Shown: positions 1 to 64,000, numbered from the stretch's first letter. The stretch: DNA of 64,000 nucleotides from a virus (IMGVR_UViG_3300030328_001638:3140-67139), one strand, 5' to 3'. Numbers and translations are program-made. Notes: generated from the letters alone by a model not told the origin.

Positions 1-123
1 CTCTTCAGCCGTAAGCTTCATCGCCTCCACTTGTGTTGGATTAGGCGTGTTGTCTATTCTTTTACGTTTTGCCGTATTTGAATGAATAGCTTCTGCGTAA
101 GTAATATGTTCGCTTATGGTCAT
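1..123 (-). CDS. Endolysin, peptidase M15A-like (partial, runs off window)
   Basis: Read manually: MTISEHITYAEAIHSNTAKRKRIDNTPNPTQVEAMK resembles the N-terminus of phage M15A D-Ala-D-Ala peptidases; ATGA overlap with upstream gene. Confidence 0.65.
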   Translation of the reverse strand, partial: MTISEHITYAEAIHSNTAKRKRIDNTPNPTQVEAMKLTAEE

Positions 124-1409
124 AATTCAATGTTTAGTCCTATAGTGGATTTAAATATTTCTGCGTCCCAAAACTTAGTATATTCTCCTTCTACAAATAT
201 ACCTAATTTTGAATTAATGTTCCAGCCCGCAATTATTCCAAACTGATAGTCCTCCCATTGTTCTAATTCAGAGTCTTCTATTAAACCTCCAAGCCCCCAA
301 TTGTTTCTGTTTAAATAGCTAAATGCCTCATCTCCTTTAAAATAGGAATGATAAGGTAATATATAATTTGCATATGCATGTACCCATAGCTTGTCAGTAT
401 AGGTATAATAATCTGCTCCGATGATAGGGGCGTATTCGGCAAACGCATCTAATAAATCCCATTGCTCTCTATTATATCTATTCATTAAATCAGCAAATAC
501 TGTTTCTCTAAATTCTAAATCGGTATTAGCTACTATGTTCCCTTCAGGGTCTACCCAATACCAATCCGATATATTATTTCCTAATGCATCTTGCTGGGTA
601 TAATATATATCGTCATAACCATATTCAAATCCTAAAGTGTACCAAGGATTTAATGCTTGCCCATCCTCATTTGTTTCATTTAACCAAATCTCCACTGGAT
701 TATATCCAAAAGCTTGCTGATGAGTTCGAGCAATAACACCTGCAGAAATACTAAACTTTTTTCCAATTGGAAGTCTTCCTCTTACTTCTGCAGAATTATA
801 TTCAAAACCTACATTTCCTTCAGCTCTTGATTCTATTTTAACAATGTGATACTTACCCGTATTCCTAAGAAAGTAGCGGTGATTAGTAAACACCTCACCT
901 CTCTCTCTTTCTTTCTCCCAATGAAATAAATATTCCCAACCATCAAATGCGGCTGTGGGAGATGATAATGCTACATTTTTTTCTGTACCATCATAATAAG
1001 CTTTTTCTTTATTTTCATAATCAAATCTGGCTATACGTCTAATTCCTAATCCATACCTATAATCAAATTCATGATACTCGGTAGCGTCTTCAACCACAGG
1101 TACATCATATAAGCTTCCGCTTGGATTAGTTCTTACTACATAATCTATGGATTGTTTTTGGTATGGATTACTTATATCTCCTGCTATATAAAAAGTTCCG
1201 TACCTTAAAAGGTTTTCGTAAATGTTTTTAAAAAATTTACTTTTCTTTTGTTTTTTTTCAAACCCTTCTATAAGTGTTTGTTCTTGTGCTGAGTCTAATT
1301 CTTGTACAACTTGCCCTTGTGCTGCTATACAAAACAAGGAAATAAGTATTATTATTATTATATATATTATTTTAGAAGCAAGCTCTTCGGTTTTTTCTTT
1401 TCTATTCAT
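120..1409 (-). CDS. Putative outer-membrane beta-barrel protein
   Basis: N-terminal signal peptide, aromatic-rich alternating strands, C-terminal strands resembling a beta-signal (GIFVEGEYTKFW...STIGLNIEL). Confidence 0.55.
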   Translation of the reverse strand: MNRKEKTEELASKIIYIIIIILISLFCIAAQGQVVQELDSAQEQTLIEGFEKKQKKSKFFKNIYENLLRYGTFYIAGDISNPYQKQSIDYVVRTNPSGSLYDVPVVEDATEYHEFDYRYGLGIRRIARFDYENKEKAYYDGTEKNVALSSPTAAFDGWEYLFHWEKERERGEVFTNHRYFLRNTGKYHIVKIESRAEGNVGFEYNSAEVRGRLPIGKKFSISAGVIARTHQQAFGYNPVEIWLNETNEDGQALNPWYTLGFEYGYDDIYYTQQDALGNNISDWYWVDPEGNIVANTDLEFRETVFADLMNRYNREQWDLLDAFAEYAPIIGADYYTYTDKLWVHAYANYILPYHSYFKGDEAFSYLNRNNWGLGGLIEDSELEQWEDYQFGIIAGWNINSKLGIFVEGEYTKFWDAEIFKSTIGLNIEL

Positions 1410-1412
1410 ATT

Positions 1413-1751
1413 TTAAAATTTACTTTTTACTATTTTATTTATATGCGTTTGTATTGTTTCTATAGAATTATCGGGTAATTTTAATGTTATATCGCTTTCC
1501 ACTTTTACTATCAACCTACGATTATGGTATAAGCATACTGTAGGTAAAAACTTTATTTCTTCTTTTTCAAAAATTTTGGGATGTTCAGTAAGAGCAAGAC
1601 GTAATAACTCAGCTCCTTCTAATTTGCTGATATCTATCTCGTTAGCTTTGACAAAGTCTGCTGAATATTGTATTACAACTAAGCCATCTTTATAAGATTG
1701 AGCAAATGTTAGAGTAGGTATTAAAAATAATATTATAATCCATAATCTCAT
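1413..1751 (-). CDS. Secreted thioredoxin-fold-like protein lacking CxxC
   Basis: Signal peptide (..TLTFAQ); VVIQYSADF and EIKFLPTVCLY resemble Trx strands and the cis-Pro motif. Confidence 0.45.
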   Translation of the reverse strand: MRLWIIILFLIPTLTFAQSYKDGLVVIQYSADFVKANEIDISKLEGAELLRLALTEHPKIFEKEEIKFLPTVCLYHNRRLIVKVESDITLKLPDNSIETIQTHINKIVKSKF

Positions 1752-2032
1752 CTTTCTCGTGTTAATTCAAATATTCGTTCTTCTAATTTCTCAAGAGTCG
1801 CTTTCATTTCCTTGACATCTTCTTGAGTTGTCATAATAGCGTCACGAATTATTTGATCTTTGTAAGTAAACTCAGTTTTAGTAACTTCAGGTTTGGGTAA
1901 TTCCATAGCTTTAGCTATATCAGCTTGGAGAACAAAATACATGCTCACAATAGAAATAGTGAACCCTACAATCATAGAAATGGTTTTAAGGTCTAAAGTA
2001 ACTTTAGTGTTTTCTCCTATTTCCTGTGCCAT
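1748..2032 (-). CDS. Single-TM coiled-coil membrane protein (lysis-region accessory)
   Basis: One hydrophobic helix followed by a C-terminal coiled coil; lies upstream of the endolysin. Confidence 0.45.
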   Translation of the reverse strand: MAQEIGENTKVTLDLKTISMIVGFTISIVSMYFVLQADIAKAMELPKPEVTKTEFTYKDQIIRDAIMTTQEDVKEMKATLEKLEERIFELTRER

Positions 2033-2033
2033 A

Positions 2034-2831
2034 TTACCAGATTGCTAAAAGTCCGTCACAGTTAGTTCCTGATGCCATAACTTGTACAACTTGTACAGGT
2101 AAGTAGGTTCCTACTTTAGCATTATAGAATGTCACTATATCTCCTGCTACTGTTCTTACGGTAACATTGTAATATTCAGTTGCATAAGTAGTAACTGCAG
2201 TCTGGTCGGATACATAAATTAAACAACCTTCTCCATTAGCTTCTGTTGCAACTCCTCCAAATGATCCACCATAAGCAGGATACCATTTCTCTCCTGTTCC
2301 ATTTTGTGAATAAATTCTAAAGTTGTCATTATATGTGGTGTCTGTTCCAAATATATTTGCGCTTAATGTTAACTGATCTGCATTTACGACAGCGGTTACT
2401 GACGCAATAGTTCGAGCATCTGTGTTTAAAACAATATCTCCTACTTGCACGCCTGTAGCAACAAAGTCTACTTCGTCATCTACTAAAGCATCTTGCCTTA
2501 CTATTAAATAGTTTTCGGGAGAAGCTGCAAATATATTAGATCCAAAGGCCAACTGTGTGGTAGAATCTACTGCGGTAACTGCCGCATTTGCAGGAGTTGT
2601 TGTGTTATAAGCTACATCACCAACAACTACAGGGAGTGGGGTAGTAGTGCTTTCAAATGTTGCTCCACTATCAACTAACTTGTTTGTTGTTACTGAGGTA
2701 TTAGCACCAGCGTCCACGCTGTTGCCGACTCCTGTGCATGCTAAGTATCCTGGGTTTGGAATAGGTATGGTGTCGCTGGGTACTACTACAACTACCTGAC
2801 CTGTGTTTACGGTAATTTTTGGGTATGCCAT
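2034..2831 (-). CDS. Head spike-base-like virion protein with two inserted beta modules
   Basis: VVPSDT...LIYV...VTF...GTYLPVQVVQVMASGT frame resembles the small RcGTA Rcc01079-type spike-base family, split by a large insertion. Confidence 0.55.
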   Translation of the reverse strand: MAYPKITVNTGQVVVVVPSDTIPIPNPGYLACTGVGNSVDAGANTSVTTNKLVDSGATFESTTTPLPVVVGDVAYNTTTPANAAVTAVDSTTQLAFGSNIFAASPENYLIVRQDALVDDEVDFVATGVQVGDIVLNTDARTIASVTAVVNADQLTLSANIFGTDTTYNDNFRIYSQNGTGEKWYPAYGGSFGGVATEANGEGCLIYVSDQTAVTTYATEYYNVTVRTVAGDIVTFYNAKVGTYLPVQVVQVMASGTNCDGLLAIW

Positions 2832-2859
2832 TTTTTTATTTTAGAGGGTTAAAAATCTC

Positions 2860-3033
2860 TTAATTCTTCCTGTACGGAAACATTCGATTAAGACTGTCAC
2901 GTCTGTCATTACAGCCACATCCTCCGTTAGATATAGTGTCTGCTATTTTTTTTATTCCTGTTGCTTGAGTAAACTTTTCTATTGTGTCACCAAGTCCTTT
3001 TGAAGGAGTGGAATTTATTTTAGTTCTTTTCAT
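2860..3033 (-). CDS. Conserved small phage protein (SKGLGDT...CGC..R...LN..FPY type), 57 aa
   Basis: Read manually: MKRTKINSTPSKGLGDTIEKFTQATGIKKIADTISNGGCGCNDRRDSLNRMFPYRKN. Confidence 0.7.
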   Translation of the reverse strand: MKRTKINSTPSKGLGDTIEKFTQATGIKKIADTISNGGCGCNDRRDSLNRMFPYRKN

Positions 3034-3034
3034 T

Positions 3035-3172
3035 TTACTTACAAGTACACATCTTGTTTGGGCAATTTTTAACTGAAAATAATAGTTTAGATACTAACCA
3101 ATTCCAACTACATTGAAATCTGCACCACCATCCTTGTATTTTTAGCCCTAACTTTTCTAATAATTTTCCCAT
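3035..3172 (-). CDS. Small Cys/Trp-rich hypothetical protein, 45 aa
   Basis: Read manually (MGKLLEKLGLKIQGWWCRFQCSW...CPNKMCTCK); fills the operon gap exactly. Confidence 0.6.
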   Translation of the reverse strand: MGKLLEKLGLKIQGWWCRFQCSWNWLVSKLLFSVKNCPNKMCTCK

Positions 3173-3178
3173 TCTTTT

Positions 3179-3427
3179 TTATTTTACTCCTTGTGCTTTT
3201 AAATAATTAAACTTTGGTTTTACATAAACTCTTTGTATCGCTTCATGATCCAAAGCTACCTCTATAACAGGAGGTTTTTCTTTTGTTTCTTTTGTTTCTT
3301 TTGTTTCTTTTTTGTCAATTACCTTTGCTTTAGAATCTTTAACTTCAATAACTACTGAGTCTTTGACTTCAATAGCTTCAGCTTTGACTTTTTTAGAAAC
3401 TTTCTTACGAGTTTTTCTTCTTGCCAT
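3179..3427 (-). CDS. Small basic protein with KET repeats
   Basis: ORF track; Lys/Arg-rich N-terminus; 9-bp tandem repeat at ~3281-3313. Confidence 0.65.
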   Translation of the reverse strand: MARRKTRKKVSKKVKAEAIEVKDSVVIEVKDSKAKVIDKKETKETKETKEKPPVIEVALDHEAIQRVYVKPKFNYLKAQGVK

Positions 3428-3459
3428 TAAATTAAATTTTAGTTAAACTTTATTTTGAC

Positions 3460-3648
3460 TTATTTATTTTTACAGCCAAAATTATTTGCGTAGTTAGCCA
3501 TTTCTCTTACATGAGTAGAATACTCATCAGTATTACTCATAACATGGGAAGCTGCACTACACGCATCTTTAAAACCGTTTTTCTTAGCCCATCTTGTGAA
3601 CTTGCCTCGGTTTTTCTTTTTTATTTGTGGAAAAGGTTTTTGAGCCAT
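3460..3648 (-). CDS. Small basic phage protein (KGKFT..AK...ANFA.N type)
   Basis: ORF track; operon context. Confidence 0.7.
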   Translation of the reverse strand: MAQKPFPQIKKKNRGKFTRWAKKNGFKDACSAASHVMSNTDEYSTHVREMANYANNFGCKNK

Positions 3649-3649
3649 T

Positions 3650-3856
3650 TTATGATTTTAAATGATCATGAGTTTTCCATGTAGAAGTATGTCTATATCC
3701 CATTCCTGAATCAGCACCATATGCGTGGCCCCAATCTTTTTTAGACATTGCTTTAGATTCATCTCTTCTATCTTTTAAAGATTGAGAGTGATGACCTCTG
3801 TGTCGTCCGCCTAATGACTCATCGAGTCTTGCGTTATATCCTTGCTTTTTTGCCAT
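3650..3856 (-). CDS. Small basic phage protein
   Basis: ORF track; -7 promoter element upstream. Confidence 0.7.
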   Translation of the reverse strand: MAKKQGYNARLDESLGGRHRGHHSQSLKDRRDESKAMSKKDWGHAYGADSGMGYRHTSTWKTHDHLKS

Positions 3857-3917
3857 AATATTATTTTTTTTATCTATTAATTAATATACAAATATATGAA
3901 TTTATTTTTTGGTTTTT

Positions 3918-4073
3918 TTAATACATTTTAGACCCCATAGTTTTTTCACTATGATATCCTGGATTGTTTTTTACTTTTCCTCCATTGCTTTTTGCGTAAG
4001 AATCTGCCTGAGCTTTCCCTACTGCATTATAAGGAAATTGTTTTTTCTTACCATTTACTATTACTGTAGGCAT
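3918..4073 (-). CDS. Small basic phage protein (MP.V...K.FPY type), 51 aa
   Basis: Read manually: MPTVIVNGKKKQFPYNAVGKAQADSYAKSNGGKVKNNPGYHSEKTMGSKMY. Confidence 0.65.
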   Translation of the reverse strand: MPTVIVNGKKKQFPYNAVGKAQADSYAKSNGGKVKNNPGYHSEKTMGSKMY

Positions 4074-4075
4074 AA

Positions 4076-4321
4076 TTATGATTTTAAATTTTTAATTTTT
4101 CTTTTTTTCCTCTCAATGGCGTCTTTCTTTCTCTTAATTATCTTCTCATAAGTTCCTGCGTGATAATCTTTAACAGGATTCCATCCTTTGCCTGTCATTT
4201 TAGACTCCGTCTTTAATGTTTCCTCCATAGCTTCTATTTTTTCTTCTTTTCTCCTTATAGCATCCTCTTTGTTTTTGATTCTACGCAGTTTTCCCGCACT
4301 CATCTTATTATTTGCGCCCAT
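4076..4321 (-). CDS. Small basic coiled-coil protein
   Basis: ORF track; promoter element at 4338-4345. Confidence 0.6.
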   Translation of the reverse strand: MGANNKMSAGKLRRIKNKEDAIRRKEEKIEAMEETLKTESKMTGKGWNPVKDYHAGTYEKIIKRKKDAIERKKRKIKNLKS

Positions 4322-4364
4322 AATTTTTGTATTTTAGCAAAGATACAAATTAAATTTAATTGAA

Positions 4365-4829
4365 TTGAGAAGAAAAAACTACGATCGTAAAGTTCCTACA
4401 CATAACTATTTAAAATATTGGCGCATTATAAGGTATTGGGCTAAAGCTAAATACGGATTTACTACACCTGATTTAGATATGATGCTGTTTTTATATAGTG
4501 AAGATTACTTTAATAAGACAAAATTTAAAGAATTTGAAGAAGTAATGTCGTGGGATATTAATCGGTTTAACTCATTGCTTAGAGATGGATGGATACATGT
4601 ATGGCGTAAAAGAAGTGGTAAACAAACTACATTATATGAGCTTTCGTTTAAGGGTAAGATGGCTATTAATACTATTTATAGAAAATTAAATGGGGAAGAG
4701 ATTGCGGAATCTCCTAATATAAATCCTTTATTTAAAACTAATGTTAGTTATATGGATAAGGTTTATAGACAAAAAATAATAGAAATGAATGAGTTTATAA
4801 AACAACAACGACATCACGCTCCTGAATAA
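4365..4829 (+). CDS. Winged-helix DNA-binding protein (putative regulator)
   Basis: MarR-like pattern FNSLLRDGWIHVW...LYELSFKGK; lone plus-strand gene within the late block; TTG start uncertain. Confidence 0.55.
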   Translation: MRRKNYDRKVPTHNYLKYWRIIRYWAKAKYGFTTPDLDMMLFLYSEDYFNKTKFKEFEEVMSWDINRFNSLLRDGWIHVWRKRSGKQTTLYELSFKGKMAINTIYRKLNGEEIAESPNINPLFKTNVSYMDKVYRQKIIEMNEFIKQQRHHAPE

Positions 4830-5052
4830 TAGTAACAGATTCGTTTCCTAATAACATTTCATGACCTGCGTTTCTATCGTAATAAATTACATCGCTGGTA
4901 TTTATAACCTCCACAGAAGATCCAGGAGTTATAACCTCTCCTTTTCTATATCTAAAACTACTCACATCTTCAGCTGAAAGTAATATTCCTGATTCTGTTT
5001 TTAATTCTTCTTCTATAGGTTTAACAACTATAAACTTTCCGATTGCTTTCAT
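4795..5052 (-). CDS. groS: Co-chaperonin GroES
   Basis: KAIGKFIVVKP, KTESGILL mobile loop, IIQERDVVVV. Confidence 0.9.
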   Translation of the reverse strand: MKAIGKFIVVKPIEEELKTESGILLSAEDVSSFRYRKGEVITPGSSVEVINTSDVIYYDRNAGHEMLLGNESVTIIQERDVVVVL

Positions 5053-5061
5053 TTTATTTTT

Positions 5062-6687
5062 TTATTTAGCTCTTTGATGAGTAACAATAGCGTTTGTACT
5101 TAAGATAGTAGTAGCTACACTTATAGCATTGCTTAATGCATGTTTAGTTACTTTAAGTGGATCAATAACTCCTAACTTAAACATATTCCCATACTTTTCA
5201 TTTTTTACATCATACCCTAAAAATTCTTCTTCTTCTAATATTTTTACAGGAATATTGCTTTCCTTAAGTATGTCTTTATAATCTAACCCTGCGTTATTTA
5301 AGATTTGGACAAGGGGGGCTTTCAGAGCTTCCATCAATATATGTTTCGCTGCTTTGTCATTTTTATTATTCTTGTTTCCGCAGTCACAGTCCTGTAATGA
5401 GGTAGAGGCATTCCATAAAGCGTATCCTCCTCCAGCGATAATACCTTCTTCAAGTGCTGACTTGACAGCACATACCGAGTCATCGACTCGGTCAAATTTT
5501 TCTTTTTGCTCTACATCACTATTACCTCCTACATATATACATCCTATTCCTCCTGATAGACTTGCTATTCTTTCATTTAAGAATGTTTTTTGATTTACAT
5601 CTGTAGTTGTTTGTTGTTGAACCTTAAGTTCTGCTATACGATTATCTATTTCTTCAGTACGAATATTCTCTTTTAATATAACTGTAGATTGTTGGCCTAC
5701 TATTATTTTGTTTGCATGTCCTAAATCATTAGGAGTAATTAAACTTAAGTCGTCTCCTGTCTTTTCAGAATAGTATTTAGCTCCTACTGCTAAAGCAATA
5801 TCTTGCATTAACTCATGTTGTTTGTATCCAAACTGCGGAGGTTGTATATTACAAAACTTTAAACCATTACGAACTACATTAGCTGCAAGGGTATTTATTA
5901 CATTGGTAGTACACGTTCCTATTATTAATAATTTTTGATTATTATTAATGACGGGTTTTAGTACATTTTCAATTTGAAGTATATTGCTTATTTCACTATC
6001 ACAAACTAAAACCTTAACATCATCTAATATACACTCATCTTTTCTTTGGTCATTAATAAATAAATTAGAAGTGTATCCTCTATTTATTTTAATTCCGTTT
6101 GTTATCTCAGAATAAGTTTCTGATGTCATAGATTTCTCTACCGTTACTACTCCGTCTTTTCCTACCTTGTTATATGCCTGGGCAATAATCTTTCCTAACT
6201 CTTTATCATTGTTAGCCGAAACAGAAGCTACATCTAAAAGTTTCTTTTTATTTACTTTCTGTGATCCTTCTTTTAAATACTTAAATACTCTTTCTTTGTT
6301 TTCATTAACAAACCTAATGACCTCAGTAATATTGTGGGTATCATTTATAATCTCTTGACCTGCTTTAATAATTGCTTCAGTCAATACAATAGCTGTAGTT
6401 GTTCCATCACCCGCTGAGTTAGCAGTTCTATTAGCTGCATCCTTCATCATCTGTATTGCAAGATTAGATACAGGGTCGTCTAACTCAATCGACCTCGCTA
6501 CCGTCACTCCGTCTTTGGTAACTGTAATATTATTAGTATGTTCTGGGGATTCTATTAAAACTGTATTACCCTCTGGGCCGAGTGTACTTTTTACAGCTTT
6601 AGATATTATGGAAATTCCTTCAATTAGTTTTTGTCTTCCTTCATCATCAAAGCAGACATCTTTTGGTATATAGCCTGAAACGCTCAT
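5062..6687 (-). CDS. groL: Chaperonin GroEL
   Basis: STLGPEG, VTKDGVTVA, AGDGTTTA, EEGIIAGGG, GVIDPLKVT motifs; no GGM tail. Confidence 0.97.
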   Translation of the reverse strand: MSVSGYIPKDVCFDDEGRQKLIEGISIISKAVKSTLGPEGNTVLIESPEHTNNITVTKDGVTVARSIELDDPVSNLAIQMMKDAANRTANSAGDGTTTAIVLTEAIIKAGQEIINDTHNITEVIRFVNENKERVFKYLKEGSQKVNKKKLLDVASVSANNDKELGKIIAQAYNKVGKDGVVTVEKSMTSETYSEITNGIKINRGYTSNLFINDQRKDECILDDVKVLVCDSEISNILQIENVLKPVINNNQKLLIIGTCTTNVINTLAANVVRNGLKFCNIQPPQFGYKQHELMQDIALAVGAKYYSEKTGDDLSLITPNDLGHANKIIVGQQSTVILKENIRTEEIDNRIAELKVQQQTTTDVNQKTFLNERIASLSGGIGCIYVGGNSDVEQKEKFDRVDDSVCAVKSALEEGIIAGGGYALWNASTSLQDCDCGNKNNKNDKAAKHILMEALKAPLVQILNNAGLDYKDILKESNIPVKILEEEEFLGYDVKNEKYGNMFKLGVIDPLKVTKHALSNAISVATTILSTNAIVTHQRAK

Positions 6688-6743
6688 AGTAAATTACATT
6701 TAATTTTATTAGCAAATATAATAAAATAATAATTATCTAAAAA

Positions 6744-6937
6744 GTGTTGAGTGTCGATTTTTATTAACTATTTACAACTATAGGTGTTTTATATTATTTT
6801 TATTTTTTACTATTTATATAATTATAGTATAAAATCTACACTAATTTATAAATAAAGATATAAAGATATAATAATCAATAACTTAAGAAAAAAAAAATCT
6901 ACACAAAATCAACACTAATTTATTAATAATCGAACAC
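6744..6937. promoter_or_regulatory. Origin-like element A (AATCNACAC iterons, AT-rich spacer, IHF-consensus site)
   Basis: GTGTTGA/GTGTCGATTT 6744-6760; AATCTACAC at 6833 and 6896; AATCAACAC at 6907; AATCGAACAC at 6928; AATCAAtaacTTA 6873-6885. Confidence 0.6.
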
Positions 6938-6944
6938 TAACTAC

Positions 6945-6976
6945 AAAAAAAAATAGGATTCTATAAAAGAACCCTA
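6945..6976 (-). terminator. Intrinsic terminator
   Basis: Minus-strand TAGGGTTCT-TTTAT-AGAATCCTA followed by T9. Confidence 0.8.
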
Positions 6977-7005
6977 CTTTTCAAAACAAAACAAAAGGAA
7001 AATTT

Positions 7006-7218
7006 TTAGTACTCGTATATATCACGATCGCCTTCCATGCGCATTTTAGCTCTTTCAATACCGTCTGCGATACAGTCTATCTTATATTGTTTTTTCATTT
7101 GTTTTCTATACATAGATGCTTGTTCAATTCCAGAAATTCCATCAGGTCTTGAGTTAATCAGCCTTCCGTCTTTCATATAAAGACCTTCTACGTAGTCGGA
7201 TATTTTATTTTCTGCCAT
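7006..7218 (-). CDS. Hypothetical protein
   Basis: ORF track; own promoter-like element (7233-7240) and terminator. Confidence 0.75.
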   Translation of the reverse strand: MAENKISDYVEGLYMKDGRLINSRPDGISGIEQASMYRKQMKKQYKIDCIADGIERAKMRMEGDRDIYEY

Positions 7219-7391
7219 AGCTTATTTTTTTGTAAAGATAATAAAAATTTTTCAGATACTCAGAGGTATAGGGTTATTATATAATATACGAGTGGCCCTC
7301 CCCCAAAAGAAAGTCATATTTTTTATCAGATTGAATAGGATTCCTTTCGGTTTCTCCAAACTTTTTACCTTTTTTTCTCAGGAAGGGATGA

Positions 7392-7524
7392 GTCCTGCTC
7401 TCCTCTCTCTGTCCTGCTCTCTCTCCTGCTCTTGCTCTCTTGATTGCATAGGTATAACTACCTTCCCTTACCCCATACCCCTTACCCCTACCTACCTTCC
7501 CTTAAAAGAAAGCAAGTTAATGAG
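7392..7524. repeat. Pyrimidine-skewed low-complexity tract with CCCC(T/A)TA repeats (G-quadruplex motif on minus strand)
   Basis: TCCTGCTCTC-like repeats, then CCC-TTA-CCCC-ATA-CCCC-TTA-CCCC at 7465-7488. Confidence 0.75.
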
Positions 7525-7699
7525 GGATGCTTAACCTTCCCTTAATCACACAACGACACACAAAAAGAATAAACAATTTCCAGTGTATATTATATCAAGA
7601 AAATAATACCTAAAATACTGATCCTGAATGCGTTGCAGAGGTTACAGCTCGGAAAAATATATGTGTGATAATATAGCATTGAAATTAGTGCGTAAAATG

Positions 7700-7731
7700 T
7701 TTGGTTATGTACATACAATTGCGTACTTTTA
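7700..7731 (+). promoter_or_regulatory. Putative early promoter (Bacteroidota sigma-A type)
   Basis: TTTG (-33) ... TACTTTTA (-7 variant) ahead of the first plus-strand gene. Confidence 0.5.
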
Positions 7732-7780
7732 CATCAGTTATGCACGAAGTATAACAGAAATATTAACAAAACAAACAAAA

Positions 7781-7996
7781 ATGACAACAAACGAAGTATC
7801 ATTACAAAGCAAACTTGCAGAAGGAATGCCCTTCATCAAGCAATCTAATTCAGAAGGATTAGTGAAACAAACAAACGAGTTAATCGTAATAGATAATTAC
7901 TCAAATATACCAACAATCAAATGTCCACCTGAAGTTCAGGTAGCATTACGATTTGTAGGTTTCAAAGGAATAACAGATTATATATTTAACTATTAA
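7781..7996 (+). CDS. Early hypothetical protein
   Basis: Start reassigned to ATG 7781, which follows the A-rich AAACAAACAAAA leader. Confidence 0.65.
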   Translation: MTTNEVSLQSKLAEGMPFIKQSNSEGLVKQTNELIVIDNYSNIPTIKCPPEVQVALRFVGFKGITDYIFNY

Positions 7997-8007
7997 AAAC
8001 AACAATT

Positions 8008-8508
8008 ATGAATACTAAAATGAACACTTTAATGACAAAAATTACGAATGGCGATATGGCAAGATTATCAATCATATTGCACAGACATATCGTTGTGAAT
8101 AATCCTCAAGATTGTACAGAGGGATTAGAAGAATTAAATTCTAAACTAAAACAGATGGTTGAGAGCAATACTCATTCTCACTACTCCCTTGATATTCAAG
8201 GTTGTTCTGATGCACACAAGTTGCACGAGGGACAAACCATATCATTGGGTTTAGGAGTGAATAGATTAGAGGAGTTAGAGAAGGAATTTGAAGAATGGAT
8301 GAATGAGAATGTTTATCAGAATGTGGATGGTAGTTTCTCAACACAAGATGCACAATGGAGAAATAGAATCCAAACAAAGAATGAGTTGAAAAAATACTTT
8401 CTACGAGAGTTTAGAGAGTTGGAAGAGATAAGCGATAGAGAGAAAAATTACAATCCTAATGAAAACTATATAAGGGGAGGATTTAATCCATTTAAAACTA
8501 AATTATAA
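8008..8508 (+). CDS. Early hypothetical protein
   Basis: ORF track; stop codon forms part of hammerhead 1 stem I. Confidence 0.7.
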   Translation: MNTKMNTLMTKITNGDMARLSIILHRHIVVNNPQDCTEGLEELNSKLKQMVESNTHSHYSLDIQGCSDAHKLHEGQTISLGLGVNRLEELEKEFEEWMNENVYQNVDGSFSTQDAQWRNRIQTKNELKKYFLREFRELEEISDREKNYNPNENYIRGGFNPFKTKL

Positions 8509-8565
8509 CTGATGAGGATTCAAAATCCGAAACAAGATGATTGTGAAATTCTCTTGTATTATAAT
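8502..8565 (+). ncRNA. Hammerhead ribozyme, type I (HH1)
   Basis: ATTATAA-CTGATGA-GGAT/ATCC-GAAA-CAAGA/TCTTG-TA-TTATAAT; predicted cleavage GUA after 8558. Confidence 0.88.
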
Positions 8566-8583
8566 AAAAATAAAACAATAATT

Positions 8584-8802
8584 ATGAAAACCGAACACTT
8601 AACTTATGAATGGGAAATCTCTCCTAACAATATTGTAGAGATTGACTATACCTACTCTCAAGAGAGTGGAGACTATCTACAACCACCTTACGAAGAAATT
8701 GAGATAGACAGAATGACTTTAAATGGAGATGATGTAACAGATAGATTACACGATACATTTGAGTATGAAATTATAGAAGAAATTACTAACCAAACACTTT
8801 AA
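8584..8802 (+). CDS. Acidic early hypothetical protein
   Basis: Start reassigned to 8584; the upstream extension is ribozyme sequence. Confidence 0.7.
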   Translation: MKTEHLTYEWEISPNNIVEIDYTYSQESGDYLQPPYEEIEIDRMTLNGDDVTDRLHDTFEYEIIEEITNQTL

Positions 8803-8805
8803 ATT

Positions 8806-9273
8806 ATGACAAAACAAGAATTTTTAAACAGGGCGAAAGCTATTAATGTAAAAGAATCACGAGGACACGATGCACCTTCTTATGAATGGGACATCAAATT
8901 TGACAATGTCAAAGTATGCAATTGTTGGGATGATTCTTATGGTGGAGAATTAGAAATAAATAATTATAGCCATCATTCTATTGAGAAGATTTATTCAACA
9001 ATAGACAAAGACTCTTTATGGGATGAAAAATACCAATGGACTACTACACTTGAGTTATTAATGTCTGAGTTGCTTGATAACCATTACCGAGACAAAGATG
9101 CTAAAAAAGGAGTAGTGTTCACTAATGGGAAAATTAGAGGATACAAACACACCATCCCAACATTAATAAAAAGAGGAGAAGGTTTCTTGATTCAGGACAT
9201 TATTGATTCTGTCAAGGATAAATCTACCATTGTAAATCACGAATATTTAACTAACCTAAAATTTAAAATATGA
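8806..9273 (+). CDS. Early hypothetical protein
   Basis: ORF track. Confidence 0.7.
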   Translation: MTKQEFLNRAKAINVKESRGHDAPSYEWDIKFDNVKVCNCWDDSYGGELEINNYSHHSIEKIYSTIDKDSLWDEKYQWTTTLELLMSELLDNHYRDKDAKKGVVFTNGKIRGYKHTIPTLIKRGEGFLIQDIIDSVKDKSTIVNHEYLTNLKFKI

Positions 9274-9503
9274 ATCCATTTAAAATAACACCGAGTAAAA
9301 TCTCAGATTCAGTACAGAAGAATATCTCAATTCAATTGGAGTTTGCTATCAATCAAATTGCAAGTGATTTGGATATAAATACTTTTGATGAGATTGATTT
9401 AGCATTGACTATTGTAAATGACATTGATGCCTTGAAAAAAACTATTGTTCACGAGATTATGAAGCAATGTCATCAAGAGTATAATAGGAGAAAAGGATTC
9501 TAA
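9270..9503 (+). CDS. Early hypothetical protein
   Basis: ORF track; ATGA overlap. Confidence 0.7.
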   Translation: MNPFKITPSKISDSVQKNISIQLEFAINQIASDLDINTFDEIDLALTIVNDIDALKKTIVHEIMKQCHQEYNRRKGF

Positions 9504-9519
9504 CAATCCCTTACTCAAC

Positions 9520-9559
9520 ACCTTGCCTTGCATAGAGATATGCGAGGTTTTGGTGGTAG
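9520..9559 (+). promoter_or_regulatory. Structured RNA motif copy 1 (9-bp GNRA hairpin + TTTTGGTGGTAG)
   Basis: ACC-ttg-CCTTGCATA-GAGA-TATGCGAGG-TTTT-GGTGGTAG. Confidence 0.65.
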
Positions 9560-9595
9560 TAGGCAATAGTGCCTTAACAATTAAATAACAAAACA

Positions 9596-10294
9596 ATGAA
9601 ACTATTAGAATTATTTAGTGGCTCTCGTTCAATCGGCAAAGTAGCTGAAGCAAGAGGACACGAGGTATTCTCGGTTGATAATGTAGCTTATCCAAAAACT
9701 AATTGGGTAGGAGACATTTTAGATTGGGACTACCGATTAAATGAAATGGAAGTAGGAGAATTAGATGAATTCTACATTCCTGATGTCATATGGGCATCTC
9801 CACCTTGCACCGACTTTTCGGTGGCTTGTATTGGTCGTAAATGGGTCAAAGGACACGAATTTATGCCGAAGGACAATCAGCTTTTAGGAATCAAGATCTT
9901 GGAAAAAACTTTAGAAATTATAAAATTTTACCTTGAGAAGAATCCTGAATTAATTTGGTACATAGAAAATCCAAGAGGTAAAATGCGTAAAGCACCTCAT
10001 TTCCAACATATTTATCATAAAAGAGAAACCATTACATATTGTCAATATGGGGACTCCAGAATGAAACCTACTGATATCTGGACCAATGATATTGGATGGA
10101 AACCAAAACCTATGTGTAAAAATGGGGACACTTGTCATACTCCTGCACCGAGAGGTTCACAGACAGGTACACAAGGACTTAAAGGTAATCACGAACGAAG
10201 CAAGATACCATCTGACTTATGTCAGGAGATTATAGAATCAGCAGAGTTTGAGGTTAACTTTAAGGAAAACATATTACTAACAAAAACTAAATAA
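9596..10294 (+). CDS. C5-cytosine DNA methyltransferase
   Basis: LELFSG (motif I), SPPC (IV), IENP (VI). Confidence 0.88.
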   Translation: MKLLELFSGSRSIGKVAEARGHEVFSVDNVAYPKTNWVGDILDWDYRLNEMEVGELDEFYIPDVIWASPPCTDFSVACIGRKWVKGHEFMPKDNQLLGIKILEKTLEIIKFYLEKNPELIWYIENPRGKMRKAPHFQHIYHKRETITYCQYGDSRMKPTDIWTNDIGWKPKPMCKNGDTCHTPAPRGSQTGTQGLKGNHERSKIPSDLCQEIIESAEFEVNFKENILLTKTK

Positions 10295-10296
10295 CT

Positions 10297-10497
10297 ATGA
10301 AAAAACCGAAATTTAGGTTGTGGTGGTTTACAGATTGCAATAAAAAAGATGAGAGATTGCATTCTAAAGACTTTAAAACTTTAATAGAAGCTAAACAATT
10401 TATCAAAGACAATCAAGATTGTGTGTTTGGTAAATCTATAAGAGATGTTGTAAATAAATCTTTTATCAAACCATCATTACTAACTAAAACTAAATAA
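10297..10497 (+). CDS. Early hypothetical protein
   Basis: ORF track. Confidence 0.65.
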   Translation: MKKPKFRLWWFTDCNKKDERLHSKDFKTLIEAKQFIKDNQDCVFGKSIRDVVNKSFIKPSLLTKTK

Positions 10498-10499
10498 CT

Positions 10500-10880
10500 A
10501 TGAAGAATACAATAAAAGATGTTCAACAAGCTGAATGCAATTTAGAGCCATTACATTGTCTCAATTGTGATAGTACAGAAGTTACATATCATCAATATAT
10601 AGGAGATGCATATTGTTCTGATTGTGGAGAGTGGCAAGAGGACATAAGCGATAGAGAGAGATTAAGAAAAGAAAACTTAATTGAAGCTATTGTAAGTTTA
10701 AATGATGAGGATAGCGTACATTTTTGCAATAAATGGGATTTAGCTCATTATGGCGAAGAAGTTAGTGCGACAGACCATTTATATAACTATGCAACAAATG
10801 TTGTAGAGGGAGAGTGCAAAACTCTTGAAGATATAAAGGAAATGGAAAACTATTTAAAGAAATATAAATCACTTAACTAA
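10500..10880 (+). CDS. Zinc-ribbon-containing early protein
   Basis: CxxC-x15-CxxC. Confidence 0.7.
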   Translation: MKNTIKDVQQAECNLEPLHCLNCDSTEVTYHQYIGDAYCSDCGEWQEDISDRERLRKENLIEAIVSLNDEDSVHFCNKWDLAHYGEEVSATDHLYNYATNVVEGECKTLEDIKEMENYLKKYKSLN

Positions 10881-10892
10881 AACTAAATAATT

Positions 10893-11012
10893 ATGAAAAT
10901 CAGAGAATTCATACAACATATTATCAACAATCCTTTTCAGGTATTTGCTGAAGTATGTTTTTTAATCATATTGTTTTTATGCTTACTATGTGTATTGCAT
11001 ATATTTCAATAG
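10893..11012 (+). CDS. Small membrane protein, 39 aa
   Basis: Read manually; preceded by the junction repeat; hydrophobic C-terminal half. Confidence 0.6.
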   Translation: MKIREFIQHIINNPFQVFAEVCFLIILFLCLLCVLHIFQ

Positions 11013-11033
11013 TGGAGTGGGGACTTTGTCCCC

Positions 11034-11082
11034 TCTGTCGTAAGGTGTGTGCCTTGCCTGATGAAGCGAAAGCAGAAACAGA
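11034..11082 (+). ncRNA. Hammerhead ribozyme, type III, short variant stem II (HH2)
   Basis: TCTG-TC-GTAAGGT/GCCTTGC-CTGATGA-A-GC-GAAA-GC-A-GAAA-CAGA; predicted cleavage GUC after 11039. Confidence 0.75.
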
Positions 11083-11107
11083 AATAAAAACTTAAAACTA
11101 AATAATT

Positions 11108-11605
11108 ATGGGACAATATTATATGCCGATAAACAAGACCAAAAAAGAGTATCTAAATCCTCATACTTTTGGCAATGGACTTAAACTAATGGAATTCACA
11201 AGTGATGGAAGAGGAGTGTTACAAGGACTATCTCTACTACTTGCTAATGGTAATGGTAGAGGGGGTGGAGACCATCCAAGTGGAGACAAGCTGATAGGAT
11301 CATGGAGTGGAGACAACATCACAATTGAAGGAGATTATGCTGACAATTCACTATGGGATGTTATAGCTAAAGATGAGGACAAGAAGAAACCACAATGGAA
11401 AGATGTAAGCATACCTACATACAGACTCTTACTGCAAAATACTTGGGTTGGTAGAGAGATGGAAGAAAGAATACTTAAAAGTGGTACACAATTTATGATG
11501 CAAGATGAGAAAAAGTTAATGGAAGAGTTATTTCCAAAAGCTTGTGTAGAAGGAGATTTGCGACAGAAATTTGACTTTGTAGAAAAAGGACAATCTGATG
11601 AGTAA
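11108..11605 (+). CDS. Conserved phage hypothetical protein (MGQYY...GLKLME...G.WAGD...GDY type)
   Basis: ORF track; bracketed by HH2 and HH3. Confidence 0.8.
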   Translation: MGQYYMPINKTKKEYLNPHTFGNGLKLMEFTSDGRGVLQGLSLLLANGNGRGGGDHPSGDKLIGSWSGDNITIEGDYADNSLWDVIAKDEDKKKPQWKDVSIPTYRLLLQNTWVGREMEERILKSGTQFMMQDEKKLMEELFPKACVEGDLRQKFDFVEKGQSDE

Positions 11606-11651
11606 AGGTTTAAACACCTACGAAACACCTCAATTTGAGGTGTAATTGTTT
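11588..11651 (+). ncRNA. Hammerhead ribozyme, type I (HH3)
   Basis: ACAAT-CTGATGA-GTA..GGT/ACC-TAC-GAAA-CACCTCA/TGAGGTG-TA-ATTGT; predicted cleavage GUA after 11644. Confidence 0.88.
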
Positions 11652-11668
11652 AATTTAAAAATAAAATT

Positions 11669-11872
11669 ATGAGTAATTTAAGCTATTGCAGATTTCAAAA
11701 TACTGCACGAGATTTAAGAGATTGCCTAAACGCAATTGAAGATGGTCAGATAGATGACTTATCATTTGAGGAATTCAAAGGAATACAACAAATTCTGCAG
11801 GATTGCGAAACCTTAATGTTTATGAAGGAAGAGATTGAAGATGAGATAGGAGTAGAGCCATCCAGAAACTAA
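11669..11872 (+). CDS. Conserved small phage protein (M.N.SYCRF.NT..DL.DC type)
   Basis: ORF track; recognisable N-terminal pattern. Confidence 0.75.
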   Translation: MSNLSYCRFQNTARDLRDCLNAIEDGQIDDLSFEEFKGIQQILQDCETLMFMKEEIEDEIGVEPSRN

Positions 11873-11894
11873 TAAATAACTAAAATAAATAACT

Positions 11895-12224
11895 ATGAAA
11901 AAAGATTTAAATTATGAATCAGTAGGAGAGTATTTTGAAGATGAGTTAGGTACTCTTATGGACAAGTATATAATGGAAACAAGTAAATATCAATATGTCA
12001 ATGAGGATGGGGAATTATTTTTTGAAGATAACGACAGGATGGATAGATATTATGAGACTGCGTTAGCTAACTTAATCTATCTGCTAAAAAAGACATATAA
12101 TTCTCCTAAACTTGCTTGTAAAACGACAGGTAAAGTTATAAATAATCCTGACTATGTTGAAGATAAAGAAAAAGAGGTTTTTCAAAATTTTGGACAAGGA
12201 TATTTATACAGGATCACAAACTAA
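11895..12224 (+). CDS. Early hypothetical protein
   Basis: ORF track. Confidence 0.65.
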   Translation: MKKDLNYESVGEYFEDELGTLMDKYIMETSKYQYVNEDGELFFEDNDRMDRYYETALANLIYLLKKTYNSPKLACKTTGKVINNPDYVEDKEKEVFQNFGQGYLYRITN

Positions 12225-12325
12225 ATATGCGAATTTATGTTTCGCATTAATATTTTAAGTTTGTACTATTATTAATTTAAATAGTAGAAATTTTCAATAA
12301 ATACATTACAAACAAAAAAATTGAT

Positions 12326-12586
12326 TTGCGAAAAATAGTAACAAATCAAGATGCAGAAATAGTTTTAGACATATTTCAAATTAGAGATTTCCTCACAGAA
12401 GTAGCTGAAGGAAATTATCAGATACATAATGAGTATGGAGAATATAATCATTATGCAAATAGCTATTGTATGGCTATGGTAGAAAAATTTGATTATCTAA
12501 ATGGATTAAATATTCCTCATTCAGAAAAAAGGAGTATAGAAAAATATTGTTTAAAATTACATTTGAAACATAAATTCGGTAAATAA
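12326..12586 (+). CDS. Hypothetical protein
   Basis: ORF track; TTG start; TAAGTTTG element at ~12256. Confidence 0.5.
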   Translation: MRKIVTNQDAEIVLDIFQIRDFLTEVAEGNYQIHNEYGEYNHYANSYCMAMVEKFDYLNGLNIPHSEKRSIEKYCLKLHLKHKFGK

Positions 12587-12592
12587 AACAAT

Positions 12593-12667
12593 TGCGAGGT
12601 AGAGCAGTCAGGTCAGCTCGTTGGGTTCATATCCCAAAGGTCGCAGGTTCAAATCCTGCCCTCGCAC
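12593..12667 (+). tRNA. tRNA-Met(CAT), initiator-like
   Basis: TGCGAGG/CCTCGCA acceptor stem, GAGC/GCTC D stem, TTGGG/CCCAA anticodon stem with CAT, GCAGG-TTCAAAT-CCTGC T arm; no encoded CCA. Confidence 0.92.
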
Positions 12668-12914
12668 CTAAAGGCAAAAAGTTTTTTATATTAATTAGCT
12701 ATGAAGTATACGAAGCTGATATGTGAGCCATAGGTTTAACTCATAGAAGTTGCAAATTCTTGTTAAACCTAAAATATTTATTAACCTAAACCTATATCAA
12801 TATGAGTAAGTACGAAGATAAAATCAAAGCATCTTTTTATTCCTTTCTGGTCATGATCCTAATATTAATTTATTTAATTATGAGTAATTATTAGGATTTA
12901 AGGATTTTTTTAAC

Positions 12915-12922
12915 TATATTTG
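12915..12922 (+). promoter_or_regulatory. Bacteroidota -7 promoter element
   Basis: TATATTTG. Confidence 0.6.
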
Positions 12923-12953
12923 CACAAGATGTAAACATTATATTGTTTTGTTG

Positions 12954-12994
12954 ACCTCTACCTCACTATGAAAATAGTGGGGTTTTGGTGGTAG
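12954..12994 (+). promoter_or_regulatory. Structured RNA motif copy 2 (9-bp GNRA hairpin + TTTTGGTGGTAG)
   Basis: ACC-tcta-CCTCACTAT-GAAA-ATAGTGGGG-TTTT-GGTGGTAG. Confidence 0.65.
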
Positions 12995-13029
12995 AAACGA
13001 AAATTTATTATTAACTTAAAATTAAAATT

Positions 13030-13848
13030 ATGCCAAATCATTGCTTTTGTAATATCCAAGTTTACGACAAAAAGGATATTAAATTATTAAAACAAATCGA
13101 ACAAATAGACACTGGACTTGCAGGATTTATTAAGCCAATGCCTGAATGTTTAAACAACACTACAATGCCTGTCAATATTATTTCTCAAAAGGAATATGAT
13201 GAGCAAGAACTGAAAAGAAAAAACAATCCTGAAGAGAGAATCTTTTCATCAGGAATTACTAAAGAGATGCAAACAGAATACAAGGATAAATTTAAATTTG
13301 ACAATTGGTACAATTGGGCATCATTCAATTGGGGAACAAAATGGGGGTGCTATGAGAATGAGGTTAATTTAGACTCTTATACCTTTACTACTGCGTGGTC
13401 TCCACTTGATGATGATATTCTCGAAGCTTTTGCTAAACTAACCACTAAAGGATTCTTTTATACTTTTGAGGAAGAAACAGGATGGGGTGGAGTGAGAGAA
13501 TATGATGAAAATGGAGTATGTAAATCCTATTTTAATTATGAAGAACCTAATTGGGAGGAGATGAGACAATTTTGGATTAACAAGGAAGGGGTTATTAAGG
13601 AAGTTCCTTATGAAGAACATTTAGAAGAGCCTGCAGAAGATTTTGAATATCTATGTGAGGTCTCAGAACTTAAAGAGGATCATGACAATGGATCAGACCA
13701 ATATTCTGTAGGATTTTATGAATGTTATAACCTTCAGGAATACTATGGAAAAACCCTTGCAGATGTTTTTAATGAGGTGTGTAAGGATAAGAATATAGAC
13801 TCTTGGGTTTTTCATTCCCTTCAACAATCCATATCAAGCTTAATTTAA
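13030..13848 (+). CDS. DUF1281/YubB-like ferredoxin-fold protein
   Basis: MPNHC.., NWYNW...NWGTKW, FTTAWSP motifs. Confidence 0.75.
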   Translation: MPNHCFCNIQVYDKKDIKLLKQIEQIDTGLAGFIKPMPECLNNTTMPVNIISQKEYDEQELKRKNNPEERIFSSGITKEMQTEYKDKFKFDNWYNWASFNWGTKWGCYENEVNLDSYTFTTAWSPLDDDILEAFAKLTTKGFFYTFEEETGWGGVREYDENGVCKSYFNYEEPNWEEMRQFWINKEGVIKEVPYEEHLEEPAEDFEYLCEVSELKEDHDNGSDQYSVGFYECYNLQEYYGKTLADVFNEVCKDKNIDSWVFHSLQQSISSLI

Positions 13849-13928
13849 ATAATAACAATAATGGGGGGGGGAGAAAGTTTAAGATTGCACTTCTATCATC
13901 CCCCTTCTATTATTATAACCCAACAATT

Positions 13929-14183
13929 ATGAACAAAATAGATACAATACAGATGATTTTAGAGACTGCACCTTTAGACCAAATTACACCTCATACTTTA
14001 TATGAAGTAATAATGGAAGTAATAGAATCTGAAGAAAAAGCAAATGAAATCGGATTAAAGGAAATAAGACGCATAACAAAACAATTAGATTGGAGTAATG
14101 ACTTTATAGATTATGTAGAAGATCAAATGCCTAATATATATAATGAAGCGTGTGCGTGGGCAGATAAAATGGAAATACAATAA
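13929..14183 (+). CDS. Early hypothetical protein
   Basis: Start reassigned to ATG 13929. Confidence 0.65.
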   Translation: MNKIDTIQMILETAPLDQITPHTLYEVIMEVIESEEKANEIGLKEIRRITKQLDWSNDFIDYVEDQMPNIYNEACAWADKMEIQ

Positions 14184-14196
14184 CAAATAAATAACT

Positions 14197-14421
14197 ATGA
14201 AAAATAAATTAACTCCTTTTCAAGAGGAACAAATGATTCACTTATGCAATAAACTTTTAGAGTATATGTATGAGCCTGAATATACTGATTTTAATGAACG
14301 ACATTTGTCAGATATAGTTGGTTTAAAAAATTTTAGCCAAGAGTATCAAGATGAACTAAACAAAAGCGACCATATATTTAAATACATATATGCGTTAGAA
14401 AAACTAATAAATCAATTATGA
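14197..14421 (+). CDS. Early hypothetical protein
   Basis: ORF track. Confidence 0.65.
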   Translation: MKNKLTPFQEEQMIHLCNKLLEYMYEPEYTDFNERHLSDIVGLKNFSQEYQDELNKSDHIFKYIYALEKLINQL

Positions 14422-14663
14422 AAAAATATAAATTAAAAAAATCAAGGTTTTTGGATTGGATGTTCAGCGACTTTGATGACCAACAATATTGGGGTGGATA
14501 TTTCCTTAAGGAATTAAAACAAAATGGGAGAATTGAGTACACTATCGACCAGATGTTAGCTGAAAGAGATGAACTACCTATGTGGATCATGGAAGGATTT
14601 CAGTTTCAATATATGGATGAGGAGATGGTGTCAGATATGAACGAAGTAGAATTAATAGATTAA
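14418..14663 (+). CDS. Early hypothetical protein
   Basis: ORF track; ATGA overlap. Confidence 0.65.
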   Translation: MKKYKLKKSRFLDWMFSDFDDQQYWGGYFLKELKQNGRIEYTIDQMLAERDELPMWIMEGFQFQYMDEEMVSDMNEVELID

Positions 14664-14664
14664 A

Positions 14665-14844
14665 ATGGATATAGCAATAATAAGATTTACGGAAAACACA
14701 GGGAGAGAGTATATAGTAGAAATTACTAACGATCCTGACAAGTGGCTAATAGAAAACAACACTTTTAGAGATGAGCCTGAAAAATTATCGGACTTTGATA
14801 TAGAATGGACTACATTAAAACACTATGACAATGGAACTATATAG
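14665..14844 (+). CDS. Small hypothetical protein, 59 aa
   Basis: Read manually (MDIAIIRFTENTGREY...). Confidence 0.55.
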   Translation: MDIAIIRFTENTGREYIVEITNDPDKWLIENNTFRDEPEKLSDFDIEWTTLKHYDNGTI

Positions 14845-15001
14845 ATACGAGGAAACAGATGATGATGTTATGTATTTCATTACAGACATTAGAGAGTTTA
14901 TACAAGATCATAATGAGTGTATGGAAACCGAATACACTTCAGTAAAAGAATATAATAAGGGAGAGCCACACAGAATAATAACACAAATTAATTTAAACTA
15001 A
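14831..15001 (+). CDS. Small hypothetical protein, 56 aa
   Basis: Read manually (MELYRYEETDDD...). Confidence 0.55.
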   Translation: MELYRYEETDDDVMYFITDIREFIQDHNECMETEYTSVKEYNKGEPHRIITQINLN

Positions 15002-15004
15002 CCT

Positions 15005-15160
15005 ATGAATGAATTAGAAAGAATTATCTTGAAAGAAAAACTAAAACCAATGCCTAACTTCGACTATATTAGGTGGTTACAGCAACTAAATTTAGAGCAA
15101 TATAAAAAATCTTCTGTCTTTAAAAATAAAGACAATAATAGTTTGTTTATACCAAAGTAA
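15005..15160 (+). CDS. Small hypothetical protein, 51 aa
   Basis: Read manually (MNELERIILKEKLKP...). Confidence 0.5.
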   Translation: MNELERIILKEKLKPMPNFDYIRWLQQLNLEQYKKSSVFKNKDNNSLFIPK

Positions 15161-15178
15161 TTGATTATTTTTACCCAA

Positions 15179-15304
15179 GTTATCATAATAGTTTGTTTTT
15201 GTTTGAGAGAGGGGGCGATCGGTTAATAATGCCAAATAATTTTAATGGGTGTAAAAAGAACATCCTTTTAATATTAAATGTTTTGATGCCCCCTCTTTTT
15301 TTTT
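15179..15304 (+). ncRNA. Candidate small RNA with long closing stem and U tail
   Basis: Promoter-like TTTG...TATTTTTA upstream; AGAGGGGGC...GCCCCCTCT followed by a T-run. Confidence 0.4.
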
Positions 15305-15311
15305 ATTCCCT

Positions 15312-15524
15312 ATGTCACATTACTTAATACAACAATTAAAGCAAAGCAACGATCTAAATAAATTTTATAAGGAAATTTATATAGAACTTGATTGTTATTT
15401 TAAATATAGTGGAATGATTGAATATAAAAACCGATTTACTGCCCAGCATCCTGTTCATGATCCTGTGGTAAAAGAAAAGATTAACAATGATATGTCTAAA
15501 TATAAATTAAAAAAAAATAAATGA
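15312..15524 (+). CDS. Hypothetical protein
   Basis: ORF track. Confidence 0.6.
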   Translation: MSHYLIQQLKQSNDLNKFYKEIYIELDCYFKYSGMIEYKNRFTAQHPVHDPVVKEKINNDMSKYKLKKNK

Positions 15525-15745
15525 CTAAAGATGATAGAGTCCCTCATTATTATGTAGGGCAAAATAAAGAAAGAAATTACCAAGCACGATATGTAGTAAG
15601 CGATTTTGATTGCACATATAATATTGGTACTGCTGTGACTTACTGCCTACGCAGTTCACGAAAACACGACACTCCTATTCAAGATTTATATAAAGCAATA
15701 GCACATTTAGAATTTGAAATAGAGAGATTAAAGGAGATTAATTAA
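15521..15745 (+). CDS. DUF3310-like (SaV/T7 gp1.7-like) protein
   Basis: PHYY...YNIGTAVTYCLRS.RK....DLYKA...LEFEI pattern. Confidence 0.75.
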   Translation: MTKDDRVPHYYVGQNKERNYQARYVVSDFDCTYNIGTAVTYCLRSSRKHDTPIQDLYKAIAHLEFEIERLKEIN

Positions 15746-15755
15746 AATAAATAAA

Positions 15756-16052
15756 ATGAAAAAAGCAATTTTTGACAAGTACGCATACGCAATAGCAGAA
15801 CAATTTCATCTAAAGTTAGATGAGATGTTTGATAAAAGTAGAAGAAGAGATTTAGTAGATGCAAGGCAACTACTATTTTATCTTTGTTTAGAAAGACCGA
15901 TTAGAGTATCTTATGTTCAAAAGTTTATGGAAGATAATGGATGCAAAGTTGCTCATTCTACTATAATTCATGGATACAAACAAGCCAAAGCATTAATTGA
16001 CTCAGACTCAGATTATAGTGAGATGATAGAGAAAATTAATAATGAAGTATAA
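15756..16052 (+). CDS. Stand-alone DnaA domain-IV-like HTH protein
   Basis: KSRRRDLVDARQLLFYLC...HSTIIHG matches the Bac_DnaA_C signature. Confidence 0.75.
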   Translation: MKKAIFDKYAYAIAEQFHLKLDEMFDKSRRRDLVDARQLLFYLCLERPIRVSYVQKFMEDNGCKVAHSTIIHGYKQAKALIDSDSDYSEMIEKINNEV

Positions 16053-16450
16053 TGAGATACACCTTAAAAGAAGTTTATAATCAAGCGATTACCGATACTA
16101 ACTCTACCATTAATAAAATGGGTAGAGGAGTGTTTGTTATAAGCTTGGGAGTAAAGCTTCAACACTTTCCAAGTAAAACTGAAATCCTCAATTGTTCAAA
16201 GGGTGGAGATTACTATAGAGAGTTAGATGACCAGGAGTATGAGTTTTTTTTTGAGTTCGGTTGGAAGAAAGGAGTTTTATTAATTGCATTAAGCAATTGT
16301 AATTACAAACTCCAACTAATTGAAGATCGAATGAAAACAGAAATGAATACTCGGAAAAACGACAAGCATATACAGAATCTCAAAACACGAAGAGACAATG
16401 TGTTAAAAAAATATGCTAAATATAAAATTAAATTAAATCAATTAAATTAA
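16052..16450 (+). CDS. Hypothetical protein
   Basis: ORF track. Confidence 0.7.
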   Translation: MRYTLKEVYNQAITDTNSTINKMGRGVFVISLGVKLQHFPSKTEILNCSKGGDYYRELDDQEYEFFFEFGWKKGVLLIALSNCNYKLQLIEDRMKTEMNTRKNDKHIQNLKTRRDNVLKKYAKYKIKLNQLN

Positions 16451-16456
16451 AACATT

Positions 16457-17083
16457 ATGGAAAAGAAAAACATTTTTAAAGCGTTAGCTGAATTTCAGCA
16501 AGAAGTACCTGTTCTATTAAAAGGAACAGATGGTTATGGATATAAATATGTTCAGCTTGAACACATTATAGCACAGATTAATCCAATATTAAAAAAACAT
16601 GATCTCGGTTTTACCCAACTTGTAGAGGGTAATGGGCTAAAAACAATTTTGTTTCACACTATTAGTGGAGAAACAATTGAATCTCATTCTTTTATTCCTG
16701 AATGCGATATGAAAGGTATGAACGCATACCAATCAGCAGGTGCAGGTATCACATATTTTAGAAGATATGCCTTATCTTCAATGCTTGGGATTATAGCTGA
16801 TGCTGATACTGATGCAAAGGTTTATACTGCTACACCTAAAAGAACTGATTCTAAAAAAGCATTAAATAAATTAATAGATGCTTTTGATCTTGAAGTTACT
16901 AATGTAAAACAATTAATTACTTTAAAAGAAAATGATGAGAATTGGGAGAGAGTAATTGAGTATATGAACAATCATCCAAAGGCCAAAGGAAAAAGCCTGG
17001 ACAAGATTGTAAAGGATCTTCAAGAAAAGTATGTGATAACATCAGCAGTTAAGAAAAAGCTGTCTAAACATTTAGATTTATAA
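16457..17083 (+). CDS. ERF-family single-strand annealing protein
   Basis: YKYVQL, QSAGAGITYFRRYALSSMLGI..D.D.DA. Confidence 0.9.
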   Translation: MEKKNIFKALAEFQQEVPVLLKGTDGYGYKYVQLEHIIAQINPILKKHDLGFTQLVEGNGLKTILFHTISGETIESHSFIPECDMKGMNAYQSAGAGITYFRRYALSSMLGIIADADTDAKVYTATPKRTDSKKALNKLIDAFDLEVTNVKQLITLKENDENWERVIEYMNNHPKAKGKSLDKIVKDLQEKYVITSAVKKKLSKHLDL

Positions 17084-17187
17084 TACCTTAAATTCAAAGG
17101 TAGTTAGGTATCAAGAGGGTGGAGATAGTTCATTAGAACGCATCTATGGAGGTCAAAATTATAAAAAAACTAAAAAAAAAGCATAAA

Positions 17188-17922
17188 ATGAGTGAAATAG
17201 GAGATTTAGAGAAATTAAAGGATGATAAGAATTACTATGGAGAATTTGGAAAAAAATGGTTATCAAATTCAGATATTTATTCTTTGCTTAATGATCCATT
17301 ATCTTTTCGTGTAGCCAAAGAACAAACCAAAGCAATGATAGAGGGTAGGTATTTTCATACTGCTTTATTAGAGCCACATAAAATTAAAAACTATAAAGTG
17401 GTGGATATGTCAAGTAGAAATACTAAAGCATACAAAGATTTGTTAGAGGATCATGGAGAGATTATGTTGTTAAAAAAAGAACAATCTAACTTGGACCAGA
17501 TGGTTTCAGTTATTAAAAACAACAAGGAAATGATTAAACAAATCTATGATATGGATAATCAATATGAAATTCCTGGTGTTAAAGAGATTATGGGGGTTAT
17601 GTGGAAAGGCAAAGCTGATATAATTTGTGAAGATAAAATAATTGACATCAAAAGTTCTGCTGACATTTCAAGATTTAAATGGTCAGCTTCTAAATATAAT
17701 TATGATAGCCAAGCTTATATTTACCAAAAGTTATTTGGAAAGCCTGTAGAGTTCTTTGTGATTGATAAAACAACACATCAATTAGCTATCTTTACTCCAT
17801 CTTTAGATTTTTTAGAAAGAGGTCAGGAAAAGGTAGGACAAGCTGTTGAGATTTATAATACTTTTTTTACACCTGAATCTACTGAAGATATAAATCAATA
17901 TGTACATTACGAAACTTTATAG
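17188..17922 (+). CDS. RecE/DUF3799-like PD-(D/E)XK exonuclease
   Basis: LSNSDI, G..FH..LLEP, KGKADI, IIDIKS, Y..QA.IY; start reassigned from 17146. Confidence 0.85.
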   Translation: MSEIGDLEKLKDDKNYYGEFGKKWLSNSDIYSLLNDPLSFRVAKEQTKAMIEGRYFHTALLEPHKIKNYKVVDMSSRNTKAYKDLLEDHGEIMLLKKEQSNLDQMVSVIKNNKEMIKQIYDMDNQYEIPGVKEIMGVMWKGKADIICEDKIIDIKSSADISRFKWSASKYNYDSQAYIYQKLFGKPVEFFVIDKTTHQLAIFTPSLDFLERGQEKVGQAVEIYNTFFTPESTEDINQYVHYETL

Positions 17923-17924
17923 CA

Positions 17925-18077
17925 ATGAAGAAAAGAAAATTAAATAGCAAGAATCCTAAATATAAAAAAGAGGAAGAAAAAGAAAAAAAGAAACTAACTA
18001 AAATACTAATAAATGAAAAAAAGAATTTTAAAATTTATGCAGTCTTTGAAGAACATCTTTCCGAAAAGAACGCCTAA
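17925..18077 (+). CDS. Small Lys-rich hypothetical protein
   Basis: Read manually (MKKRKLNSKNPKY...). Confidence 0.45.
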   Translation: MKKRKLNSKNPKYKKEEEKEKKKLTKILINEKKNFKIYAVFEEHLSEKNA

Positions 18078-18190
18078 AGGTACTATTATGTGGATAAGAG
18101 TTCCAATGTCCGTTAATAGTAAGGTCGAAAAAGAAGATTTAATCTTTGAGACAATGAATCATTTGGAACGAACAATTAAAATTATATAAT
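18038..18190 (+). CDS. Small hypothetical protein
   Basis: Read manually (MQSLKNIFPKRTPKG...); abuts the next ATG. Confidence 0.45.
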
Positions 18191-18442
18191 ATGAGTGAAG
18201 AAAAAATCTATGTAGGATCAGGAACATCTAAATTTGATGGAGATCAAGTTGCGTGTTCTGTTTGTTTAACAGACTTACCTCAAGAACATATGTTTGAATA
18301 TAGTGGTAAAAAATACATTAAGCTAATCGTTCAAAAGAAACGAGAGGTTGATCAGTATGGTAAAAGCCACTATGTCGCAGTTGACACTTGGAAGCCTGAA
18401 GAACAAAGCAAAGCAAAGGTAGAGAAAGATCTACCCTTTTAG
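18191..18442 (+). CDS. Putative single-stranded DNA-binding protein
   Basis: Small beta-rich protein ending in DLPF (SSB-type C-terminal tip); recombination cluster context. Confidence 0.55.
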   Translation: MSEEKIYVGSGTSKFDGDQVACSVCLTDLPQEHMFEYSGKKYIKLIVQKKREVDQYGKSHYVAVDTWKPEEQSKAKVEKDLPF

Positions 18443-18459
18443 TGTTTGATTGTTAAATT

Positions 18460-18487
18460 AAGGGGGGCAATCGCCCCTCTTTTTTTT
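18460..18487 (+). terminator. Intrinsic terminator
   Basis: AGGGGGGC-AATC-GCCCCTCT followed by T-run. Confidence 0.85.
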
Positions 18488-18503
18488 GGCCTTTTTTAAA
18501 AAG

Positions 18504-18679
18504 GTGTTGATTTTAGTTGGGTTTTATAAGCTTTTATATAATTTTCTACTCTTAATATTTTTATATATCATATTTATTAACTAATTTTCAACACTAAAAT
18601 GAAGAAAAATAGATAAGTAACTAATAATTAAATAGTTACAAAAAAAATAATCAACACAAAATCAACACAAAATCGACAC
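18504..18679. promoter_or_regulatory. Origin-like element B (iterons, AT-rich spacer, IHF-like site) directly upstream of primase
   Basis: GTGTTGATTT 18504; TCAACAC ending 18594; AATTAAatagTTA 18626-18638; AATCAACAC 18649 and 18660; AATCGACAC 18671 (11-bp phasing). Confidence 0.65.
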
Positions 18680-18682
18680 CAA

Positions 18683-21094
18683 ATGGAGATAACTATATTT
18701 AAAGACATTAAAAATACCTCTCAACCCTTCTATAGAGAGGTCGAAGTAGTATTAAAAAGGATACAAGAAGGAGCATCAAAAGATACTGTAAAAAGTATAC
18801 GACAAGAAAAAGACAAGTCAGAAAGAAACGTAATAAAGCAATCATTACCAGCTATATGTTTTTCTGGACAATTTACAAAAAGAAATGATTCCTCTTTAAG
18901 CGAACATTCAGGATTGATATGTTTGGATTTTGATGGGTATAATTCTACAAAGGATTTACTCCAAGAGAAAGAAAGATTATCTAAAGACAAGTATGTTTTT
19001 TCTACCTTCATAAGCCCAAGTGGACAAGGCCTGAAAGTGTTAGTAAAGATACCAAAGGAAGCAGAAAATCATAAGAATTATTTTTCTTCTTTAGAAAAAC
19101 ATTTTAATTCCCCATACTTTGATACTACATCTAAAAATATATCAAGAGTATGTTACGAATCTTATGATCCTCTAATTCATATCAATGTCAATTCAAGTCT
19201 TTGGGATACCATAATAGACCAAGAGTATACTGAGGTAACAAAAAATCAAGGGGTAGTGACTATTCCTGTAAGCGATGAAAATAAAATTGTAGAAATTTTA
19301 ATGAAATGGTGGGAATCAAAGTATGGTTTAAAGTCAGGAGAAAGAAACAATAATGTATATATTTTAGCATCTGCGTTTAATGACTTTGGTGTTAATCAAA
19401 ATTTAGCTGAATATGTAATGAGTCAATTTTCCTCTAAAGATTTTCCCTCTGCAGAAGTAAAGAGAACAATACAATCTGCTTATTCTAATAAACAAAATTT
19501 TGGTACTAAATTTTATGAGGATGAAGAGAAGGTAAATCAAATAAAGCAAAAATTAAGAAGTGGAGTAACAAAAAAAGAAATTAGATCTCAATTAGTAGAT
19601 GAAAATATTGAGGTCGGTATAATTGATAATGTCATCAACAAGTTAGAAGAGGAATCAGCTAATCATATTTTTTGGAGTAAAAATGAAAAAGGAGTAATTA
19701 AAATTGTACATATACTTTTTAAAAATTTCCTGGAAGAAAATGGGTTCTACAAGTTTAACCCTGAAGGAAGTAAATCTTATGTATTTGTCAAAGTAACCAA
19801 CAATTTAATTGACCATACCTCTGAAAAAGAAATTAAAGATTTCATTCTAAATTACCTCTTACAAGTAGAGGACTACACTATCTATAACTACTTTGCAGAA
19901 CACACACGATATTTTAGAGAAGAGTTTCTTACCCTACTATCTTCTATTAATGTATATTTTATAGAGGATACAAAGGATACAGCTTATTTATATTATAAAA
20001 ACTGCGCTGTTCAGTTGACTAAAGACCAAATTACTACAATAGATTATATAGATTTAGGTGGGTATGTATGGAAGGATCATGTAATAGACAGAACATTTAC
20101 TTTATGTGATGTAGGGGGTTGTGAATACAAAACCTTTATCTCAAATATTTGTGGTGCTGATGAGTCAAGAATCAAATCTATGGAAACCACCATAGGATAT
20201 TTATTGCATGGATGGAAAAATTTAGCTTATTGTCCCGCAGTTATTTTAAATGATGAAGTGATTACAGACAATCCAGAAGGTGGTACAGGAAAAGGACTTT
20301 TTATGAATGCATTAAGTCATATGAAAAAATTAGTTTTTATTGATGGAAAATCTTTTAATTTTGAAAGATCCTTCGCTTACCAAACAGTATCTGCTGATAC
20401 TCAAATTTTATGTTTTGATGATGTAAAGAAGTATTTTGATTTTGAAAGACTCTTTAGTGTTATTACAGAAGGATTAACTTTAGAGAAGAAAAACAAAGAT
20501 GCTATTAAGATTCCTTTTAGCAAGTCGCCTAAGATTGCTATAACTACCAACTATGCAATAAGTGGAGAAGGGACAAGTTTTGAAAGAAGGAAGTGGGAGT
20601 TAGAACTTGCTCAATACTATACCAAAGATTTTACACCCCTTGTAGAATTTGGAAGATTAATGTTTGGAGAATGGAATGATGATGAATGGTGTCAGTTTGA
20701 CAACTATATGATAAAGAACTTACAAAACTATTTAGGATCAGGATTATTAAAGAGTGAATTTGTTAATCTTAGAATTAGAAAACTTTCTGCTAAGACAGGG
20801 CATGATTTTATAGAATGGTGTGGGATAATTGGTACAACTCCATATCAAGATAAACTAAAGTATAATCAAAAGATATATAAAAATGATTTGTATATAGATT
20901 TTGTTGAAGAAAATCCTGACAGATCCATAAGAGGTAAGATGACTATTAGTAGGACCAGGTTTTATAAATGGTTAATATCTTATGGAATATTTCAATATGG
21001 AATTGCTCCAGATGAAGGAAGAGATAATTCAGGAAAATGGATAAAGTTTGTGAGTAAGCAATCTAAAGAAGTAAATGGAAGATTAGACTTATGA
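18683..21094 (+). CDS. Primase-helicase (VirE-N/BT4734-like primase, PriCT, P-loop helicase)
   Basis: SGLICLDFD, FISPSGQGLK, GERNN, Walker A GGTGKG, Walker B LCFDD. Confidence 0.88.
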   Translation: MEITIFKDIKNTSQPFYREVEVVLKRIQEGASKDTVKSIRQEKDKSERNVIKQSLPAICFSGQFTKRNDSSLSEHSGLICLDFDGYNSTKDLLQEKERLSKDKYVFSTFISPSGQGLKVLVKIPKEAENHKNYFSSLEKHFNSPYFDTTSKNISRVCYESYDPLIHINVNSSLWDTIIDQEYTEVTKNQGVVTIPVSDENKIVEILMKWWESKYGLKSGERNNNVYILASAFNDFGVNQNLAEYVMSQFSSKDFPSAEVKRTIQSAYSNKQNFGTKFYEDEEKVNQIKQKLRSGVTKKEIRSQLVDENIEVGIIDNVINKLEEESANHIFWSKNEKGVIKIVHILFKNFLEENGFYKFNPEGSKSYVFVKVTNNLIDHTSEKEIKDFILNYLLQVEDYTIYNYFAEHTRYFREEFLTLLSSINVYFIEDTKDTAYLYYKNCAVQLTKDQITTIDYIDLGGYVWKDHVIDRTFTLCDVGGCEYKTFISNICGADESRIKSMETTIGYLLHGWKNLAYCPAVILNDEVITDNPEGGTGKGLFMNALSHMKKLVFIDGKSFNFERSFAYQTVSADTQILCFDDVKKYFDFERLFSVITEGLTLEKKNKDAIKIPFSKSPKIAITTNYAISGEGTSFERRKWELELAQYYTKDFTPLVEFGRLMFGEWNDDEWCQFDNYMIKNLQNYLGSGLLKSEFVNLRIRKLSAKTGHDFIEWCGIIGTTPYQDKLKYNQKIYKNDLYIDFVEENPDRSIRGKMTISRTRFYKWLISYGIFQYGIAPDEGRDNSGKWIKFVSKQSKEVNGRLDL

Positions 21095-21714
21095 AAATTT
21101 TAATTGCTTGTGAGGAGTCTCAAACTATAACTAATCTATTTAGAGCTAAAGGATATGAAGCTTATTCTTGTGATCTGTTGGATTGTAGCGGGGGTAATCC
21201 TCAATACCATTACAAAGGAGATGCTTTAGTTTATGCTTATAGTGGTCAATTTGATATGATGATTGCTCATCCCCCTTGTACATTTTTAGCAGTTAGTGGA
21301 GCGAGATGGATGTATAATAAAGATGGGAGTGTTAATCAAGAACGCTTATTAAATCAAAGGAAAGCTTTAGAGTTTGTCAGGTTATTAATGAATGCACCGA
21401 TTGAAAAAATTGCTATAGAGAACCCTGTTAGCGTTATCTCCACTAAAATAAGAAAGCCTGATCAGATAGTACAACCTTATTGGTTTGGAGATGAAGCTCG
21501 TAAAACCACTTGTCTATGGTTAAAAAATTTACCCTTACTTAAGCCTACTAACATAGTAGGGAAGGGAGAGCAGGTAGTTTATAAAAGTGGAAAATCACAC
21601 CCTAAATGGTATGCTGAAGCTTTAACCAAAGCTAAAACTCCTGAAGAGAGGAGAAGATTAAGAAGTAAAACTTTTCCAGGAATGGCTAATGCAATAGTTG
21701 AGCAATGGGTATAG
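21091..21714 (+). CDS. C5-cytosine DNA methyltransferase (ACEES..HPPC type)
   Basis: LIACEESQ, AHPPCT, IENP, RSKTFPG.A.A...QW. Confidence 0.85.
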   Translation: MKILIACEESQTITNLFRAKGYEAYSCDLLDCSGGNPQYHYKGDALVYAYSGQFDMMIAHPPCTFLAVSGARWMYNKDGSVNQERLLNQRKALEFVRLLMNAPIEKIAIENPVSVISTKIRKPDQIVQPYWFGDEARKTTCLWLKNLPLLKPTNIVGKGEQVVYKSGKSHPKWYAEALTKAKTPEERRRLRSKTFPGMANAIVEQWV

Positions 21715-22961
21715 AACTACGGCCATATCAACAAGATATTATAACACGAGGTGTTACTGTGTTACAAAACCATAAATTTATTTATTTAGCTATGGAAGTT
21801 AGGACAGGTAAAACTATTACATCATTAAAAATGCTAACTTATTTATGGGCGAAGCTTGTTAATTCAGATGAGAAAAAAGTTTTATTTATTACCAAGAAAA
21901 AAGCTATCTCAAGTATTGAAAGAGATTACGACTTATCTCATTCTAATTTTGACATAATGATTACTAACTACGAATCTTTACATAAAGTGCCGACAAAAGG
22001 ATGGGACGGGGTAATTTTAGATGAAGCTCATTCTATGGGAAAATACCCTAAACCAAGTAAGAGAGCTAAGCAGGTAAAGGAATTGCTTTACAAGTCTAAA
22101 CCCTATGTTATCTTATTGTCAGGTACGCCTACACCAGAATCTTATAGTCAAATGTATCACCAAGTATATGGGATAGAAAGAAATCCTTTTATTCAATATA
22201 AAAACTTTTATGCATTCTCTAAACGATATGTTAATGTTACTCAAAAAAAATTTGGTGGAATGGTGGTTAATGATTATTCAAATGGATCAGAATTAATTCT
22301 ACACCATATGAAACCTTTTACTATTTCTTATACGCAAAAATTAGCAGGATTTGAAACAGATATAGAAGAAGAGATCATGTATGTAAACCTTCAAGAAAAA
22401 ACTACTCAGCTAATTAAAAGATTAAAGAAAAATTTAGTAATAGAAGGAAAAGGAGAAGTTATTCTTGGAGATACTGCAGTAAAATTAATGATGAAAATAC
22501 ATCAGCTATGCTCGGGTACAGTAAAATTTGAATCAGGTAACTCTATGGTTTTGGATTATAATAAAGCACATATTATATACAATAAGTTTAAGGATGTTAA
22601 AATAGCTATGTTTTATAAATTTAAAAAAGAGTTAGAAGCTATACAACACATCTACAAAGAGCAGGTTACAACTGAATTAGATGAGTTTAACAATACAGAT
22701 AAGTCTATTGCTTTACAGATTGTTAGTGGGCGTGAAGGTATAAGTTTAAAGAATGCTAAATTTTTAATTTATTATAATATAGATTTTAGTGCCACATCGT
22801 ATTGGCAGTCAAGAGATAGAATGACTACTAAAGACAGGAAGTATAATAAAATCTATTGGATTTTCAGTAAAAACGGTATTGAAGATAAAATTTATAAAGC
22901 AGTAATTAAGAAAAAAGACTATACTCTTAATCATTTTAGAAGAGATTTATTAGATTTGTAA
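21705..22961 (+). CDS. SNF2-like SF2 helicase
   Basis: LRPYQ, RTGKT, LDEAH, LSGTP, SGREGISL, QSRDR. Confidence 0.88.
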   Translation: MGIELRPYQQDIITRGVTVLQNHKFIYLAMEVRTGKTITSLKMLTYLWAKLVNSDEKKVLFITKKKAISSIERDYDLSHSNFDIMITNYESLHKVPTKGWDGVILDEAHSMGKYPKPSKRAKQVKELLYKSKPYVILLSGTPTPESYSQMYHQVYGIERNPFIQYKNFYAFSKRYVNVTQKKFGGMVVNDYSNGSELILHHMKPFTISYTQKLAGFETDIEEEIMYVNLQEKTTQLIKRLKKNLVIEGKGEVILGDTAVKLMMKIHQLCSGTVKFESGNSMVLDYNKAHIIYNKFKDVKIAMFYKFKKELEAIQHIYKEQVTTELDEFNNTDKSIALQIVSGREGISLKNAKFLIYYNIDFSATSYWQSRDRMTTKDRKYNKIYWIFSKNGIEDKIYKAVIKKKDYTLNHFRRDLLDL

Positions 22962-22962
22962 T

Positions 22963-23202
22963 ATGACAGAACAACAAATACAAGCTAAGCGAATAAAGCA
23001 ATTAGAAAATCAAGGATACTATGTAATAAAGCTTATTAAAACAAATAAAAATGGGATACCTGATCTTATTGCTATACCCCACAATTGTGGAGTAGTGTTT
23101 AGTGAAATTAAAAAACCTAAAGGAAAGGTTTCTGCAATTCAGCAGTTTAGAATAAATGAATTAAAAAAACATGGAATCGAGACTGAAATTTATAGAGGAT
23201 AA
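22963..23202 (+). CDS. VRR-NUC nuclease
   Basis: EQQIQ, GIPDL, EIKKPKG.VS..Q. Confidence 0.85.
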   Translation: MTEQQIQAKRIKQLENQGYYVIKLIKTNKNGIPDLIAIPHNCGVVFSEIKKPKGKVSAIQQFRINELKKHGIETEIYRG

Positions 23203-23545
23203 TGAATTTGATGTAGATGATTTTTTTATAGAAGCAATGTTGGAAATTGAAATGCCTGTTGCTTTGAAGATTGCTATGTTTTTAAATGAAAATAATATAG
23301 AAGTAACAACAAATAATTTAGTGTCCCACGTGTTAGGCGGATTGATTATGTATAATAAAAAACCTATAACATTTGCAGTAGAAATCATAAAAGCTGATTC
23401 AGAATATATGACCTTTACAGATATTACTTTAATTTCTATAGATGAGTACTTAGACTTAATGAACTTAAATTTATATATAAAATCCAATGAACGTACTAAA
23501 AGTAAATCGTTTAAAAACGATAGTCAACAATGTCTTCAATGTTAA
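23171..23545 (+). CDS. Hypothetical protein
   Basis: ORF track. Confidence 0.6.
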   Translation: MESRLKFIEDNEFDVDDFFIEAMLEIEMPVALKIAMFLNENNIEVTTNNLVSHVLGGLIMYNKKPITFAVEIIKADSEYMTFTDITLISIDEYLDLMNLNLYIKSNERTKSKSFKNDSQQCLQC

Positions 23546-23915
23546 TGTGGACAGTAAAAACCGAGAAACAAACACTATAGAGGCTCGAGCTACCTGCTAT
23601 ACCATCCTTCGCAAAGAGTGTCATATAAGCTATCAGGAGATAGGAAAATACTTTTTAAAAAACCATGCCACAGTAATACATGGGGTTAATGAATTTCCTT
23701 ACATGCTTAAATATAATCCTCGTTTATCGATTAATTATGAATTGTGCAGAAAAATGTTCAAAGAAAATAATGAGTTGTTTGATGATAGTTTAGATGTTGT
23801 TGATATGATGTTAATAAAAAAAAGTGTGGATAAGTTAGAAAAAGCCAATTGTGTTTTATCTTTAGCTATAACTAAACTTGAGGAAGAATTAGATAAATTA
23901 AAGAACCCATTATAA
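23487..23915 (+). CDS. Second DnaA domain-IV-like HTH protein with C-terminal coiled coil
   Basis: KNRE...IEAR...SYQEIGKYF.KNHATVIHG. Confidence 0.75.
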   Translation: MNVLKVNRLKTIVNNVFNVNVDSKNRETNTIEARATCYTILRKECHISYQEIGKYFLKNHATVIHGVNEFPYMLKYNPRLSINYELCRKMFKENNELFDDSLDVVDMMLIKKSVDKLEKANCVLSLAITKLEEELDKLKNPL

Positions 23916-24107
23916 ATGTCCCGTATTGCTAAAGAAGATGTCAATGCTATTAATCACATCAACTATGTGGCTAATAACATTCACGACTTTGGAGATGATA
24001 TTTATGAGGATTTAATGGAAAGAGATCATGAAGAAGCAAAAAAGAAGGCGCAAAAATTAATTCAAATTCTCGCTGAACTTATTCAATCCCTTACCGATGA
24101 AATATAA
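23916..24107 (+). CDS. Hypothetical protein
   Basis: ORF track. Confidence 0.65.
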   Translation: MSRIAKEDVNAINHINYVANNIHDFGDDIYEDLMERDHEEAKKKAQKLIQILAELIQSLTDEI

Positions 24108-24855
24108 TACCCCCGACCTTATTCCTGGAGACAAAAACACTATAGACGAAATTAGACCTCGTCTTTCAGGGAATAAAAGAAAAGCTTTTGAAAACCTCAA
24201 TAAAAAAGAACGTAGAATTTTAATTATAGGAGATTTACACGCTCCTTTTGTATTATCTGGATACTTAGAGCATTGTCAAGAAGTGTACGCTAATTATAAC
24301 TGCAATCAAGTAATCTACATAGGGGATATTTTAGATAATCACGCTTTTTCATATCACGAACCAGATCCTGACGGTCTTTCTCCAGGCTCAGAACTTAAGA
24401 TGGCTAAAAAGTTTGTAAAAGAATGGTATGCTGCCTTTCCTAAAGCTGATGTGCTAATTGGAAATCATGATCGTATGGCTTCCAGGAAGGCCATGACAGG
24501 GGGAGTACCTTCAGCGTGGATAAGATCATATAACGATGTCTTAGGCACTCCTAAGTGGAATTGGGTAGAAAATATAGTGTATGATAATGTTCTTTATGAG
24601 CATGGAGAGGGAGGACAGGCTCGTACTAAAGCTAAAAACAATATGATGTCAAGCGTTTGCGGTCACACCCACACAGAAGCTTATGTTCATTGGTTTGTGG
24701 GAAAGAGGTTTAGAGTGTTTGCAATGCAGGTAGGGTGTGGAGTAGATGCTAAATCTTATGCTGCTGCTTATGCTAAGAATTTTAAAAAACAAAGTATATC
24801 TTGTGGGGTGGTTATAGGAGGCCATACTGCTATAAATTGTATGATGGAGTTATGA
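24097..24855 (+). CDS. Calcineurin-like metallophosphoesterase
   Basis: GDLH, GDILD, GNHD, EHG, GHTH. Confidence 0.9.
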   Translation: MKYNTPDLIPGDKNTIDEIRPRLSGNKRKAFENLNKKERRILIIGDLHAPFVLSGYLEHCQEVYANYNCNQVIYIGDILDNHAFSYHEPDPDGLSPGSELKMAKKFVKEWYAAFPKADVLIGNHDRMASRKAMTGGVPSAWIRSYNDVLGTPKWNWVENIVYDNVLYEHGEGGQARTKAKNNMMSSVCGHTHTEAYVHWFVGKRFRVFAMQVGCGVDAKSYAAAYAKNFKKQSISCGVVIGGHTAINCMMEL

Positions 24856-25241
24856 AGCACCCTAAAGGCGATTATTTAGAAATGCTCAAAAAAATAGGAG
24901 TAACTGAGGAAGAAATGACTGAGATAACTCATAACTGCAAGGTGATTAAGTTTCCTAACGACTCTGTAAAAAGAAAGAAATCTAAGATTCATGGCTATGG
25001 TATGTTTGCGAAAGTTAATATAAAATCAGGGGAGATTATAGGCTTAGCTTCTATTAATGCTTTACATAAAACTTATATAGGGAGATATACTAATCATTCT
25101 TCTATCCCAAATGTCGAATTTTTATATTTAGATAATTACGATACCATTGCGCTGGCTAAAAGAAAAATAAAAAAAGGAGAAGAATTGCTGGTAGATTATA
25201 GCAACCATCTCTTAAATCCAAAATTTTATATTTTAAAATAA
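24852..25241 (+). CDS. SET-domain protein-lysine methyltransferase
   Basis: SKIHGYGMFA, RYTNHS..PN, IKKGEELLVDY; start reassigned to ATGA overlap at 24852. Confidence 0.85.
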   Translation: MKHPKGDYLEMLKKIGVTEEEMTEITHNCKVIKFPNDSVKRKKSKIHGYGMFAKVNIKSGEIIGLASINALHKTYIGRYTNHSSIPNVEFLYLDNYDTIALAKRKIKKGEELLVDYSNHLLNPKFYILK

Positions 25242-25645
25242 TGAATAAAACAATAGCTCAAGAATTAAAAGTGTTTGCAACGGTTGTTGCTAATAGGTTT
25301 TCTCAAACTAAGAGAGAAGGAAATGTTTCAGATGAAACTTTTGAAGTTTATGAAATAATACCTACCTCTGATCAGACAGCTATCGTATTTTTTAAAAAGA
25401 ATACCGCTAAGTTAGGCATGGGATTTTTTTATTATATAGCTCGTGGAGTTTCGCAAGGGTGGAAATATTTTTTTCCTACTGATTCTCATATTGTTGGAAT
25501 GATGGCATCCCATTATTATAAATTAGAGGTTGAAAGAAAAAATTATGGAAAAAACTTTATTGATCCCAATTCTTTAGTAGATCAGTATAATAGAAACCGA
25601 TCTCCTGAAGACCATATATCTTCTCCTGAAGAGATTAAAAGATAA
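25241..25645 (+). CDS. Hypothetical protein
   Basis: ORF track; last plus-strand gene. Confidence 0.7.
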   Translation: MNKTIAQELKVFATVVANRFSQTKREGNVSDETFEVYEIIPTSDQTAIVFFKKNTAKLGMGFFYYIARGVSQGWKYFFPTDSHIVGMMASHYYKLEVERKNYGKNFIDPNSLVDQYNRNRSPEDHISSPEEIKR

Positions 25646-25871
25646 ATTTATTTAACTCTTTCATTTGCAACAGCTCGTGGCATTTTTCATATTCTTCTGT
25701 GGAGATATAGTAATCTATCAAACAATCGTATGCATCGCCTTCCATTACTTTTATAGGTTGGTACGGATTAAAAATAACAGCTAACTCTTCTTCAGTTTCT
25801 AATATCTCTTCAAATGTCTTACGGCCTGTTATTAATAAATAACTATCTTCCATTAACTTTCTATCATCCAT
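25635..25871 (-). CDS. Hypothetical protein (UVR-like C-terminus)
   Basis: EEYEKCHELL. Confidence 0.65.
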   Translation of the reverse strand: MDDRKLMEDSYLLITGRKTFEEILETEEELAVIFNPYQPIKVMEGDAYDCLIDYYISTEEYEKCHELLQMKELNKFIF

Positions 25872-25872
25872 A

Positions 25873-28800
25873 TTAATTATTATATCGTTGGTTTAAATAC
25901 TGCTGTCTACGCTGTTTCTCTAAATCTTTTAATCTTTGTCGCTCTCTATATTGCGGACTATTTCTTATAGCGTCTTGCTGTTGCTTGTATCTGAAATAAG
26001 CTTCAGGGTTATATCTTTTCATCTCCTCCACACTCAGCTTGTCTGCCTTTTTTTCTTTTGTTCTCTTAGCTTTTCTATCAGCGTCACTTTCCACGACATA
26101 CTCTGAATATTGTAATGCTAATAAAATAAATTCTTGTGGAGAAACATTTCCGTTTAATATTTTATCTGAATTTTTTATTAATCTATCTATCTGTCTGGTA
26201 GGTAACCCCAATGAGTTTAGTAAATCAAAAATAGCTTTTTTGTACAGCTCTTCTTTGGCTGCCTTACTTTTAGCTATAGCTTCAGGTTTACGAGGCTTTC
26301 CATTTTTATCAAATGGTGTTACATTATATTTGTCCGCTTTTTGCAATTCTTTGAAAAATTTAGCAGACACTTCTAATATAGGAATACCCCCCGAGGTTTC
26401 TCCTGTCCAAGGTTTTCCTGTCCACTTATCTCCGTAATAAGTAACTATTTCACCGAGTATAAACATTGCATTTAAATTGCCTAATACTCCTGCTCTCATT
26501 AGGTCTAAGTTATCTTCCTCATCCCATGGGGCTAATATTCCTGGTAAACCTGCGGCAACATATTGAAAGGCTATTGGTAATAAAGAATGGTAAACCATTA
26601 ATCTTCTTGCATTTTCCTTATATGTTCCTTTTCCTTCTTTACTTCCTGACATTGCTTTTCTATATATATTTATCGCAGCCATTAATTCTTGTCTAAAATA
26701 CTGTTTGATAGAAGTTTGAAACATATTTAAACCTCTTGCGTACCATGCGCCTGTTTGAAACTCATCTCTGTCTTGTAGGTCACTTGACTGCTGAGTCATC
26801 TTTGTGTCTCTTTCAAAAAGTCTTACCGCATGCTCGATAGCCTCTTGTTCGGTGGCTTGAGGATTGGCAGCTTTAAATTTATTTTTATAGTGAATATAGT
26901 TAGGTACTCCCCCTATTACTATTGCCCCTTTATCTCCTTGTTTTACCAACCACATCATGACATCTATAAATCTACCTTTCGCTCCTGCAGGAATAACACT
27001 TTTTACATTGCTTTCAGAATAAGACTCTAAAGTTCTTAATATACTCTCCCCATATCTATCTTGGATGTATACAGAATTATTTGATATTTCTTTCCATATC
27101 TTTGAGTATTGAGTAGCATTCATTGCCGCAAGTTTAGACCAATTTCTAAACCCAATAAATGCAGCGTATGCGGGAGCGGATGTTAACTGCTTGATAAATA
27201 TAGTAGGATTAATAGATAATTTACCTATGACAAAAGCAGTAGTTATGTTGTTTACCCATTCCATAGATTTCTCATTACTAACACCTCTATTACCTAATTT
27301 TGTTATCATATTCATAATGCTCTCGTACGGAGTTTTACCAAAATTAAATACAATTTGAGATTTAATATCTTTGTTCTTAAATAATTTACTCATATCATTT
27401 ATCACTTCACCCATTGAAGCAAAATAATTCATATCATTAACATAGGATATTAAAGTAGACATTTGATCCATATCGGCTATAGCCAGAGCATTATTCATCC
27501 TTACTTTTGTGGAAGCAGGAGCGGCAAAGTTTTTAAAAGCATTAGTTCCTGAAGACATTAACTGCATTATATCAGTTTCAGGATTTCTTCCTTCTCTATA
27601 TATTCTCCCTGCGTAATATTGATTCCAAGGCATTGAAGTTCGGTATATCTTTTTATAAGCCTCATTATACCCCTCATATAGTGATGGGAAAAATTCTTCC
27701 ACCTGCCAACGAGATAACTCTTTAACCTCATCGTTTAGCTTAGCTTCCATTTCCGCCATTATTCTTTTATAACCCTTCCCATATTTAGTTTCAAAAGATA
27801 ATTCATTGGCAGGGTCTTTATATTGTGCTACTAAATAAGCCATTTGATTTTGGCTTAACGGAGGCAGTTCTACTCCTGAATCAGTAAATATTCCTGTCGG
27901 CTGTATACTACTATCGTTTTGTGCTTTTGTTTGCCAATTTTTTCCATATACTTCTTCCAGCTTATTATTTATAGCTAAAGTGGTCATCATTTTTCGAGCT
28001 TTATATTCTCGTGTACCTTCGTTTACTTTAACAGAAGTAATTTTTTGTGTTTCATTTCCTAATATATCACCAGGCATTTTTCCAATAACACCCATCCATG
28101 TGGCTAAATCGGAGTTCATATATATAAAATTTCGTGTCGCTATTCCTAAATTCCTAAATGCCTGTACAGCTCTATTTCGTACCTTATTTTTTCTGGCTTC
28201 AGATATTAACCTTGTATCACGCAATAAAACCTCCACTTCTGGATTTTTAATTAGTCGTGGGTTTGCATTTGATTCAGGGAGAAGTTCATTAAAATCAGGG
28301 TTTTCTATATAAGACTTAACTCGCAATCCTGTAATATCATAATACAAAGTTTCAAATTCAGCCACATACTGTAAGTGTTTATCGAATAATTCTTTTTGCA
28401 ATTGAGTTTTCCCTGTCTCAACTAAAGAATTAAGATTATTCAACACATCGTCTAATGCTTCAGTTTTAGAAGTCTCTACATCTTGAGATAATTGAGCATT
28501 TAAAAAATCAATTACAATATTCAAATCAGCTATACTATTTCTATCTTTAGGTGTTAAGTCTGTTTGACTTTCTAATTTAGCTATTTCATCTAAAATTGCC
28601 TGCACTTTATCGTCTATTTGAGTGGTATCATTGAAATTAATTTCATTAATCATTGCTTTGATACCTTTAAGCCTTTTATGAACCTCATGACTTACCTTAT
28701 AGCCTTTTGGTCTACCTGCCTGTATATCTTCATACTTTCCATTAAGAATCTCTTCAATCTTGTTTGTTAAAGCTTGATTTGTTTTCTTATTAACAAACTC

Positions 28801-31800
28801 TACAACCTCAGCTTTTTTATTTTCTATATTTTCTAAATTCGCATTAGTTATACTTCTAATAAGCTTTACAACTTCAGGTCGAGAAAATACATAGTTAGGT
28901 AAAGCTTGTCTTATAAAGTTTCTTAAATCTCGCTTTACTTCATCTAATTCTTTTCTTCCTTTTACTCTTTGTGTTAATATTTGTTTAGCTCTTTTAATTC
29001 TTCCTCCAACATCTTGCAATACTGTACCTGAAAAGGCAGTTTTCATTTGCGCTATCATTTGAGCTTGTTGAGTACTGAATCCATTTTCAAAAGTTTCACC
29101 CTGATATTCAGGAGTACTTTCTAAAAACTCGACTGTCATTTCATCTATTTGACCTTGAGTATATTTATAAAGCTTTTTACCATCCTTCTGAGCTTTATCT
29201 TGAAGAGTATTAATTTGTTTTTGAATCTTTTTAATTTCATTATTTATCTTCTCAACTCTTTTTTTGTTTTTAAAAATTGTAGGTTGATCTAAATCTATTT
29301 TAAGCTTGTCTATTTTACTTAATAGGTTAGTTATTTTTTTACCCACAGGGGTAAGATTATTATTCATTAACTTATTTCTATAAGCCACAACCTTATCAAA
29401 TAGCTTTAAACCATTCATCATACCTCCTGCAATATTTCCAAAAGCCTTTGGTACATTCTCTAAAGTATATCCGCTTATTTTCATAAGAGGATTTATCTCA
29501 CTCATCTTATATTTTAATCCTTTTAAATAAGTAATAATCGTATTTTCTTTTATATTATTCATACGTCCTAATCTCACGATATCAATAATATTTTTAGACT
29601 CTCGTCCAATTTCATTAATAGATTTTTGTTTACGTACCGTTTTAAACGGATTAAAAAATCTACCATTTCTTTTAAAATAATGCCCTACTAATTCTCCACT
29701 TCTATACCCTTCTCTTATGTAAGCAGCATGTACTGTTAAACCTAATTCTGCTGCCGCTCTTTTTAAGTTTTGAATATTATAAATATTAGCGGGCATAAAT
29801 CCTTTAAAATTCATGTTGTAGTTACTTCCTAAATTTTGTGCGCTTTTTTGTTTACGCACACTAATAGTTCCTACTTTAGGTATTGCTCCTGCAGAACTCG
29901 ATACATTACTTTGTTTAAACTTCGTATCTCCTACTAACTTTTTAACTGATGTAGCAGGGGTTGATCCTTTATTAAATTTAGTGTAAGAATTAGTTACCTC
30001 AGTAGACTGATAAAATTCAGTTGGCTGATAAATACCTTCAATTTTTGCTTTTATCGTCCAACCAAAAGACGGGTGATAATCCACATCCCCTGGCTTAGGT
30101 TGTGAAATAACCATACTCTCAGGAACAAATTCTGTTATACCTATTAAATCAAATGCTTGACTATTTTTATTAGCAGGGTCTTCTAAACGGCCTGCAAATT
30201 CATTTTTGTTTTTTACACCTATTGCTTCTTGATATGCTTTGTTTGCTGATAGTTTATCATTTAATGCTTTTCTTAAATTAGGTGAAAAATTGTTTTCTAT
30301 ATTTAATCCTTCAACTATTTCTTTAATAGTTAAATCATTAAAACTTTTTATATCATTTCTCCCTGATTTCTTTTTGTATTGCTCAAAAGCTTTTTTCCCT
30401 ACCTCATTAGTCAATACTTCATTAAATACATTTTTCATTTCTTGTTCGGTCAAAATCTTGTTGTCTAAAGCTACATTTACCAAGCCTTCAAATATAGCTT
30501 GTTGAAATTGCCAAGAGTTTTGATCCGTCCCTCTATGAGGTATAAATAAATTAGCATCTCCTTGTAAGACATTACGAATAAAAGTGGCAGCCTGACTTTC
30601 AGTATTGAACGCAGCTAAATTAGATATATCCCCTAAATTTTTCCCTGCTCTTTCCATCATATCAGCTACATAGTTTTTTCCTCCATACAGCGTCATGCTT
30701 AGACCATTACCTAATTCAGTAAGTCCTGACATAGTAAAGTCATACATATTAGTAACAAAATTTCTTCCTGCAAAATCAGCTAAAGATTTATCTTTTATAT
30801 GTTTTGCAAAAGGTCTTTGGTCATTAGATATAGGAGGGGCTTTTCTTCCTTTTTGTTTTCTTTGTTGATTAATATTTATATCCGTACCAACTTGACCTCC
30901 TGTCCCTTGTTCTTGTTTTTGATTAAATTTAGTTTTCATATCCAAAGCTGCTATATCTGATTCAGTTATAGTCTCTCCTGTTTGAATTTTACCTGCTAAT
31001 CTATTGAGTAAATTAATTACATCTTGAGAAGATTGACCCACCTCTATACCTAATTTTTCTGCAATAGCCTCTATCCATTTTCTTATTTTACTTTTAGTAG
31101 GAGCATCAAACTGAGTATAGTTATCTGCTATCATTCCAAATATTTCTGCAAGTCTTTCTTCATTCTGTATTTCACTATCGTAATTTTTAATAAATTTCCT
31201 TAACTCCCCTCTTACTTCCTTTGGTATACTTCTACTTCTTACTAAAGCTTGAACCATACGTTTTGTAACTGCTTGAGCTAATTTGTCATTAAATTTTAAT
31301 TTATTAATTAATACTGCATGAAATATTTCATGACCTACGGTTCTTCCTGTAGCGTTTGCAAGATTAATATGAATAGTGTTGTCCAGTCTTTGATAAAATG
31401 CATTATCATTATCTTTATCTAATTTAGTATAAGAGTCCTCATCTCGATGTACTACTATTTTTAAACTTGGAAATATTTTAGCTACAGCTCGAGCTGCCAT
31501 TTTAGCTTGCTCTACAATACTTTGCTTGCCTTTAACTCTATTGTTAGGAGATGATGTAAAAGATAAGTTTTCACTTACTTCATTTACTTCTATATCGCTT
31601 TCTTTATTTTCGACATTAAATACTTTCTTTTTAGAAGTAGGGTTAGAGTCTATATCTTGATCTGATTTAGATTCAGGGTCTACCATAGCTTCAAAGTCAG
31701 ATAGCTCTTGACTATCTACTTCCTCTTCGGTCTGTACCCTGTCTTGACTCTCTGTTTCGGCTTCGTTCTGGTTTCCGATGTCACCTTCTCTGGTAGGATC

Positions 31801-34539
31801 TGATTGGGATTCCTGTTCTTCCACAGGTGATATATTTGAGGCAGATTCTTTTTTAGCCAATTCTTCTGCCTTTCGCTTTTGAAGCTCATTTAATTTCGTG
31901 TTTATTTGTTCTGGAGTGGGATTTTCCACACCCTCTTCTTTTAATTGATTTATAGCGTCTTCTTCAGTTATCTCATCTTCTTCTACTCTCCCTCTTGTGG
32001 TCTCTTGATTTTGTTGATAAGCTTTATAACTTAATGAAGCTAACTCTGAGGCTATAGTTTTTAACTGATCCATTTGTCTGGTAACAGAACTTGGGTCTTT
32101 ACCTGCAATTTCTTGTTCTATTCTTTGTTTGTTTAACAACAATCCTAATGCTTCCTTTTTTTGTTGAGTACTATAATCTTCAGGTATTTGTGAATAAACT
32201 CCTTTAATTTCATTAAACATAGCCTCTTGTTCTTTGGCTTCTTCCAGAGTCAGTTTACCTTGATTAACTTGGTCTTTTAACCACAATGTATATATTCGTG
32301 AAGACTTACCATCATTCTTATCATCATTAGCCATATCTTCAAAAACCTCAAACATACCATCATCCATACGAGTAAAATCCTTACTCGCTGCCATATTACT
32401 CATTGCTCCTGGTACACCCATAATCCAACCACCAACCATCTCTTGCGCACCTGCTCTTAAAGTTTGTAATACAGCATCTCCAAAGGTCTCTGGAAGAACA
32501 AACATGTCTTTATTTTTTATAAGTTCGTTATAAACATATTTACCTCCAAGGTCAGCAATTTCTTGAGCAAAACCTGTTTCAAATTCAGCAAAACCTGCGG
32601 CACCTACAGTTAAAACTCCACGAGCCACCATGTTATCTACTTCGTTTCTAACTACTTCTGAAAAATTTCTTCCTCTTACTTGTGCCACGTTACGGTACTT
32701 CCCTATAGACCTTAATAAAACTGCATTTAAAATTCCTTTTTGGCTCAGTACATTTCTTAACCCTATAGCTTCTAAAGTTGCTACTACCGCACCTATAGGA
32801 AGCATAATAGCTTGCCTTTCATTTTCAGATATATCTGCAAACTGAGGGTTATTCTCCATTTCTTCATTTAAATGATCTGAAACTTGCGAATACATTTGTG
32901 CTGTACGTTGCGCCCAACCTGCAGGGTTATTACCCCCTATCATTGCAGGAAGAGATTCTACTAAACCTAAATAGGCTCCTCCCCAAAATCCTTGCTTTGT
33001 TAAATCATTATATTCTTTTGTAGCACCGCTTGATCCTAATACTTCTCTTGCTCCCGCTCTTTGAAAATCTATCATCCCCATATTTTCAGGTAACTCTTTC
33101 CATTGTTTAAGTGATTCTTTAGAATAATAAGTTCCTAAAGGAGCTGTTTTTTTAACCGCCACCCCTCTATCATCATAATCATAAGTATTGTATTTTAAAT
33201 CCTTTTTTAAAATATCTTGAACCTTATCAGTTACTTCTTGTTGTTGTTCAGCTGTAAGCTGCTCAAGATATTCTTCCCAAGTTCTGCTATCATTTTTACC
33301 AGGGAAGGGTATCTGATACATCTCTTCAGCAACTCCTGCAAACATTTTTCTAAAATTTTGCTCACCCGCACCTCCAGAAGGAAGGGCTTCTACCGCCATA
33401 TCTATTATTGCATTCATTCCCCCTGCACCCATCCGAGCTACTCCATCCCAAAATGCATTTTGAGTTGCTGCTGATGTCTCTCCTTGCTCAGTTTGCATTT
33501 GATTGTACTCACCCATTACTCTATCAATTTCACCACCTCTTGTTTTTAACTTACTATCTCTCACCATTAATTCGGCTTGCATAGTATTTAATTGCTGCTT
33601 TTTCTGTATATATTGGTTATATAAAGGACGAGTAGAAGGTTCATTAATTTGTTCTTGAGTTAAACCTCCAAAGACTGCATCTAATGCATCAACCTCAGTT
33701 TTAAATCGAAGGAAGCTTTCAATATCTTTATTAAAATAATTAGCGTCTTTATTTAACAGGGTTATAGTAGCATCAATTTTTTTATCAGTTAGGATTTTTC
33801 GTTCCAACTTAGAATAACCTTCTTCAGCTAATTTTAATCTTCTACTTTCCTTTTTATTTTCTATAAGAAAATCAGCAAGTTTATTTCTTTGTTTTTTCTT
33901 TCCGCCTGAAAACCATTGAGGTACATCTATTATAGCTGTGATGTCTCTAAATAAACTGTCACCTCCAATTAAATCTAAATTAACATTAATTGATTCTCCA
34001 TTAGCTGCTGTAACAGTCATAGCATCACCTAACCCTCCTGCCTCTTCAAAAGTAAATCCATATTGATTAAAATGATAATTTAATAAAGGAACAACATATT
34101 GTTCTTCGTGAGTCATTAAGTCTTGACTAACAGCCTGCATAGAGTGAAGAAATGGGTCGTCTTCTTGTTTTTTTACTTCTTCATGTGCCGCACTATATTC
34201 TTGAAATTCTTGTTGAGTTACCTCTTGGCCATCGATAGTATAAGTTTCAGTCTCTTCATCATATTGAGCTGTTTCTTGACCTTCTGAAAAATCACCACCT
34301 TCTGGAGTGACGGGTTTATCAATCTTAAACCACCCTTCGTAATCAGGCTGACTACGCTCCCTTGCAGTTGATTGTGTGAGTAAACTTTTTAAACCTCCCC
34401 AACTCTCTCTTCCTGATGTTTGGGAAGGTGTTAGTCCAGCATCAAAATATTCTTGGTCAAGAGTTGTGGTGCTTTGATCTGTGGTTTGAGTGGTAGATTG
34501 GGAAGTATCCGAAGGTGAAGTTGTCTGACCTGTACCCAA
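25873..34539 (-). CDS. Giant polyvalent ejection protein with zincin-like metallopeptidase (probably fused to the upstream ORF via -1 shift)
   Basis: 2888 aa, helical; GHEIFH...EERLAE; follows tail and ejection genes; only a weak TTG start. Confidence 0.8.
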   Translation of the reverse strand: MGTGQTTSPSDTSQSTTQTTDQSTTTLDQEYFDAGLTPSQTSGRESWGGLKSLLTQSTARERSQPDYEGWFKIDKPVTPEGGDFSEGQETAQYDEETETYTIDGQEVTQQEFQEYSAAHEEVKKQEDDPFLHSMQAVSQDLMTHEEQYVVPLLNYHFNQYGFTFEEAGGLGDAMTVTAANGESINVNLDLIGGDSLFRDITAIIDVPQWFSGGKKKQRNKLADFLIENKKESRRLKLAEEGYSKLERKILTDKKIDATITLLNKDANYFNKDIESFLRFKTEVDALDAVFGGLTQEQINEPSTRPLYNQYIQKKQQLNTMQAELMVRDSKLKTRGGEIDRVMGEYNQMQTEQGETSAATQNAFWDGVARMGAGGMNAIIDMAVEALPSGGAGEQNFRKMFAGVAEEMYQIPFPGKNDSRTWEEYLEQLTAEQQQEVTDKVQDILKKDLKYNTYDYDDRGVAVKKTAPLGTYYSKESLKQWKELPENMGMIDFQRAGAREVLGSSGATKEYNDLTKQGFWGGAYLGLVESLPAMIGGNNPAGWAQRTAQMYSQVSDHLNEEMENNPQFADISENERQAIMLPIGAVVATLEAIGLRNVLSQKGILNAVLLRSIGKYRNVAQVRGRNFSEVVRNEVDNMVARGVLTVGAAGFAEFETGFAQEIADLGGKYVYNELIKNKDMFVLPETFGDAVLQTLRAGAQEMVGGWIMGVPGAMSNMAASKDFTRMDDGMFEVFEDMANDDKNDGKSSRIYTLWLKDQVNQGKLTLEEAKEQEAMFNEIKGVYSQIPEDYSTQQKKEALGLLLNKQRIEQEIAGKDPSSVTRQMDQLKTIASELASLSYKAYQQNQETTRGRVEEDEITEEDAINQLKEEGVENPTPEQINTKLNELQKRKAEELAKKESASNISPVEEQESQSDPTREGDIGNQNEAETESQDRVQTEEEVDSQELSDFEAMVDPESKSDQDIDSNPTSKKKVFNVENKESDIEVNEVSENLSFTSSPNNRVKGKQSIVEQAKMAARAVAKIFPSLKIVVHRDEDSYTKLDKDNDNAFYQRLDNTIHINLANATGRTVGHEIFHAVLINKLKFNDKLAQAVTKRMVQALVRSRSIPKEVRGELRKFIKNYDSEIQNEERLAEIFGMIADNYTQFDAPTKSKIRKWIEAIAEKLGIEVGQSSQDVINLLNRLAGKIQTGETITESDIAALDMKTKFNQKQEQGTGGQVGTDININQQRKQKGRKAPPISNDQRPFAKHIKDKSLADFAGRNFVTNMYDFTMSGLTELGNGLSMTLYGGKNYVADMMERAGKNLGDISNLAAFNTESQAATFIRNVLQGDANLFIPHRGTDQNSWQFQQAIFEGLVNVALDNKILTEQEMKNVFNEVLTNEVGKKAFEQYKKKSGRNDIKSFNDLTIKEIVEGLNIENNFSPNLRKALNDKLSANKAYQEAIGVKNKNEFAGRLEDPANKNSQAFDLIGITEFVPESMVISQPKPGDVDYHPSFGWTIKAKIEGIYQPTEFYQSTEVTNSYTKFNKGSTPATSVKKLVGDTKFKQSNVSSSAGAIPKVGTISVRKQKSAQNLGSNYNMNFKGFMPANIYNIQNLKRAAAELGLTVHAAYIREGYRSGELVGHYFKRNGRFFNPFKTVRKQKSINEIGRESKNIIDIVRLGRMNNIKENTIITYLKGLKYKMSEINPLMKISGYTLENVPKAFGNIAGGMMNGLKLFDKVVAYRNKLMNNNLTPVGKKITNLLSKIDKLKIDLDQPTIFKNKKRVEKINNEIKKIQKQINTLQDKAQKDGKKLYKYTQGQIDEMTVEFLESTPEYQGETFENGFSTQQAQMIAQMKTAFSGTVLQDVGGRIKRAKQILTQRVKGRKELDEVKRDLRNFIRQALPNYVFSRPEVVKLIRSITNANLENIENKKAEVVEFVNKKTNQALTNKIEEILNGKYEDIQAGRPKGYKVSHEVHKRLKGIKAMINEINFNDTTQIDDKVQAILDEIAKLESQTDLTPKDRNSIADLNIVIDFLNAQLSQDVETSKTEALDDVLNNLNSLVETGKTQLQKELFDKHLQYVAEFETLYYDITGLRVKSYIENPDFNELLPESNANPRLIKNPEVEVLLRDTRLISEARKNKVRNRAVQAFRNLGIATRNFIYMNSDLATWMGVIGKMPGDILGNETQKITSVKVNEGTREYKARKMMTTLAINNKLEEVYGKNWQTKAQNDSSIQPTGIFTDSGVELPPLSQNQMAYLVAQYKDPANELSFETKYGKGYKRIMAEMEAKLNDEVKELSRWQVEEFFPSLYEGYNEAYKKIYRTSMPWNQYYAGRIYREGRNPETDIMQLMSSGTNAFKNFAAPASTKVRMNNALAIADMDQMSTLISYVNDMNYFASMGEVINDMSKLFKNKDIKSQIVFNFGKTPYESIMNMITKLGNRGVSNEKSMEWVNNITTAFVIGKLSINPTIFIKQLTSAPAYAAFIGFRNWSKLAAMNATQYSKIWKEISNNSVYIQDRYGESILRTLESYSESNVKSVIPAGAKGRFIDVMMWLVKQGDKGAIVIGGVPNYIHYKNKFKAANPQATEQEAIEHAVRLFERDTKMTQQSSDLQDRDEFQTGAWYARGLNMFQTSIKQYFRQELMAAINIYRKAMSGSKEGKGTYKENARRLMVYHSLLPIAFQYVAAGLPGILAPWDEEDNLDLMRAGVLGNLNAMFILGEIVTYYGDKWTGKPWTGETSGGIPILEVSAKFFKELQKADKYNVTPFDKNGKPRKPEAIAKSKAAKEELYKKAIFDLLNSLGLPTRQIDRLIKNSDKILNGNVSPQEFILLALQYSEYVVESDADRKAKRTKEKKADKLSVEEMKRYNPEAYFRYKQQQDAIRNSPQYRERQRLKDLEKQRRQQYLNQRYNN

Positions 34540-34772
34540 AGCCTCTTCTCGAGAAGTGCCAAAATCTTTTTTTTTTTTATTTTCTCAGTCCATAAACTAA
34601 TAGGTTCTCTCTTGGCAAAAGTAGCATCTTTAGAGGCTATCCATTGATACATTTCATCTGCATACTGAAGATCCTGCATGTTGTTTTCAAAATCCTCATA
34701 GCTATACCTTTGATTAAAAGTGCTGTCTTGAGTTTGAATCCAGTTAAATAATTCTACTAAATATTCATTCAT
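34431..34772 (-). CDS. N-terminal segment of the giant protein (pre-frameshift ORF)
   Basis: ATG coupled to upstream stop; reads into the A12G run (KKKK). Confidence 0.7.
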   Translation of the reverse strand: MNEYLVELFNWIQTQDSTFNQRYSYEDFENNMQDLQYADEMYQWIASKDATFAKREPISLWTEKIKKKKILALLEKRLWVQVRQLHLRILPNLPLKPQIKAPQLLTKNILMLD

Positions 34773-34773
34773 A

Positions 34774-37080
34774 CTATGAAATTTTATTAAAATCTACATC
34801 TACTTTATTGTAATCTACAAATAAATAATCACCTACAGATACAGTAGCCCAAGGAACTTCTTGAGCAATTACGCCAGAGAAATTACCCTCCCCATATTTA
34901 TCAGGGTTTATATAATTCCAGGAATATATATTTATGCCATTAGGTGATTGCCCTACTAATTTAATGTTTTCTTTTAATCTTTTGTCAGAGGGTGCGCCTC
35001 CGCCTCCGCCTCCGCCTCCGCCTTGACGCCTTTTAGTGTTTAATTTATCAATAAGCTCATTAATATGACGAGTAACTTCTCCTTGTAATTTAACAGTATC
35101 GTCATCAAATACAAAAACTTTACGCATATCTCTATTAGTAGTAGGGTCTTTATAGGTAACTATAACTTTGTTGTCCCCACTCATCGTTACATCAACACCC
35201 TCTACACTTACAGGTAAGCCATGTTGGTTTAATGCGTTTGTATAAGCTTGATTTACAGCCTCAGCCGCCTTATTTATCTCCCCACCTGCACCCGTCAGAG
35301 CTTTAAATAAAGTAGCGGTTTCAGCACCTTGAAGACCATCCAGAGCTGGGTTATATGGTGCTATATCAGTTATTATTTCTGTAGTTTCAAACACCTCTTC
35401 ACCTTTATAGTTTGGATTAGGAATCATTTTTTTAGGGTTATTCGGGTCTTTAATCATCCTTGGTTCTAAACTAAAATTTTCTTCTTCTTTTAATAAGTTA
35501 ATAAACCCATCATATGCATAATTATCTAATATTTCTTTAGGCACTATAACTCTATAAAGTTTTCTTGCTATATCGTCTTGTGATAATGCACCTGTGTTGT
35601 CAATAGTAACAGATATATCTGTTTGTCGATTATATTGATCTGTCATAGTTCGCTTAATAACAATCTTTTCACCATCTCTTTTTATAGAGTGTATTTTGAT
35701 ACCATCTTTATTAAGACGCATATTCATATCTTCAATACGGTCATCCGATACAGCTCCTGCAGTTCCGCTTGCGGCTTCCATAATATTTTTAATATCACTA
35801 CCTATACCTGAGATTGCACTTACTTTATCAGCTTTAGCATCATCATAAACTTTTTTGTTTAAACGATAATTTAACATTGCAACATTTGGCCCTGTTTTTT
35901 CTACCTTCAAATCAATCTGAGAATTTACCGCTTCATCTATTTCTAACTTAGCGTTTTCCTTCAGTTTGTCTATGTCACTTACAACACTCACCTCTCCATT
36001 CTCTATATTCAATATAATTACATCACCACCTTCGTCAACCGTTTTAGCATCTGCCCCATATTTTGTTTTCATATCTGATAATGAGGTAGCAATTTTTTTA
36101 CCTCCAATCTCTGTCATTACTTGAACAATTCCATTAGGAGTAGACAATAATGAATTTTGTAAGTCTTCTAAAATCTCATCATAAGCTGTTGAACCTGGTG
36201 TAACTCCTGGCATCTTTCTAAAATCATAAGTAGTAGTTTTTGATCCGTCATAAGAACTTACCTCTGTAGTTACATAGGCTGCTAAAGCATCAACTTGATC
36301 TGAAATTGCACCACCTACATCCACCGTAGTTGAATCATCTCCACTATACATAAATAACTGAGCTAATTGGTCAACTCCAATAAAATCGTCTCTGTTAGTG
36401 CTAAACTCTGTGCCGTATCCTGAGTTTTGTTGTATGTATTTTTCTACCTCTTCTTGAGGAATATCCTCTTTCTGGTAAACTTTGTTTTCGGATCCCTGAT
36501 GTCGTAGTTTAACAATCGCAGCTCGAGCCTCTTCTTCAGTCATTTTGTATTTTAACTTTCCTATTTGAATCATACCATCTTTTCCTTGAACGATATTATG
36601 CCCTTTAAGGCCTCCAAATCCTTGTAGATAATCATATACGGCTAAATCCATATTAGTCGCTGAATCATTATCAATTCTCTCTTTAATGGCTTGTGTCCAT
36701 CCTCCAATATTTTTTAAGATTGCTCCAGTGGTTTTGTATTGAGATTTTTGATTTACTTGAAATAGAGAGAAATCTTCTGGAGATATTATCCCATCCTTTA
36801 CTTGTTGATATCTATCCTGTAAAGTTGCCATAGATATCTGAGAAGCTTTAATTAATTTAGCCTGTACATTTAAATCATCTGTTTCAGGGATGTCCCCTAA
36901 CTTTTCTGCGGAAGCTTCAAATTCTTTTTTTACTTTTTCTCGCTCATCAAGTTTTCTTTTTCTGGCATCCATAAGCTGTCCGCTAAAATCAGACGCTACT
37001 TCACCCCAATTTATTGACTGATTCTCTCCTTTTGTAGGAGTTAAATCATAATCTGATACTGATCTTCTTGTTAATGCCAT
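34774..37080 (-). CDS. Ejection/internal virion protein with C-terminal peptidase S74-like chaperone domain
   Basis: Helical body, Gly9 linker, SDKRLKENI...IYSWNY...GVIAQEV...VDY. Confidence 0.7.
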   Translation of the reverse strand: MALTRRSVSDYDLTPTKGENQSINWGEVASDFSGQLMDARKRKLDEREKVKKEFEASAEKLGDIPETDDLNVQAKLIKASQISMATLQDRYQQVKDGIISPEDFSLFQVNQKSQYKTTGAILKNIGGWTQAIKERIDNDSATNMDLAVYDYLQGFGGLKGHNIVQGKDGMIQIGKLKYKMTEEEARAAIVKLRHQGSENKVYQKEDIPQEEVEKYIQQNSGYGTEFSTNRDDFIGVDQLAQLFMYSGDDSTTVDVGGAISDQVDALAAYVTTEVSSYDGSKTTTYDFRKMPGVTPGSTAYDEILEDLQNSLLSTPNGIVQVMTEIGGKKIATSLSDMKTKYGADAKTVDEGGDVIILNIENGEVSVVSDIDKLKENAKLEIDEAVNSQIDLKVEKTGPNVAMLNYRLNKKVYDDAKADKVSAISGIGSDIKNIMEAASGTAGAVSDDRIEDMNMRLNKDGIKIHSIKRDGEKIVIKRTMTDQYNRQTDISVTIDNTGALSQDDIARKLYRVIVPKEILDNYAYDGFINLLKEEENFSLEPRMIKDPNNPKKMIPNPNYKGEEVFETTEIITDIAPYNPALDGLQGAETATLFKALTGAGGEINKAAEAVNQAYTNALNQHGLPVSVEGVDVTMSGDNKVIVTYKDPTTNRDMRKVFVFDDDTVKLQGEVTRHINELIDKLNTKRRQGGGGGGGGGAPSDKRLKENIKLVGQSPNGINIYSWNYINPDKYGEGNFSGVIAQEVPWATVSVGDYLFVDYNKVDVDFNKIS

Positions 37081-37083
37081 AAT

Positions 37084-37848
37084 TTATGATTTTCTTTTAA
37101 ACACCATCTCCCCATCTATAACGGAAAAATCAAATAAACTTGAGTCTTGCTGATAATCATATAAGTCTTGTTGTGAAACATTCTTTTTCAAGAAACTTGA
37201 AATATCCCCTTTACTGAAGTTTTCAAAAGGTTTTGTTGTGGCGATATCAGTTGACACATCTGTAATAGCTTTAGCTTGTTTTCCTTTTCCAAATGTTGAA
37301 GAGGCATCTGACATCGTTGCTGCAGCAGAGCCAATACTTTGAACTCCTGATATAACAGCTTGGTTGGCTGATTCTTCTAAGTCTTGTGATTCTTGGAATA
37401 AACCTTTTGCCTCACCTAATCCCATAGTAATTAACTCATCATCAACTTCCATTTTCTTTTCTAATTTCCACTTTCTATGGTCGTATAAATCTTTAGCTTT
37501 ATCTGTTCTTATTGTCTCTAAAGAATCTACACCAACTTGATTAACTGCTCCAATACCTGCGGCTAAATTTCTTGGGTCACCTTCTTGAAGTGCTTGAATA
37601 GACATTTTTTGGGTTAAGCTTACAGAGTCTTCAGCTTGTTTATATACATCTAAAGGAATATTTAGTTCGTCAAAAGAGTATTTTAATTTTTCTAAATTTC
37701 TTCTTGCTTCTGCTCTTAGCTTTTCTGCTCTTATTTTAGCGGTTTTAGCATCTTTCCTTGCTTTTTTAGCTTGGCTAAATGACATACCTGCACTTGTAAG
37801 TGCGCCTGCTGCGGCTACTGCTGCTAATATTGTTGCTGCTCCTGACAT
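37084..37848 (-). CDS. Small ejection (pilot-like) protein
   Basis: Ala/Gly-rich hydrophobic N-terminus plus coiled coil; position after tail genes. Confidence 0.65.
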   Translation of the reverse strand: MSGAATILAAVAAAGALTSAGMSFSQAKKARKDAKTAKIRAEKLRAEARRNLEKLKYSFDELNIPLDVYKQAEDSVSLTQKMSIQALQEGDPRNLAAGIGAVNQVGVDSLETIRTDKAKDLYDHRKWKLEKKMEVDDELITMGLGEAKGLFQESQDLEESANQAVISGVQSIGSAAATMSDASSTFGKGKQAKAITDVSTDIATTKPFENFSKGDISSFLKKNVSQQDLYDYQQDSSLFDFSVIDGEMVFKRKS

Positions 37849-38360
37849 ATTTTTTTATTTTTATTTATCACCTCTATTGGTAATTCCATATATTTATCCG
37901 CATATATCTCTAACTCTGCCTCTTCTACTGTAGTTGCATCTGTTTTATACACGCAAGTCCATACACTTTCTTGATGCACATAAAAAACTCTTTGAGTTCC
38001 TTCTTGTGTAAAAACAGTATGCGGTGCTTTAATTCTTTTTACCTCACCTTCATCTGTTAAATATGACAACTCCCCTTTTAATAAAAAAGAAGGATGTTGT
38101 TGTCTATGTATCATACTTACTATTATAGACCCTTTAGGCATATACATTGTTCTGGTGTATAATCCTCCTTCAAAATTATGTTTTAAAGGAGCTATTTTTT
38201 TAAGCCCTTTGCTTTGTACTTCTCCTGCTTTGTGGGTTAATACCCCTTCAACCTCTTCTAATTGAGATTGAAATTCAGCTATTTTTTCCCACAATACCCC
38301 TTTTTTTGTCGATATTCCTCCTAATATCTTTTGAGCTATAACTGCTTCCTCTTTATTCAT
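37824..38360 (-). CDS. Cupin-fold protein
   Basis: HNFEGGLYTR...PKG..IVSMIH...H..FLLKG. Confidence 0.7.
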   Translation of the reverse strand: MNKEEAVIAQKILGGISTKKGVLWEKIAEFQSQLEEVEGVLTHKAGEVQSKGLKKIAPLKHNFEGGLYTRTMYMPKGSIIVSMIHRQQHPSFLLKGELSYLTDEGEVKRIKAPHTVFTQEGTQRVFYVHQESVWTCVYKTDATTVEEAELEIYADKYMELPIEVINKNKKICQEQQQY

Positions 38361-38375
38361 TTAATTAAATATGAA

Positions 38376-38383
38376 CAAAGATA
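38376..38383 (-). promoter_or_regulatory. Bacteroidota -7 element TAnnTTTG (representative of a late-gene set)
   Basis: Same motif on the minus strand at 3889, 4338, 6713, 47623, 49248, 52715, 55228, 59338 and 63225, each just upstream of a gene start. Confidence 0.75.
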
Positions 38384-38391
38384 CAAAAATT

Positions 38392-39225
38392 CTATGGAAA
38401 ACTTTTCATTACACTTCCCGATACAGCAAAAAGTTCTACAGGACGGAGAGAGTTATTACTAAGTTTAAATTCTAAATAATATCCTCTTGCTCCAAATGAT
38501 TCTGCAACACTATTTTTATAATATAATATAAGTTCTCCAGGAACTGGTGTAGGATAAGTAGGGGGAGGTGCAGCATTTACATTATTTATGGTAATACTGT
38601 AATCTCCAACTACATTACTAATAGCTGTAACTAATCCTAAAGCATCTGTAACTGCTCCGTTTAATCTATAAGCCATATCTCCTACGCTAATTATATATCC
38701 TGGAGGTGTGGCAAAAGTTATTATCATTGTCGCAGTTCCTCCTCCTGTTACGGTAACGGCAGGAGCAAGACCATGAGCTGATCTTAATTTCCAATTTACT
38801 GTTGAAGCATCCGACCTAATATATGAATACCATTCTCCCTCTTTTTCTACAAAATTATCTTCAGGAATAGTAGGTGTAGTTGGGTCTGTATTAGGAAAAG
38901 CAATTAAATCTGTATTTAACGATTCTACAGCCCATCTGGCTTCTGTAGATGCATATAATCCTATATTAGTGTTAGCTTCATAAGAAATAGTTTTGTATAA
39001 TTTTATTTCTAAAGGCTTGTCATTTAACACCCCTGTTACCGTAGATATACCTTGAATTCCATAAAAGTTATTTCTTGATACAGTACTTGAATTATGCCTG
39101 TATAAATTACCACCTTTAAAAGTGTATAAATAAGCATTCATCCCTCTAATAAATTCAGGATAAAAAGAGTAGAAGGAGGGCCATCCTTGACTATCTGGGT
39201 TGTATGTTAATGTATAATTTGCCAT
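38392..39225 (-). CDS. Tail nozzle C-terminal segment (separate gene)
   Basis: TLTY....GWPSFYSF.PE, F..KEGEWY, GARGYY...L....ELFAV. Confidence 0.6.
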   Translation of the reverse strand: MANYTLTYNPDSQGWPSFYSFYPEFIRGMNAYLYTFKGGNLYRHNSSTVSRNNFYGIQGISTVTGVLNDKPLEIKLYKTISYEANTNIGLYASTEARWAVESLNTDLIAFPNTDPTTPTIPEDNFVEKEGEWYSYIRSDASTVNWKLRSAHGLAPAVTVTGGGTATMIITFATPPGYIISVGDMAYRLNGAVTDALGLVTAISNVVGDYSITINNVNAAPPPTYPTPVPGELILYYKNSVAESFGARGYYLEFKLSNNSLRPVELFAVSGSVMKSFP

Positions 39226-39235
39226 AATTTTTATT

Positions 39236-40627
39236 TTAAAGTACTACGCATAATGGGCCTGAGCATTGTCTTAAACTTATTACTTCATTGTTAGAATCTA
39301 TTTCCATTATTCTATAAGTTCCTACAGTAGTGTCTGTGCTGGTAGCAGCATATGCATACCATCCTGCAGCTATTGATGCTCCTGCTATTATACTTCCTAT
39401 AGTAACTGACCCATAAGTTTCACATGAAATAGTTTGTTTTTGACTATTAATAAGATAGTTTGTTCCATCACAGAAATCAGTACAAGCGGCTCTCATAGTT
39501 GATATATATATGTCGTTACTACATGCAGGACATCCTTTAATCTGAGTTATAACTCCATTAGTGGATACAAATATAAGATTCTCCACAAGATTAGTAGATA
39601 TTAAGTTAGTTATACTATACCACCCTGTTGCTAATGCAGTAACCCCATAAGCATCTGTGTAAGCCCAATCATGTAAGCCTACTTGTGTAGCTGGTGTAGC
39701 TGCAATTGGGCCTCCTTGTCCTGCAGGTCTTAATGGATTACCTTTTGTATTTACTGCAGCATTATAGTAAGTATTTACTTTAGCTTTTCCACAAGCATCT
39801 GCCTCAAGAGCCTCAACATTAGAACATCTAAATCCATTTAAAAGACTTGGACATTGAACTTCAAATGTAAAAAAAGTACTTACACATGGTGCAGTTATTT
39901 CAAAATCTACCACCGAGCTACCCGCTCCAACAGGTACAGGAACTACCATAGTGGCATTATATGAGGCATAACCTACTGTAGGTACGGTGGAAGAGCATAC
40001 CGTTAAAGTTTGATCTCCTCCTCCATCATTAACTCCTGTTTGGGTAGCGTTTCCTCCCCAAGCAGGGATAGTAGTAGTTGCTCCTGAGTTTACAAATGCT
40101 CCATTAGTATATGTGTATATACTTACACCTGTAAATGAATTTCCATTTGTACCATTACTTACTGTTAAACCTCCTGATCCTAACACAGTTACATCACAAT
40201 CTTGGCAACATACACAAGCATCAGGAGAACCAATATATCCTGTCATATATCCTCCTAAATAAGAAGAATATTCAGAAGCTGTTGTGCCGTCAAACGTCCA
40301 AGTCATTTTATCAGGCACAGGATTCTGTGAATTTGCATCTGTCCCTGGGTTAAAAGTTACAATAGACGCCCCTGTATCTGTACCAAAATCAAAAGATATT
40401 CTGTAAACTCCTGTATTTCCTGATCCTGAAACAGGAGAGCCACAAGGTACTTGGCAGGTAGGACAATTTACAGGAGCCATTAACACTCCACCTGAAACTT
40501 CTCTAAAAATACCGTTTTGTGAATACCATCCATCTGCCGCATGAATACTTAACGCTGCGTCTGTATATATACCAGTGGATGATAAAAAATCTAATCCATC
40601 ATAATAATATTGTCCGTATGTAGCCAT
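39236..40627 (-). CDS. Cys/Gly/Thr-rich tail-associated beta protein
   Basis: Repeated GWY...G.I....C modules. Confidence 0.65.
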   Translation of the reverse strand: MATYGQYYYDGLDFLSSTGIYTDAALSIHAADGWYSQNGIFREVSGGVLMAPVNCPTCQVPCGSPVSGSGNTGVYRISFDFGTDTGASIVTFNPGTDANSQNPVPDKMTWTFDGTTASEYSSYLGGYMTGYIGSPDACVCCQDCDVTVLGSGGLTVSNGTNGNSFTGVSIYTYTNGAFVNSGATTTIPAWGGNATQTGVNDGGGDQTLTVCSSTVPTVGYASYNATMVVPVPVGAGSSVVDFEITAPCVSTFFTFEVQCPSLLNGFRCSNVEALEADACGKAKVNTYYNAAVNTKGNPLRPAGQGGPIAATPATQVGLHDWAYTDAYGVTALATGWYSITNLISTNLVENLIFVSTNGVITQIKGCPACSNDIYISTMRAACTDFCDGTNYLINSQKQTISCETYGSVTIGSIIAGASIAAGWYAYAATSTDTTVGTYRIMEIDSNNEVISLRQCSGPLCVVL

Positions 40628-40639
40628 ATAATTTAAATT

Positions 40640-43600
40640 TTAACAATTACTAATTTGAGTTATTACTCCATTTGCATCTACAACAAGATATGTTCCTGAG
40701 TTTGTTCCATAATATCCTGAAATCGCTGTTGCGGATGATTCACAACCTGCTGCATTAAATAATAAATCTCCTACTACAGGAGTAGCTCCTTGACCTATAA
40801 AATAATAAGTCTGATTTCTTACCATATTACACGCAAGTAGAGATGAAGTTTGAGGTTCAGAAAGGGTGATTGATGTACAAGGAATTGTGCAATTACAACA
40901 CGCATCACTTAAACTTATATTACTATAACATAAATATTGATCAGCAATAGTCCTAAAGTCATATATTAAATATAAATACTCATTCGCATCAGGAATGGTT
41001 GCGCTATTTTGTATCCCTCTAAATACATTAGTAGAAGGTTGGGTTACAACTAAAGAGTTTAAAGATTGACCTAATAAAGCTGCAATATCTGTAGCATTAT
41101 TCCCATATAAAGTGTTGCTTGAAAACCATTTCAGCGTATCAGTTGCTGTGTCAAAATCATAATTATCTTGAAATATTTTATTAGTCTGTACAATTAAATT
41201 AGCCCCATCATAAGGAAAATATCCTGTTGACCGAATCCCTTGCTCTAAGTAATATAAAGAAGCTATAGTGGAATCAGAACCAAAAATCATTTGGTTACTT
41301 AATATAGGAGAAGTACTTTGTGCATTAGACCAACCCATTTGACAATGTAATAATTTATTTGCATCGTTAATTGTATTTAAACCGACTTGCACGATAGTTA
41401 TGGTTTTCTCTACAGGACAATCTACTACAATCTCATAATTACAAATTCCTGAAGGAGTAAGCTCTAAGCTAATGGTATCAGGAGTAGCTGATGTTTTATT
41501 AATTGTTATAGTGTAAACACCTGCTCCTGTAGGGCTGATAGTTTGAGGAACTCCATTCCACACCGCTGTTAAAGAACAACCACCACTTCCTGTAAATAAA
41601 GTTAATGTTACAACAACACTTCCAATAATAGACCCTACATCTACAGTATAAGAAGTTATCCCCGAACAGTCTATATCAGCTATAATTGTTCCACAAGGAA
41701 CAGGTGGGTCTGGAAAAGGTACTTGGATATCGTTTGTTCCCAATACATATTCATCCATATATGGGTCAAAACCTCCTAATTTTTGCGTAGTTAAAGAAAC
41801 TTGAAACTGATCCCTAAACCATGAACGCATTCCTTCACTCGAAATTACCACTAACTCATCTGTATTAAAAGACGAACCACGTAGTTTTAATACCGCTCCT
41901 CTTTTAGCATCTGTAAAATACATATCGTAACCATATGATATAAAACTTTCAGGATTAAAACTATTTCCATATTCTTCTAATCTTGCAACTTGCTCTCCTA
42001 AAACTTCAGGTACAGAAGTTACTGTTCCACCTCCTACTGCATCTGTTAATATATTTTTTCCCGCTAAGACATAGCTTATTCTATCTTCTTGTAAAACTAA
42101 TATGTCAGTTTTTCTTGCATGTAATACTTGGATTTCTCCAAAATGAGTTTCTAAATCTTTAAAATTAACTAACCCTAAATTAAACTCATTTAAGTTATTT
42201 TGATTGGATTCACCGCTAAATATTCCACTATAAGTTACTCCTGCAAATCTATTAGCTTCTTTAAAATCTTGATTTGATACAGCTAATGCTCGTTCTCCTA
42301 ATTGAAAAGACATTCCATCTAATCGGTCTTGTATCTTATAACTTTCCACTCCATTTCCAAAGCTATAGCAGTTAAAAAATGGAATTGTCAGTATAGATGG
42401 ACTTCCTGCTGCTGTTTGATTTTGATCCGCACTATTGTCGGTATGGATAATTACATAAGCCTCCCCTGGGGTTGTAAATATAGGTGTATCTAAAGTTAAT
42501 TGAATATTGCTATTAACTACTGTTACAGTTGCAGTTGCACCTGTAGTTGTGTTATAAACAAAATCACCTACCTGTACTGAAACTGAAAATATTCCTGTAG
42601 TGTCATTTAACTCTGAACCGTTTACACTTGTTACAGTTCCATTAGCTACTTCTGATCCTGACGCATGTTGCCCTGCAACAATCGGGTAGCTAACTGATGA
42701 ATCATAAAAAATCTCTGAATTAGCTTCATTTGGTTCAGTCTCAAAAACTATTAAATCCCCTCCTTGTGTTACGTCCACGCTTAATCTTGAACGAGCTGTT
42801 CGGGCTGCTGTTCCTGAAAGTCCTGGTCTATAACAGAGATATATAGGCGAACCATCAACCAATGGGTTGTCTGCGACAAACTGAATATTACCATACCATT
42901 GGCCTTGGGGACAGTTAGCTGAAGTCATTGGGTTATTATTATCCCTACAAGGTGGTACGTATATGTTTAATCCAAATGCCCCCGTACAGGAACTACCTAA
43001 ATCGTAAGCAGCCTTGGACGATAAAGTTGTCTCAAAGAAAACATCGTCATAATCCCCGTTCCCTGTATTTGTACCACTACCTAAATCTGGTTGTGCGGCT
43101 ACCCACCATAGATATAAATTGGCAAAATTTTGAGCAGCGGTAAAAGTTTGTTTATAATTATATTCTATAGATTCAGTATTTCCGCTATTACTTTCATTTC
43201 TCCATACATGAAGCGTGATAGTAATTTGTGCGCCTGCATTAATAGGTATATTAGTTTTTACGCCATTATTACCTTCTATTACATAATCCTCATCATACCA
43301 CCACCCTTGTGCTGTGGTTGAGCCTGGCGTACAAACATTACCGCTGGTGGTTTTTCCAAACCCATTTGGATTCCACCAAGTCTGTGGTACAGCGTCATCA
43401 CTAACTCTCCATTGTTGAGGAACCATATTCATATAAAAACCTGCAGGACTTTTTACTGTTGAATCAGCAGGGTCAGGGCGAGGGTCAATAAAGTTTATTT
43501 CTTGTGCTTCAGCCGCCAATACCTCAGCTTTTATTTCGTTATTTTGCGCACCATCTGCGTCAATCTTTACTATTAATTGTTGACCAACTTTAACTTTTTC

Positions 43601-45730
43601 AGTATTATCCCCACGTAATAAAAACCATATACTTCCATCTAATGCTTTTACAAAAAAGTTTGTGTATATAGTTTCATAATTAGTTGCACTTGGTTTTACT
43701 ACATACTTCCATCTTTTTGCCCACGATGGTGGTCGACTGAATAACTCAACTTTAATTTTATTTATTAAATCTGAACCTGAAGGCGGAATAAATATGGTAT
43801 TAAATTGAGCCACTAATACTGTTGATGCTCGTGCATACTCATCCATATACACTAATCCTACCTCATAATCTCTATTACTATGCAGACTTCCTTGTTCTGT
43901 TACATTTATTATATCTATATCAGTAGAGGTAATAGTAAAGTATTCAAAACTATGAATAGTATAGCCAGTCCCTACATTGTTATACTGATATTCTATTGCT
44001 AAATTTTGAAGCCCAAAAGTAGTATCAGTAGTAGTAGCAGGAGGAGTTATTCTTACTCCTTGCTGATTTGAAGAATTATCTATAGAGCTGTTATATTTTG
44101 TATAATTAACAGGAGCAATAGTTTCGGTATTAAAACTATCAGTTAAAGAAAACCCTTGTGCAGCATTTGCCATAGTCTCAATATTAGCATTAGGAGTTGG
44201 AGGAGCAATAGTCCCTATAGCATTAGCAAACTCTGTAGAATTTATAAAATCAAACACAGCAGTTGGCCCTGTGTAGTCTTGAGATAAATCAATAAAACAC
44301 TCTATATCAACATTAGTAGTAACGGCTTCTTGTTCCCAACCTGTACATCCTGTGGCAGGGTCATTATCACCTACACATGTTACAATTGTACCCAAAGCAT
44401 TATCTACAGCATAAGCTTGAACTTGGTAAGTTGTTAGGCTCATACGTAAAGAAAACTGCGAACCTGCTGTTAAATTTCCAGCTATACTTGCTAAATCCCA
44501 AGTAGCTTTGGAGTTAGGTATGGTGACAGGAGAAACATTAGTATTAATCTGATAAGTAATTCCAGAGGACAATACAGGAAAATCCACACTATATACACCC
44601 ACAGACGATGTTACTCTTTGTAGATAATATTCTAAATCTAAAACTTGACCTGTAGCGTTTGTTATATTGTATCCATCTGTGTAATTTCCATATATAAGCC
44701 TATTAGCCATAATGGTTTGTGCTTTAGCTAATTTAGGAACATTGTCGTATAGCCTTAATATTTCATCATTACCTAAAACAGTATAAATTTTACTGTTAGT
44801 AAACGTAATAGTATGAGTAGTATTATCAGCCCAACCTTCATTAACCTTATCAAATCTTTCAATTAAAAAGATAGTTGTGCTATTAGTGTATTTAAACAAA
44901 ATATCCACAGCTATAACCCTTCGTGATCCTGTATTGAAAGATACTTCTGCTGCATTATATTTGTTTTGCATGGATTCGTTAGAAAAATTTTCATAACTAA
45001 ACTCAAAAACCCCAGGCTCAAATGCAGGAGTGGTAAATAAAGATGTAGCACTATATTCTTGATCTTCATATCTATAACGATAAGCAAAACTTAAAAACCT
45101 ATCTTCCATATAGTTTTCTTCAGACGCAAGATTAATCAGCTTAACCGTTGGGGAAGTTATATTGTCTAAATCTTGAAATCCAGGAGGTTTTCTAACAACA
45201 CTTACATCTTCTTCCACTAACTGATCAAACCCACCTGAAGGTGTTGGGTAATTTCTTCTTACATCAATTTTTCGTGGAGGATTTTTATCGTCTGTCCAAA
45301 ATAATAGATTATCTATTAGATTAACTCCTGTTATTAAATACGCAGGGTCAAAGTTCAACACACTCACACTTTCTACGTGATAAGTAACTTGATTAGTAAC
45401 GGTATTATAGGAAACAACTAAATCTACTTTATCGGTTTCTGGAGATTGAGGATTGGCAGGGTCGTGAACAAACCAATACATAGTTTCATTCATTGAGTCT
45501 TCATAAGCCCCTATACATTTAGCTTGATTAGAAAGAAGAACAGAATTAAAACGTAATTGAGTAATTTGTTCATTTCCACGAGTATTTTCTACAGCTCCAA
45601 TCTCTGTGGTTTCAGTTGCACCAAGACGTACATTCATTGCGTCAATATACTCACCCTGTGGTATAAGACGCTCATCAACGCTTTTATTCATCCTACCTTT
45701 TATAAAGGTAGCAACTGATTTTATATCCAT
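40640..45730 (-). CDS. Tail nozzle/stabilization (muzzle-like) protein
   Basis: GRMNKSVDERL...GEYIDAMN, LLFWTD..NPPRKI, FAYRYRY, GVES..I.D, GGFDPY. Confidence 0.8.
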   Translation of the reverse strand: MDIKSVATFIKGRMNKSVDERLIPQGEYIDAMNVRLGATETTEIGAVENTRGNEQITQLRFNSVLLSNQAKCIGAYEDSMNETMYWFVHDPANPQSPETDKVDLVVSYNTVTNQVTYHVESVSVLNFDPAYLITGVNLIDNLLFWTDDKNPPRKIDVRRNYPTPSGGFDQLVEEDVSVVRKPPGFQDLDNITSPTVKLINLASEENYMEDRFLSFAYRYRYEDQEYSATSLFTTPAFEPGVFEFSYENFSNESMQNKYNAAEVSFNTGSRRVIAVDILFKYTNSTTIFLIERFDKVNEGWADNTTHTITFTNSKIYTVLGNDEILRLYDNVPKLAKAQTIMANRLIYGNYTDGYNITNATGQVLDLEYYLQRVTSSVGVYSVDFPVLSSGITYQINTNVSPVTIPNSKATWDLASIAGNLTAGSQFSLRMSLTTYQVQAYAVDNALGTIVTCVGDNDPATGCTGWEQEAVTTNVDIECFIDLSQDYTGPTAVFDFINSTEFANAIGTIAPPTPNANIETMANAAQGFSLTDSFNTETIAPVNYTKYNSSIDNSSNQQGVRITPPATTTDTTFGLQNLAIEYQYNNVGTGYTIHSFEYFTITSTDIDIINVTEQGSLHSNRDYEVGLVYMDEYARASTVLVAQFNTIFIPPSGSDLINKIKVELFSRPPSWAKRWKYVVKPSATNYETIYTNFFVKALDGSIWFLLRGDNTEKVKVGQQLIVKIDADGAQNNEIKAEVLAAEAQEINFIDPRPDPADSTVKSPAGFYMNMVPQQWRVSDDAVPQTWWNPNGFGKTTSGNVCTPGSTTAQGWWYDEDYVIEGNNGVKTNIPINAGAQITITLHVWRNESNSGNTESIEYNYKQTFTAAQNFANLYLWWVAAQPDLGSGTNTGNGDYDDVFFETTLSSKAAYDLGSSCTGAFGLNIYVPPCRDNNNPMTSANCPQGQWYGNIQFVADNPLVDGSPIYLCYRPGLSGTAARTARSRLSVDVTQGGDLIVFETEPNEANSEIFYDSSVSYPIVAGQHASGSEVANGTVTSVNGSELNDTTGIFSVSVQVGDFVYNTTTGATATVTVVNSNIQLTLDTPIFTTPGEAYVIIHTDNSADQNQTAAGSPSILTIPFFNCYSFGNGVESYKIQDRLDGMSFQLGERALAVSNQDFKEANRFAGVTYSGIFSGESNQNNLNEFNLGLVNFKDLETHFGEIQVLHARKTDILVLQEDRISYVLAGKNILTDAVGGGTVTSVPEVLGEQVARLEEYGNSFNPESFISYGYDMYFTDAKRGAVLKLRGSSFNTDELVVISSEGMRSWFRDQFQVSLTTQKLGGFDPYMDEYVLGTNDIQVPFPDPPVPCGTIIADIDCSGITSYTVDVGSIIGSVVVTLTLFTGSGGCSLTAVWNGVPQTISPTGAGVYTITINKTSATPDTISLELTPSGICNYEIVVDCPVEKTITIVQVGLNTINDANKLLHCQMGWSNAQSTSPILSNQMIFGSDSTIASLYYLEQGIRSTGYFPYDGANLIVQTNKIFQDNYDFDTATDTLKWFSSNTLYGNNATDIAALLGQSLNSLVVTQPSTNVFRGIQNSATIPDANEYLYLIYDFRTIADQYLCYSNISLSDACCNCTIPCTSITLSEPQTSSLLACNMVRNQTYYFIGQGATPVVGDLLFNAAGCESSATAISGYYGTNSGTYLVVDANGVITQISNC

Positions 45731-45731
45731 A

Positions 45732-46655
45732 TTATTTTATCCACTTATCCTGACCTCTTAAATTTTGTAAAAGCCTGCCAGGATGTATATTACTTAATCT
45801 AATTTTTGCATTTCTTAATAAAGAAGCTTTGTCTTTTCTTGCTCTATTAACAATGTATTCCTGAACACCTAATCTGCCATTTAATAAAGAATAACGAATA
45901 AATGAATATAAATAATCTTCAAATAATTTATTTACGCTTATATTAGCATTGTCGCCATTTTCCATTCCATCAGAAACATATTCTAAAACGGCTGTTCGCC
46001 CAGACATTGTTGAGTCAAAATTAATAACCCCTCCTTTTTTGTTTACACTAAATGTTGGATTAGCATTTGCAGTTTCAGTATTTAAACCGAATCTTTGTCC
46101 TAAATTATAATCAAAATACCAACCTCCATCTAAAAAATATCCTAATGAATTATTATAAGGACTGTTAGCATTTAAATATAAAGTTTTTTTAGTACCTTTT
46201 ATTCTGTCATAAGTTACTGTAGAAAATTCTGGTTTTAAAACATTTCCGTCCTGGTCAAATAAAATTTTTGCATTATTGTCTTGTAAATACGCCCCTGCCC
46301 AATTAGCCTGTATGTTTTCTGTTAATGGATATAAAATTCCATTCTGATACATAGAAACTCTAACCCAATTTACATAATCTTGAGGTAAAATAAATCTTAA
46401 ATCTTCTCCTATTTCGAGTTCTAATATTTTTATTTCTTTCATAGCATCATAGTTTAACTCTTGAATGCCTCGTTTAGCATAAAATAAAACTTGATATCTA
46501 CTTATATTATTTAATAATTCGTTATTGCCTTGATAGATAAGCATAAAATTATTTACAATTTCTTGTAAACTCACATACTGATACGAACCCCAATTTTCAT
46601 TTTCGGGATTTGCTCCACTATTTTCGTAATATTGATAATCGGTTATATATGCCAT
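45732..46655 (-). CDS. Tail ring/adaptor protein
   Basis: LPQDYVNWVR motif; position between capsid and nozzle genes. Confidence 0.65.
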   Translation of the reverse strand: MAYITDYQYYENSGANPENENWGSYQYVSLQEIVNNFMLIYQGNNELLNNISRYQVLFYAKRGIQELNYDAMKEIKILELEIGEDLRFILPQDYVNWVRVSMYQNGILYPLTENIQANWAGAYLQDNNAKILFDQDGNVLKPEFSTVTYDRIKGTKKTLYLNANSPYNNSLGYFLDGGWYFDYNLGQRFGLNTETANANPTFSVNKKGGVINFDSTMSGRTAVLEYVSDGMENGDNANISVNKLFEDYLYSFIRYSLLNGRLGVQEYIVNRARKDKASLLRNAKIRLSNIHPGRLLQNLRGQDKWIK

Positions 46656-46656
46656 C

Positions 46657-47604
46657 TTACTTTATTTGTTGTATATCTGTTGCTTGTTCTGTTGCTCCGA
46701 ACTTATAAACGTCCGCTTCTCTAATTTCTATCCCTACATATTGACAAATCTTTGCAATTAAGCCTGGTTGGTCAGAAGCGGGTAATTCAAAATTCTGATA
46801 ATCTACTTGCCCTGGATTAAATACAGGCTCACCTGCCGTTATTGTACTAAATGTCCAATTAGGTGCTAATGGGTATCTAATATATTGCGTTTTAATGCTT
46901 GTAGCCCCTAATATAGTAGAGGGGTATACAGTAACATTATTGCCGCTTAAAACGTAAGCAGGATATGTATTTGAAGGTGCTGTTAACGGAGAGCTTGTTA
47001 AATAAAATAATTTATTTTGACTTACTCTTTCTACCTCTACAATATTCGTGTTAGTATAAATAACATATGCATCGTTTAAGTTCATTATATTCGCACTAAT
47101 AGATAATGTGGTACTATTATCTACCGCTGTTACATAGCATTGTTGCTGTGTAGTGGTATTAACAATAATACTACCTACAGGCGGTGTAGTAGGGTTGGTT
47201 AGTACTGAAAAAGATGCGGCCGAATCAGTCAATTTAAATGCAGCTACAAAAGTATTTGTTCCTGTAGCAATAGAATCAGGATAATAAAATAATTTGTTTA
47301 TTAAATAGTAATCCGCTGGTAATGCGTAAGTATTGTCAGCTCCTACTTGCGCCAAAAAAGCTTCCACAGAAAAAGAGTCCATAACTTCCTCTAAGTTTTT
47401 TACAATATCTGCATATCCTGCTCCTGATACTCGTTGATTTTGTTTTGTTACCCAACTATTGTATTGATAAAAATAATCTTCAAACATATCCATTTGCGCC
47501 TGCTCTGCATATAAATTAAAATCTTGAGGTGTTATATAGCCATAGTTATTTTTATTAGCTATTGCTAAAACTGTTGTTCTTACCTCATTTATATTTGCTG
47601 GCAT
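46657..47604 (-). CDS. Tail ring/adaptor protein with inserted beta module
   Basis: NKNNYGYITPQDFN, LPADYY, YIRYP..P.W. Confidence 0.65.
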   Translation of the reverse strand: MPANINEVRTTVLAIANKNNYGYITPQDFNLYAEQAQMDMFEDYFYQYNSWVTKQNQRVSGAGYADIVKNLEEVMDSFSVEAFLAQVGADNTYALPADYYLINKLFYYPDSIATGTNTFVAAFKLTDSAASFSVLTNPTTPPVGSIIVNTTTQQQCYVTAVDNSTTLSISANIMNLNDAYVIYTNTNIVEVERVSQNKLFYLTSSPLTAPSNTYPAYVLSGNNVTVYPSTILGATSIKTQYIRYPLAPNWTFSTITAGEPVFNPGQVDYQNFELPASDQPGLIAKICQYVGIEIREADVYKFGATEQATDIQQIK

Positions 47605-47632
47605 TGTTTAAAATTATTTTAACAAAGATAAG

Positions 47633-47677
47633 AAAAAAAAAAGGAGCTACTTTTTTTGTAACTCCTTCTCCTTCTTA
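47633..47677 (-). terminator. Intrinsic terminator
   Basis: AAGGAGTTAC/GTAGCTCCTT followed by T-run on the minus strand. Confidence 0.75.
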
Positions 47678-47688
47678 GTTTAATTTAC

Positions 47689-48543
47689 CTACTGAACTCG
47701 TAGAATAAAGTAATTTTGTCCTCCTAACCAAGTAGTGTTAGTGGTACATGGATCAGAACTACATGCATTATACTCCCCTGGGAAGTCATATACAGGTTCT
47801 GACCAATCTTGCTCTAAAGAAGCTTGAATTGCATCTTGAATTGCATTTCTCATTAATTCTACACCTACAGCCCCCGAATCTGAGTAAGCATACACAAGGT
47901 CACTTGCTGATGAAGCAGCATCATATGTAATATCCACTCTACTATTGTTAGCTGCAAGAGCGTTGTTCTCTACAAGACCAACTCCTTGAGACCTCATTAG
48001 TTTGTCATGGTCATCAGGCTTAATAGCAGAGATTAAATAATTTTCTGCACTTGCCATTATATCTGCGCTTAAACTTAACTGAGTAGCTGAATCTATAGCG
48101 GTAACCGTAGCAACTGTATCGTCTGTAACATTATTTACTTGGTCTCCAACAGCAATTCCTTGATATAAAAAGTTTTCAGTACTATCCACAAGTTTGTTTG
48201 CTGCTACACCATCTGTAGTTCCATATATTTTTTTAGTTAACTCAGGCATATAAATATGATATGCTGTCGCATCAGGCACACCGCCTCCTTGCGCTCCTGT
48301 CGGCCCTATAGCCACAAGAGATAACTGAGTGTCACTATCTACTGCAGTAACAATATACATTTCACCTCCTGCGGAAGCGTTAGTAGCTCTATCCCATACA
48401 ATCGCATTAGGAAGAACTGTTTGTGTAAAGTTTGCGCCCGTCTGAATAAGCTTCAAAGAAGCAGATCCATTTGATGTAGAAGTACCTGTCTTGACTACAT
48501 TTAATTGTTTAAATCTTATAAATTTTTCCATTTTCTGTATCAT
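47689..48543 (-). CDS. Virion decoration-like paralog 3 with two inserted beta modules
   Basis: MEKFI..., C-terminal IQDAIQASLEQDW matches the two neighbours. Confidence 0.6.
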   Translation of the reverse strand: MIQKMEKFIRFKQLNVVKTGTSTSNGSASLKLIQTGANFTQTVLPNAIVWDRATNASAGGEMYIVTAVDSDTQLSLVAIGPTGAQGGGVPDATAYHIYMPELTKKIYGTTDGVAANKLVDSTENFLYQGIAVGDQVNNVTDDTVATVTAIDSATQLSLSADIMASAENYLISAIKPDDHDKLMRSQGVGLVENNALAANNSRVDITYDAASSASDLVYAYSDSGAVGVELMRNAIQDAIQASLEQDWSEPVYDFPGEYNACSSDPCTTNTTWLGGQNYFILRVQ

Positions 48544-48545
48544 TT

Positions 48546-48875
48546 TTATGCTACTACAATTGAAGCGAGCGGGTTAGTAATTGGGTCAGAAGACGTAGCT
48601 CCTGGAACAGATCCTTTAGGGTCGTATTCGTGAGCTATATTTGTCCATCCTGAAGACAATGCGTCTACAATTGCTGATTCTACTGACTCTAATAAAAGAG
48701 GAGAAGCGTAAGCATTTGGCCACGTTAATGTTGCTGTTTTTCCATCAAGATATTTCAATAACACAGTTGTTGTAGTGGCTTGAGAAACAATTCTCAAACC
48801 TGAAATTGAAACTAATTGATCTTGACTATTAGTACCATGTGCATCTATCACAGGTATACTTAAATATTTTTCCAT
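48546..48875 (-). CDS. Virion decoration-like paralog 2
   Basis: MEKYLSIPV...AL..GWTN. Confidence 0.6.
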   Translation of the reverse strand: MEKYLSIPVIDAHGTNSQDQLVSISGLRIVSQATTTTVLLKYLDGKTATLTWPNAYASPLLLESVESAIVDALSSGWTNIAHEYDPKGSVPGATSSDPITNPLASIVVA

Positions 48876-48897
48876 AATAATAAAAGGTTTTAATTAG

Positions 48898-49215
48898 TTA
48901 ATAAGTTGCAATCACAATTCCAGACACAGCATATTTAGGTTCAACTGAATTAACTACATTAGTCCAATCAGTACCTAATGCACTAATCATGTTGTCTTGT
49001 AACCATGTTCTAAACTGTGTTGCAGAGTTAGATGCAGTTGCTGCACCTACTGTTGCGTGAGTAATAGTTACAACTTTTCCTGATTGATAAAATAAAGATG
49101 TATTGGTAGCATCGTTTGCTCCAGCAGCATCTCCTACATTAATTGCTTTAACGCCTGTCATTGGAACTAATTGGTTTCCTTCATTAGTTACAGGTATGCT
49201 TAAAAATTTGTCCAT
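48898..49215 (-). CDS. Virion decoration-like paralog 1
   Basis: MDKFLSIPV...AL..DWTN. Confidence 0.6.
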   Translation of the reverse strand: MDKFLSIPVTNEGNQLVPMTGVKAINVGDAAGANDATNTSLFYQSGKVVTITHATVGAATASNSATQFRTWLQDNMISALGTDWTNVVNSVEPKYAVSGIVIATY

Positions 49216-49258
49216 AATAATAATATGATTTATGAGTTAATAAAGTACAAAGATAAGA

Positions 49259-50017
49259 TTATTTTTTGTCTTTATTTAAGAGGCTTTTTAACATTTTAAA
49301 AGCTTCCACTCCTTCATCAGATTGAAAGTATGAGGCTACAATATAGATAGAATCTTGTCCATAAGGAACAGTTAGCATTTTTTGCTTATTCTTTTTTAAA
49401 TTATAGTACACATCTTTATTAGAATTTCGCATAGTTAATAAATTAGCTTCAAAAAATCTATATACCATATCTTGTAAATCTAACATAGGGTCATTTAAAA
49501 CACTCATAAATTCTTGAGGTTCGTTTTTAGAATACACTAAAATATCTCTTTTTAATTCTTGTGTTGACATTTTATCTACACGAGAACCCATTAAAACTCG
49601 GGATACCATAAGTAATTTTTCTAACGATAAATTTTTAGCCATTATCTGCGCATCTAATGCTTTTTCTACATATTCTAATTCTCGTGCAGCATCTTTCTGA
49701 TGGTTTACTTCAGCGAATATACTGCCATTACCAGGATGATAATGTAAAAACTTTTGTAAAGACTGATCTTGTTTATTAACTATTAACATTCCGTCTTCAA
49801 AGATTATAGGCTCTAAAACTGCATTTCCATCTTGCTCTTCTTCAAAAGGAGAACGCTGGTTTCTTGCATATCTAAGTGCTTTATTTTGACCTGTTTCTTC
49901 GTCAAACCATAATAATGGAGAACGGGATGAATGTCTTGAGGATAACATATAAGAAAGTGGCGATCTGCCATTAAGAAGTCTATATGTTTTGTCGGTAAAT
50001 TGTTGTTTCTTTTTCAT
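49259..50017 (-). CDS. Conserved hypothetical protein downstream of the major capsid gene
   Basis: ORF track. Confidence 0.75.
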   Translation of the reverse strand: MKKKQQFTDKTYRLLNGRSPLSYMLSSRHSSRSPLLWFDEETGQNKALRYARNQRSPFEEEQDGNAVLEPIIFEDGMLIVNKQDQSLQKFLHYHPGNGSIFAEVNHQKDAARELEYVEKALDAQIMAKNLSLEKLLMVSRVLMGSRVDKMSTQELKRDILVYSKNEPQEFMSVLNDPMLDLQDMVYRFFEANLLTMRNSNKDVYYNLKKNKQKMLTVPYGQDSIYIVASYFQSDEGVEAFKMLKSLLNKDKK

Positions 50018-50042
50018 GATTATATTTTAATTTAAGTTGATT

Positions 50043-50073
50043 TATAAAAATAAGAGGGGAGGCGAACCTCCCC
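50043..50073 (-). terminator. Intrinsic terminator after the major capsid gene
   Basis: GGGGAGG-TTCG-CCTCCCC followed by a U-rich tail. Confidence 0.85.
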
Positions 50074-50090
50074 TATTATTGTGTTACTTC

Positions 50091-51539
50091 TTAGTTTTCA
50101 AATAAGAAGAAGTTGTTTGCACCTAAAGTACATACTGCTCTTTCAGATAAGAAGTTAACTTCCATTGCATCTAAAGAAGATGTTCTTGCTCCACCAGCTG
50201 AACCAGTAATCCAAGTTTTATATCTTCTATCTTCAGTTTCAGAAGCTCTATATCTTACGTGTAAGAATGGTCTCTTAGCGTTTTTACCTAAGATTTGGTC
50301 ATATACAGTAGTTGAACCAGCTGGAACTAATAGTCCGTTAACTGCTCCTGCATTAATTCCGCCTCTCATCGTAGGGTCGTTAAGATATTTCCAATCAGAC
50401 TTATAAAAGTCATAACCTCTTCTAAATCCTGTAAATCCAAGATTTAAAGCCATGTCTTTATCATTGTCAAATAGACCATATGAAGTTCCACCTGCTCCGT
50501 AAGAGTTTTGGGCTGCTAACATATCATCAATATCAAATGAGAATTGTCTGTTTACAAATATTACATTTTCTTCGATTGAACCTTGCTTATCAAGTCTCTG
50601 AATTACATCGTCAAACTGAGAAAGTACTACAGGGTTTCCACCACCGAATACATTACCTCTATTTTTAACAACGTAGAAAATTCCTTCAGAACCTGCATTT
50701 ACAATTCCTGCTCCACCTGCTGCAGAACTTAATGCACTTTCTGCACCAGAACCTTGAGCTGCAGGAACAGCTTCAATCATAGAAGTTTCCATATAATCTT
50801 CAAAACGTAATCTTGTGTCATGCTCAGACTTTAGATACCAAAGGTATCCTGTCGCACCATTTTCACTTTGTACTTCAACCCAACCAATTTGAGCCATATC
50901 TGATCCAGAAACTGAATACTTATCTTTTAAGATAATAGGCTTGTTTTGGAAGAAAAAGTCGTCTGACTCCATTGAGCCAACCATTCCTGATTCTCCTTTT
51001 TTGAATTCAGATCCATATACAAATATTGTACAATTAGTTGCATCAGGAATAAGCTGAGTAGCTTCGTAGAAAGCAATTGTTAAAGTGTTTGCAGCACCTA
51101 CAGGAGCTACAGTTACTACTGCTTTATTACTTAATGAAGAACCAGCTGTGTTGTCTGATAACATAATTGTTTGACCTTTTCTTAATGCTAATCCTGTTTG
51201 GTTCGCAACTAATGTCGGATCCATAGTGTCATTAACAGTTAAAGTCGCTGTTGTCGCTACACCTGCGCCACCACCTGCCGATAATTGACAAGATGTGTAT
51301 TTAGTGTGTAATCTACCTTGCTCAGCCCATTTAATCATATCTGAGTTAGTAGGCATTTCTGCACCAACCATTCTTAAGAATGATGCTACAGTTCTATTTC
51401 CATAACGCTCAAATTCCTTTTCATACGTATCTGGAAGATACTGATTCAAGAAATCAAAATTTGTTATGTAGTTTGTTTCTAAGACTTGTTGTTGCGCACT
51501 TGGCTGCAACTGAAAGCCTGGAGATGGTAATACTGCCAT
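50091..51539 (-). CDS. Major capsid protein
   Basis: 482 aa; follows the acidic scaffold gene and precedes a strong terminator; W.EQGRLH motif. Confidence 0.85.
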   Translation of the reverse strand: MAVLPSPGFQLQPSAQQQVLETNYITNFDFLNQYLPDTYEKEFERYGNRTVASFLRMVGAEMPTNSDMIKWAEQGRLHTKYTSCQLSAGGGAGVATTATLTVNDTMDPTLVANQTGLALRKGQTIMLSDNTAGSSLSNKAVVTVAPVGAANTLTIAFYEATQLIPDATNCTIFVYGSEFKKGESGMVGSMESDDFFFQNKPIILKDKYSVSGSDMAQIGWVEVQSENGATGYLWYLKSEHDTRLRFEDYMETSMIEAVPAAQGSGAESALSSAAGGAGIVNAGSEGIFYVVKNRGNVFGGGNPVVLSQFDDVIQRLDKQGSIEENVIFVNRQFSFDIDDMLAAQNSYGAGGTSYGLFDNDKDMALNLGFTGFRRGYDFYKSDWKYLNDPTMRGGINAGAVNGLLVPAGSTTVYDQILGKNAKRPFLHVRYRASETEDRRYKTWITGSAGGARTSSLDAMEVNFLSERAVCTLGANNFFLFEN

Positions 51540-51558
51540 AATTTTATAATTTTTTTAG

Positions 51559-52698
51559 TTAAACTTTTTTAATACTTCTAATTTTGAGACCTCTTCCGCT
51601 TGTTGTGTTTCCTACTGACCTAATCTTTAATCCGTCTTTGTTGTAAGATGTGTTTGTTTGTCTAACATCCATATCGATATTTTTAGACTTTTTTGCCACA
51701 TTTTCAACTGCCGCAGTAACTCCTTGGTCATAAAAAAACTGTGCAAATTTCTCAGGATTCATTGCTGCCGCTAATGCTTTATGGTAGCCCTTTGCATCCG
51801 TCATAAAACCATCTTTGTCTACATAGTTATTTACAAAATTTCTAACTATATCACTCTGACGATTATTTAATTCTTTTGCATCTCCTGGTTTAAAAGTAAA
51901 AGTGTTTTCTCCTACGGTGTACTCAAAACCTTTGAATTCATCGCTAAAAACCTCATTGGTTTTTTCCAGAAACCACTTGTGCTTTTTTGCAGTTTTTTCT
52001 CTTGCAGAATCAGTTTCATCTATATAACTTTTATAAGCATTAAGTTGTTTTTCTTGATCTTCCGATAATCCACCCCCACTTGACTCAAGAGGAATTTTAT
52101 ACTTATCTTTTTGTTCATTCAAAAACTTCTTTGCTTTCGCAAGTTCTCTTTTTTTAGCTAACTTGATTTTCTTAATTTGTTTGGCATCATCTAAATCCTC
52201 ATCCCATGAGAATTTATCCTCCATTAAATCCTGTATATCTATAGCATCCAAACCTTCTTCGGTACTACTATAATAGTTAGCTAACAGTTGGTCGTCATCC
52301 ATAGAACTATAATCTTTTTGTAATGCTACAAAATCTTCTATGCCACGCCCTGTTTCTTTTTTATACTTAAAATATGCAGAAACATCTTCTGGCAATTCTT
52401 CATTTGCTTCTTGTTGAGCAAATAAATCATCTACTGAATTTATTTCTTTATCATATCTATTTTTAATATATGAAAGAACATCTTCGTCACTTAACTCTGA
52501 CGAGGGAGTTTCTTTTTCTGAGGCTTCTACAGTAGTTTCTTCAGCGGGAGCTGGAGGAGCTTCTGTTTGTTCTGCCTCTACCTTTTCGTTTTGAGGGGTC
52601 TCTTCTAACTTTTCCTCGTGTTTTTTTAATAAATCCGCCTCAATCTCTTGGGCCGACTTTTCTTCTACTAAGTTTACTTCTTTTACTTTTATTTCCAT
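51559..52698 (-). CDS. Capsid scaffolding protein
   Basis: Highly acidic and helical; between portal and capsid genes. Confidence 0.7.
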   Translation of the reverse strand: MEIKVKEVNLVEEKSAQEIEADLLKKHEEKLEETPQNEKVEAEQTEAPPAPAEETTVEASEKETPSSELSDEDVLSYIKNRYDKEINSVDDLFAQQEANEELPEDVSAYFKYKKETGRGIEDFVALQKDYSSMDDDQLLANYYSSTEEGLDAIDIQDLMEDKFSWDEDLDDAKQIKKIKLAKKRELAKAKKFLNEQKDKYKIPLESSGGGLSEDQEKQLNAYKSYIDETDSAREKTAKKHKWFLEKTNEVFSDEFKGFEYTVGENTFTFKPGDAKELNNRQSDIVRNFVNNYVDKDGFMTDAKGYHKALAAAMNPEKFAQFFYDQGVTAAVENVAKKSKNIDMDVRQTNTSYNKDGLKIRSVGNTTSGRGLKIRSIKKV

Positions 52699-52748
52699 TA
52701 GATTAAATTTTTTACAAAGTTAATATTTATTTATTTAAATTTTTTAGG

Positions 52749-55184
52749 CTACCTTGGGTCAAACTCAGCCAAGTCAAAACCATCTAAACTATCTTCGTTA
52801 GATTCAAAATTTATAGATGGTAAATCTCTTTTCCTTTGCTCAATCATTTTTGATTGCTGAGTAGCCTGAAGTTTAGTTCTAAAATCTTTAGCGTCTTCTT
52901 TTTTCTGCTCTCTGGCGTCTAATTGGGATTGCTCCACTCCTTTTAATTGCATTTGATACTGAAACTCAGTTTGCATTAATTCACCTTTTAACCTGGCTTC
53001 TGCTGTTAGTTTTTCTATTTCAAACGCTATATCAGCTTGCCTGTACTGCATTTTAGCCTGAGCTTCCATTTGTATTCTTTGAGCATCTAATTGAGCAGTA
53101 GCTTCCGCTTGCTGCATGTCCATTTGAGCTTTCATTTGAAGCTGCATTTCTTGCTGCTCACTTTCTCTTTCTTGTTGCTTTTTACGTTTTAACTTAAGGA
53201 GTTCATTAGCCATTTTCAAATTCCTAATATTCCTAACATCAATCGCATCCTCTAAACTTATATCATTTTTAGATAGGGCCATTTGAATATTAGCTTCCAA
53301 CATCGCTTTTTCTTCTTCATCAGGATGTAATTCTATGAAAATACCAAAACTATGTAAATATAAATTTTTTATATCACTTAGTAACTTTACATTATATTTT
53401 CCTATTTGCATAGCAAACTCATCCGCAAACTCCGAATATTCTAAAATATCTGCAACTCTAATTGAAATAGCTTCTGCTAATTTTTTAGTTATATATAGGC
53501 TTGATTGTAGTATGTGACGAGTTGCAGTATTAGAATTTAATGCCGCTAATTTTTGAACTCCAACTAAAGAATTTGGATCAGGTGTAGATCCGTCTCTTGC
53601 TTCATTTAATCCTGTGACTTGTCTAATCATATCTAAATAATGATTATAGTTTTGAATTAACATTTGCATTTTATTAGCACCACTTGACGCAGTTAGTTGT
53701 TGAATAGGAACTCGAGCATTATTAAATTCACCATCTTGAGTATAACTTCTACCCACAACACTACCTGTTTGGAAATATAATCTTAAAGCGTCTTCAGGAT
53801 TATATGCATTTCCTGTACCTAAATCAACTTCATTTAATCCATCAGCGTCAATAAACACACCGTCAGGAACAACTCTGGATACAACTTGTTGTATTTTTAA
53901 ATGAGTCATCTGTATTAAATCGGCAAAAGGAATCATTCTTCTTACTAAAGACTCAATATTTCCTTTATACATACGAGGAGCGCAAGCTATATAATTAGGT
54001 AATGCATATTGTGAAGCTGCTGCAGGTCTAACCATATTTTTAGCAAGCTCCCATTTTAACATAATATTTGTACCCATTACCATAACACCTTCATACCACA
54101 CATCTATTTTCTTCTCTATTCTTTCAAACTTACCTTCTTTTTGCATTTCTTCAGGAGGATTAAACTGATCATCTTTTTCAACGGTTTTAAAATTTCCTGA
54201 AGGTGTTGATTTTTTCTTGTAAACAAAACTATTAGTAGTTTTATAATTAAAATACATCAAGGTGCAGGTATCTCGAGCAAACATGCTGTTCTCATAAAAC
54301 TGAGCTACATTAAAGTAATTATACCACGCTTGACTATATTTAGCAATAGTCGATAAGTCATCATTAGTTATATTAGGATCAATTTTAACCAATTCCGTAA
54401 TAGGAACAGTTTTAATTTCTCCCCAATAAAAACAATCTTTAAAATAAGGATCTTCTGTATAACTATACACCACATTAGCTGGATCTACATAATCTAAAAC
54501 AACACCTTGTCCAAGTTGAAACTGATGTCTTGCGATTCCAATACCTATTGTAGTAATATCATAGTCTACTCTTTTTCTAATATCGTTATAATGGTTTTGA
54601 GCTAATACAGTATTTAAAGCCTCTTCTTCTGCGATTTCAATAGCAGGTTTGTATTTTAAATTCATATATAAAGCTAATTCCTCGTCATTTTCAGGAATAT
54701 CATCTTCATTCATGGTAAATACATCTATCCCGAAATCATCCTGTATTTGTTTAAATAAAGGTTGAGCTAACATATTCCCTCTTACATTGTCTTCAAACTC
54801 TCCACGCCTTTCTGCTGATAAAGCATCTTCAGCGTAAACATTTATATCAAACAAACGGTCAGACATGCCGTTCACCACTATATCTACAAATTTTGGAATA
54901 ATTGCAATAGGAGTCCAATCTAAGTTTAAATAACTTAAATCTCCATCTACAGCTAATTCATTTTTATATTTAGCTATTGACTGTTCTCCTCTGGCATATA
55001 AACGTAGTTTGTTAAATTGTTGCCATTGACTGTAAAACCTGCATTGGTTATTATCTTTTCTAAACCACTCGTATTGAATAGCCTGTCCTATTTGTAACCC
55101 GTAAGCATCTGTTTCTTTAGTGGCATCAGAGACAAATTGATTAGGAAATGCTGCAGACTGTAAATTTATTTCTACTTCTTTCAT
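52749..55184 (-). CDS. Portal protein
   Basis: 811 aa after terminase; PIAIIPKFVDIVV; Gln-rich coiled-coil C-terminus. Confidence 0.85.
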   Translation of the reverse strand: MKEVEINLQSAAFPNQFVSDATKETDAYGLQIGQAIQYEWFRKDNNQCRFYSQWQQFNKLRLYARGEQSIAKYKNELAVDGDLSYLNLDWTPIAIIPKFVDIVVNGMSDRLFDINVYAEDALSAERRGEFEDNVRGNMLAQPLFKQIQDDFGIDVFTMNEDDIPENDEELALYMNLKYKPAIEIAEEEALNTVLAQNHYNDIRKRVDYDITTIGIGIARHQFQLGQGVVLDYVDPANVVYSYTEDPYFKDCFYWGEIKTVPITELVKIDPNITNDDLSTIAKYSQAWYNYFNVAQFYENSMFARDTCTLMYFNYKTTNSFVYKKKSTPSGNFKTVEKDDQFNPPEEMQKEGKFERIEKKIDVWYEGVMVMGTNIMLKWELAKNMVRPAAASQYALPNYIACAPRMYKGNIESLVRRMIPFADLIQMTHLKIQQVVSRVVPDGVFIDADGLNEVDLGTGNAYNPEDALRLYFQTGSVVGRSYTQDGEFNNARVPIQQLTASSGANKMQMLIQNYNHYLDMIRQVTGLNEARDGSTPDPNSLVGVQKLAALNSNTATRHILQSSLYITKKLAEAISIRVADILEYSEFADEFAMQIGKYNVKLLSDIKNLYLHSFGIFIELHPDEEEKAMLEANIQMALSKNDISLEDAIDVRNIRNLKMANELLKLKRKKQQERESEQQEMQLQMKAQMDMQQAEATAQLDAQRIQMEAQAKMQYRQADIAFEIEKLTAEARLKGELMQTEFQYQMQLKGVEQSQLDAREQKKEDAKDFRTKLQATQQSKMIEQRKRDLPSINFESNEDSLDGFDLAEFDPR

Positions 55185-57424
55185 TTATTAAGTAATTGAC
55201 TTACTGAGCTTTTATTATTATATCTTGCAAAGTTAATGCTTATTTTTGATTGTTTTTGAATAGGAGTGTATAAATGCTTTTGATTACCCATAATAGCTAA
55301 ACCAGAACTAATAGAAGCATCGAATTTAGTTCGATTGCTAATATCAAATCTTGCCCAATCAGCTAAGGTTCTACCAAAAAACATTTCTCCCATATCATCT
55401 TTCGTTCTATATTCTCCTGTCAAATCCAATCCTATATGTTTTTCTATATAAGATTCAATGGCTGACGCATGTGACTGTTTCACATCTTCCGAAGTATTAG
55501 GTATTCCCCCTAATTCTCTTTCGGTTCGAGATAATTTATTATATTTTTTATCAGGTCTATTCATGCAAAATCCTCGATACCCTCTGTTTTTAAAATGATA
55601 TAATAAACGAGGTTTATTATTTTCGCAAAGAATAGGCATTCCATAAAAAATGCAAGCCATCAAAACTTCTTCAAAAAATATCTCAGCCGTTTGTGGTCGT
55701 GCTATATACTCTAAAAAAAAGTGATTAGAAGGGGCTTCATCCATATTAAATTTAGTAAGTCCATGCAAAGATCCGTTAGATCCTTTGCCCACAACTACTC
55801 CTGAAATATCATATGAATCACATCCAAAAGTTCCTAAATGCTCATTGCCTGGATACTTCCTTCCACCTTTTTCTATTATCCTATTTTGTAATTCTTTTCT
55901 CGGTGTCCAAGTTACAAAAAATCTTCCATTTTTATTTGGACTCCAAATAACCTTAGTATCTTTAACTCCATCCTGCCATCTGAATGAACCTTGAGTAACA
56001 AAATGATCAATAATTAAAGAGTCATTATAATCTATTTGTTGATAAATTTTAGTTAAATTAAATAAAGATTGTTTACTCTCATCTCTAAATGCATGAGATT
56101 CAGAGCGAGGAAATTGTCGGTAAAATTCATTTAATGCGTCAGGGTCTTGAGCTAAAGAATCAACTTCATTTTTCCAATAATTAATTGCCCCTATTCTTAC
56201 ATCTTCTCCGTCAATACCTACAAGAGGCGTGTTAGGAGTATTTAATACAGGCATACCAAACTTATCTATATAGCCTTCAAAATTCCATTCCATAGGAATA
56301 AATAAACTATAAAGACCAGATTTTGTTTGTCCATTTTGATTTCTTTTAGTAACATCTGAATCTTCAAATAATTTTTTAAAATTACCACCTCCTTTATCTA
56401 AAGCATTAGAGGTTGAACCCATCATACATTTACCTATAATTTTACTACCTAATCGTAGACATGTTTTTGTTACCCTCCAATTGTTTAAAATATTTTCAGG
56501 CCTCTCCCATTTACCGCTTTCATCATGTAATAGTAATTGTAGTTTTTCTCCATCATAAGAGTTATCAGAAGTATTTTTCCAATCTATAGTAGTATCTAAC
56601 CCTTCTAACTCTTCATCTCCAATATCATACATGTTCTTTTTTGTAATTTTAGATGCTGGGACTCTGTAAGCTAATTCAGTTTTAGGTTTATCCATCCCGT
56701 CTTGTATAGGTTTAAAAAAGAAAGGATAATTGTTAGATATAGGAACAACCTTGTCAGTAAACATTTTTTTAGCATCAGCACCTGTTTTAGACAGTATGCC
56801 TATACGGGAATCTTTAGAAATAGTAGCTCTATTTACACCTTCAGCTGACGCCATGAAAGAAAATCCTGAACGCCTAATTTTTAAATAGCACATTCCAAAA
56901 CTCCTTTTATCTGCTTTACATGCCTCCCAAAATATAAAAAATATTCTATTAGCTTCTCTGAAATCAGGATGCCCTACATCAATTTTTGTCCATTGCAAAT
57001 ACATATAATGTGTTCCTGTAATATAGGTAGGGATACCATTGTTTAAAAACCAGTGACCTTGTTCTCTTCTATCAAATTCTTCTTCTATATAATCAACCCA
57101 TTTTGATTTAAAAGCAGGAGGAGTGTCATGCCATTGAAATATGCTTTGAATTCTTTTAAGTTCTTTAGGTAAGTTTTTTACTTCCCAAACTTGATTTTCT
57201 TTTTTTAATGTAGAAGTTAATTTAGGAGTTTGAGGTAGAGCTACGTTTAAGCCACTAATATTATATATATCACCTATTGTTCCATTATTAGATATAATTG
57301 TTATATCATATTTTTCATTATAACCATACTTCCAAGAACGGGAACGATTTTTTATTGTCCTAACTTTATTAGGAACAATTTTATTATTTATATAATATAT
57401 TTTATTTTGATCTTGATTCAGCAA
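55181..57424 (-). CDS. terL: Terminase large subunit
   Basis: KIRRSGFS Walker A variant, LLLHDESGK Walker B, GCDSYD and FDASISSG nuclease motifs. Confidence 0.9.
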   Translation of the reverse strand: MLNQDQNKIYYINNKIVPNKVRTIKNRSRSWKYGYNEKYDITIISNNGTIGDIYNISGLNVALPQTPKLTSTLKKENQVWEVKNLPKELKRIQSIFQWHDTPPAFKSKWVDYIEEEFDRREQGHWFLNNGIPTYITGTHYMYLQWTKIDVGHPDFREANRIFFIFWEACKADKRSFGMCYLKIRRSGFSFMASAEGVNRATISKDSRIGILSKTGADAKKMFTDKVVPISNNYPFFFKPIQDGMDKPKTELAYRVPASKITKKNMYDIGDEELEGLDTTIDWKNTSDNSYDGEKLQLLLHDESGKWERPENILNNWRVTKTCLRLGSKIIGKCMMGSTSNALDKGGGNFKKLFEDSDVTKRNQNGQTKSGLYSLFIPMEWNFEGYIDKFGMPVLNTPNTPLVGIDGEDVRIGAINYWKNEVDSLAQDPDALNEFYRQFPRSESHAFRDESKQSLFNLTKIYQQIDYNDSLIIDHFVTQGSFRWQDGVKDTKVIWSPNKNGRFFVTWTPRKELQNRIIEKGGRKYPGNEHLGTFGCDSYDISGVVVGKGSNGSLHGLTKFNMDEAPSNHFFLEYIARPQTAEIFFEEVLMACIFYGMPILCENNKPRLLYHFKNRGYRGFCMNRPDKKYNKLSRTERELGGIPNTSEDVKQSHASAIESYIEKHIGLDLTGEYRTKDDMGEMFFGRTLADWARFDISNRTKFDASISSGLAIMGNQKHLYTPIQKQSKISINFARYNNKSSVSQLLNK

Positions 57425-57677
57425 ATCCTTTAGGGGTATTATTAACTTTTACATCTTTTCCTTGTATAATATTTTCCTCTTCTTCAATTCTTTTAAGTAT
57501 TTCAAAAGCGTCAAAAATAGCCAGCTTTTTTGTAGCTGCAGCATTTTTTAATCTATCTGCAGCTAACTCATCGTCTTTGTCATATTTTATTATATCTTCT
57601 TTTGCTACTTTAATTAGTTGAATTACGGCAAGTTCCCCTGCTTTAATAATCTGTTCTTTTATTTCTTTGGAATTCAT
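57402..57677 (-). CDS. Putative terminase small subunit
   Basis: Small helical protein overlapping the terL start. Confidence 0.45.
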   Translation of the reverse strand: MNSKEIKEQIIKAGELAVIQLIKVAKEDIIKYDKDDELAADRLKNAAATKKLAIFDAFEILKRIEEEENIIQGKDVKVNNTPKGFAESRSK

Positions 57678-57678
57678 A

Positions 57679-58242
57679 TTAAATTGCTAAAGTTATATTA
57701 CGAGTGTACATGCGATAAAGTTTTTCTCCCTCTATTGTAAACTCATATTCAGAATTTGGTTGATAACTCACTTCATCCCCTATATTTAAACCTAAAGATA
57801 ACAACTCATCGTTAATATACTTTATAGTACCGAATAAAGCTTCTTCTTTAGAAAATTTTTCAATAATATATTTTTTTTCTTTTGAAGGTTTTATAAAGCA
57901 ATAAGGGTTAAATGCTTTCCATTTATCAAGATGTTTGTATAAAAAAAACTGATCAGGGTCTACAAAAAATAAATCGTCCTTAAAATAGCTTTTACCACTT
58001 TTTCTTCGTCCATACATATCATTATAAAATTTAAATACATTATGATGGACTAATAATGTGTCTCCAACTTGAATATCTCCTGAGTAATTTAAGGGTAGGG
58101 CTACTACTTGAGCGTAGCGATTAGAAGATTTAAAATCTTCTTCAGACGTACTTGTTATAAAATCCACTTCTCCATAAGATTTTATATTATCGTATCGTCT
58201 GTTGTTAAAGGGCTTAACAATAAACGAAAAAGGTGATTGCAT
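57679..58242 (-). CDS. Tandem GroES-like two-domain protein
   Basis: FIVKP...VVALP...IQVGD.LL and FIKP...G.IKY...L.IGDEV.Y.......IEGEKLYRM. Confidence 0.55.
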   Translation of the reverse strand: MQSPFSFIVKPFNNRRYDNIKSYGEVDFITSTSEEDFKSSNRYAQVVALPLNYSGDIQVGDTLLVHHNVFKFYNDMYGRRKSGKSYFKDDLFFVDPDQFFLYKHLDKWKAFNPYCFIKPSKEKKYIIEKFSKEEALFGTIKYINDELLSLGLNIGDEVSYQPNSEYEFTIEGEKLYRMYTRNITLAI

Positions 58243-58472
58243 TAAAAATTTATATTATATTCGACTGATATAGGTAAAGTCAACTTAAACTCTTTCCATA
58301 GAACAACCTCATTTTTATTGTCTGATTTTATCCAAATTTTATAAGATTCGTCTCTGTGGTCATTTTGAATTAAATGAATATGGTAATTACCATTTAAAAC
58401 ATCTTGCCCCGCAATATAATGCATTGCGCCAGACTTATAATCTGCCCCTATAGAAATTTTTCTTATATCCAT
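58242..58472 (-). CDS. Conserved hypothetical protein
   Basis: ORF track. Confidence 0.75.
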   Translation of the reverse strand: MDIRKISIGADYKSGAMHYIAGQDVLNGNYHIHLIQNDHRDESYKIWIKSDNKNEVVLWKEFKLTLPISVEYNINF

Positions 58473-58476
58473 TTAA

Positions 58477-59010
58477 TTAAAATGATGCGCCTACATTGAG
58501 AACTCTATAAAATACATTTGCATATAAAACCCCGTCTCCTTGTGTTGGGTTTGCAAGAGCCTCTAAGGTAAGTGCGGTATTCTGAGCTATAATTTCATTA
58601 CTCGTAGGTACTTCAGGTTTAAATACGGCATCAGCAGCTGAGTTAATAGCACTACCACTATTTGGTATACTTGCTACTTGTTCACTTCCTATTTTTATAG
58701 GTAATGCTCCTGTACCAAAATCATACACAGTTAAACCAGCGTTTAAATAAAACATGATGCTTATCACATCAATTACTTTGGAAACCCCAGGTGCAGCAAC
58801 TAAATCTATTGGTGTGTCTGCTAATGTTAAAAGTGAGGCTGATGGTATTGCAACTTTCGCCACCTTTGTATCTCCGTCAAATAAATCTTGTAAAGCACTT
58901 AGAGTACAGGTTTTTGTTGCTAAGTCACTATCAGAATCAGTTAATACAAAATAATCATCTAATACAGGAGCTATAGCTGGGTATGCGGTTTTGTTGCTTA
59001 TTTTTGACAT
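58477..59010 (-). CDS. Putative tail-associated structural protein
   Basis: Fibre-anchor-like N-terminus followed by a beta domain. Confidence 0.5.
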   Translation of the reverse strand: MSKISNKTAYPAIAPVLDDYFVLTDSDSDLATKTCTLSALQDLFDGDTKVAKVAIPSASLLTLADTPIDLVAAPGVSKVIDVISIMFYLNAGLTVYDFGTGALPIKIGSEQVASIPNSGSAINSAADAVFKPEVPTSNEIIAQNTALTLEALANPTQGDGVLYANVFYRVLNVGASF

Positions 59011-59294
59011 TATGCTTTTTTAAGTTCGTTAGGTTTTTCTACCTCGGTTTTTTCTTTTTCTTTTTCTACCTCTTCTTTTGTTTTAACTTCTCCTGTTTGT
59101 AAATTAATTACAGAATCTTGTCCAAACTCTTCTATTAAAGCAGCTTCCATTGCAGTAAACTGATCTTTTAATTGATCAATTTTTTTTACCAATAATGATT
59201 GCTTATAAACTAAATCTCCTAAATGTAATTTACTGTTAGAAAATTCGTTTTGTAATTCTTGAACGTTTTTTAATTGCTCTTCATTTAATTTCAT
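59010..59294 (-). CDS. Small coiled-coil protein (tail-fibre chaperone-like)
   Basis: Coiled coil plus E.FG....INL.TG motif. Confidence 0.55.
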   Translation of the reverse strand: MKLNEEQLKNVQELQNEFSNSKLHLGDLVYKQSLLVKKIDQLKDQFTAMEAALIEEFGQDSVINLQTGEVKTKEEVEKEKEKTEVEKPNELKKA

Positions 59295-59363
59295 TTGATT
59301 TTTTTTTATTAATTAAACTTTTTTTAGTAATTAACCACAAAGATAGTTATTTTTTTTTTAATA

Positions 59364-60059
59364 TCACACACCTATAACCTTGCCAATATTAGCTGAAGCT
59401 ACATTAATTACTTCACCAACATTAGAAGAAGAGACTCCAACAATATCATTACCATATCCACTTGCGACAGCGGTAAAACTTATATAAGGCGTGAATCCAC
59501 TTGTACTAACTTGAGCATTCATATACCCATAATTATTAAAAGCAATACTACCAGGGTTGGTGTTTTCATAGTCATACTCATACTCTACAACAGCTATTCT
59601 TAAATAACTATTGCTAAACTGACTTACAGCCGTTGAGTTTAAATCTACCTCTATATCAGAATCTGAATCTGGCCAATTAAAATTACTACTATAAGCTGTA
59701 GCAAAATCTACATCTGAATAAAAATCACTGGTAGATAAATCAGTATCCGCCTCTCCTTGAGCTGTAGATTTTACTACGATTCCTCCTACAGATCCAGCCC
59801 CCACATCATCCGATCTAAAATTAAAGGTTAAATCTGATATGGTATATCCGCTTGCATAAGCGGAAACATCAAAAGCTGCAAAAAATCTTCTTACCCAATA
59901 GCTTGTTCCCCCTCTACCAGTGCTTACTCTAACTTGTGTAGGGAAGAAATTTGTAGGAGGTTGATTATAAGCTGTGGCTCCAGAGGTTCTGGCGGTAGCC
60001 CATGAACCATCAACAGTACCCACAATATATCCGTATTTTCCTGCGTCAACTGTTGGCAT
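59364..60059 (-). CDS. Putative virion beta-sandwich protein
   Basis: R.F.AFDVS pattern; Ser/Thr/Gly-rich. Confidence 0.55.
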   Translation of the reverse strand: MPTVDAGKYGYIVGTVDGSWATARTSGATAYNQPPTNFFPTQVRVSTGRGGTSYWVRRFFAAFDVSAYASGYTISDLTFNFRSDDVGAGSVGGIVVKSTAQGEADTDLSTSDFYSDVDFATAYSSNFNWPDSDSDIEVDLNSTAVSQFSNSYLRIAVVEYEYDYENTNPGSIAFNNYGYMNAQVSTSGFTPYISFTAVASGYGNDIVGVSSSNVGEVINVASANIGKVIGV

Positions 60060-60622
60060 TAATATTCTTTTTTAGGTAAATAATAATATTCGTGATTAAA
60101 ATAAGTATTGAATGGAGGGTTTATTGCTATTTTTTCATAAGTGACCTCACTTATCCCTAAAGAGTTATTTTCTTCACTAAGGTTATTCCACCATGTTACT
60201 TTACATCCACTCTTAGTTAAATTCTCAAGAGCGTCTTTAAGATGAGAAAGATTAGTGTCTCCAAAGGCATCATAAAATATTCCATCATAAGTAGATAAGC
60301 TGTCTTTAACGGTATACCAATCTCCCGCCATAATATTTACGTTTGATTTTCCTTCAGCCCACGTATAAGCTTTGTTTAGAACATCAGGATGTATTTCTAC
60401 TATAGTGTGTGAGTTAATATTATTGGCCTGTATATAGTTTGCACTTATCCCCATTCCAAATCCTATTTCTAAAATATCACCACCATTCTCACATACATAG
60501 TTTGCTGATGCTTGCATAATAGAATCTTCCCAATCCATCATTACCTCTTCTCTATCATGCTCTGCTTCACCAAAGTATATTTCATTTTCAGTAAAGATTA
60601 ATGTTTCATCTTTGTATGCCAT
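60059..60622 (-). CDS. GAMT/RMT2-like class I SAM methyltransferase
   Basis: VMMDWE..IM, GGDILEIGFGMGISA, HTIVEIHP, YDGIFYD. Confidence 0.85.
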   Translation of the reverse strand: MAYKDETLIFTENEIYFGEAEHDREEVMMDWEDSIMQASANYVCENGGDILEIGFGMGISANYIQANNINSHTIVEIHPDVLNKAYTWAEGKSNVNIMAGDWYTVKDSLSTYDGIFYDAFGDTNLSHLKDALENLTKSGCKVTWWNNLSEENNSLGISEVTYEKIAINPPFNTYFNHEYYYLPKKEY

Positions 60623-60632
60623 AATATAGTTA

Positions 60633-63218
60633 TTAAGCTGTTACTTTAACCCAAGTATTATCTGGGTTAAAATATATTTCATCTGTTGTTATTGCATATC
60701 CCACTACTCTTGCAACATCATTATTTCCACTTGGTGCAGTAGTAGTAAGGTCGCCATTAGTAGCGGTAGATAAATATAAAGGTGCGCCAATTGTAAAACC
60801 ATGACCTGAATCAAATACTATTCCGCTTAATACCATACGATTACTACTTGAAGATCCTGAGTTGGCTGCATACGCTATAAGGCCTGTACTTGTTGCCTCT
60901 GCATTAGGGTTGGTTAATTCCCACACGCTTGTAGATTTCCAATAATAAACCTTATTTACAGTAACAGTTGTACTTCCAAGAGGTAATACTGTACCTGAAG
61001 ATTGATTTGCTGCTATTGAAGTGTCTAATAATATATTAGCATCTCCTTGTAGTATGATGTCAAACCCTGTGGTCATTCTAAAATTTGCATACGAAAAAAT
61101 ATCTCCATCATCTACTGTCATTTGGTTGGTAGCCATTGAATGAAACTCTATCTGGCTAAGAGTATCATTTCCATCAACATCTCCTATAACCAGTGTACCT
61201 GAAGTCGAAGCATTACTTATAGTTTTTACACCATTAGTAGTTATATCTCCTCCAGTCACCGTTAAGTCTCCGCCAATAGTTAAATCACTTCCGTCAAATG
61301 TTAAATCGGCATCCGATGTTATTGTATCCGTATCTGACCAATATGCTACTCTATTTGCTGAACCTGAACCATCAACAAATGGTAAATCACTAATTGTTTT
61401 AAGTGTACCATCCCCTGCTATAACTTGAGAAGAACTTCCTGTTAATGTCACAGCAATAGTGCCTGATCCTGTAACTGGTTGACCTGCTACGGAAAAAGCA
61501 CTTCCTGCATGAGTAAATCCTACACTTGTTACTGTACCATCATATTGGTCAGTTGAGTTTATTGTTACAGTACTACCAGTGGCTGAAGTAGTTACATTAG
61601 TACCACCAGCTATATCAATTGTTCCTGTGCTTGTTATAGCAGTTGTACTGCCTGAGTCTGAATCAAATGTTATAGAGGTAACCCCTTGTGCATCACTTCC
61701 CGTAGATGCAGCGGTAAGTCTACCTTGTGCGTCTACTGTTATTGAAGCATTAGTATACGAGCCTGCACTAACAGCTGTATCATCCAGATTTACAGTAAGA
61801 GTGTCTGTGGCACTTGCAACAGTACTTATAGCAGTACCTCCTGCTATAGTAGCTGTATTTGTGCTGGATATGGTTTGACTTGGCCCACTATCTCCAGCTA
61901 AAGTCCAAGATTGATAATTATCAGATGTAGGAACAGTAGGCATTGTTACTGTTTTAAGGTTTAAAGCCGTAATATGACCTGTAGTGTCGGTTGTAACAGA
62001 ATCCACCGCTGTAAACGTTCCAGCTGAACCTGGAGATGCTGAGGAGGAAGTATCAGTTCTTGAAGTAGTGTCGTGACCGATTGTTATAGTATCTGTTGCC
62101 GATGCAACTGTACTTATTTTTGTGCCTCCTAATATACTAAGAGTGTTGCCATTTGTAATAGCTTGTGCAGAACCGCTATCACCTGCTGCTTCAAAAGAAG
62201 ACATTGTTCCGCCTCCCGAGCCGCTACTTGCTGATGTGATTCTACCTTGAGCATCTACAGTTATACTGGCTAAAGTATACGAGCCTGCACTAACAGCTGT
62301 ATCATCTAAGTTAAATGTTATATTTTCATTCCCTGAATCAAGAACAGATGTAATTGCTGTTCCTCCTATTAAAGTCAAGGTTTCTCCGTTACTAATAGTA
62401 AAAGAAGATCCTGATTCAACTGCTGCTACACCGAAACCTGTCATATCCCCTGTTGCGCCTGTTGATACTGCGGTTACCCGACCATAAGCATCAAGTGTTA
62501 TTTCGTCTATTTTAACAGTATTTGAAGTAGATCCGTAACTTCCTGCACCTGCACCACCAGCATCCATATTTATAGTTACTGTATCAGTTGCTCCTACTAC
62601 TGTAGATATATTCGTGCCACCAGCTATATCTAATGTATTTCCGTTTTCAATAGTTTGGTCAGAGCCTGAATCTGCAGTTAAAGTAAAAGAAGACATTGTA
62701 CCACTTCCTGTACCAGCTCCAATATAACTTCTAAGATTTGCACCAGTCACATATTTGACTGTACCACTATCTGACATTAAGAATTGATCAGTATCACTAC
62801 CTATTTGGTCAATTGTGGTAATCGTTACGCTGCCTGAAGTAGTTGCCGTAGTAGAAGTAAGACTTAAGGCTTGTGTACCACCAGCAATTAAAGAAAGAGT
62901 ATTAGATCCATCTCCTCCAATTCCAGTGTCTGGATCATTTCTATAGGGAATTACTGTAGGATTGGTGGTTGTTGAAGTTTCATTATTGAAGTGTCCATTT
63001 CCTGCATTAACACCACCCATGCAATTTGATGAAAACTCCCAAATACTTGATCCTGCTATAGAAACTCTTATATCGTCATCACTTCTTTCAAAAAATCCTG
63101 AGTCGCCATCTCCAAAACTAATCGTTGGAGCTGCATTGTCAGCTGCAGGAGTTGCTTCCAATATTATCCTGCTTCCATCACTTACTGTTAAATCAGTATA
63201 AAAATCATTATTAGCCAT
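60633..63218 (-). CDS. Tail fibre protein with internal repeats
   Basis: Repeated GDSG..QTI.NG.TL.I.GGT.IST and AGSYT.ASITVDAQGR units; 33-bp exact DNA repeat at 61752 and 62274. Confidence 0.8.
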   Translation of the reverse strand: MANNDFYTDLTVSDGSRIILEATPAADNAAPTISFGDGDSGFFERSDDDIRVSIAGSSIWEFSSNCMGGVNAGNGHFNNETSTTTNPTVIPYRNDPDTGIGGDGSNTLSLIAGGTQALSLTSTTATTSGSVTITTIDQIGSDTDQFLMSDSGTVKYVTGANLRSYIGAGTGSGTMSSFTLTADSGSDQTIENGNTLDIAGGTNISTVVGATDTVTINMDAGGAGAGSYGSTSNTVKIDEITLDAYGRVTAVSTGATGDMTGFGVAAVESGSSFTISNGETLTLIGGTAITSVLDSGNENITFNLDDTAVSAGSYTLASITVDAQGRITSASSGSGGGTMSSFEAAGDSGSAQAITNGNTLSILGGTKISTVASATDTITIGHDTTSRTDTSSSASPGSAGTFTAVDSVTTDTTGHITALNLKTVTMPTVPTSDNYQSWTLAGDSGPSQTISSTNTATIAGGTAISTVASATDTLTVNLDDTAVSAGSYTNASITVDAQGRLTAASTGSDAQGVTSITFDSDSGSTTAITSTGTIDIAGGTNVTTSATGSTVTINSTDQYDGTVTSVGFTHAGSAFSVAGQPVTGSGTIAVTLTGSSSQVIAGDGTLKTISDLPFVDGSGSANRVAYWSDTDTITSDADLTFDGSDLTIGGDLTVTGGDITTNGVKTISNASTSGTLVIGDVDGNDTLSQIEFHSMATNQMTVDDGDIFSYANFRMTTGFDIILQGDANILLDTSIAANQSSGTVLPLGSTTVTVNKVYYWKSTSVWELTNPNAEATSTGLIAYAANSGSSSSNRMVLSGIVFDSGHGFTIGAPLYLSTATNGDLTTTAPSGNNDVARVVGYAITTDEIYFNPDNTWVKVTA

Positions 63219-63247
63219 ATATTACAAATATAAGCAAATAGGCTAAA

Positions 63248-64000
63248 TTAGGATACTTTCTGTATGTATACTTTCGCTCCGTTATTAGCTATTGGCGTAT
63301 TAGTTAAAATTCTTACGTTAGTTGCTGATGTTCTTTGTATCTCAGGGAAAATCTGCGCATAGTTATTATTTACATCTACAACCTGTACTATTACATCTTG
63401 CCCTAAAGAATGAGTTACGTCAATTGTATTTAAAGCACCATTTCCAATTGTAGCTACTGCTGATTCATCTGCAACACATGTTGCAACTGCTGTACAGAAA
63501 TCACTTACTTGGGAAGCTGTAATTGAAATAGATTGCTCTGCTGCTGCTTGCGCTACACCATATTTGTCAAACTCTATAGTTAAAGACTTACTTGCACCAC
63601 CGTAAGATTGTGCGGTTATACTTTGGTCAATTAATTGAATCCAACCATTTGCGGTAGCTGTAAAGAGTGCGTTATCAAAACCTGATACACCTTTTTCAGT
63701 TGCTCCATCAGTTGCTCCAACTCCCGCTACATTGTCGTCTTGTTTTACTACCGTATAAGCTGAAACTGCTGGTGAAGAACTTGCAGCAATATCGGATACT
63801 GCATAAATCATATCACCTGGCTCAAGAGTTTCACTAAAGAAAGCAGTACCTGCAACAGTTACAGCGAAGAAGTCACCTCCATCTAAAGCAATGTTACTTG
63901 CTCCGTCTAACGAACCATTAGGTGACATATTAACTGTATTACCTGTGTTTGCGTTATATCCTCCTTTAAATAAACCTACACCCGCAGCTATCGCTTGTAC
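63248..64000 (-). CDS. Tail fibre/structural protein (partial; frame open to window edge)
   Basis: No stop between 63928 and 64000; FKGGYNA, VTHSLG.DVIVQV. Confidence 0.7.
   Translation of the reverse strand, partial: VQAIAAGVGLFKGGYNANTGNTVNMSPNGSLDGASNIALDGGDFFAVTVAGTAFFSETLEPGDMIYAVSDIAASSSPAVSAYTVVKQDDNVAGVGATDGATEKGVSGFDNALFTATANGWIQLIDQSITAQSYGGASKSLTIEFDKYGVAQAAAEQSISITASQVSDFCTAVATCVADESAVATIGNGALNTIDVTHSLGQDVIVQVVDVNNNYAQIFPEIQRTSATNVRILTNTPIANNGAKVYIQKVS

Follow-up and report, generated by a model that had tools for sequence, protein, structure and literature searches.

A conserved A-run and an overlapping reading frame, a candidate slippage site in the giant virion protein gene of marine Flavobacteriia phages

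Many marine Flavobacteriia phages carry, in their largest gene, an A-run that is probably a programmed slippage site: a tract conserved in frame, typically as A10 (range A9-A13), which would allow one gene to give both a giant protein and a short isoform. Carriers include cultured members of the Pervagoviridae, the Pachyviridae and Elemovirus together with more than 100 uncultured lineages. This recoding site is apparently undescribed. Full-text literature searches found no published report of it, and the flavophage paper (PMC8776804) mentions no frameshift, slippage or homopolymer in its main text; its supplements may hold gene-level notes.

From the sequence we infer that slippage occurs, by which agent (polymerase or ribosome), that it sets a ratio of products, and what the isoform may do. 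Without slippage, the gene would yield the giant protein, the zero-frame product in the family. Most likely, RNA polymerase would add one A to the mRNA, so that decoding passes into an overlapping -1 ORF that is conserved; less likely, the ribosome would reach the same ORF by shifting -1 on A_AAA_AAA. In the resulting short isoform a helical N-terminal domain would be followed by the lysine run and a tail of 15-49 residues, and our guess is that this isoform could serve as an assembly or packaging adaptor sharing the N-terminal docking domain of the giant protein. In an A12 genotype the giant protein would need a slip of +1 A and the short isoform a slip of +2 A. If confirmed, the site would mean that these genomes encode one more small, conserved protein, so far hidden, would account for database records that repeatedly split the gene at the run and so guide annotators, and would make phi38:1 or phi18:3 on Cellulophaga baltica a tractable system for relating run length to giant-protein dose.

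Anatomy of the site and its gene product

The window, i.e. the whole 64,000-nt stretch of viral DNA that was analysed, reads ...GAG AAA ATA AAA AAA AAA AAG ATT TTG... on the minus strand at the site (Table 1). Reading of the sequence bears out two points of the initial annotation, namely that an A12 slippery run lies between a short ORF and a 2,888-aa ORF, and that the giant ORF is in the -1 frame with a TGA just upstream and no nearby Met start; no Met occurs in the giant frame within 70 residues downstream of the A-run. The giant frame sits one base back relative to the short-ORF frame, and one extra A (or a -1 shift) fuses the 113-aa and 2,888-aa ORFs into a protein of 2,966 aa with the junction ...KIKKKKDFGTSREEALGTGQ. 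On the plus strand the run is a T12, the longest homopolymer of the window, where 0.14 T runs of at least 12 are expected in 64 kb under a composition-only iid model. The zero frame of the window's short ORF presents the heptamer A_AAA_AAG, and homologues present A_AAA_AAA.

Table 1. Features at the A-run site, in window coordinates
Feature	Position	Strand	Remarks
A12 homopolymer (slippery run; T12 on the plus strand)	34567..34578	-	One A less than the in-frame A13
113-aa short ORF	34772..34431	-	ATG start
Giant ORF as listed by the ORF caller	25873..34539	-	2,888 aa, TTG start
Giant frame	25873..34584	-	Open from 34584, stop 25875-25873; GAT 34566 onward corresponds to residues 70-2966 of P0001
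TGA closing the giant frame directly upstream of the A-run	34585..34587	-	From sequence reading
N-terminal domain segment	34566..34772	-	69 codons, ATG 34772 to AAG 34568-34566; identical to residues 1-69 of P0001
Third-frame overlapping ORF (-1 relative to the giant frame)	34457..34564	-	35 codons, FWHFSRRGFGYRSDNFTFGYFPIYHSNHRSKHHNS, then a stop; would form the conserved tail of the short isoform
113-aa ORF tail (+1 relative to the giant frame)	34431..34565	-	44 codons plus TAA; without slippage read only in the A12 form
Palindrome CTTCTCGAGAAG	34545..34556	-	10 nt past the last A of the run; fold not significant against shuffles

The best explanation of the gene product is a virion protein of giant size (about 2,966 aa) from a Flavobacteriia-type marine podophage, with the A-run about 70 codons into the gene. 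Polyvalent proteins are giant, packaged, multi-effector proteins of phages and conjugative elements, and the family studied here is built like these packaged, injected proteins (Pfam LPD, ART-PolyVal): the likeness lies in giant size, a conserved scaffold, swappable central modules and a putative presence in the virion, the phi18:3 homologue gp123 being annotated as a virion structural protein from MS/MS. Homologues P0027, P0080, P0108 and P0110 carry LPD23, LPD38, ART-PolyVal, MTase and metallopeptidase domains. Unlike the polyvalent proteins, the window's own giant protein has no Pfam match at E <= 0.01, and its injection is putative; Pfam and PHROGs together assigned no family to the giant or the short ORF. 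A PDB profile search with the alignment returned just a fibrinogen match (E 0.0024), which we judged meaningless. The N-terminal domain, common to all products of the gene, is predicted to be a small all-helical tandem repeat of six helices (mean pLDDT 77.6), to which Foldseek found no match in the PDB, and the tail peptide of the -1 frame has no known fold or function.

Conservation of the A-run and of the overlapping -1 frame

Homologue loci were found by alignment-based scans; of 216 relatives on viral contigs and 242 from metagenomes, the best 80 in each set were examined. A DNA search of cultured phages with the site region and a single-protein scan over viral contigs gave no match. The site is present in 147 of 162 homologue loci, corresponding to 120 unique sites, and since the loci share ancestry these counts overstate the number of independent events. 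The run is A10 at 108 unique sites, A11 at nine, A12 at two and A9 at one. The giant frame is continuous at 118 of them, cut by a contig end at one and broken at one; none of the A10 sites is broken. A10 also occurs in the cultured phages elemoE_6-9C (gp18), Gundel_1 (gp074), phi38:1 (gp101) and Calle_1.

By its codon usage and contexts, the A-run is conserved as DNA, beyond the need of the protein sequence. In the first homologue set the Lys codons of the motif were AAA in 156 cases vs AAG in 2, with AAA at 69% gene-wide, and A10 is retained even in genes in which just 25-30% of the Lys codons are AAA. The tract also persists in loci whose residues at this point are EKKN or QKKK rather than VKKK, and its codon registers divide 87/29/2 over the unique sites. 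These observations bear on the view that nothing here is programmed, with a conserved Lys-Lys-Lys in AT-rich genomes accounting for the tract and a plain assembly error for the break in the window. The alignment of the proteins does show K67 and K68 as almost invariant, the GC content of the genomes is low (30-38%), and other assemblies have A13; we nevertheless hold this view to be very improbable, as the run persists in the EKKN and QKKK contexts and in AAG-preferring genes, and as the view leaves unexplained the -1 ORF, the wobble pattern and the codon-position switch in substitutions described below. Moreover, in the two family members that lack the run (L037, and L050, whose contig is also that of L162) stops fill both other frames.

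From the run, the -1 frame remains open for at least 15 codons at all 120 unique sites (median 32, range 15-49). In controls (n = 65 sites) a length of 15 codons was reached at 13% of positions chosen at random within the gene and in 24% of synonymous shuffles. Going upstream from the run, the -1 frame meets a stop after a median of 3 codons, and it has no ATG before the motif at any of the 120 sites, which rules out a -1 ORF with its own initiation. Its tail is basic, aromatic and Gly-rich, with the core motif [YF]G[IF]..G.W[FW][FI]G, and includes [WFY]xxG at 113 of the 120 unique sites.

Across the bases that the two frames share, conservation is higher in the -1 ORF than in the giant frame, a signature of dual coding. 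Mean pairwise identity there reaches 0.316 for the -1 frame, against 0.235 for the giant and 0.245 for the +1 frame, and one Gly column of the -1 frame is held in 66 of 66 sequences, with GG fixed and the third base free. Of the substitutions before the run, 24/17/59% lie at giant-frame positions 1/2/3; the shares become 25/36/39% in the overlap and return to 25/17/58% past the -1 stop. The same pattern is seen between the window and L004, for which 29 of 35 residues are identical in the -1 ORF, compared with 23 in the giant frame and 22 in the +1 frame, and 13 of 20 differences fall at giant-frame second positions. The +1 frame is itself unusually open (at least 15 codons at 111 of 120 sites, against 52% in shuffles). 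No protein-level conservation of it, or of the 113-aa ORF tail, was seen in pairwise identity or substitution positions, first-position substitutions of the giant frame do not rise in the overlap, and neither these measures nor the L004 comparison supports it as a coding frame. The putative conserved alternative product is thus in the third frame, not in that of the 113-aa ORF.

Run length among near-identical assemblies

The A12 of the window is a one-A-short variant of an in-frame A13, and reflects either an undercalled homopolymer in this assembly or a genotype that is real but in the minority. P0001 (2,966 aa) corresponds exactly to the fused form, with 100% identity in the searched part. 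In the 90% cluster, five of the seven full-length members have 2,966 aa and two have 2,888 aa, so that the split form is found in two of seven near-identical assemblies, which belong to two haplotypes; the continuous P0127 and the window's own split protein are identical across 2,887 residues. A contig of X1, the deepest sequencing run compared, is 10,392 nt long (word depth 46) and crosses the A-run with one additional T behind 34566, i.e. A13. It is the sole sequencing-run contig to cross the site, with contigs and not reads being compared: runs X3 and X4 are without coverage of the A-run, and the X2 contigs stop and start within it. The in-frame length is therefore seen in other assemblies of the same genotype (the X1 contig, P0127 and the five continuous cluster members).

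An in-frame A13 and continuous homologues, the two observations that the initial annotation had set against its own proposal, are largely what was found. Part of that proposal stands, the run being of recoding type and more than a string of lysine codons, conserved as DNA and accompanied by a conserved overlapping ORF, whereas the idea of a genome needing a -1 shift to join its two ORFs is unsupported. It is improbable, in our estimation, that the genome is truly A12 and frame-broken and that the ORFs must be joined by a programmed -1 frameshift or a slip of +1 A, which would set a low copy number. Such an obligatory shift would fit the split state of two of the seven assemblies in two haplotypes, the same one-A-short state in L133, from another long-run clade, and in two short ORFs of sister clades (P0132 and P0134), and the A9 with two annotated CDS in the records of four cultured Cellulophaga phages (phi13:2, phi18:3, phi46:3 and phi19:3), in one of which (phi18:3) the giant CDS is annotated in virions by MS/MS; A_AAA_AAG is also an efficient shift site in Escherichia coli dnaX (PMC5009743). 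It is contradicted by the A13 of the X1 contig and by the five continuous 2,966-aa members, and the expectation that homologues share the frame break fails at 118 of 120 unique sites; the conserved peptide, moreover, lies in a frame other than that of the 113-aa ORF, and no stimulatory structure accompanies the run. The broken cases are all losses of one A, and homopolymer undercalls usually go in the direction of a missing base. The Cellulophaga phage genomes were presumably sequenced by pyrosequencing. The frame break in the window itself should thus not be taken as a fixed programmed frameshift.

Run-length differences that would switch the frame are seen among otherwise identical assembled sequences. 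L130-L133 show 0 mismatches over 3,000 nt, yet carry A12, A12, A11 and A11 respectively, L132 and L133 being one A short relative to L130 and L131. These differences, the P0127 pair, the breaking of the X2 contigs exactly at the run, and the confinement of length variation in metagenomes to the longer runs (A11-A13) are consistent with a contingency locus at the DNA level, where replication slippage would toggle or dose the giant injected protein in the phage population (phase variation). We consider this quite unlikely: the evidence comes from contigs, in which errors of sequencing or assembly at long homopolymers would leave the same pattern, and 0 of 108 unique A10 sites are broken. Because one-A-short split forms recur, the in-frame state may not be the sole functional state, and a phase-variable or dosage role of run length is possible. 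A broader version, which we regard as doubtful, is a three-way expression switch maintained through an entire radiation of Flavobacteriia phages, with a single 5' segment of the gene serving the giant injected protein, the -1 isoform and a +1 product, in which run length (A9-A13) would set the ratios and the one-A-short genotypes (the window, L133 and the four Cellulophaga Pachyviridae with A9) would be real, heritable, rapidly reversible dosage variants. If true, these would represent a phage contingency locus on an injected anti-defence protein, not sequencing errors.

Polymerase, ribosome and comparison with known recoding systems

The palindrome pointed out by the initial annotation downstream of the run (CTTCTCGAGAAG) is present, but is ruled out as a frameshift stimulator, its fold being neither significant nor conserved. 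The 70 nt after the window's run have a fold z of +0.69 against shuffles, the same region in 66 sequences has a mean z of -0.18 with 3% below -2, and no conserved RNA structure was found after the run at any spacing in these 66 sequences. This weighs against the alternative of -1 ribosomal frameshifting by tRNA-Lys on A_AAA_AAA/G instead of polymerase slippage, which would give the same products and which we see as possible, if rather unlikely. A zero-frame A_AAA_AAA heptamer is available in every register of the run, and Lys-codon heptamers are classic bacterial shift sites (PMC5009743). Seven A's would suffice for the ribosome, yet ten are held at 108 of 120 sites and in three registers, with no conserved downstream structure. 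The conserved run length matches instead the 9-10 bp RNAP hybrid, and polymerase slippage is reported to be efficient at 9 A/T (PMC5009743). Among the proteins of the window none was recognised as a phage RNA polymerase, and the host RNAP therefore probably transcribes the gene.

Programmed slippage is well known from IS elements, dnaX, type III secretion genes and RNA viruses, and the textbook recoding case of tailed phages is the tail-chaperone frameshift. In Thermus thermophilus dnaX, tau and gamma arise through transcriptional slippage on a 9-A/T run, and extra-A mRNAs lead to a shorter protein with the same N-terminus (PMC5009743), as we propose here; both genes have the long product in one continuous frame and a homopolymer of about the RNAP hybrid length. 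In dnaX, however, both other frames stop at once, whereas the phage -1 frame continues for 15-49 codons and encodes a conserved peptide, and the product here is a giant phage virion protein rather than a clamp-loader subunit. Potyvirus P3N-PIPO and Shigella spa13/mxiE likewise combine a short homopolymer in a long ORF with an overlapping conserved frame that lacks its own start and encodes the C-terminal part of a trans-frame protein (PMC5009743). In potyviruses the polymerase is a viral RdRp and the runs are shorter, and the Shigella cases are bacterial secretion genes; the present case would be a DNA phage gene probably transcribed by host RNAP. With -1 frameshifting in E. coli dnaX, IS elements and lambda G/GT the site shares an A_AAA_AAG/A heptamer and, as proposed here, a common N-terminus and a set ratio of products. 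It differs from these cassettes in having no downstream stimulator and in conserving run length, not the heptamer, and from lambda G/GT in that the shifted product would be the short one.

In insect endosymbionts, genes broken by a one-base change in a long poly(A) tract are still expressed, because slippage corrects 12-50% of transcripts (PMC5009743). By analogy, such rescue would be the likely fate of the A12 form, if real. The endosymbiont tracts represent tolerated decay, in contrast to the phage tract, which is conserved and would be useful in its in-frame state.

Run length in this phage

On the minus strand of the window, which covers positions 3140-67139 of a virus record (67,139 nt) rated complete by CheckV, we confirmed every detail of the sequence observation in the initial annotation (the A12 run, the short ORF, the giant ORF in the -1 frame, the TGA and the palindrome; see table). 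The run (T12 on the plus strand) is the longest homopolymer in the window, where a composition-only model predicts 0.14 such runs, and gives the window a run of at least nine A/T within a coding region. Either a -1 shift or one extra A yields ...KIKKKKDFGTSREEALGTGQ... and a fused protein of 69 + 9 + 2,888 = 2,966 aa.

The best database match, P0001, is itself 2,966 aa long, and its N-terminus is exactly this fused reading. Its 90%-identity cluster has nine members, seven of them full length: five, from four source collections, are 2,966 aa, and two, one being the window's own record, are 2,888 aa. One continuous member (P0127) is identical to the window protein over all 2,887 shared residues and the second split member differs from it at five residues, so splitting is seen in two haplotypes, one of which is also found unsplit. 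We also compared contigs, rather than reads, from four sequencing runs (X1-X4) at this position. A 10,392-nt contig from X1 (word depth 46) spans the run with one extra T, i.e. A13; the X2 contigs end and begin inside the run, and those of X3 and X4 do not reach it. The initial annotation named A13 reads together with continuous homologues as the outcome that would count against its reading. This is largely what we found, with A13 coming from the X1 contig and 118 of 120 unique homologue sites continuous. The in-frame A13 is the majority form, and the break in the window record is a length variant, not the programmed state.

Coordinates of the features discussed, in the window or, for the split CDS pairs, in the loci named
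Feature	Coordinates	Strand	Remarks
113-aa ORF	opens at ATG 34772	-	ATA AAA AAA AAA AAG after 64 codons
TGA closing giant frame directly 5' of run	34587-34585	-	read from sequence
Run of 12 A's	34578-34567	-	read from sequence
Palindrome	34556-34545	-	read from sequence
Giant ORF, 2,888 aa	25873..34539	-	ORF listing; frame one base back from 113-aa ORF
Split CDS pair in L164	3001-3264 and 3276 onward		Cellulophaga phage record
Split CDS pair in L166, L167, L168	1812/1815-2123 and 2135 onward		Cellulophaga phage records
GroEL-like chaperonin gene	5065-6687	-	phrog_5725, E 4e-133
GroES-like chaperonin gene	57682-58242	-	phrog_13932
Paralogous DNA methyltransferase genes (two)	9596-10291, 21091-21711	+	both phrog_757
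Lone tRNA-Met (CAT) gene	12593-12668	+	early/replication block
Further 10-base A/T runs	6888-6897 (A10), 47633-47642 (A10), 59350-59359 (T10)		intergenic by ORF list

Conservation of the tract and of the overlapping frame

To survey the homologues we used 80 viral-contig loci (the best 80 of 216 relatives), 80 metagenome loci (the best 80 of 242) and two cultured phages. The site was present in 147 of these 162 loci, giving 120 unique sites once duplicates were removed; the two that are not continuous are a broken site (L133) and a site truncated where its contig ends. Most of the other 15 loci run off their contig before the 5' end, and two of them (L107, L132) carry the run by eye. In two family members, L037 and L050 (L162 is the same contig as L050), the N-terminus is complete but the run is absent. 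Run length is nearly uniform (A10 in 108 unique sites, A11 in nine, A12 in two and A9 in one), while its first A falls on the third codon position at 87 sites, the second at 29 and the first at two. Depending on the genome, an A10 run therefore encodes VKKKD or else EKKN or QKKK. The lysine codons of the motif in the first 80 loci are 156 AAA vs 2 AAG, against 69% AAA gene-wide, and A10 is retained even in genes with only 25-30% AAA among their lysine codons. Because A10 is kept across registers and in AAG-preferring genes, the conserved object is, at the sequence level, the DNA tract, beyond the lysine codons. Cultured phages share it: A10 lies at codon 56 of gp18 in Flavobacterium phage elemoE_6-9C, near codon 50 of gp074 in Tenacibaculum phage Gundel_1, and near the 5' end of the giant virion gene in Cellulophaga phages phi38:1 (gp101) and Calle_1.

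The -1 frame, entered via one extra A, is open for at least 15 codons 3' of the run in all 120 unique sites (median 32; range 15-49 in the first 65). Among controls for those 65 sites, 13% of random in-gene positions and 24% of synonymous shuffles of the 80 codons after the run reached at least 15 codons. Upstream of the run a stop closes this frame at a median distance of three codons, and none of the 120 sites has an ATG in it before the conserved motif; an independent start of the -1 ORF is thus ruled out, and the only way into the frame would be from the N-domain frame at the run. In an alignment the -1 tails share a core, [YF]G[IF]..G.W[FW][FI]G, and stop a few codons later; 113 of 120 carry the looser pattern [WFY]xxG. 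Arg/Lys account for 20% of tail residues, aromatics for 24% and Gly for 15%; the giant-frame residues encoded by these bases are 24% Asp/Glu and 25% Ser/Thr.

Three tests, of identity, Gly wobble and codon-position substitution, point to protein-level selection on the predicted -1 product. Translated in the -1 frame, 66 sequences have a mean pairwise identity of 0.316, compared with 0.235 for the giant frame and 0.245 for the +1 frame across the same bases. One -1 Gly column is conserved in 66/66 sequences, with GG fixed and the third base free, and another in 59/66, with a third-base entropy of 1.86 bits; the third bases of these Gly codons are giant-frame second positions. In ungapped comparisons of related pairs (70-98% identity), giant-frame positions 1/2/3 take 24/17/59% of the substitutions in the N-domain (77 pairs) and 25/17/58% beyond the -1 stop (37 pairs), but 25/36/39% in the stretch from the run to that stop (69 pairs). 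The window and L004, a relative 67% identical to it, follow suit over the 110 nt after the run: 13 of 20 differences fall at giant-frame second positions, and the third frame (34564-34460, minus strand, FWHFSRRGFGYRSDNFTFGYF...) is identical at 29 of 35 residues vs 23 of 35 for the giant frame and 22 of 35 for that of the 113-aa ORF. In L037 and L050, which lack the run, both non-giant frames are full of stops. At 111 of 120 unique sites the +1 frame after the run likewise has at least 15 codons before a stop (median 36; 52% in synonymous shuffles), and we saw no sign of protein-level selection in it.

Proposed slippage and one-A-short variants

We conclude from these patterns that the tract is a putative programmed slippage site. 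Reading without slippage would give the giant protein, and one added A would give a short isoform consisting of the N-terminal domain, lysines and a basic, aromatic tail. The N-terminal domain is predicted to form two three-helix repeats (mean pLDDT 77.6), and the model had no fold match in the PDB. Our guess is that the short isoform might be an assembly or packaging partner sharing the giant protein's N-terminal docking domain. The initial annotation was thus right to see a recoding site, but not a programmed break joining a short ORF to the giant protein; the conserved design, as read from the sequences, is a giant protein in frame with a short isoform predicted to arise via slippage into the third frame.

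RNA-polymerase slippage is favoured as the likely route over a ribosomal -1 shift, since the length of ten is constant in any register and a ribosome needs only a heptamer, since 9-10 is the length of the polymerase hybrid, and since no conserved structure follows the run (mean z -0.18, 3% of sequences below -2). The palindrome is rejected as a stimulator on the same grounds (window z +0.69). According to passages in PMC5009743, slippage is already efficient at nine A/T with a hybrid of 9-10, and the 9-A/T slippage of Thermus dnaX gives about 50% truncated product.

One-A-short forms recur. They make up two of the seven full-length assemblies in the window clade, and L130-L133 are a second clade with the same split (run near 1500-1520 in L130 and L133), in which metagenome contigs with A11 (L132, L133) and A12 (L130, L131) match each other at every base for 3,000 nt 3' of the run. 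Sister clades supply two short ORFs, P0132 and P0134, with +1-frame tails. The run is A9 in the GenBank records of Cellulophaga phages phi13:2, phi18:3, phi46:3 and phi19:3, where the gene is annotated as two CDS, one short and one giant, and the start of the giant CDS is set well 3' of where its frame opens; A10 would yield one continuous gene, as in Gundel_1 and phi38:1. We saw no one-A-long form among the assemblies, loci and cultured-phage records compared, and none of the 108 unique A10 sites, from metagenomic loci, is broken. Deletion-biased homopolymer miscalls would explain these forms; real contraction-biased variants, which would survive because slippage would still supply the giant protein, fit equally well, and resemble the frameshifted genes of insect endosymbionts that, in the part of PMC5009743 concerned, are rescued at long poly(A) tracts in 12-50% of transcripts. 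We found no report of this site in full-text literature searches or in the main text of PMC8776804, a flavophage paper. The class of mechanism is known; what appears new is this instance, how widely it occurs and its placement in giant virion proteins.

The giant protein and its genomic setting

The minus-strand block encodes the large terminase, portal, virion proteins and tail-fibre-like proteins, and the plus-strand block a BT4734-type primase, helicase, Erf, exonuclease and two DNA methyltransferases; among the window's annotated genes we recognised no phage RNA polymerase. The host is probably a marine member of the Flavobacteriia, because the portal is 47% identical to that of Flavobacterium Elemovirus podophages and also matches Cellulophaga, Tenacibaculum and Maribacter phages.

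Neither Pfam nor PHROG gave a match to the giant protein itself; 289 of the 7,997 candidates scored are homologues at E <= 0.001. Several of these have LPD23, LPD38, ART-PolyVal, DNA-methylase or metallopeptidase modules set centrally in the shared scaffold, and such swappable modules are the architecture of phage 'polyvalent' proteins. With these modules, and with the phi18:3 homologue annotated in GenBank as a virion protein from MS/MS, the earlier label 'ejection protein' is plausible. Around P0001 residues 1109-1151 (window about 31120-31250, minus strand), protein alignment A1 has an HExxH-like consensus (...TVxHEIFHAVLLNK...), and H1109, E1149 and F1151 (P0001 numbering) are nearly invariant in the family; the sole cultured-phage match to this part is Elemovirus gp18. 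The alignment suggests that the conserved scaffold may hold a metallopeptidase-like module.

Of the chaperonin genes in the table, cpn10 is listed among the Pervagoviridae core genes in Table 2 of PMC8776804. Short A-rich leaders lie 5' of the giant gene's ATG in some homologues (e.g. A9 just upstream in L015 and L032). In this genome of about 30% GC, a G9 directly follows an ATG at 13860-13871 (plus strand), between the ORF at 13030-13848 and an ORF running to 14183, and could be one more homopolymer of variable length, here at a gene start.
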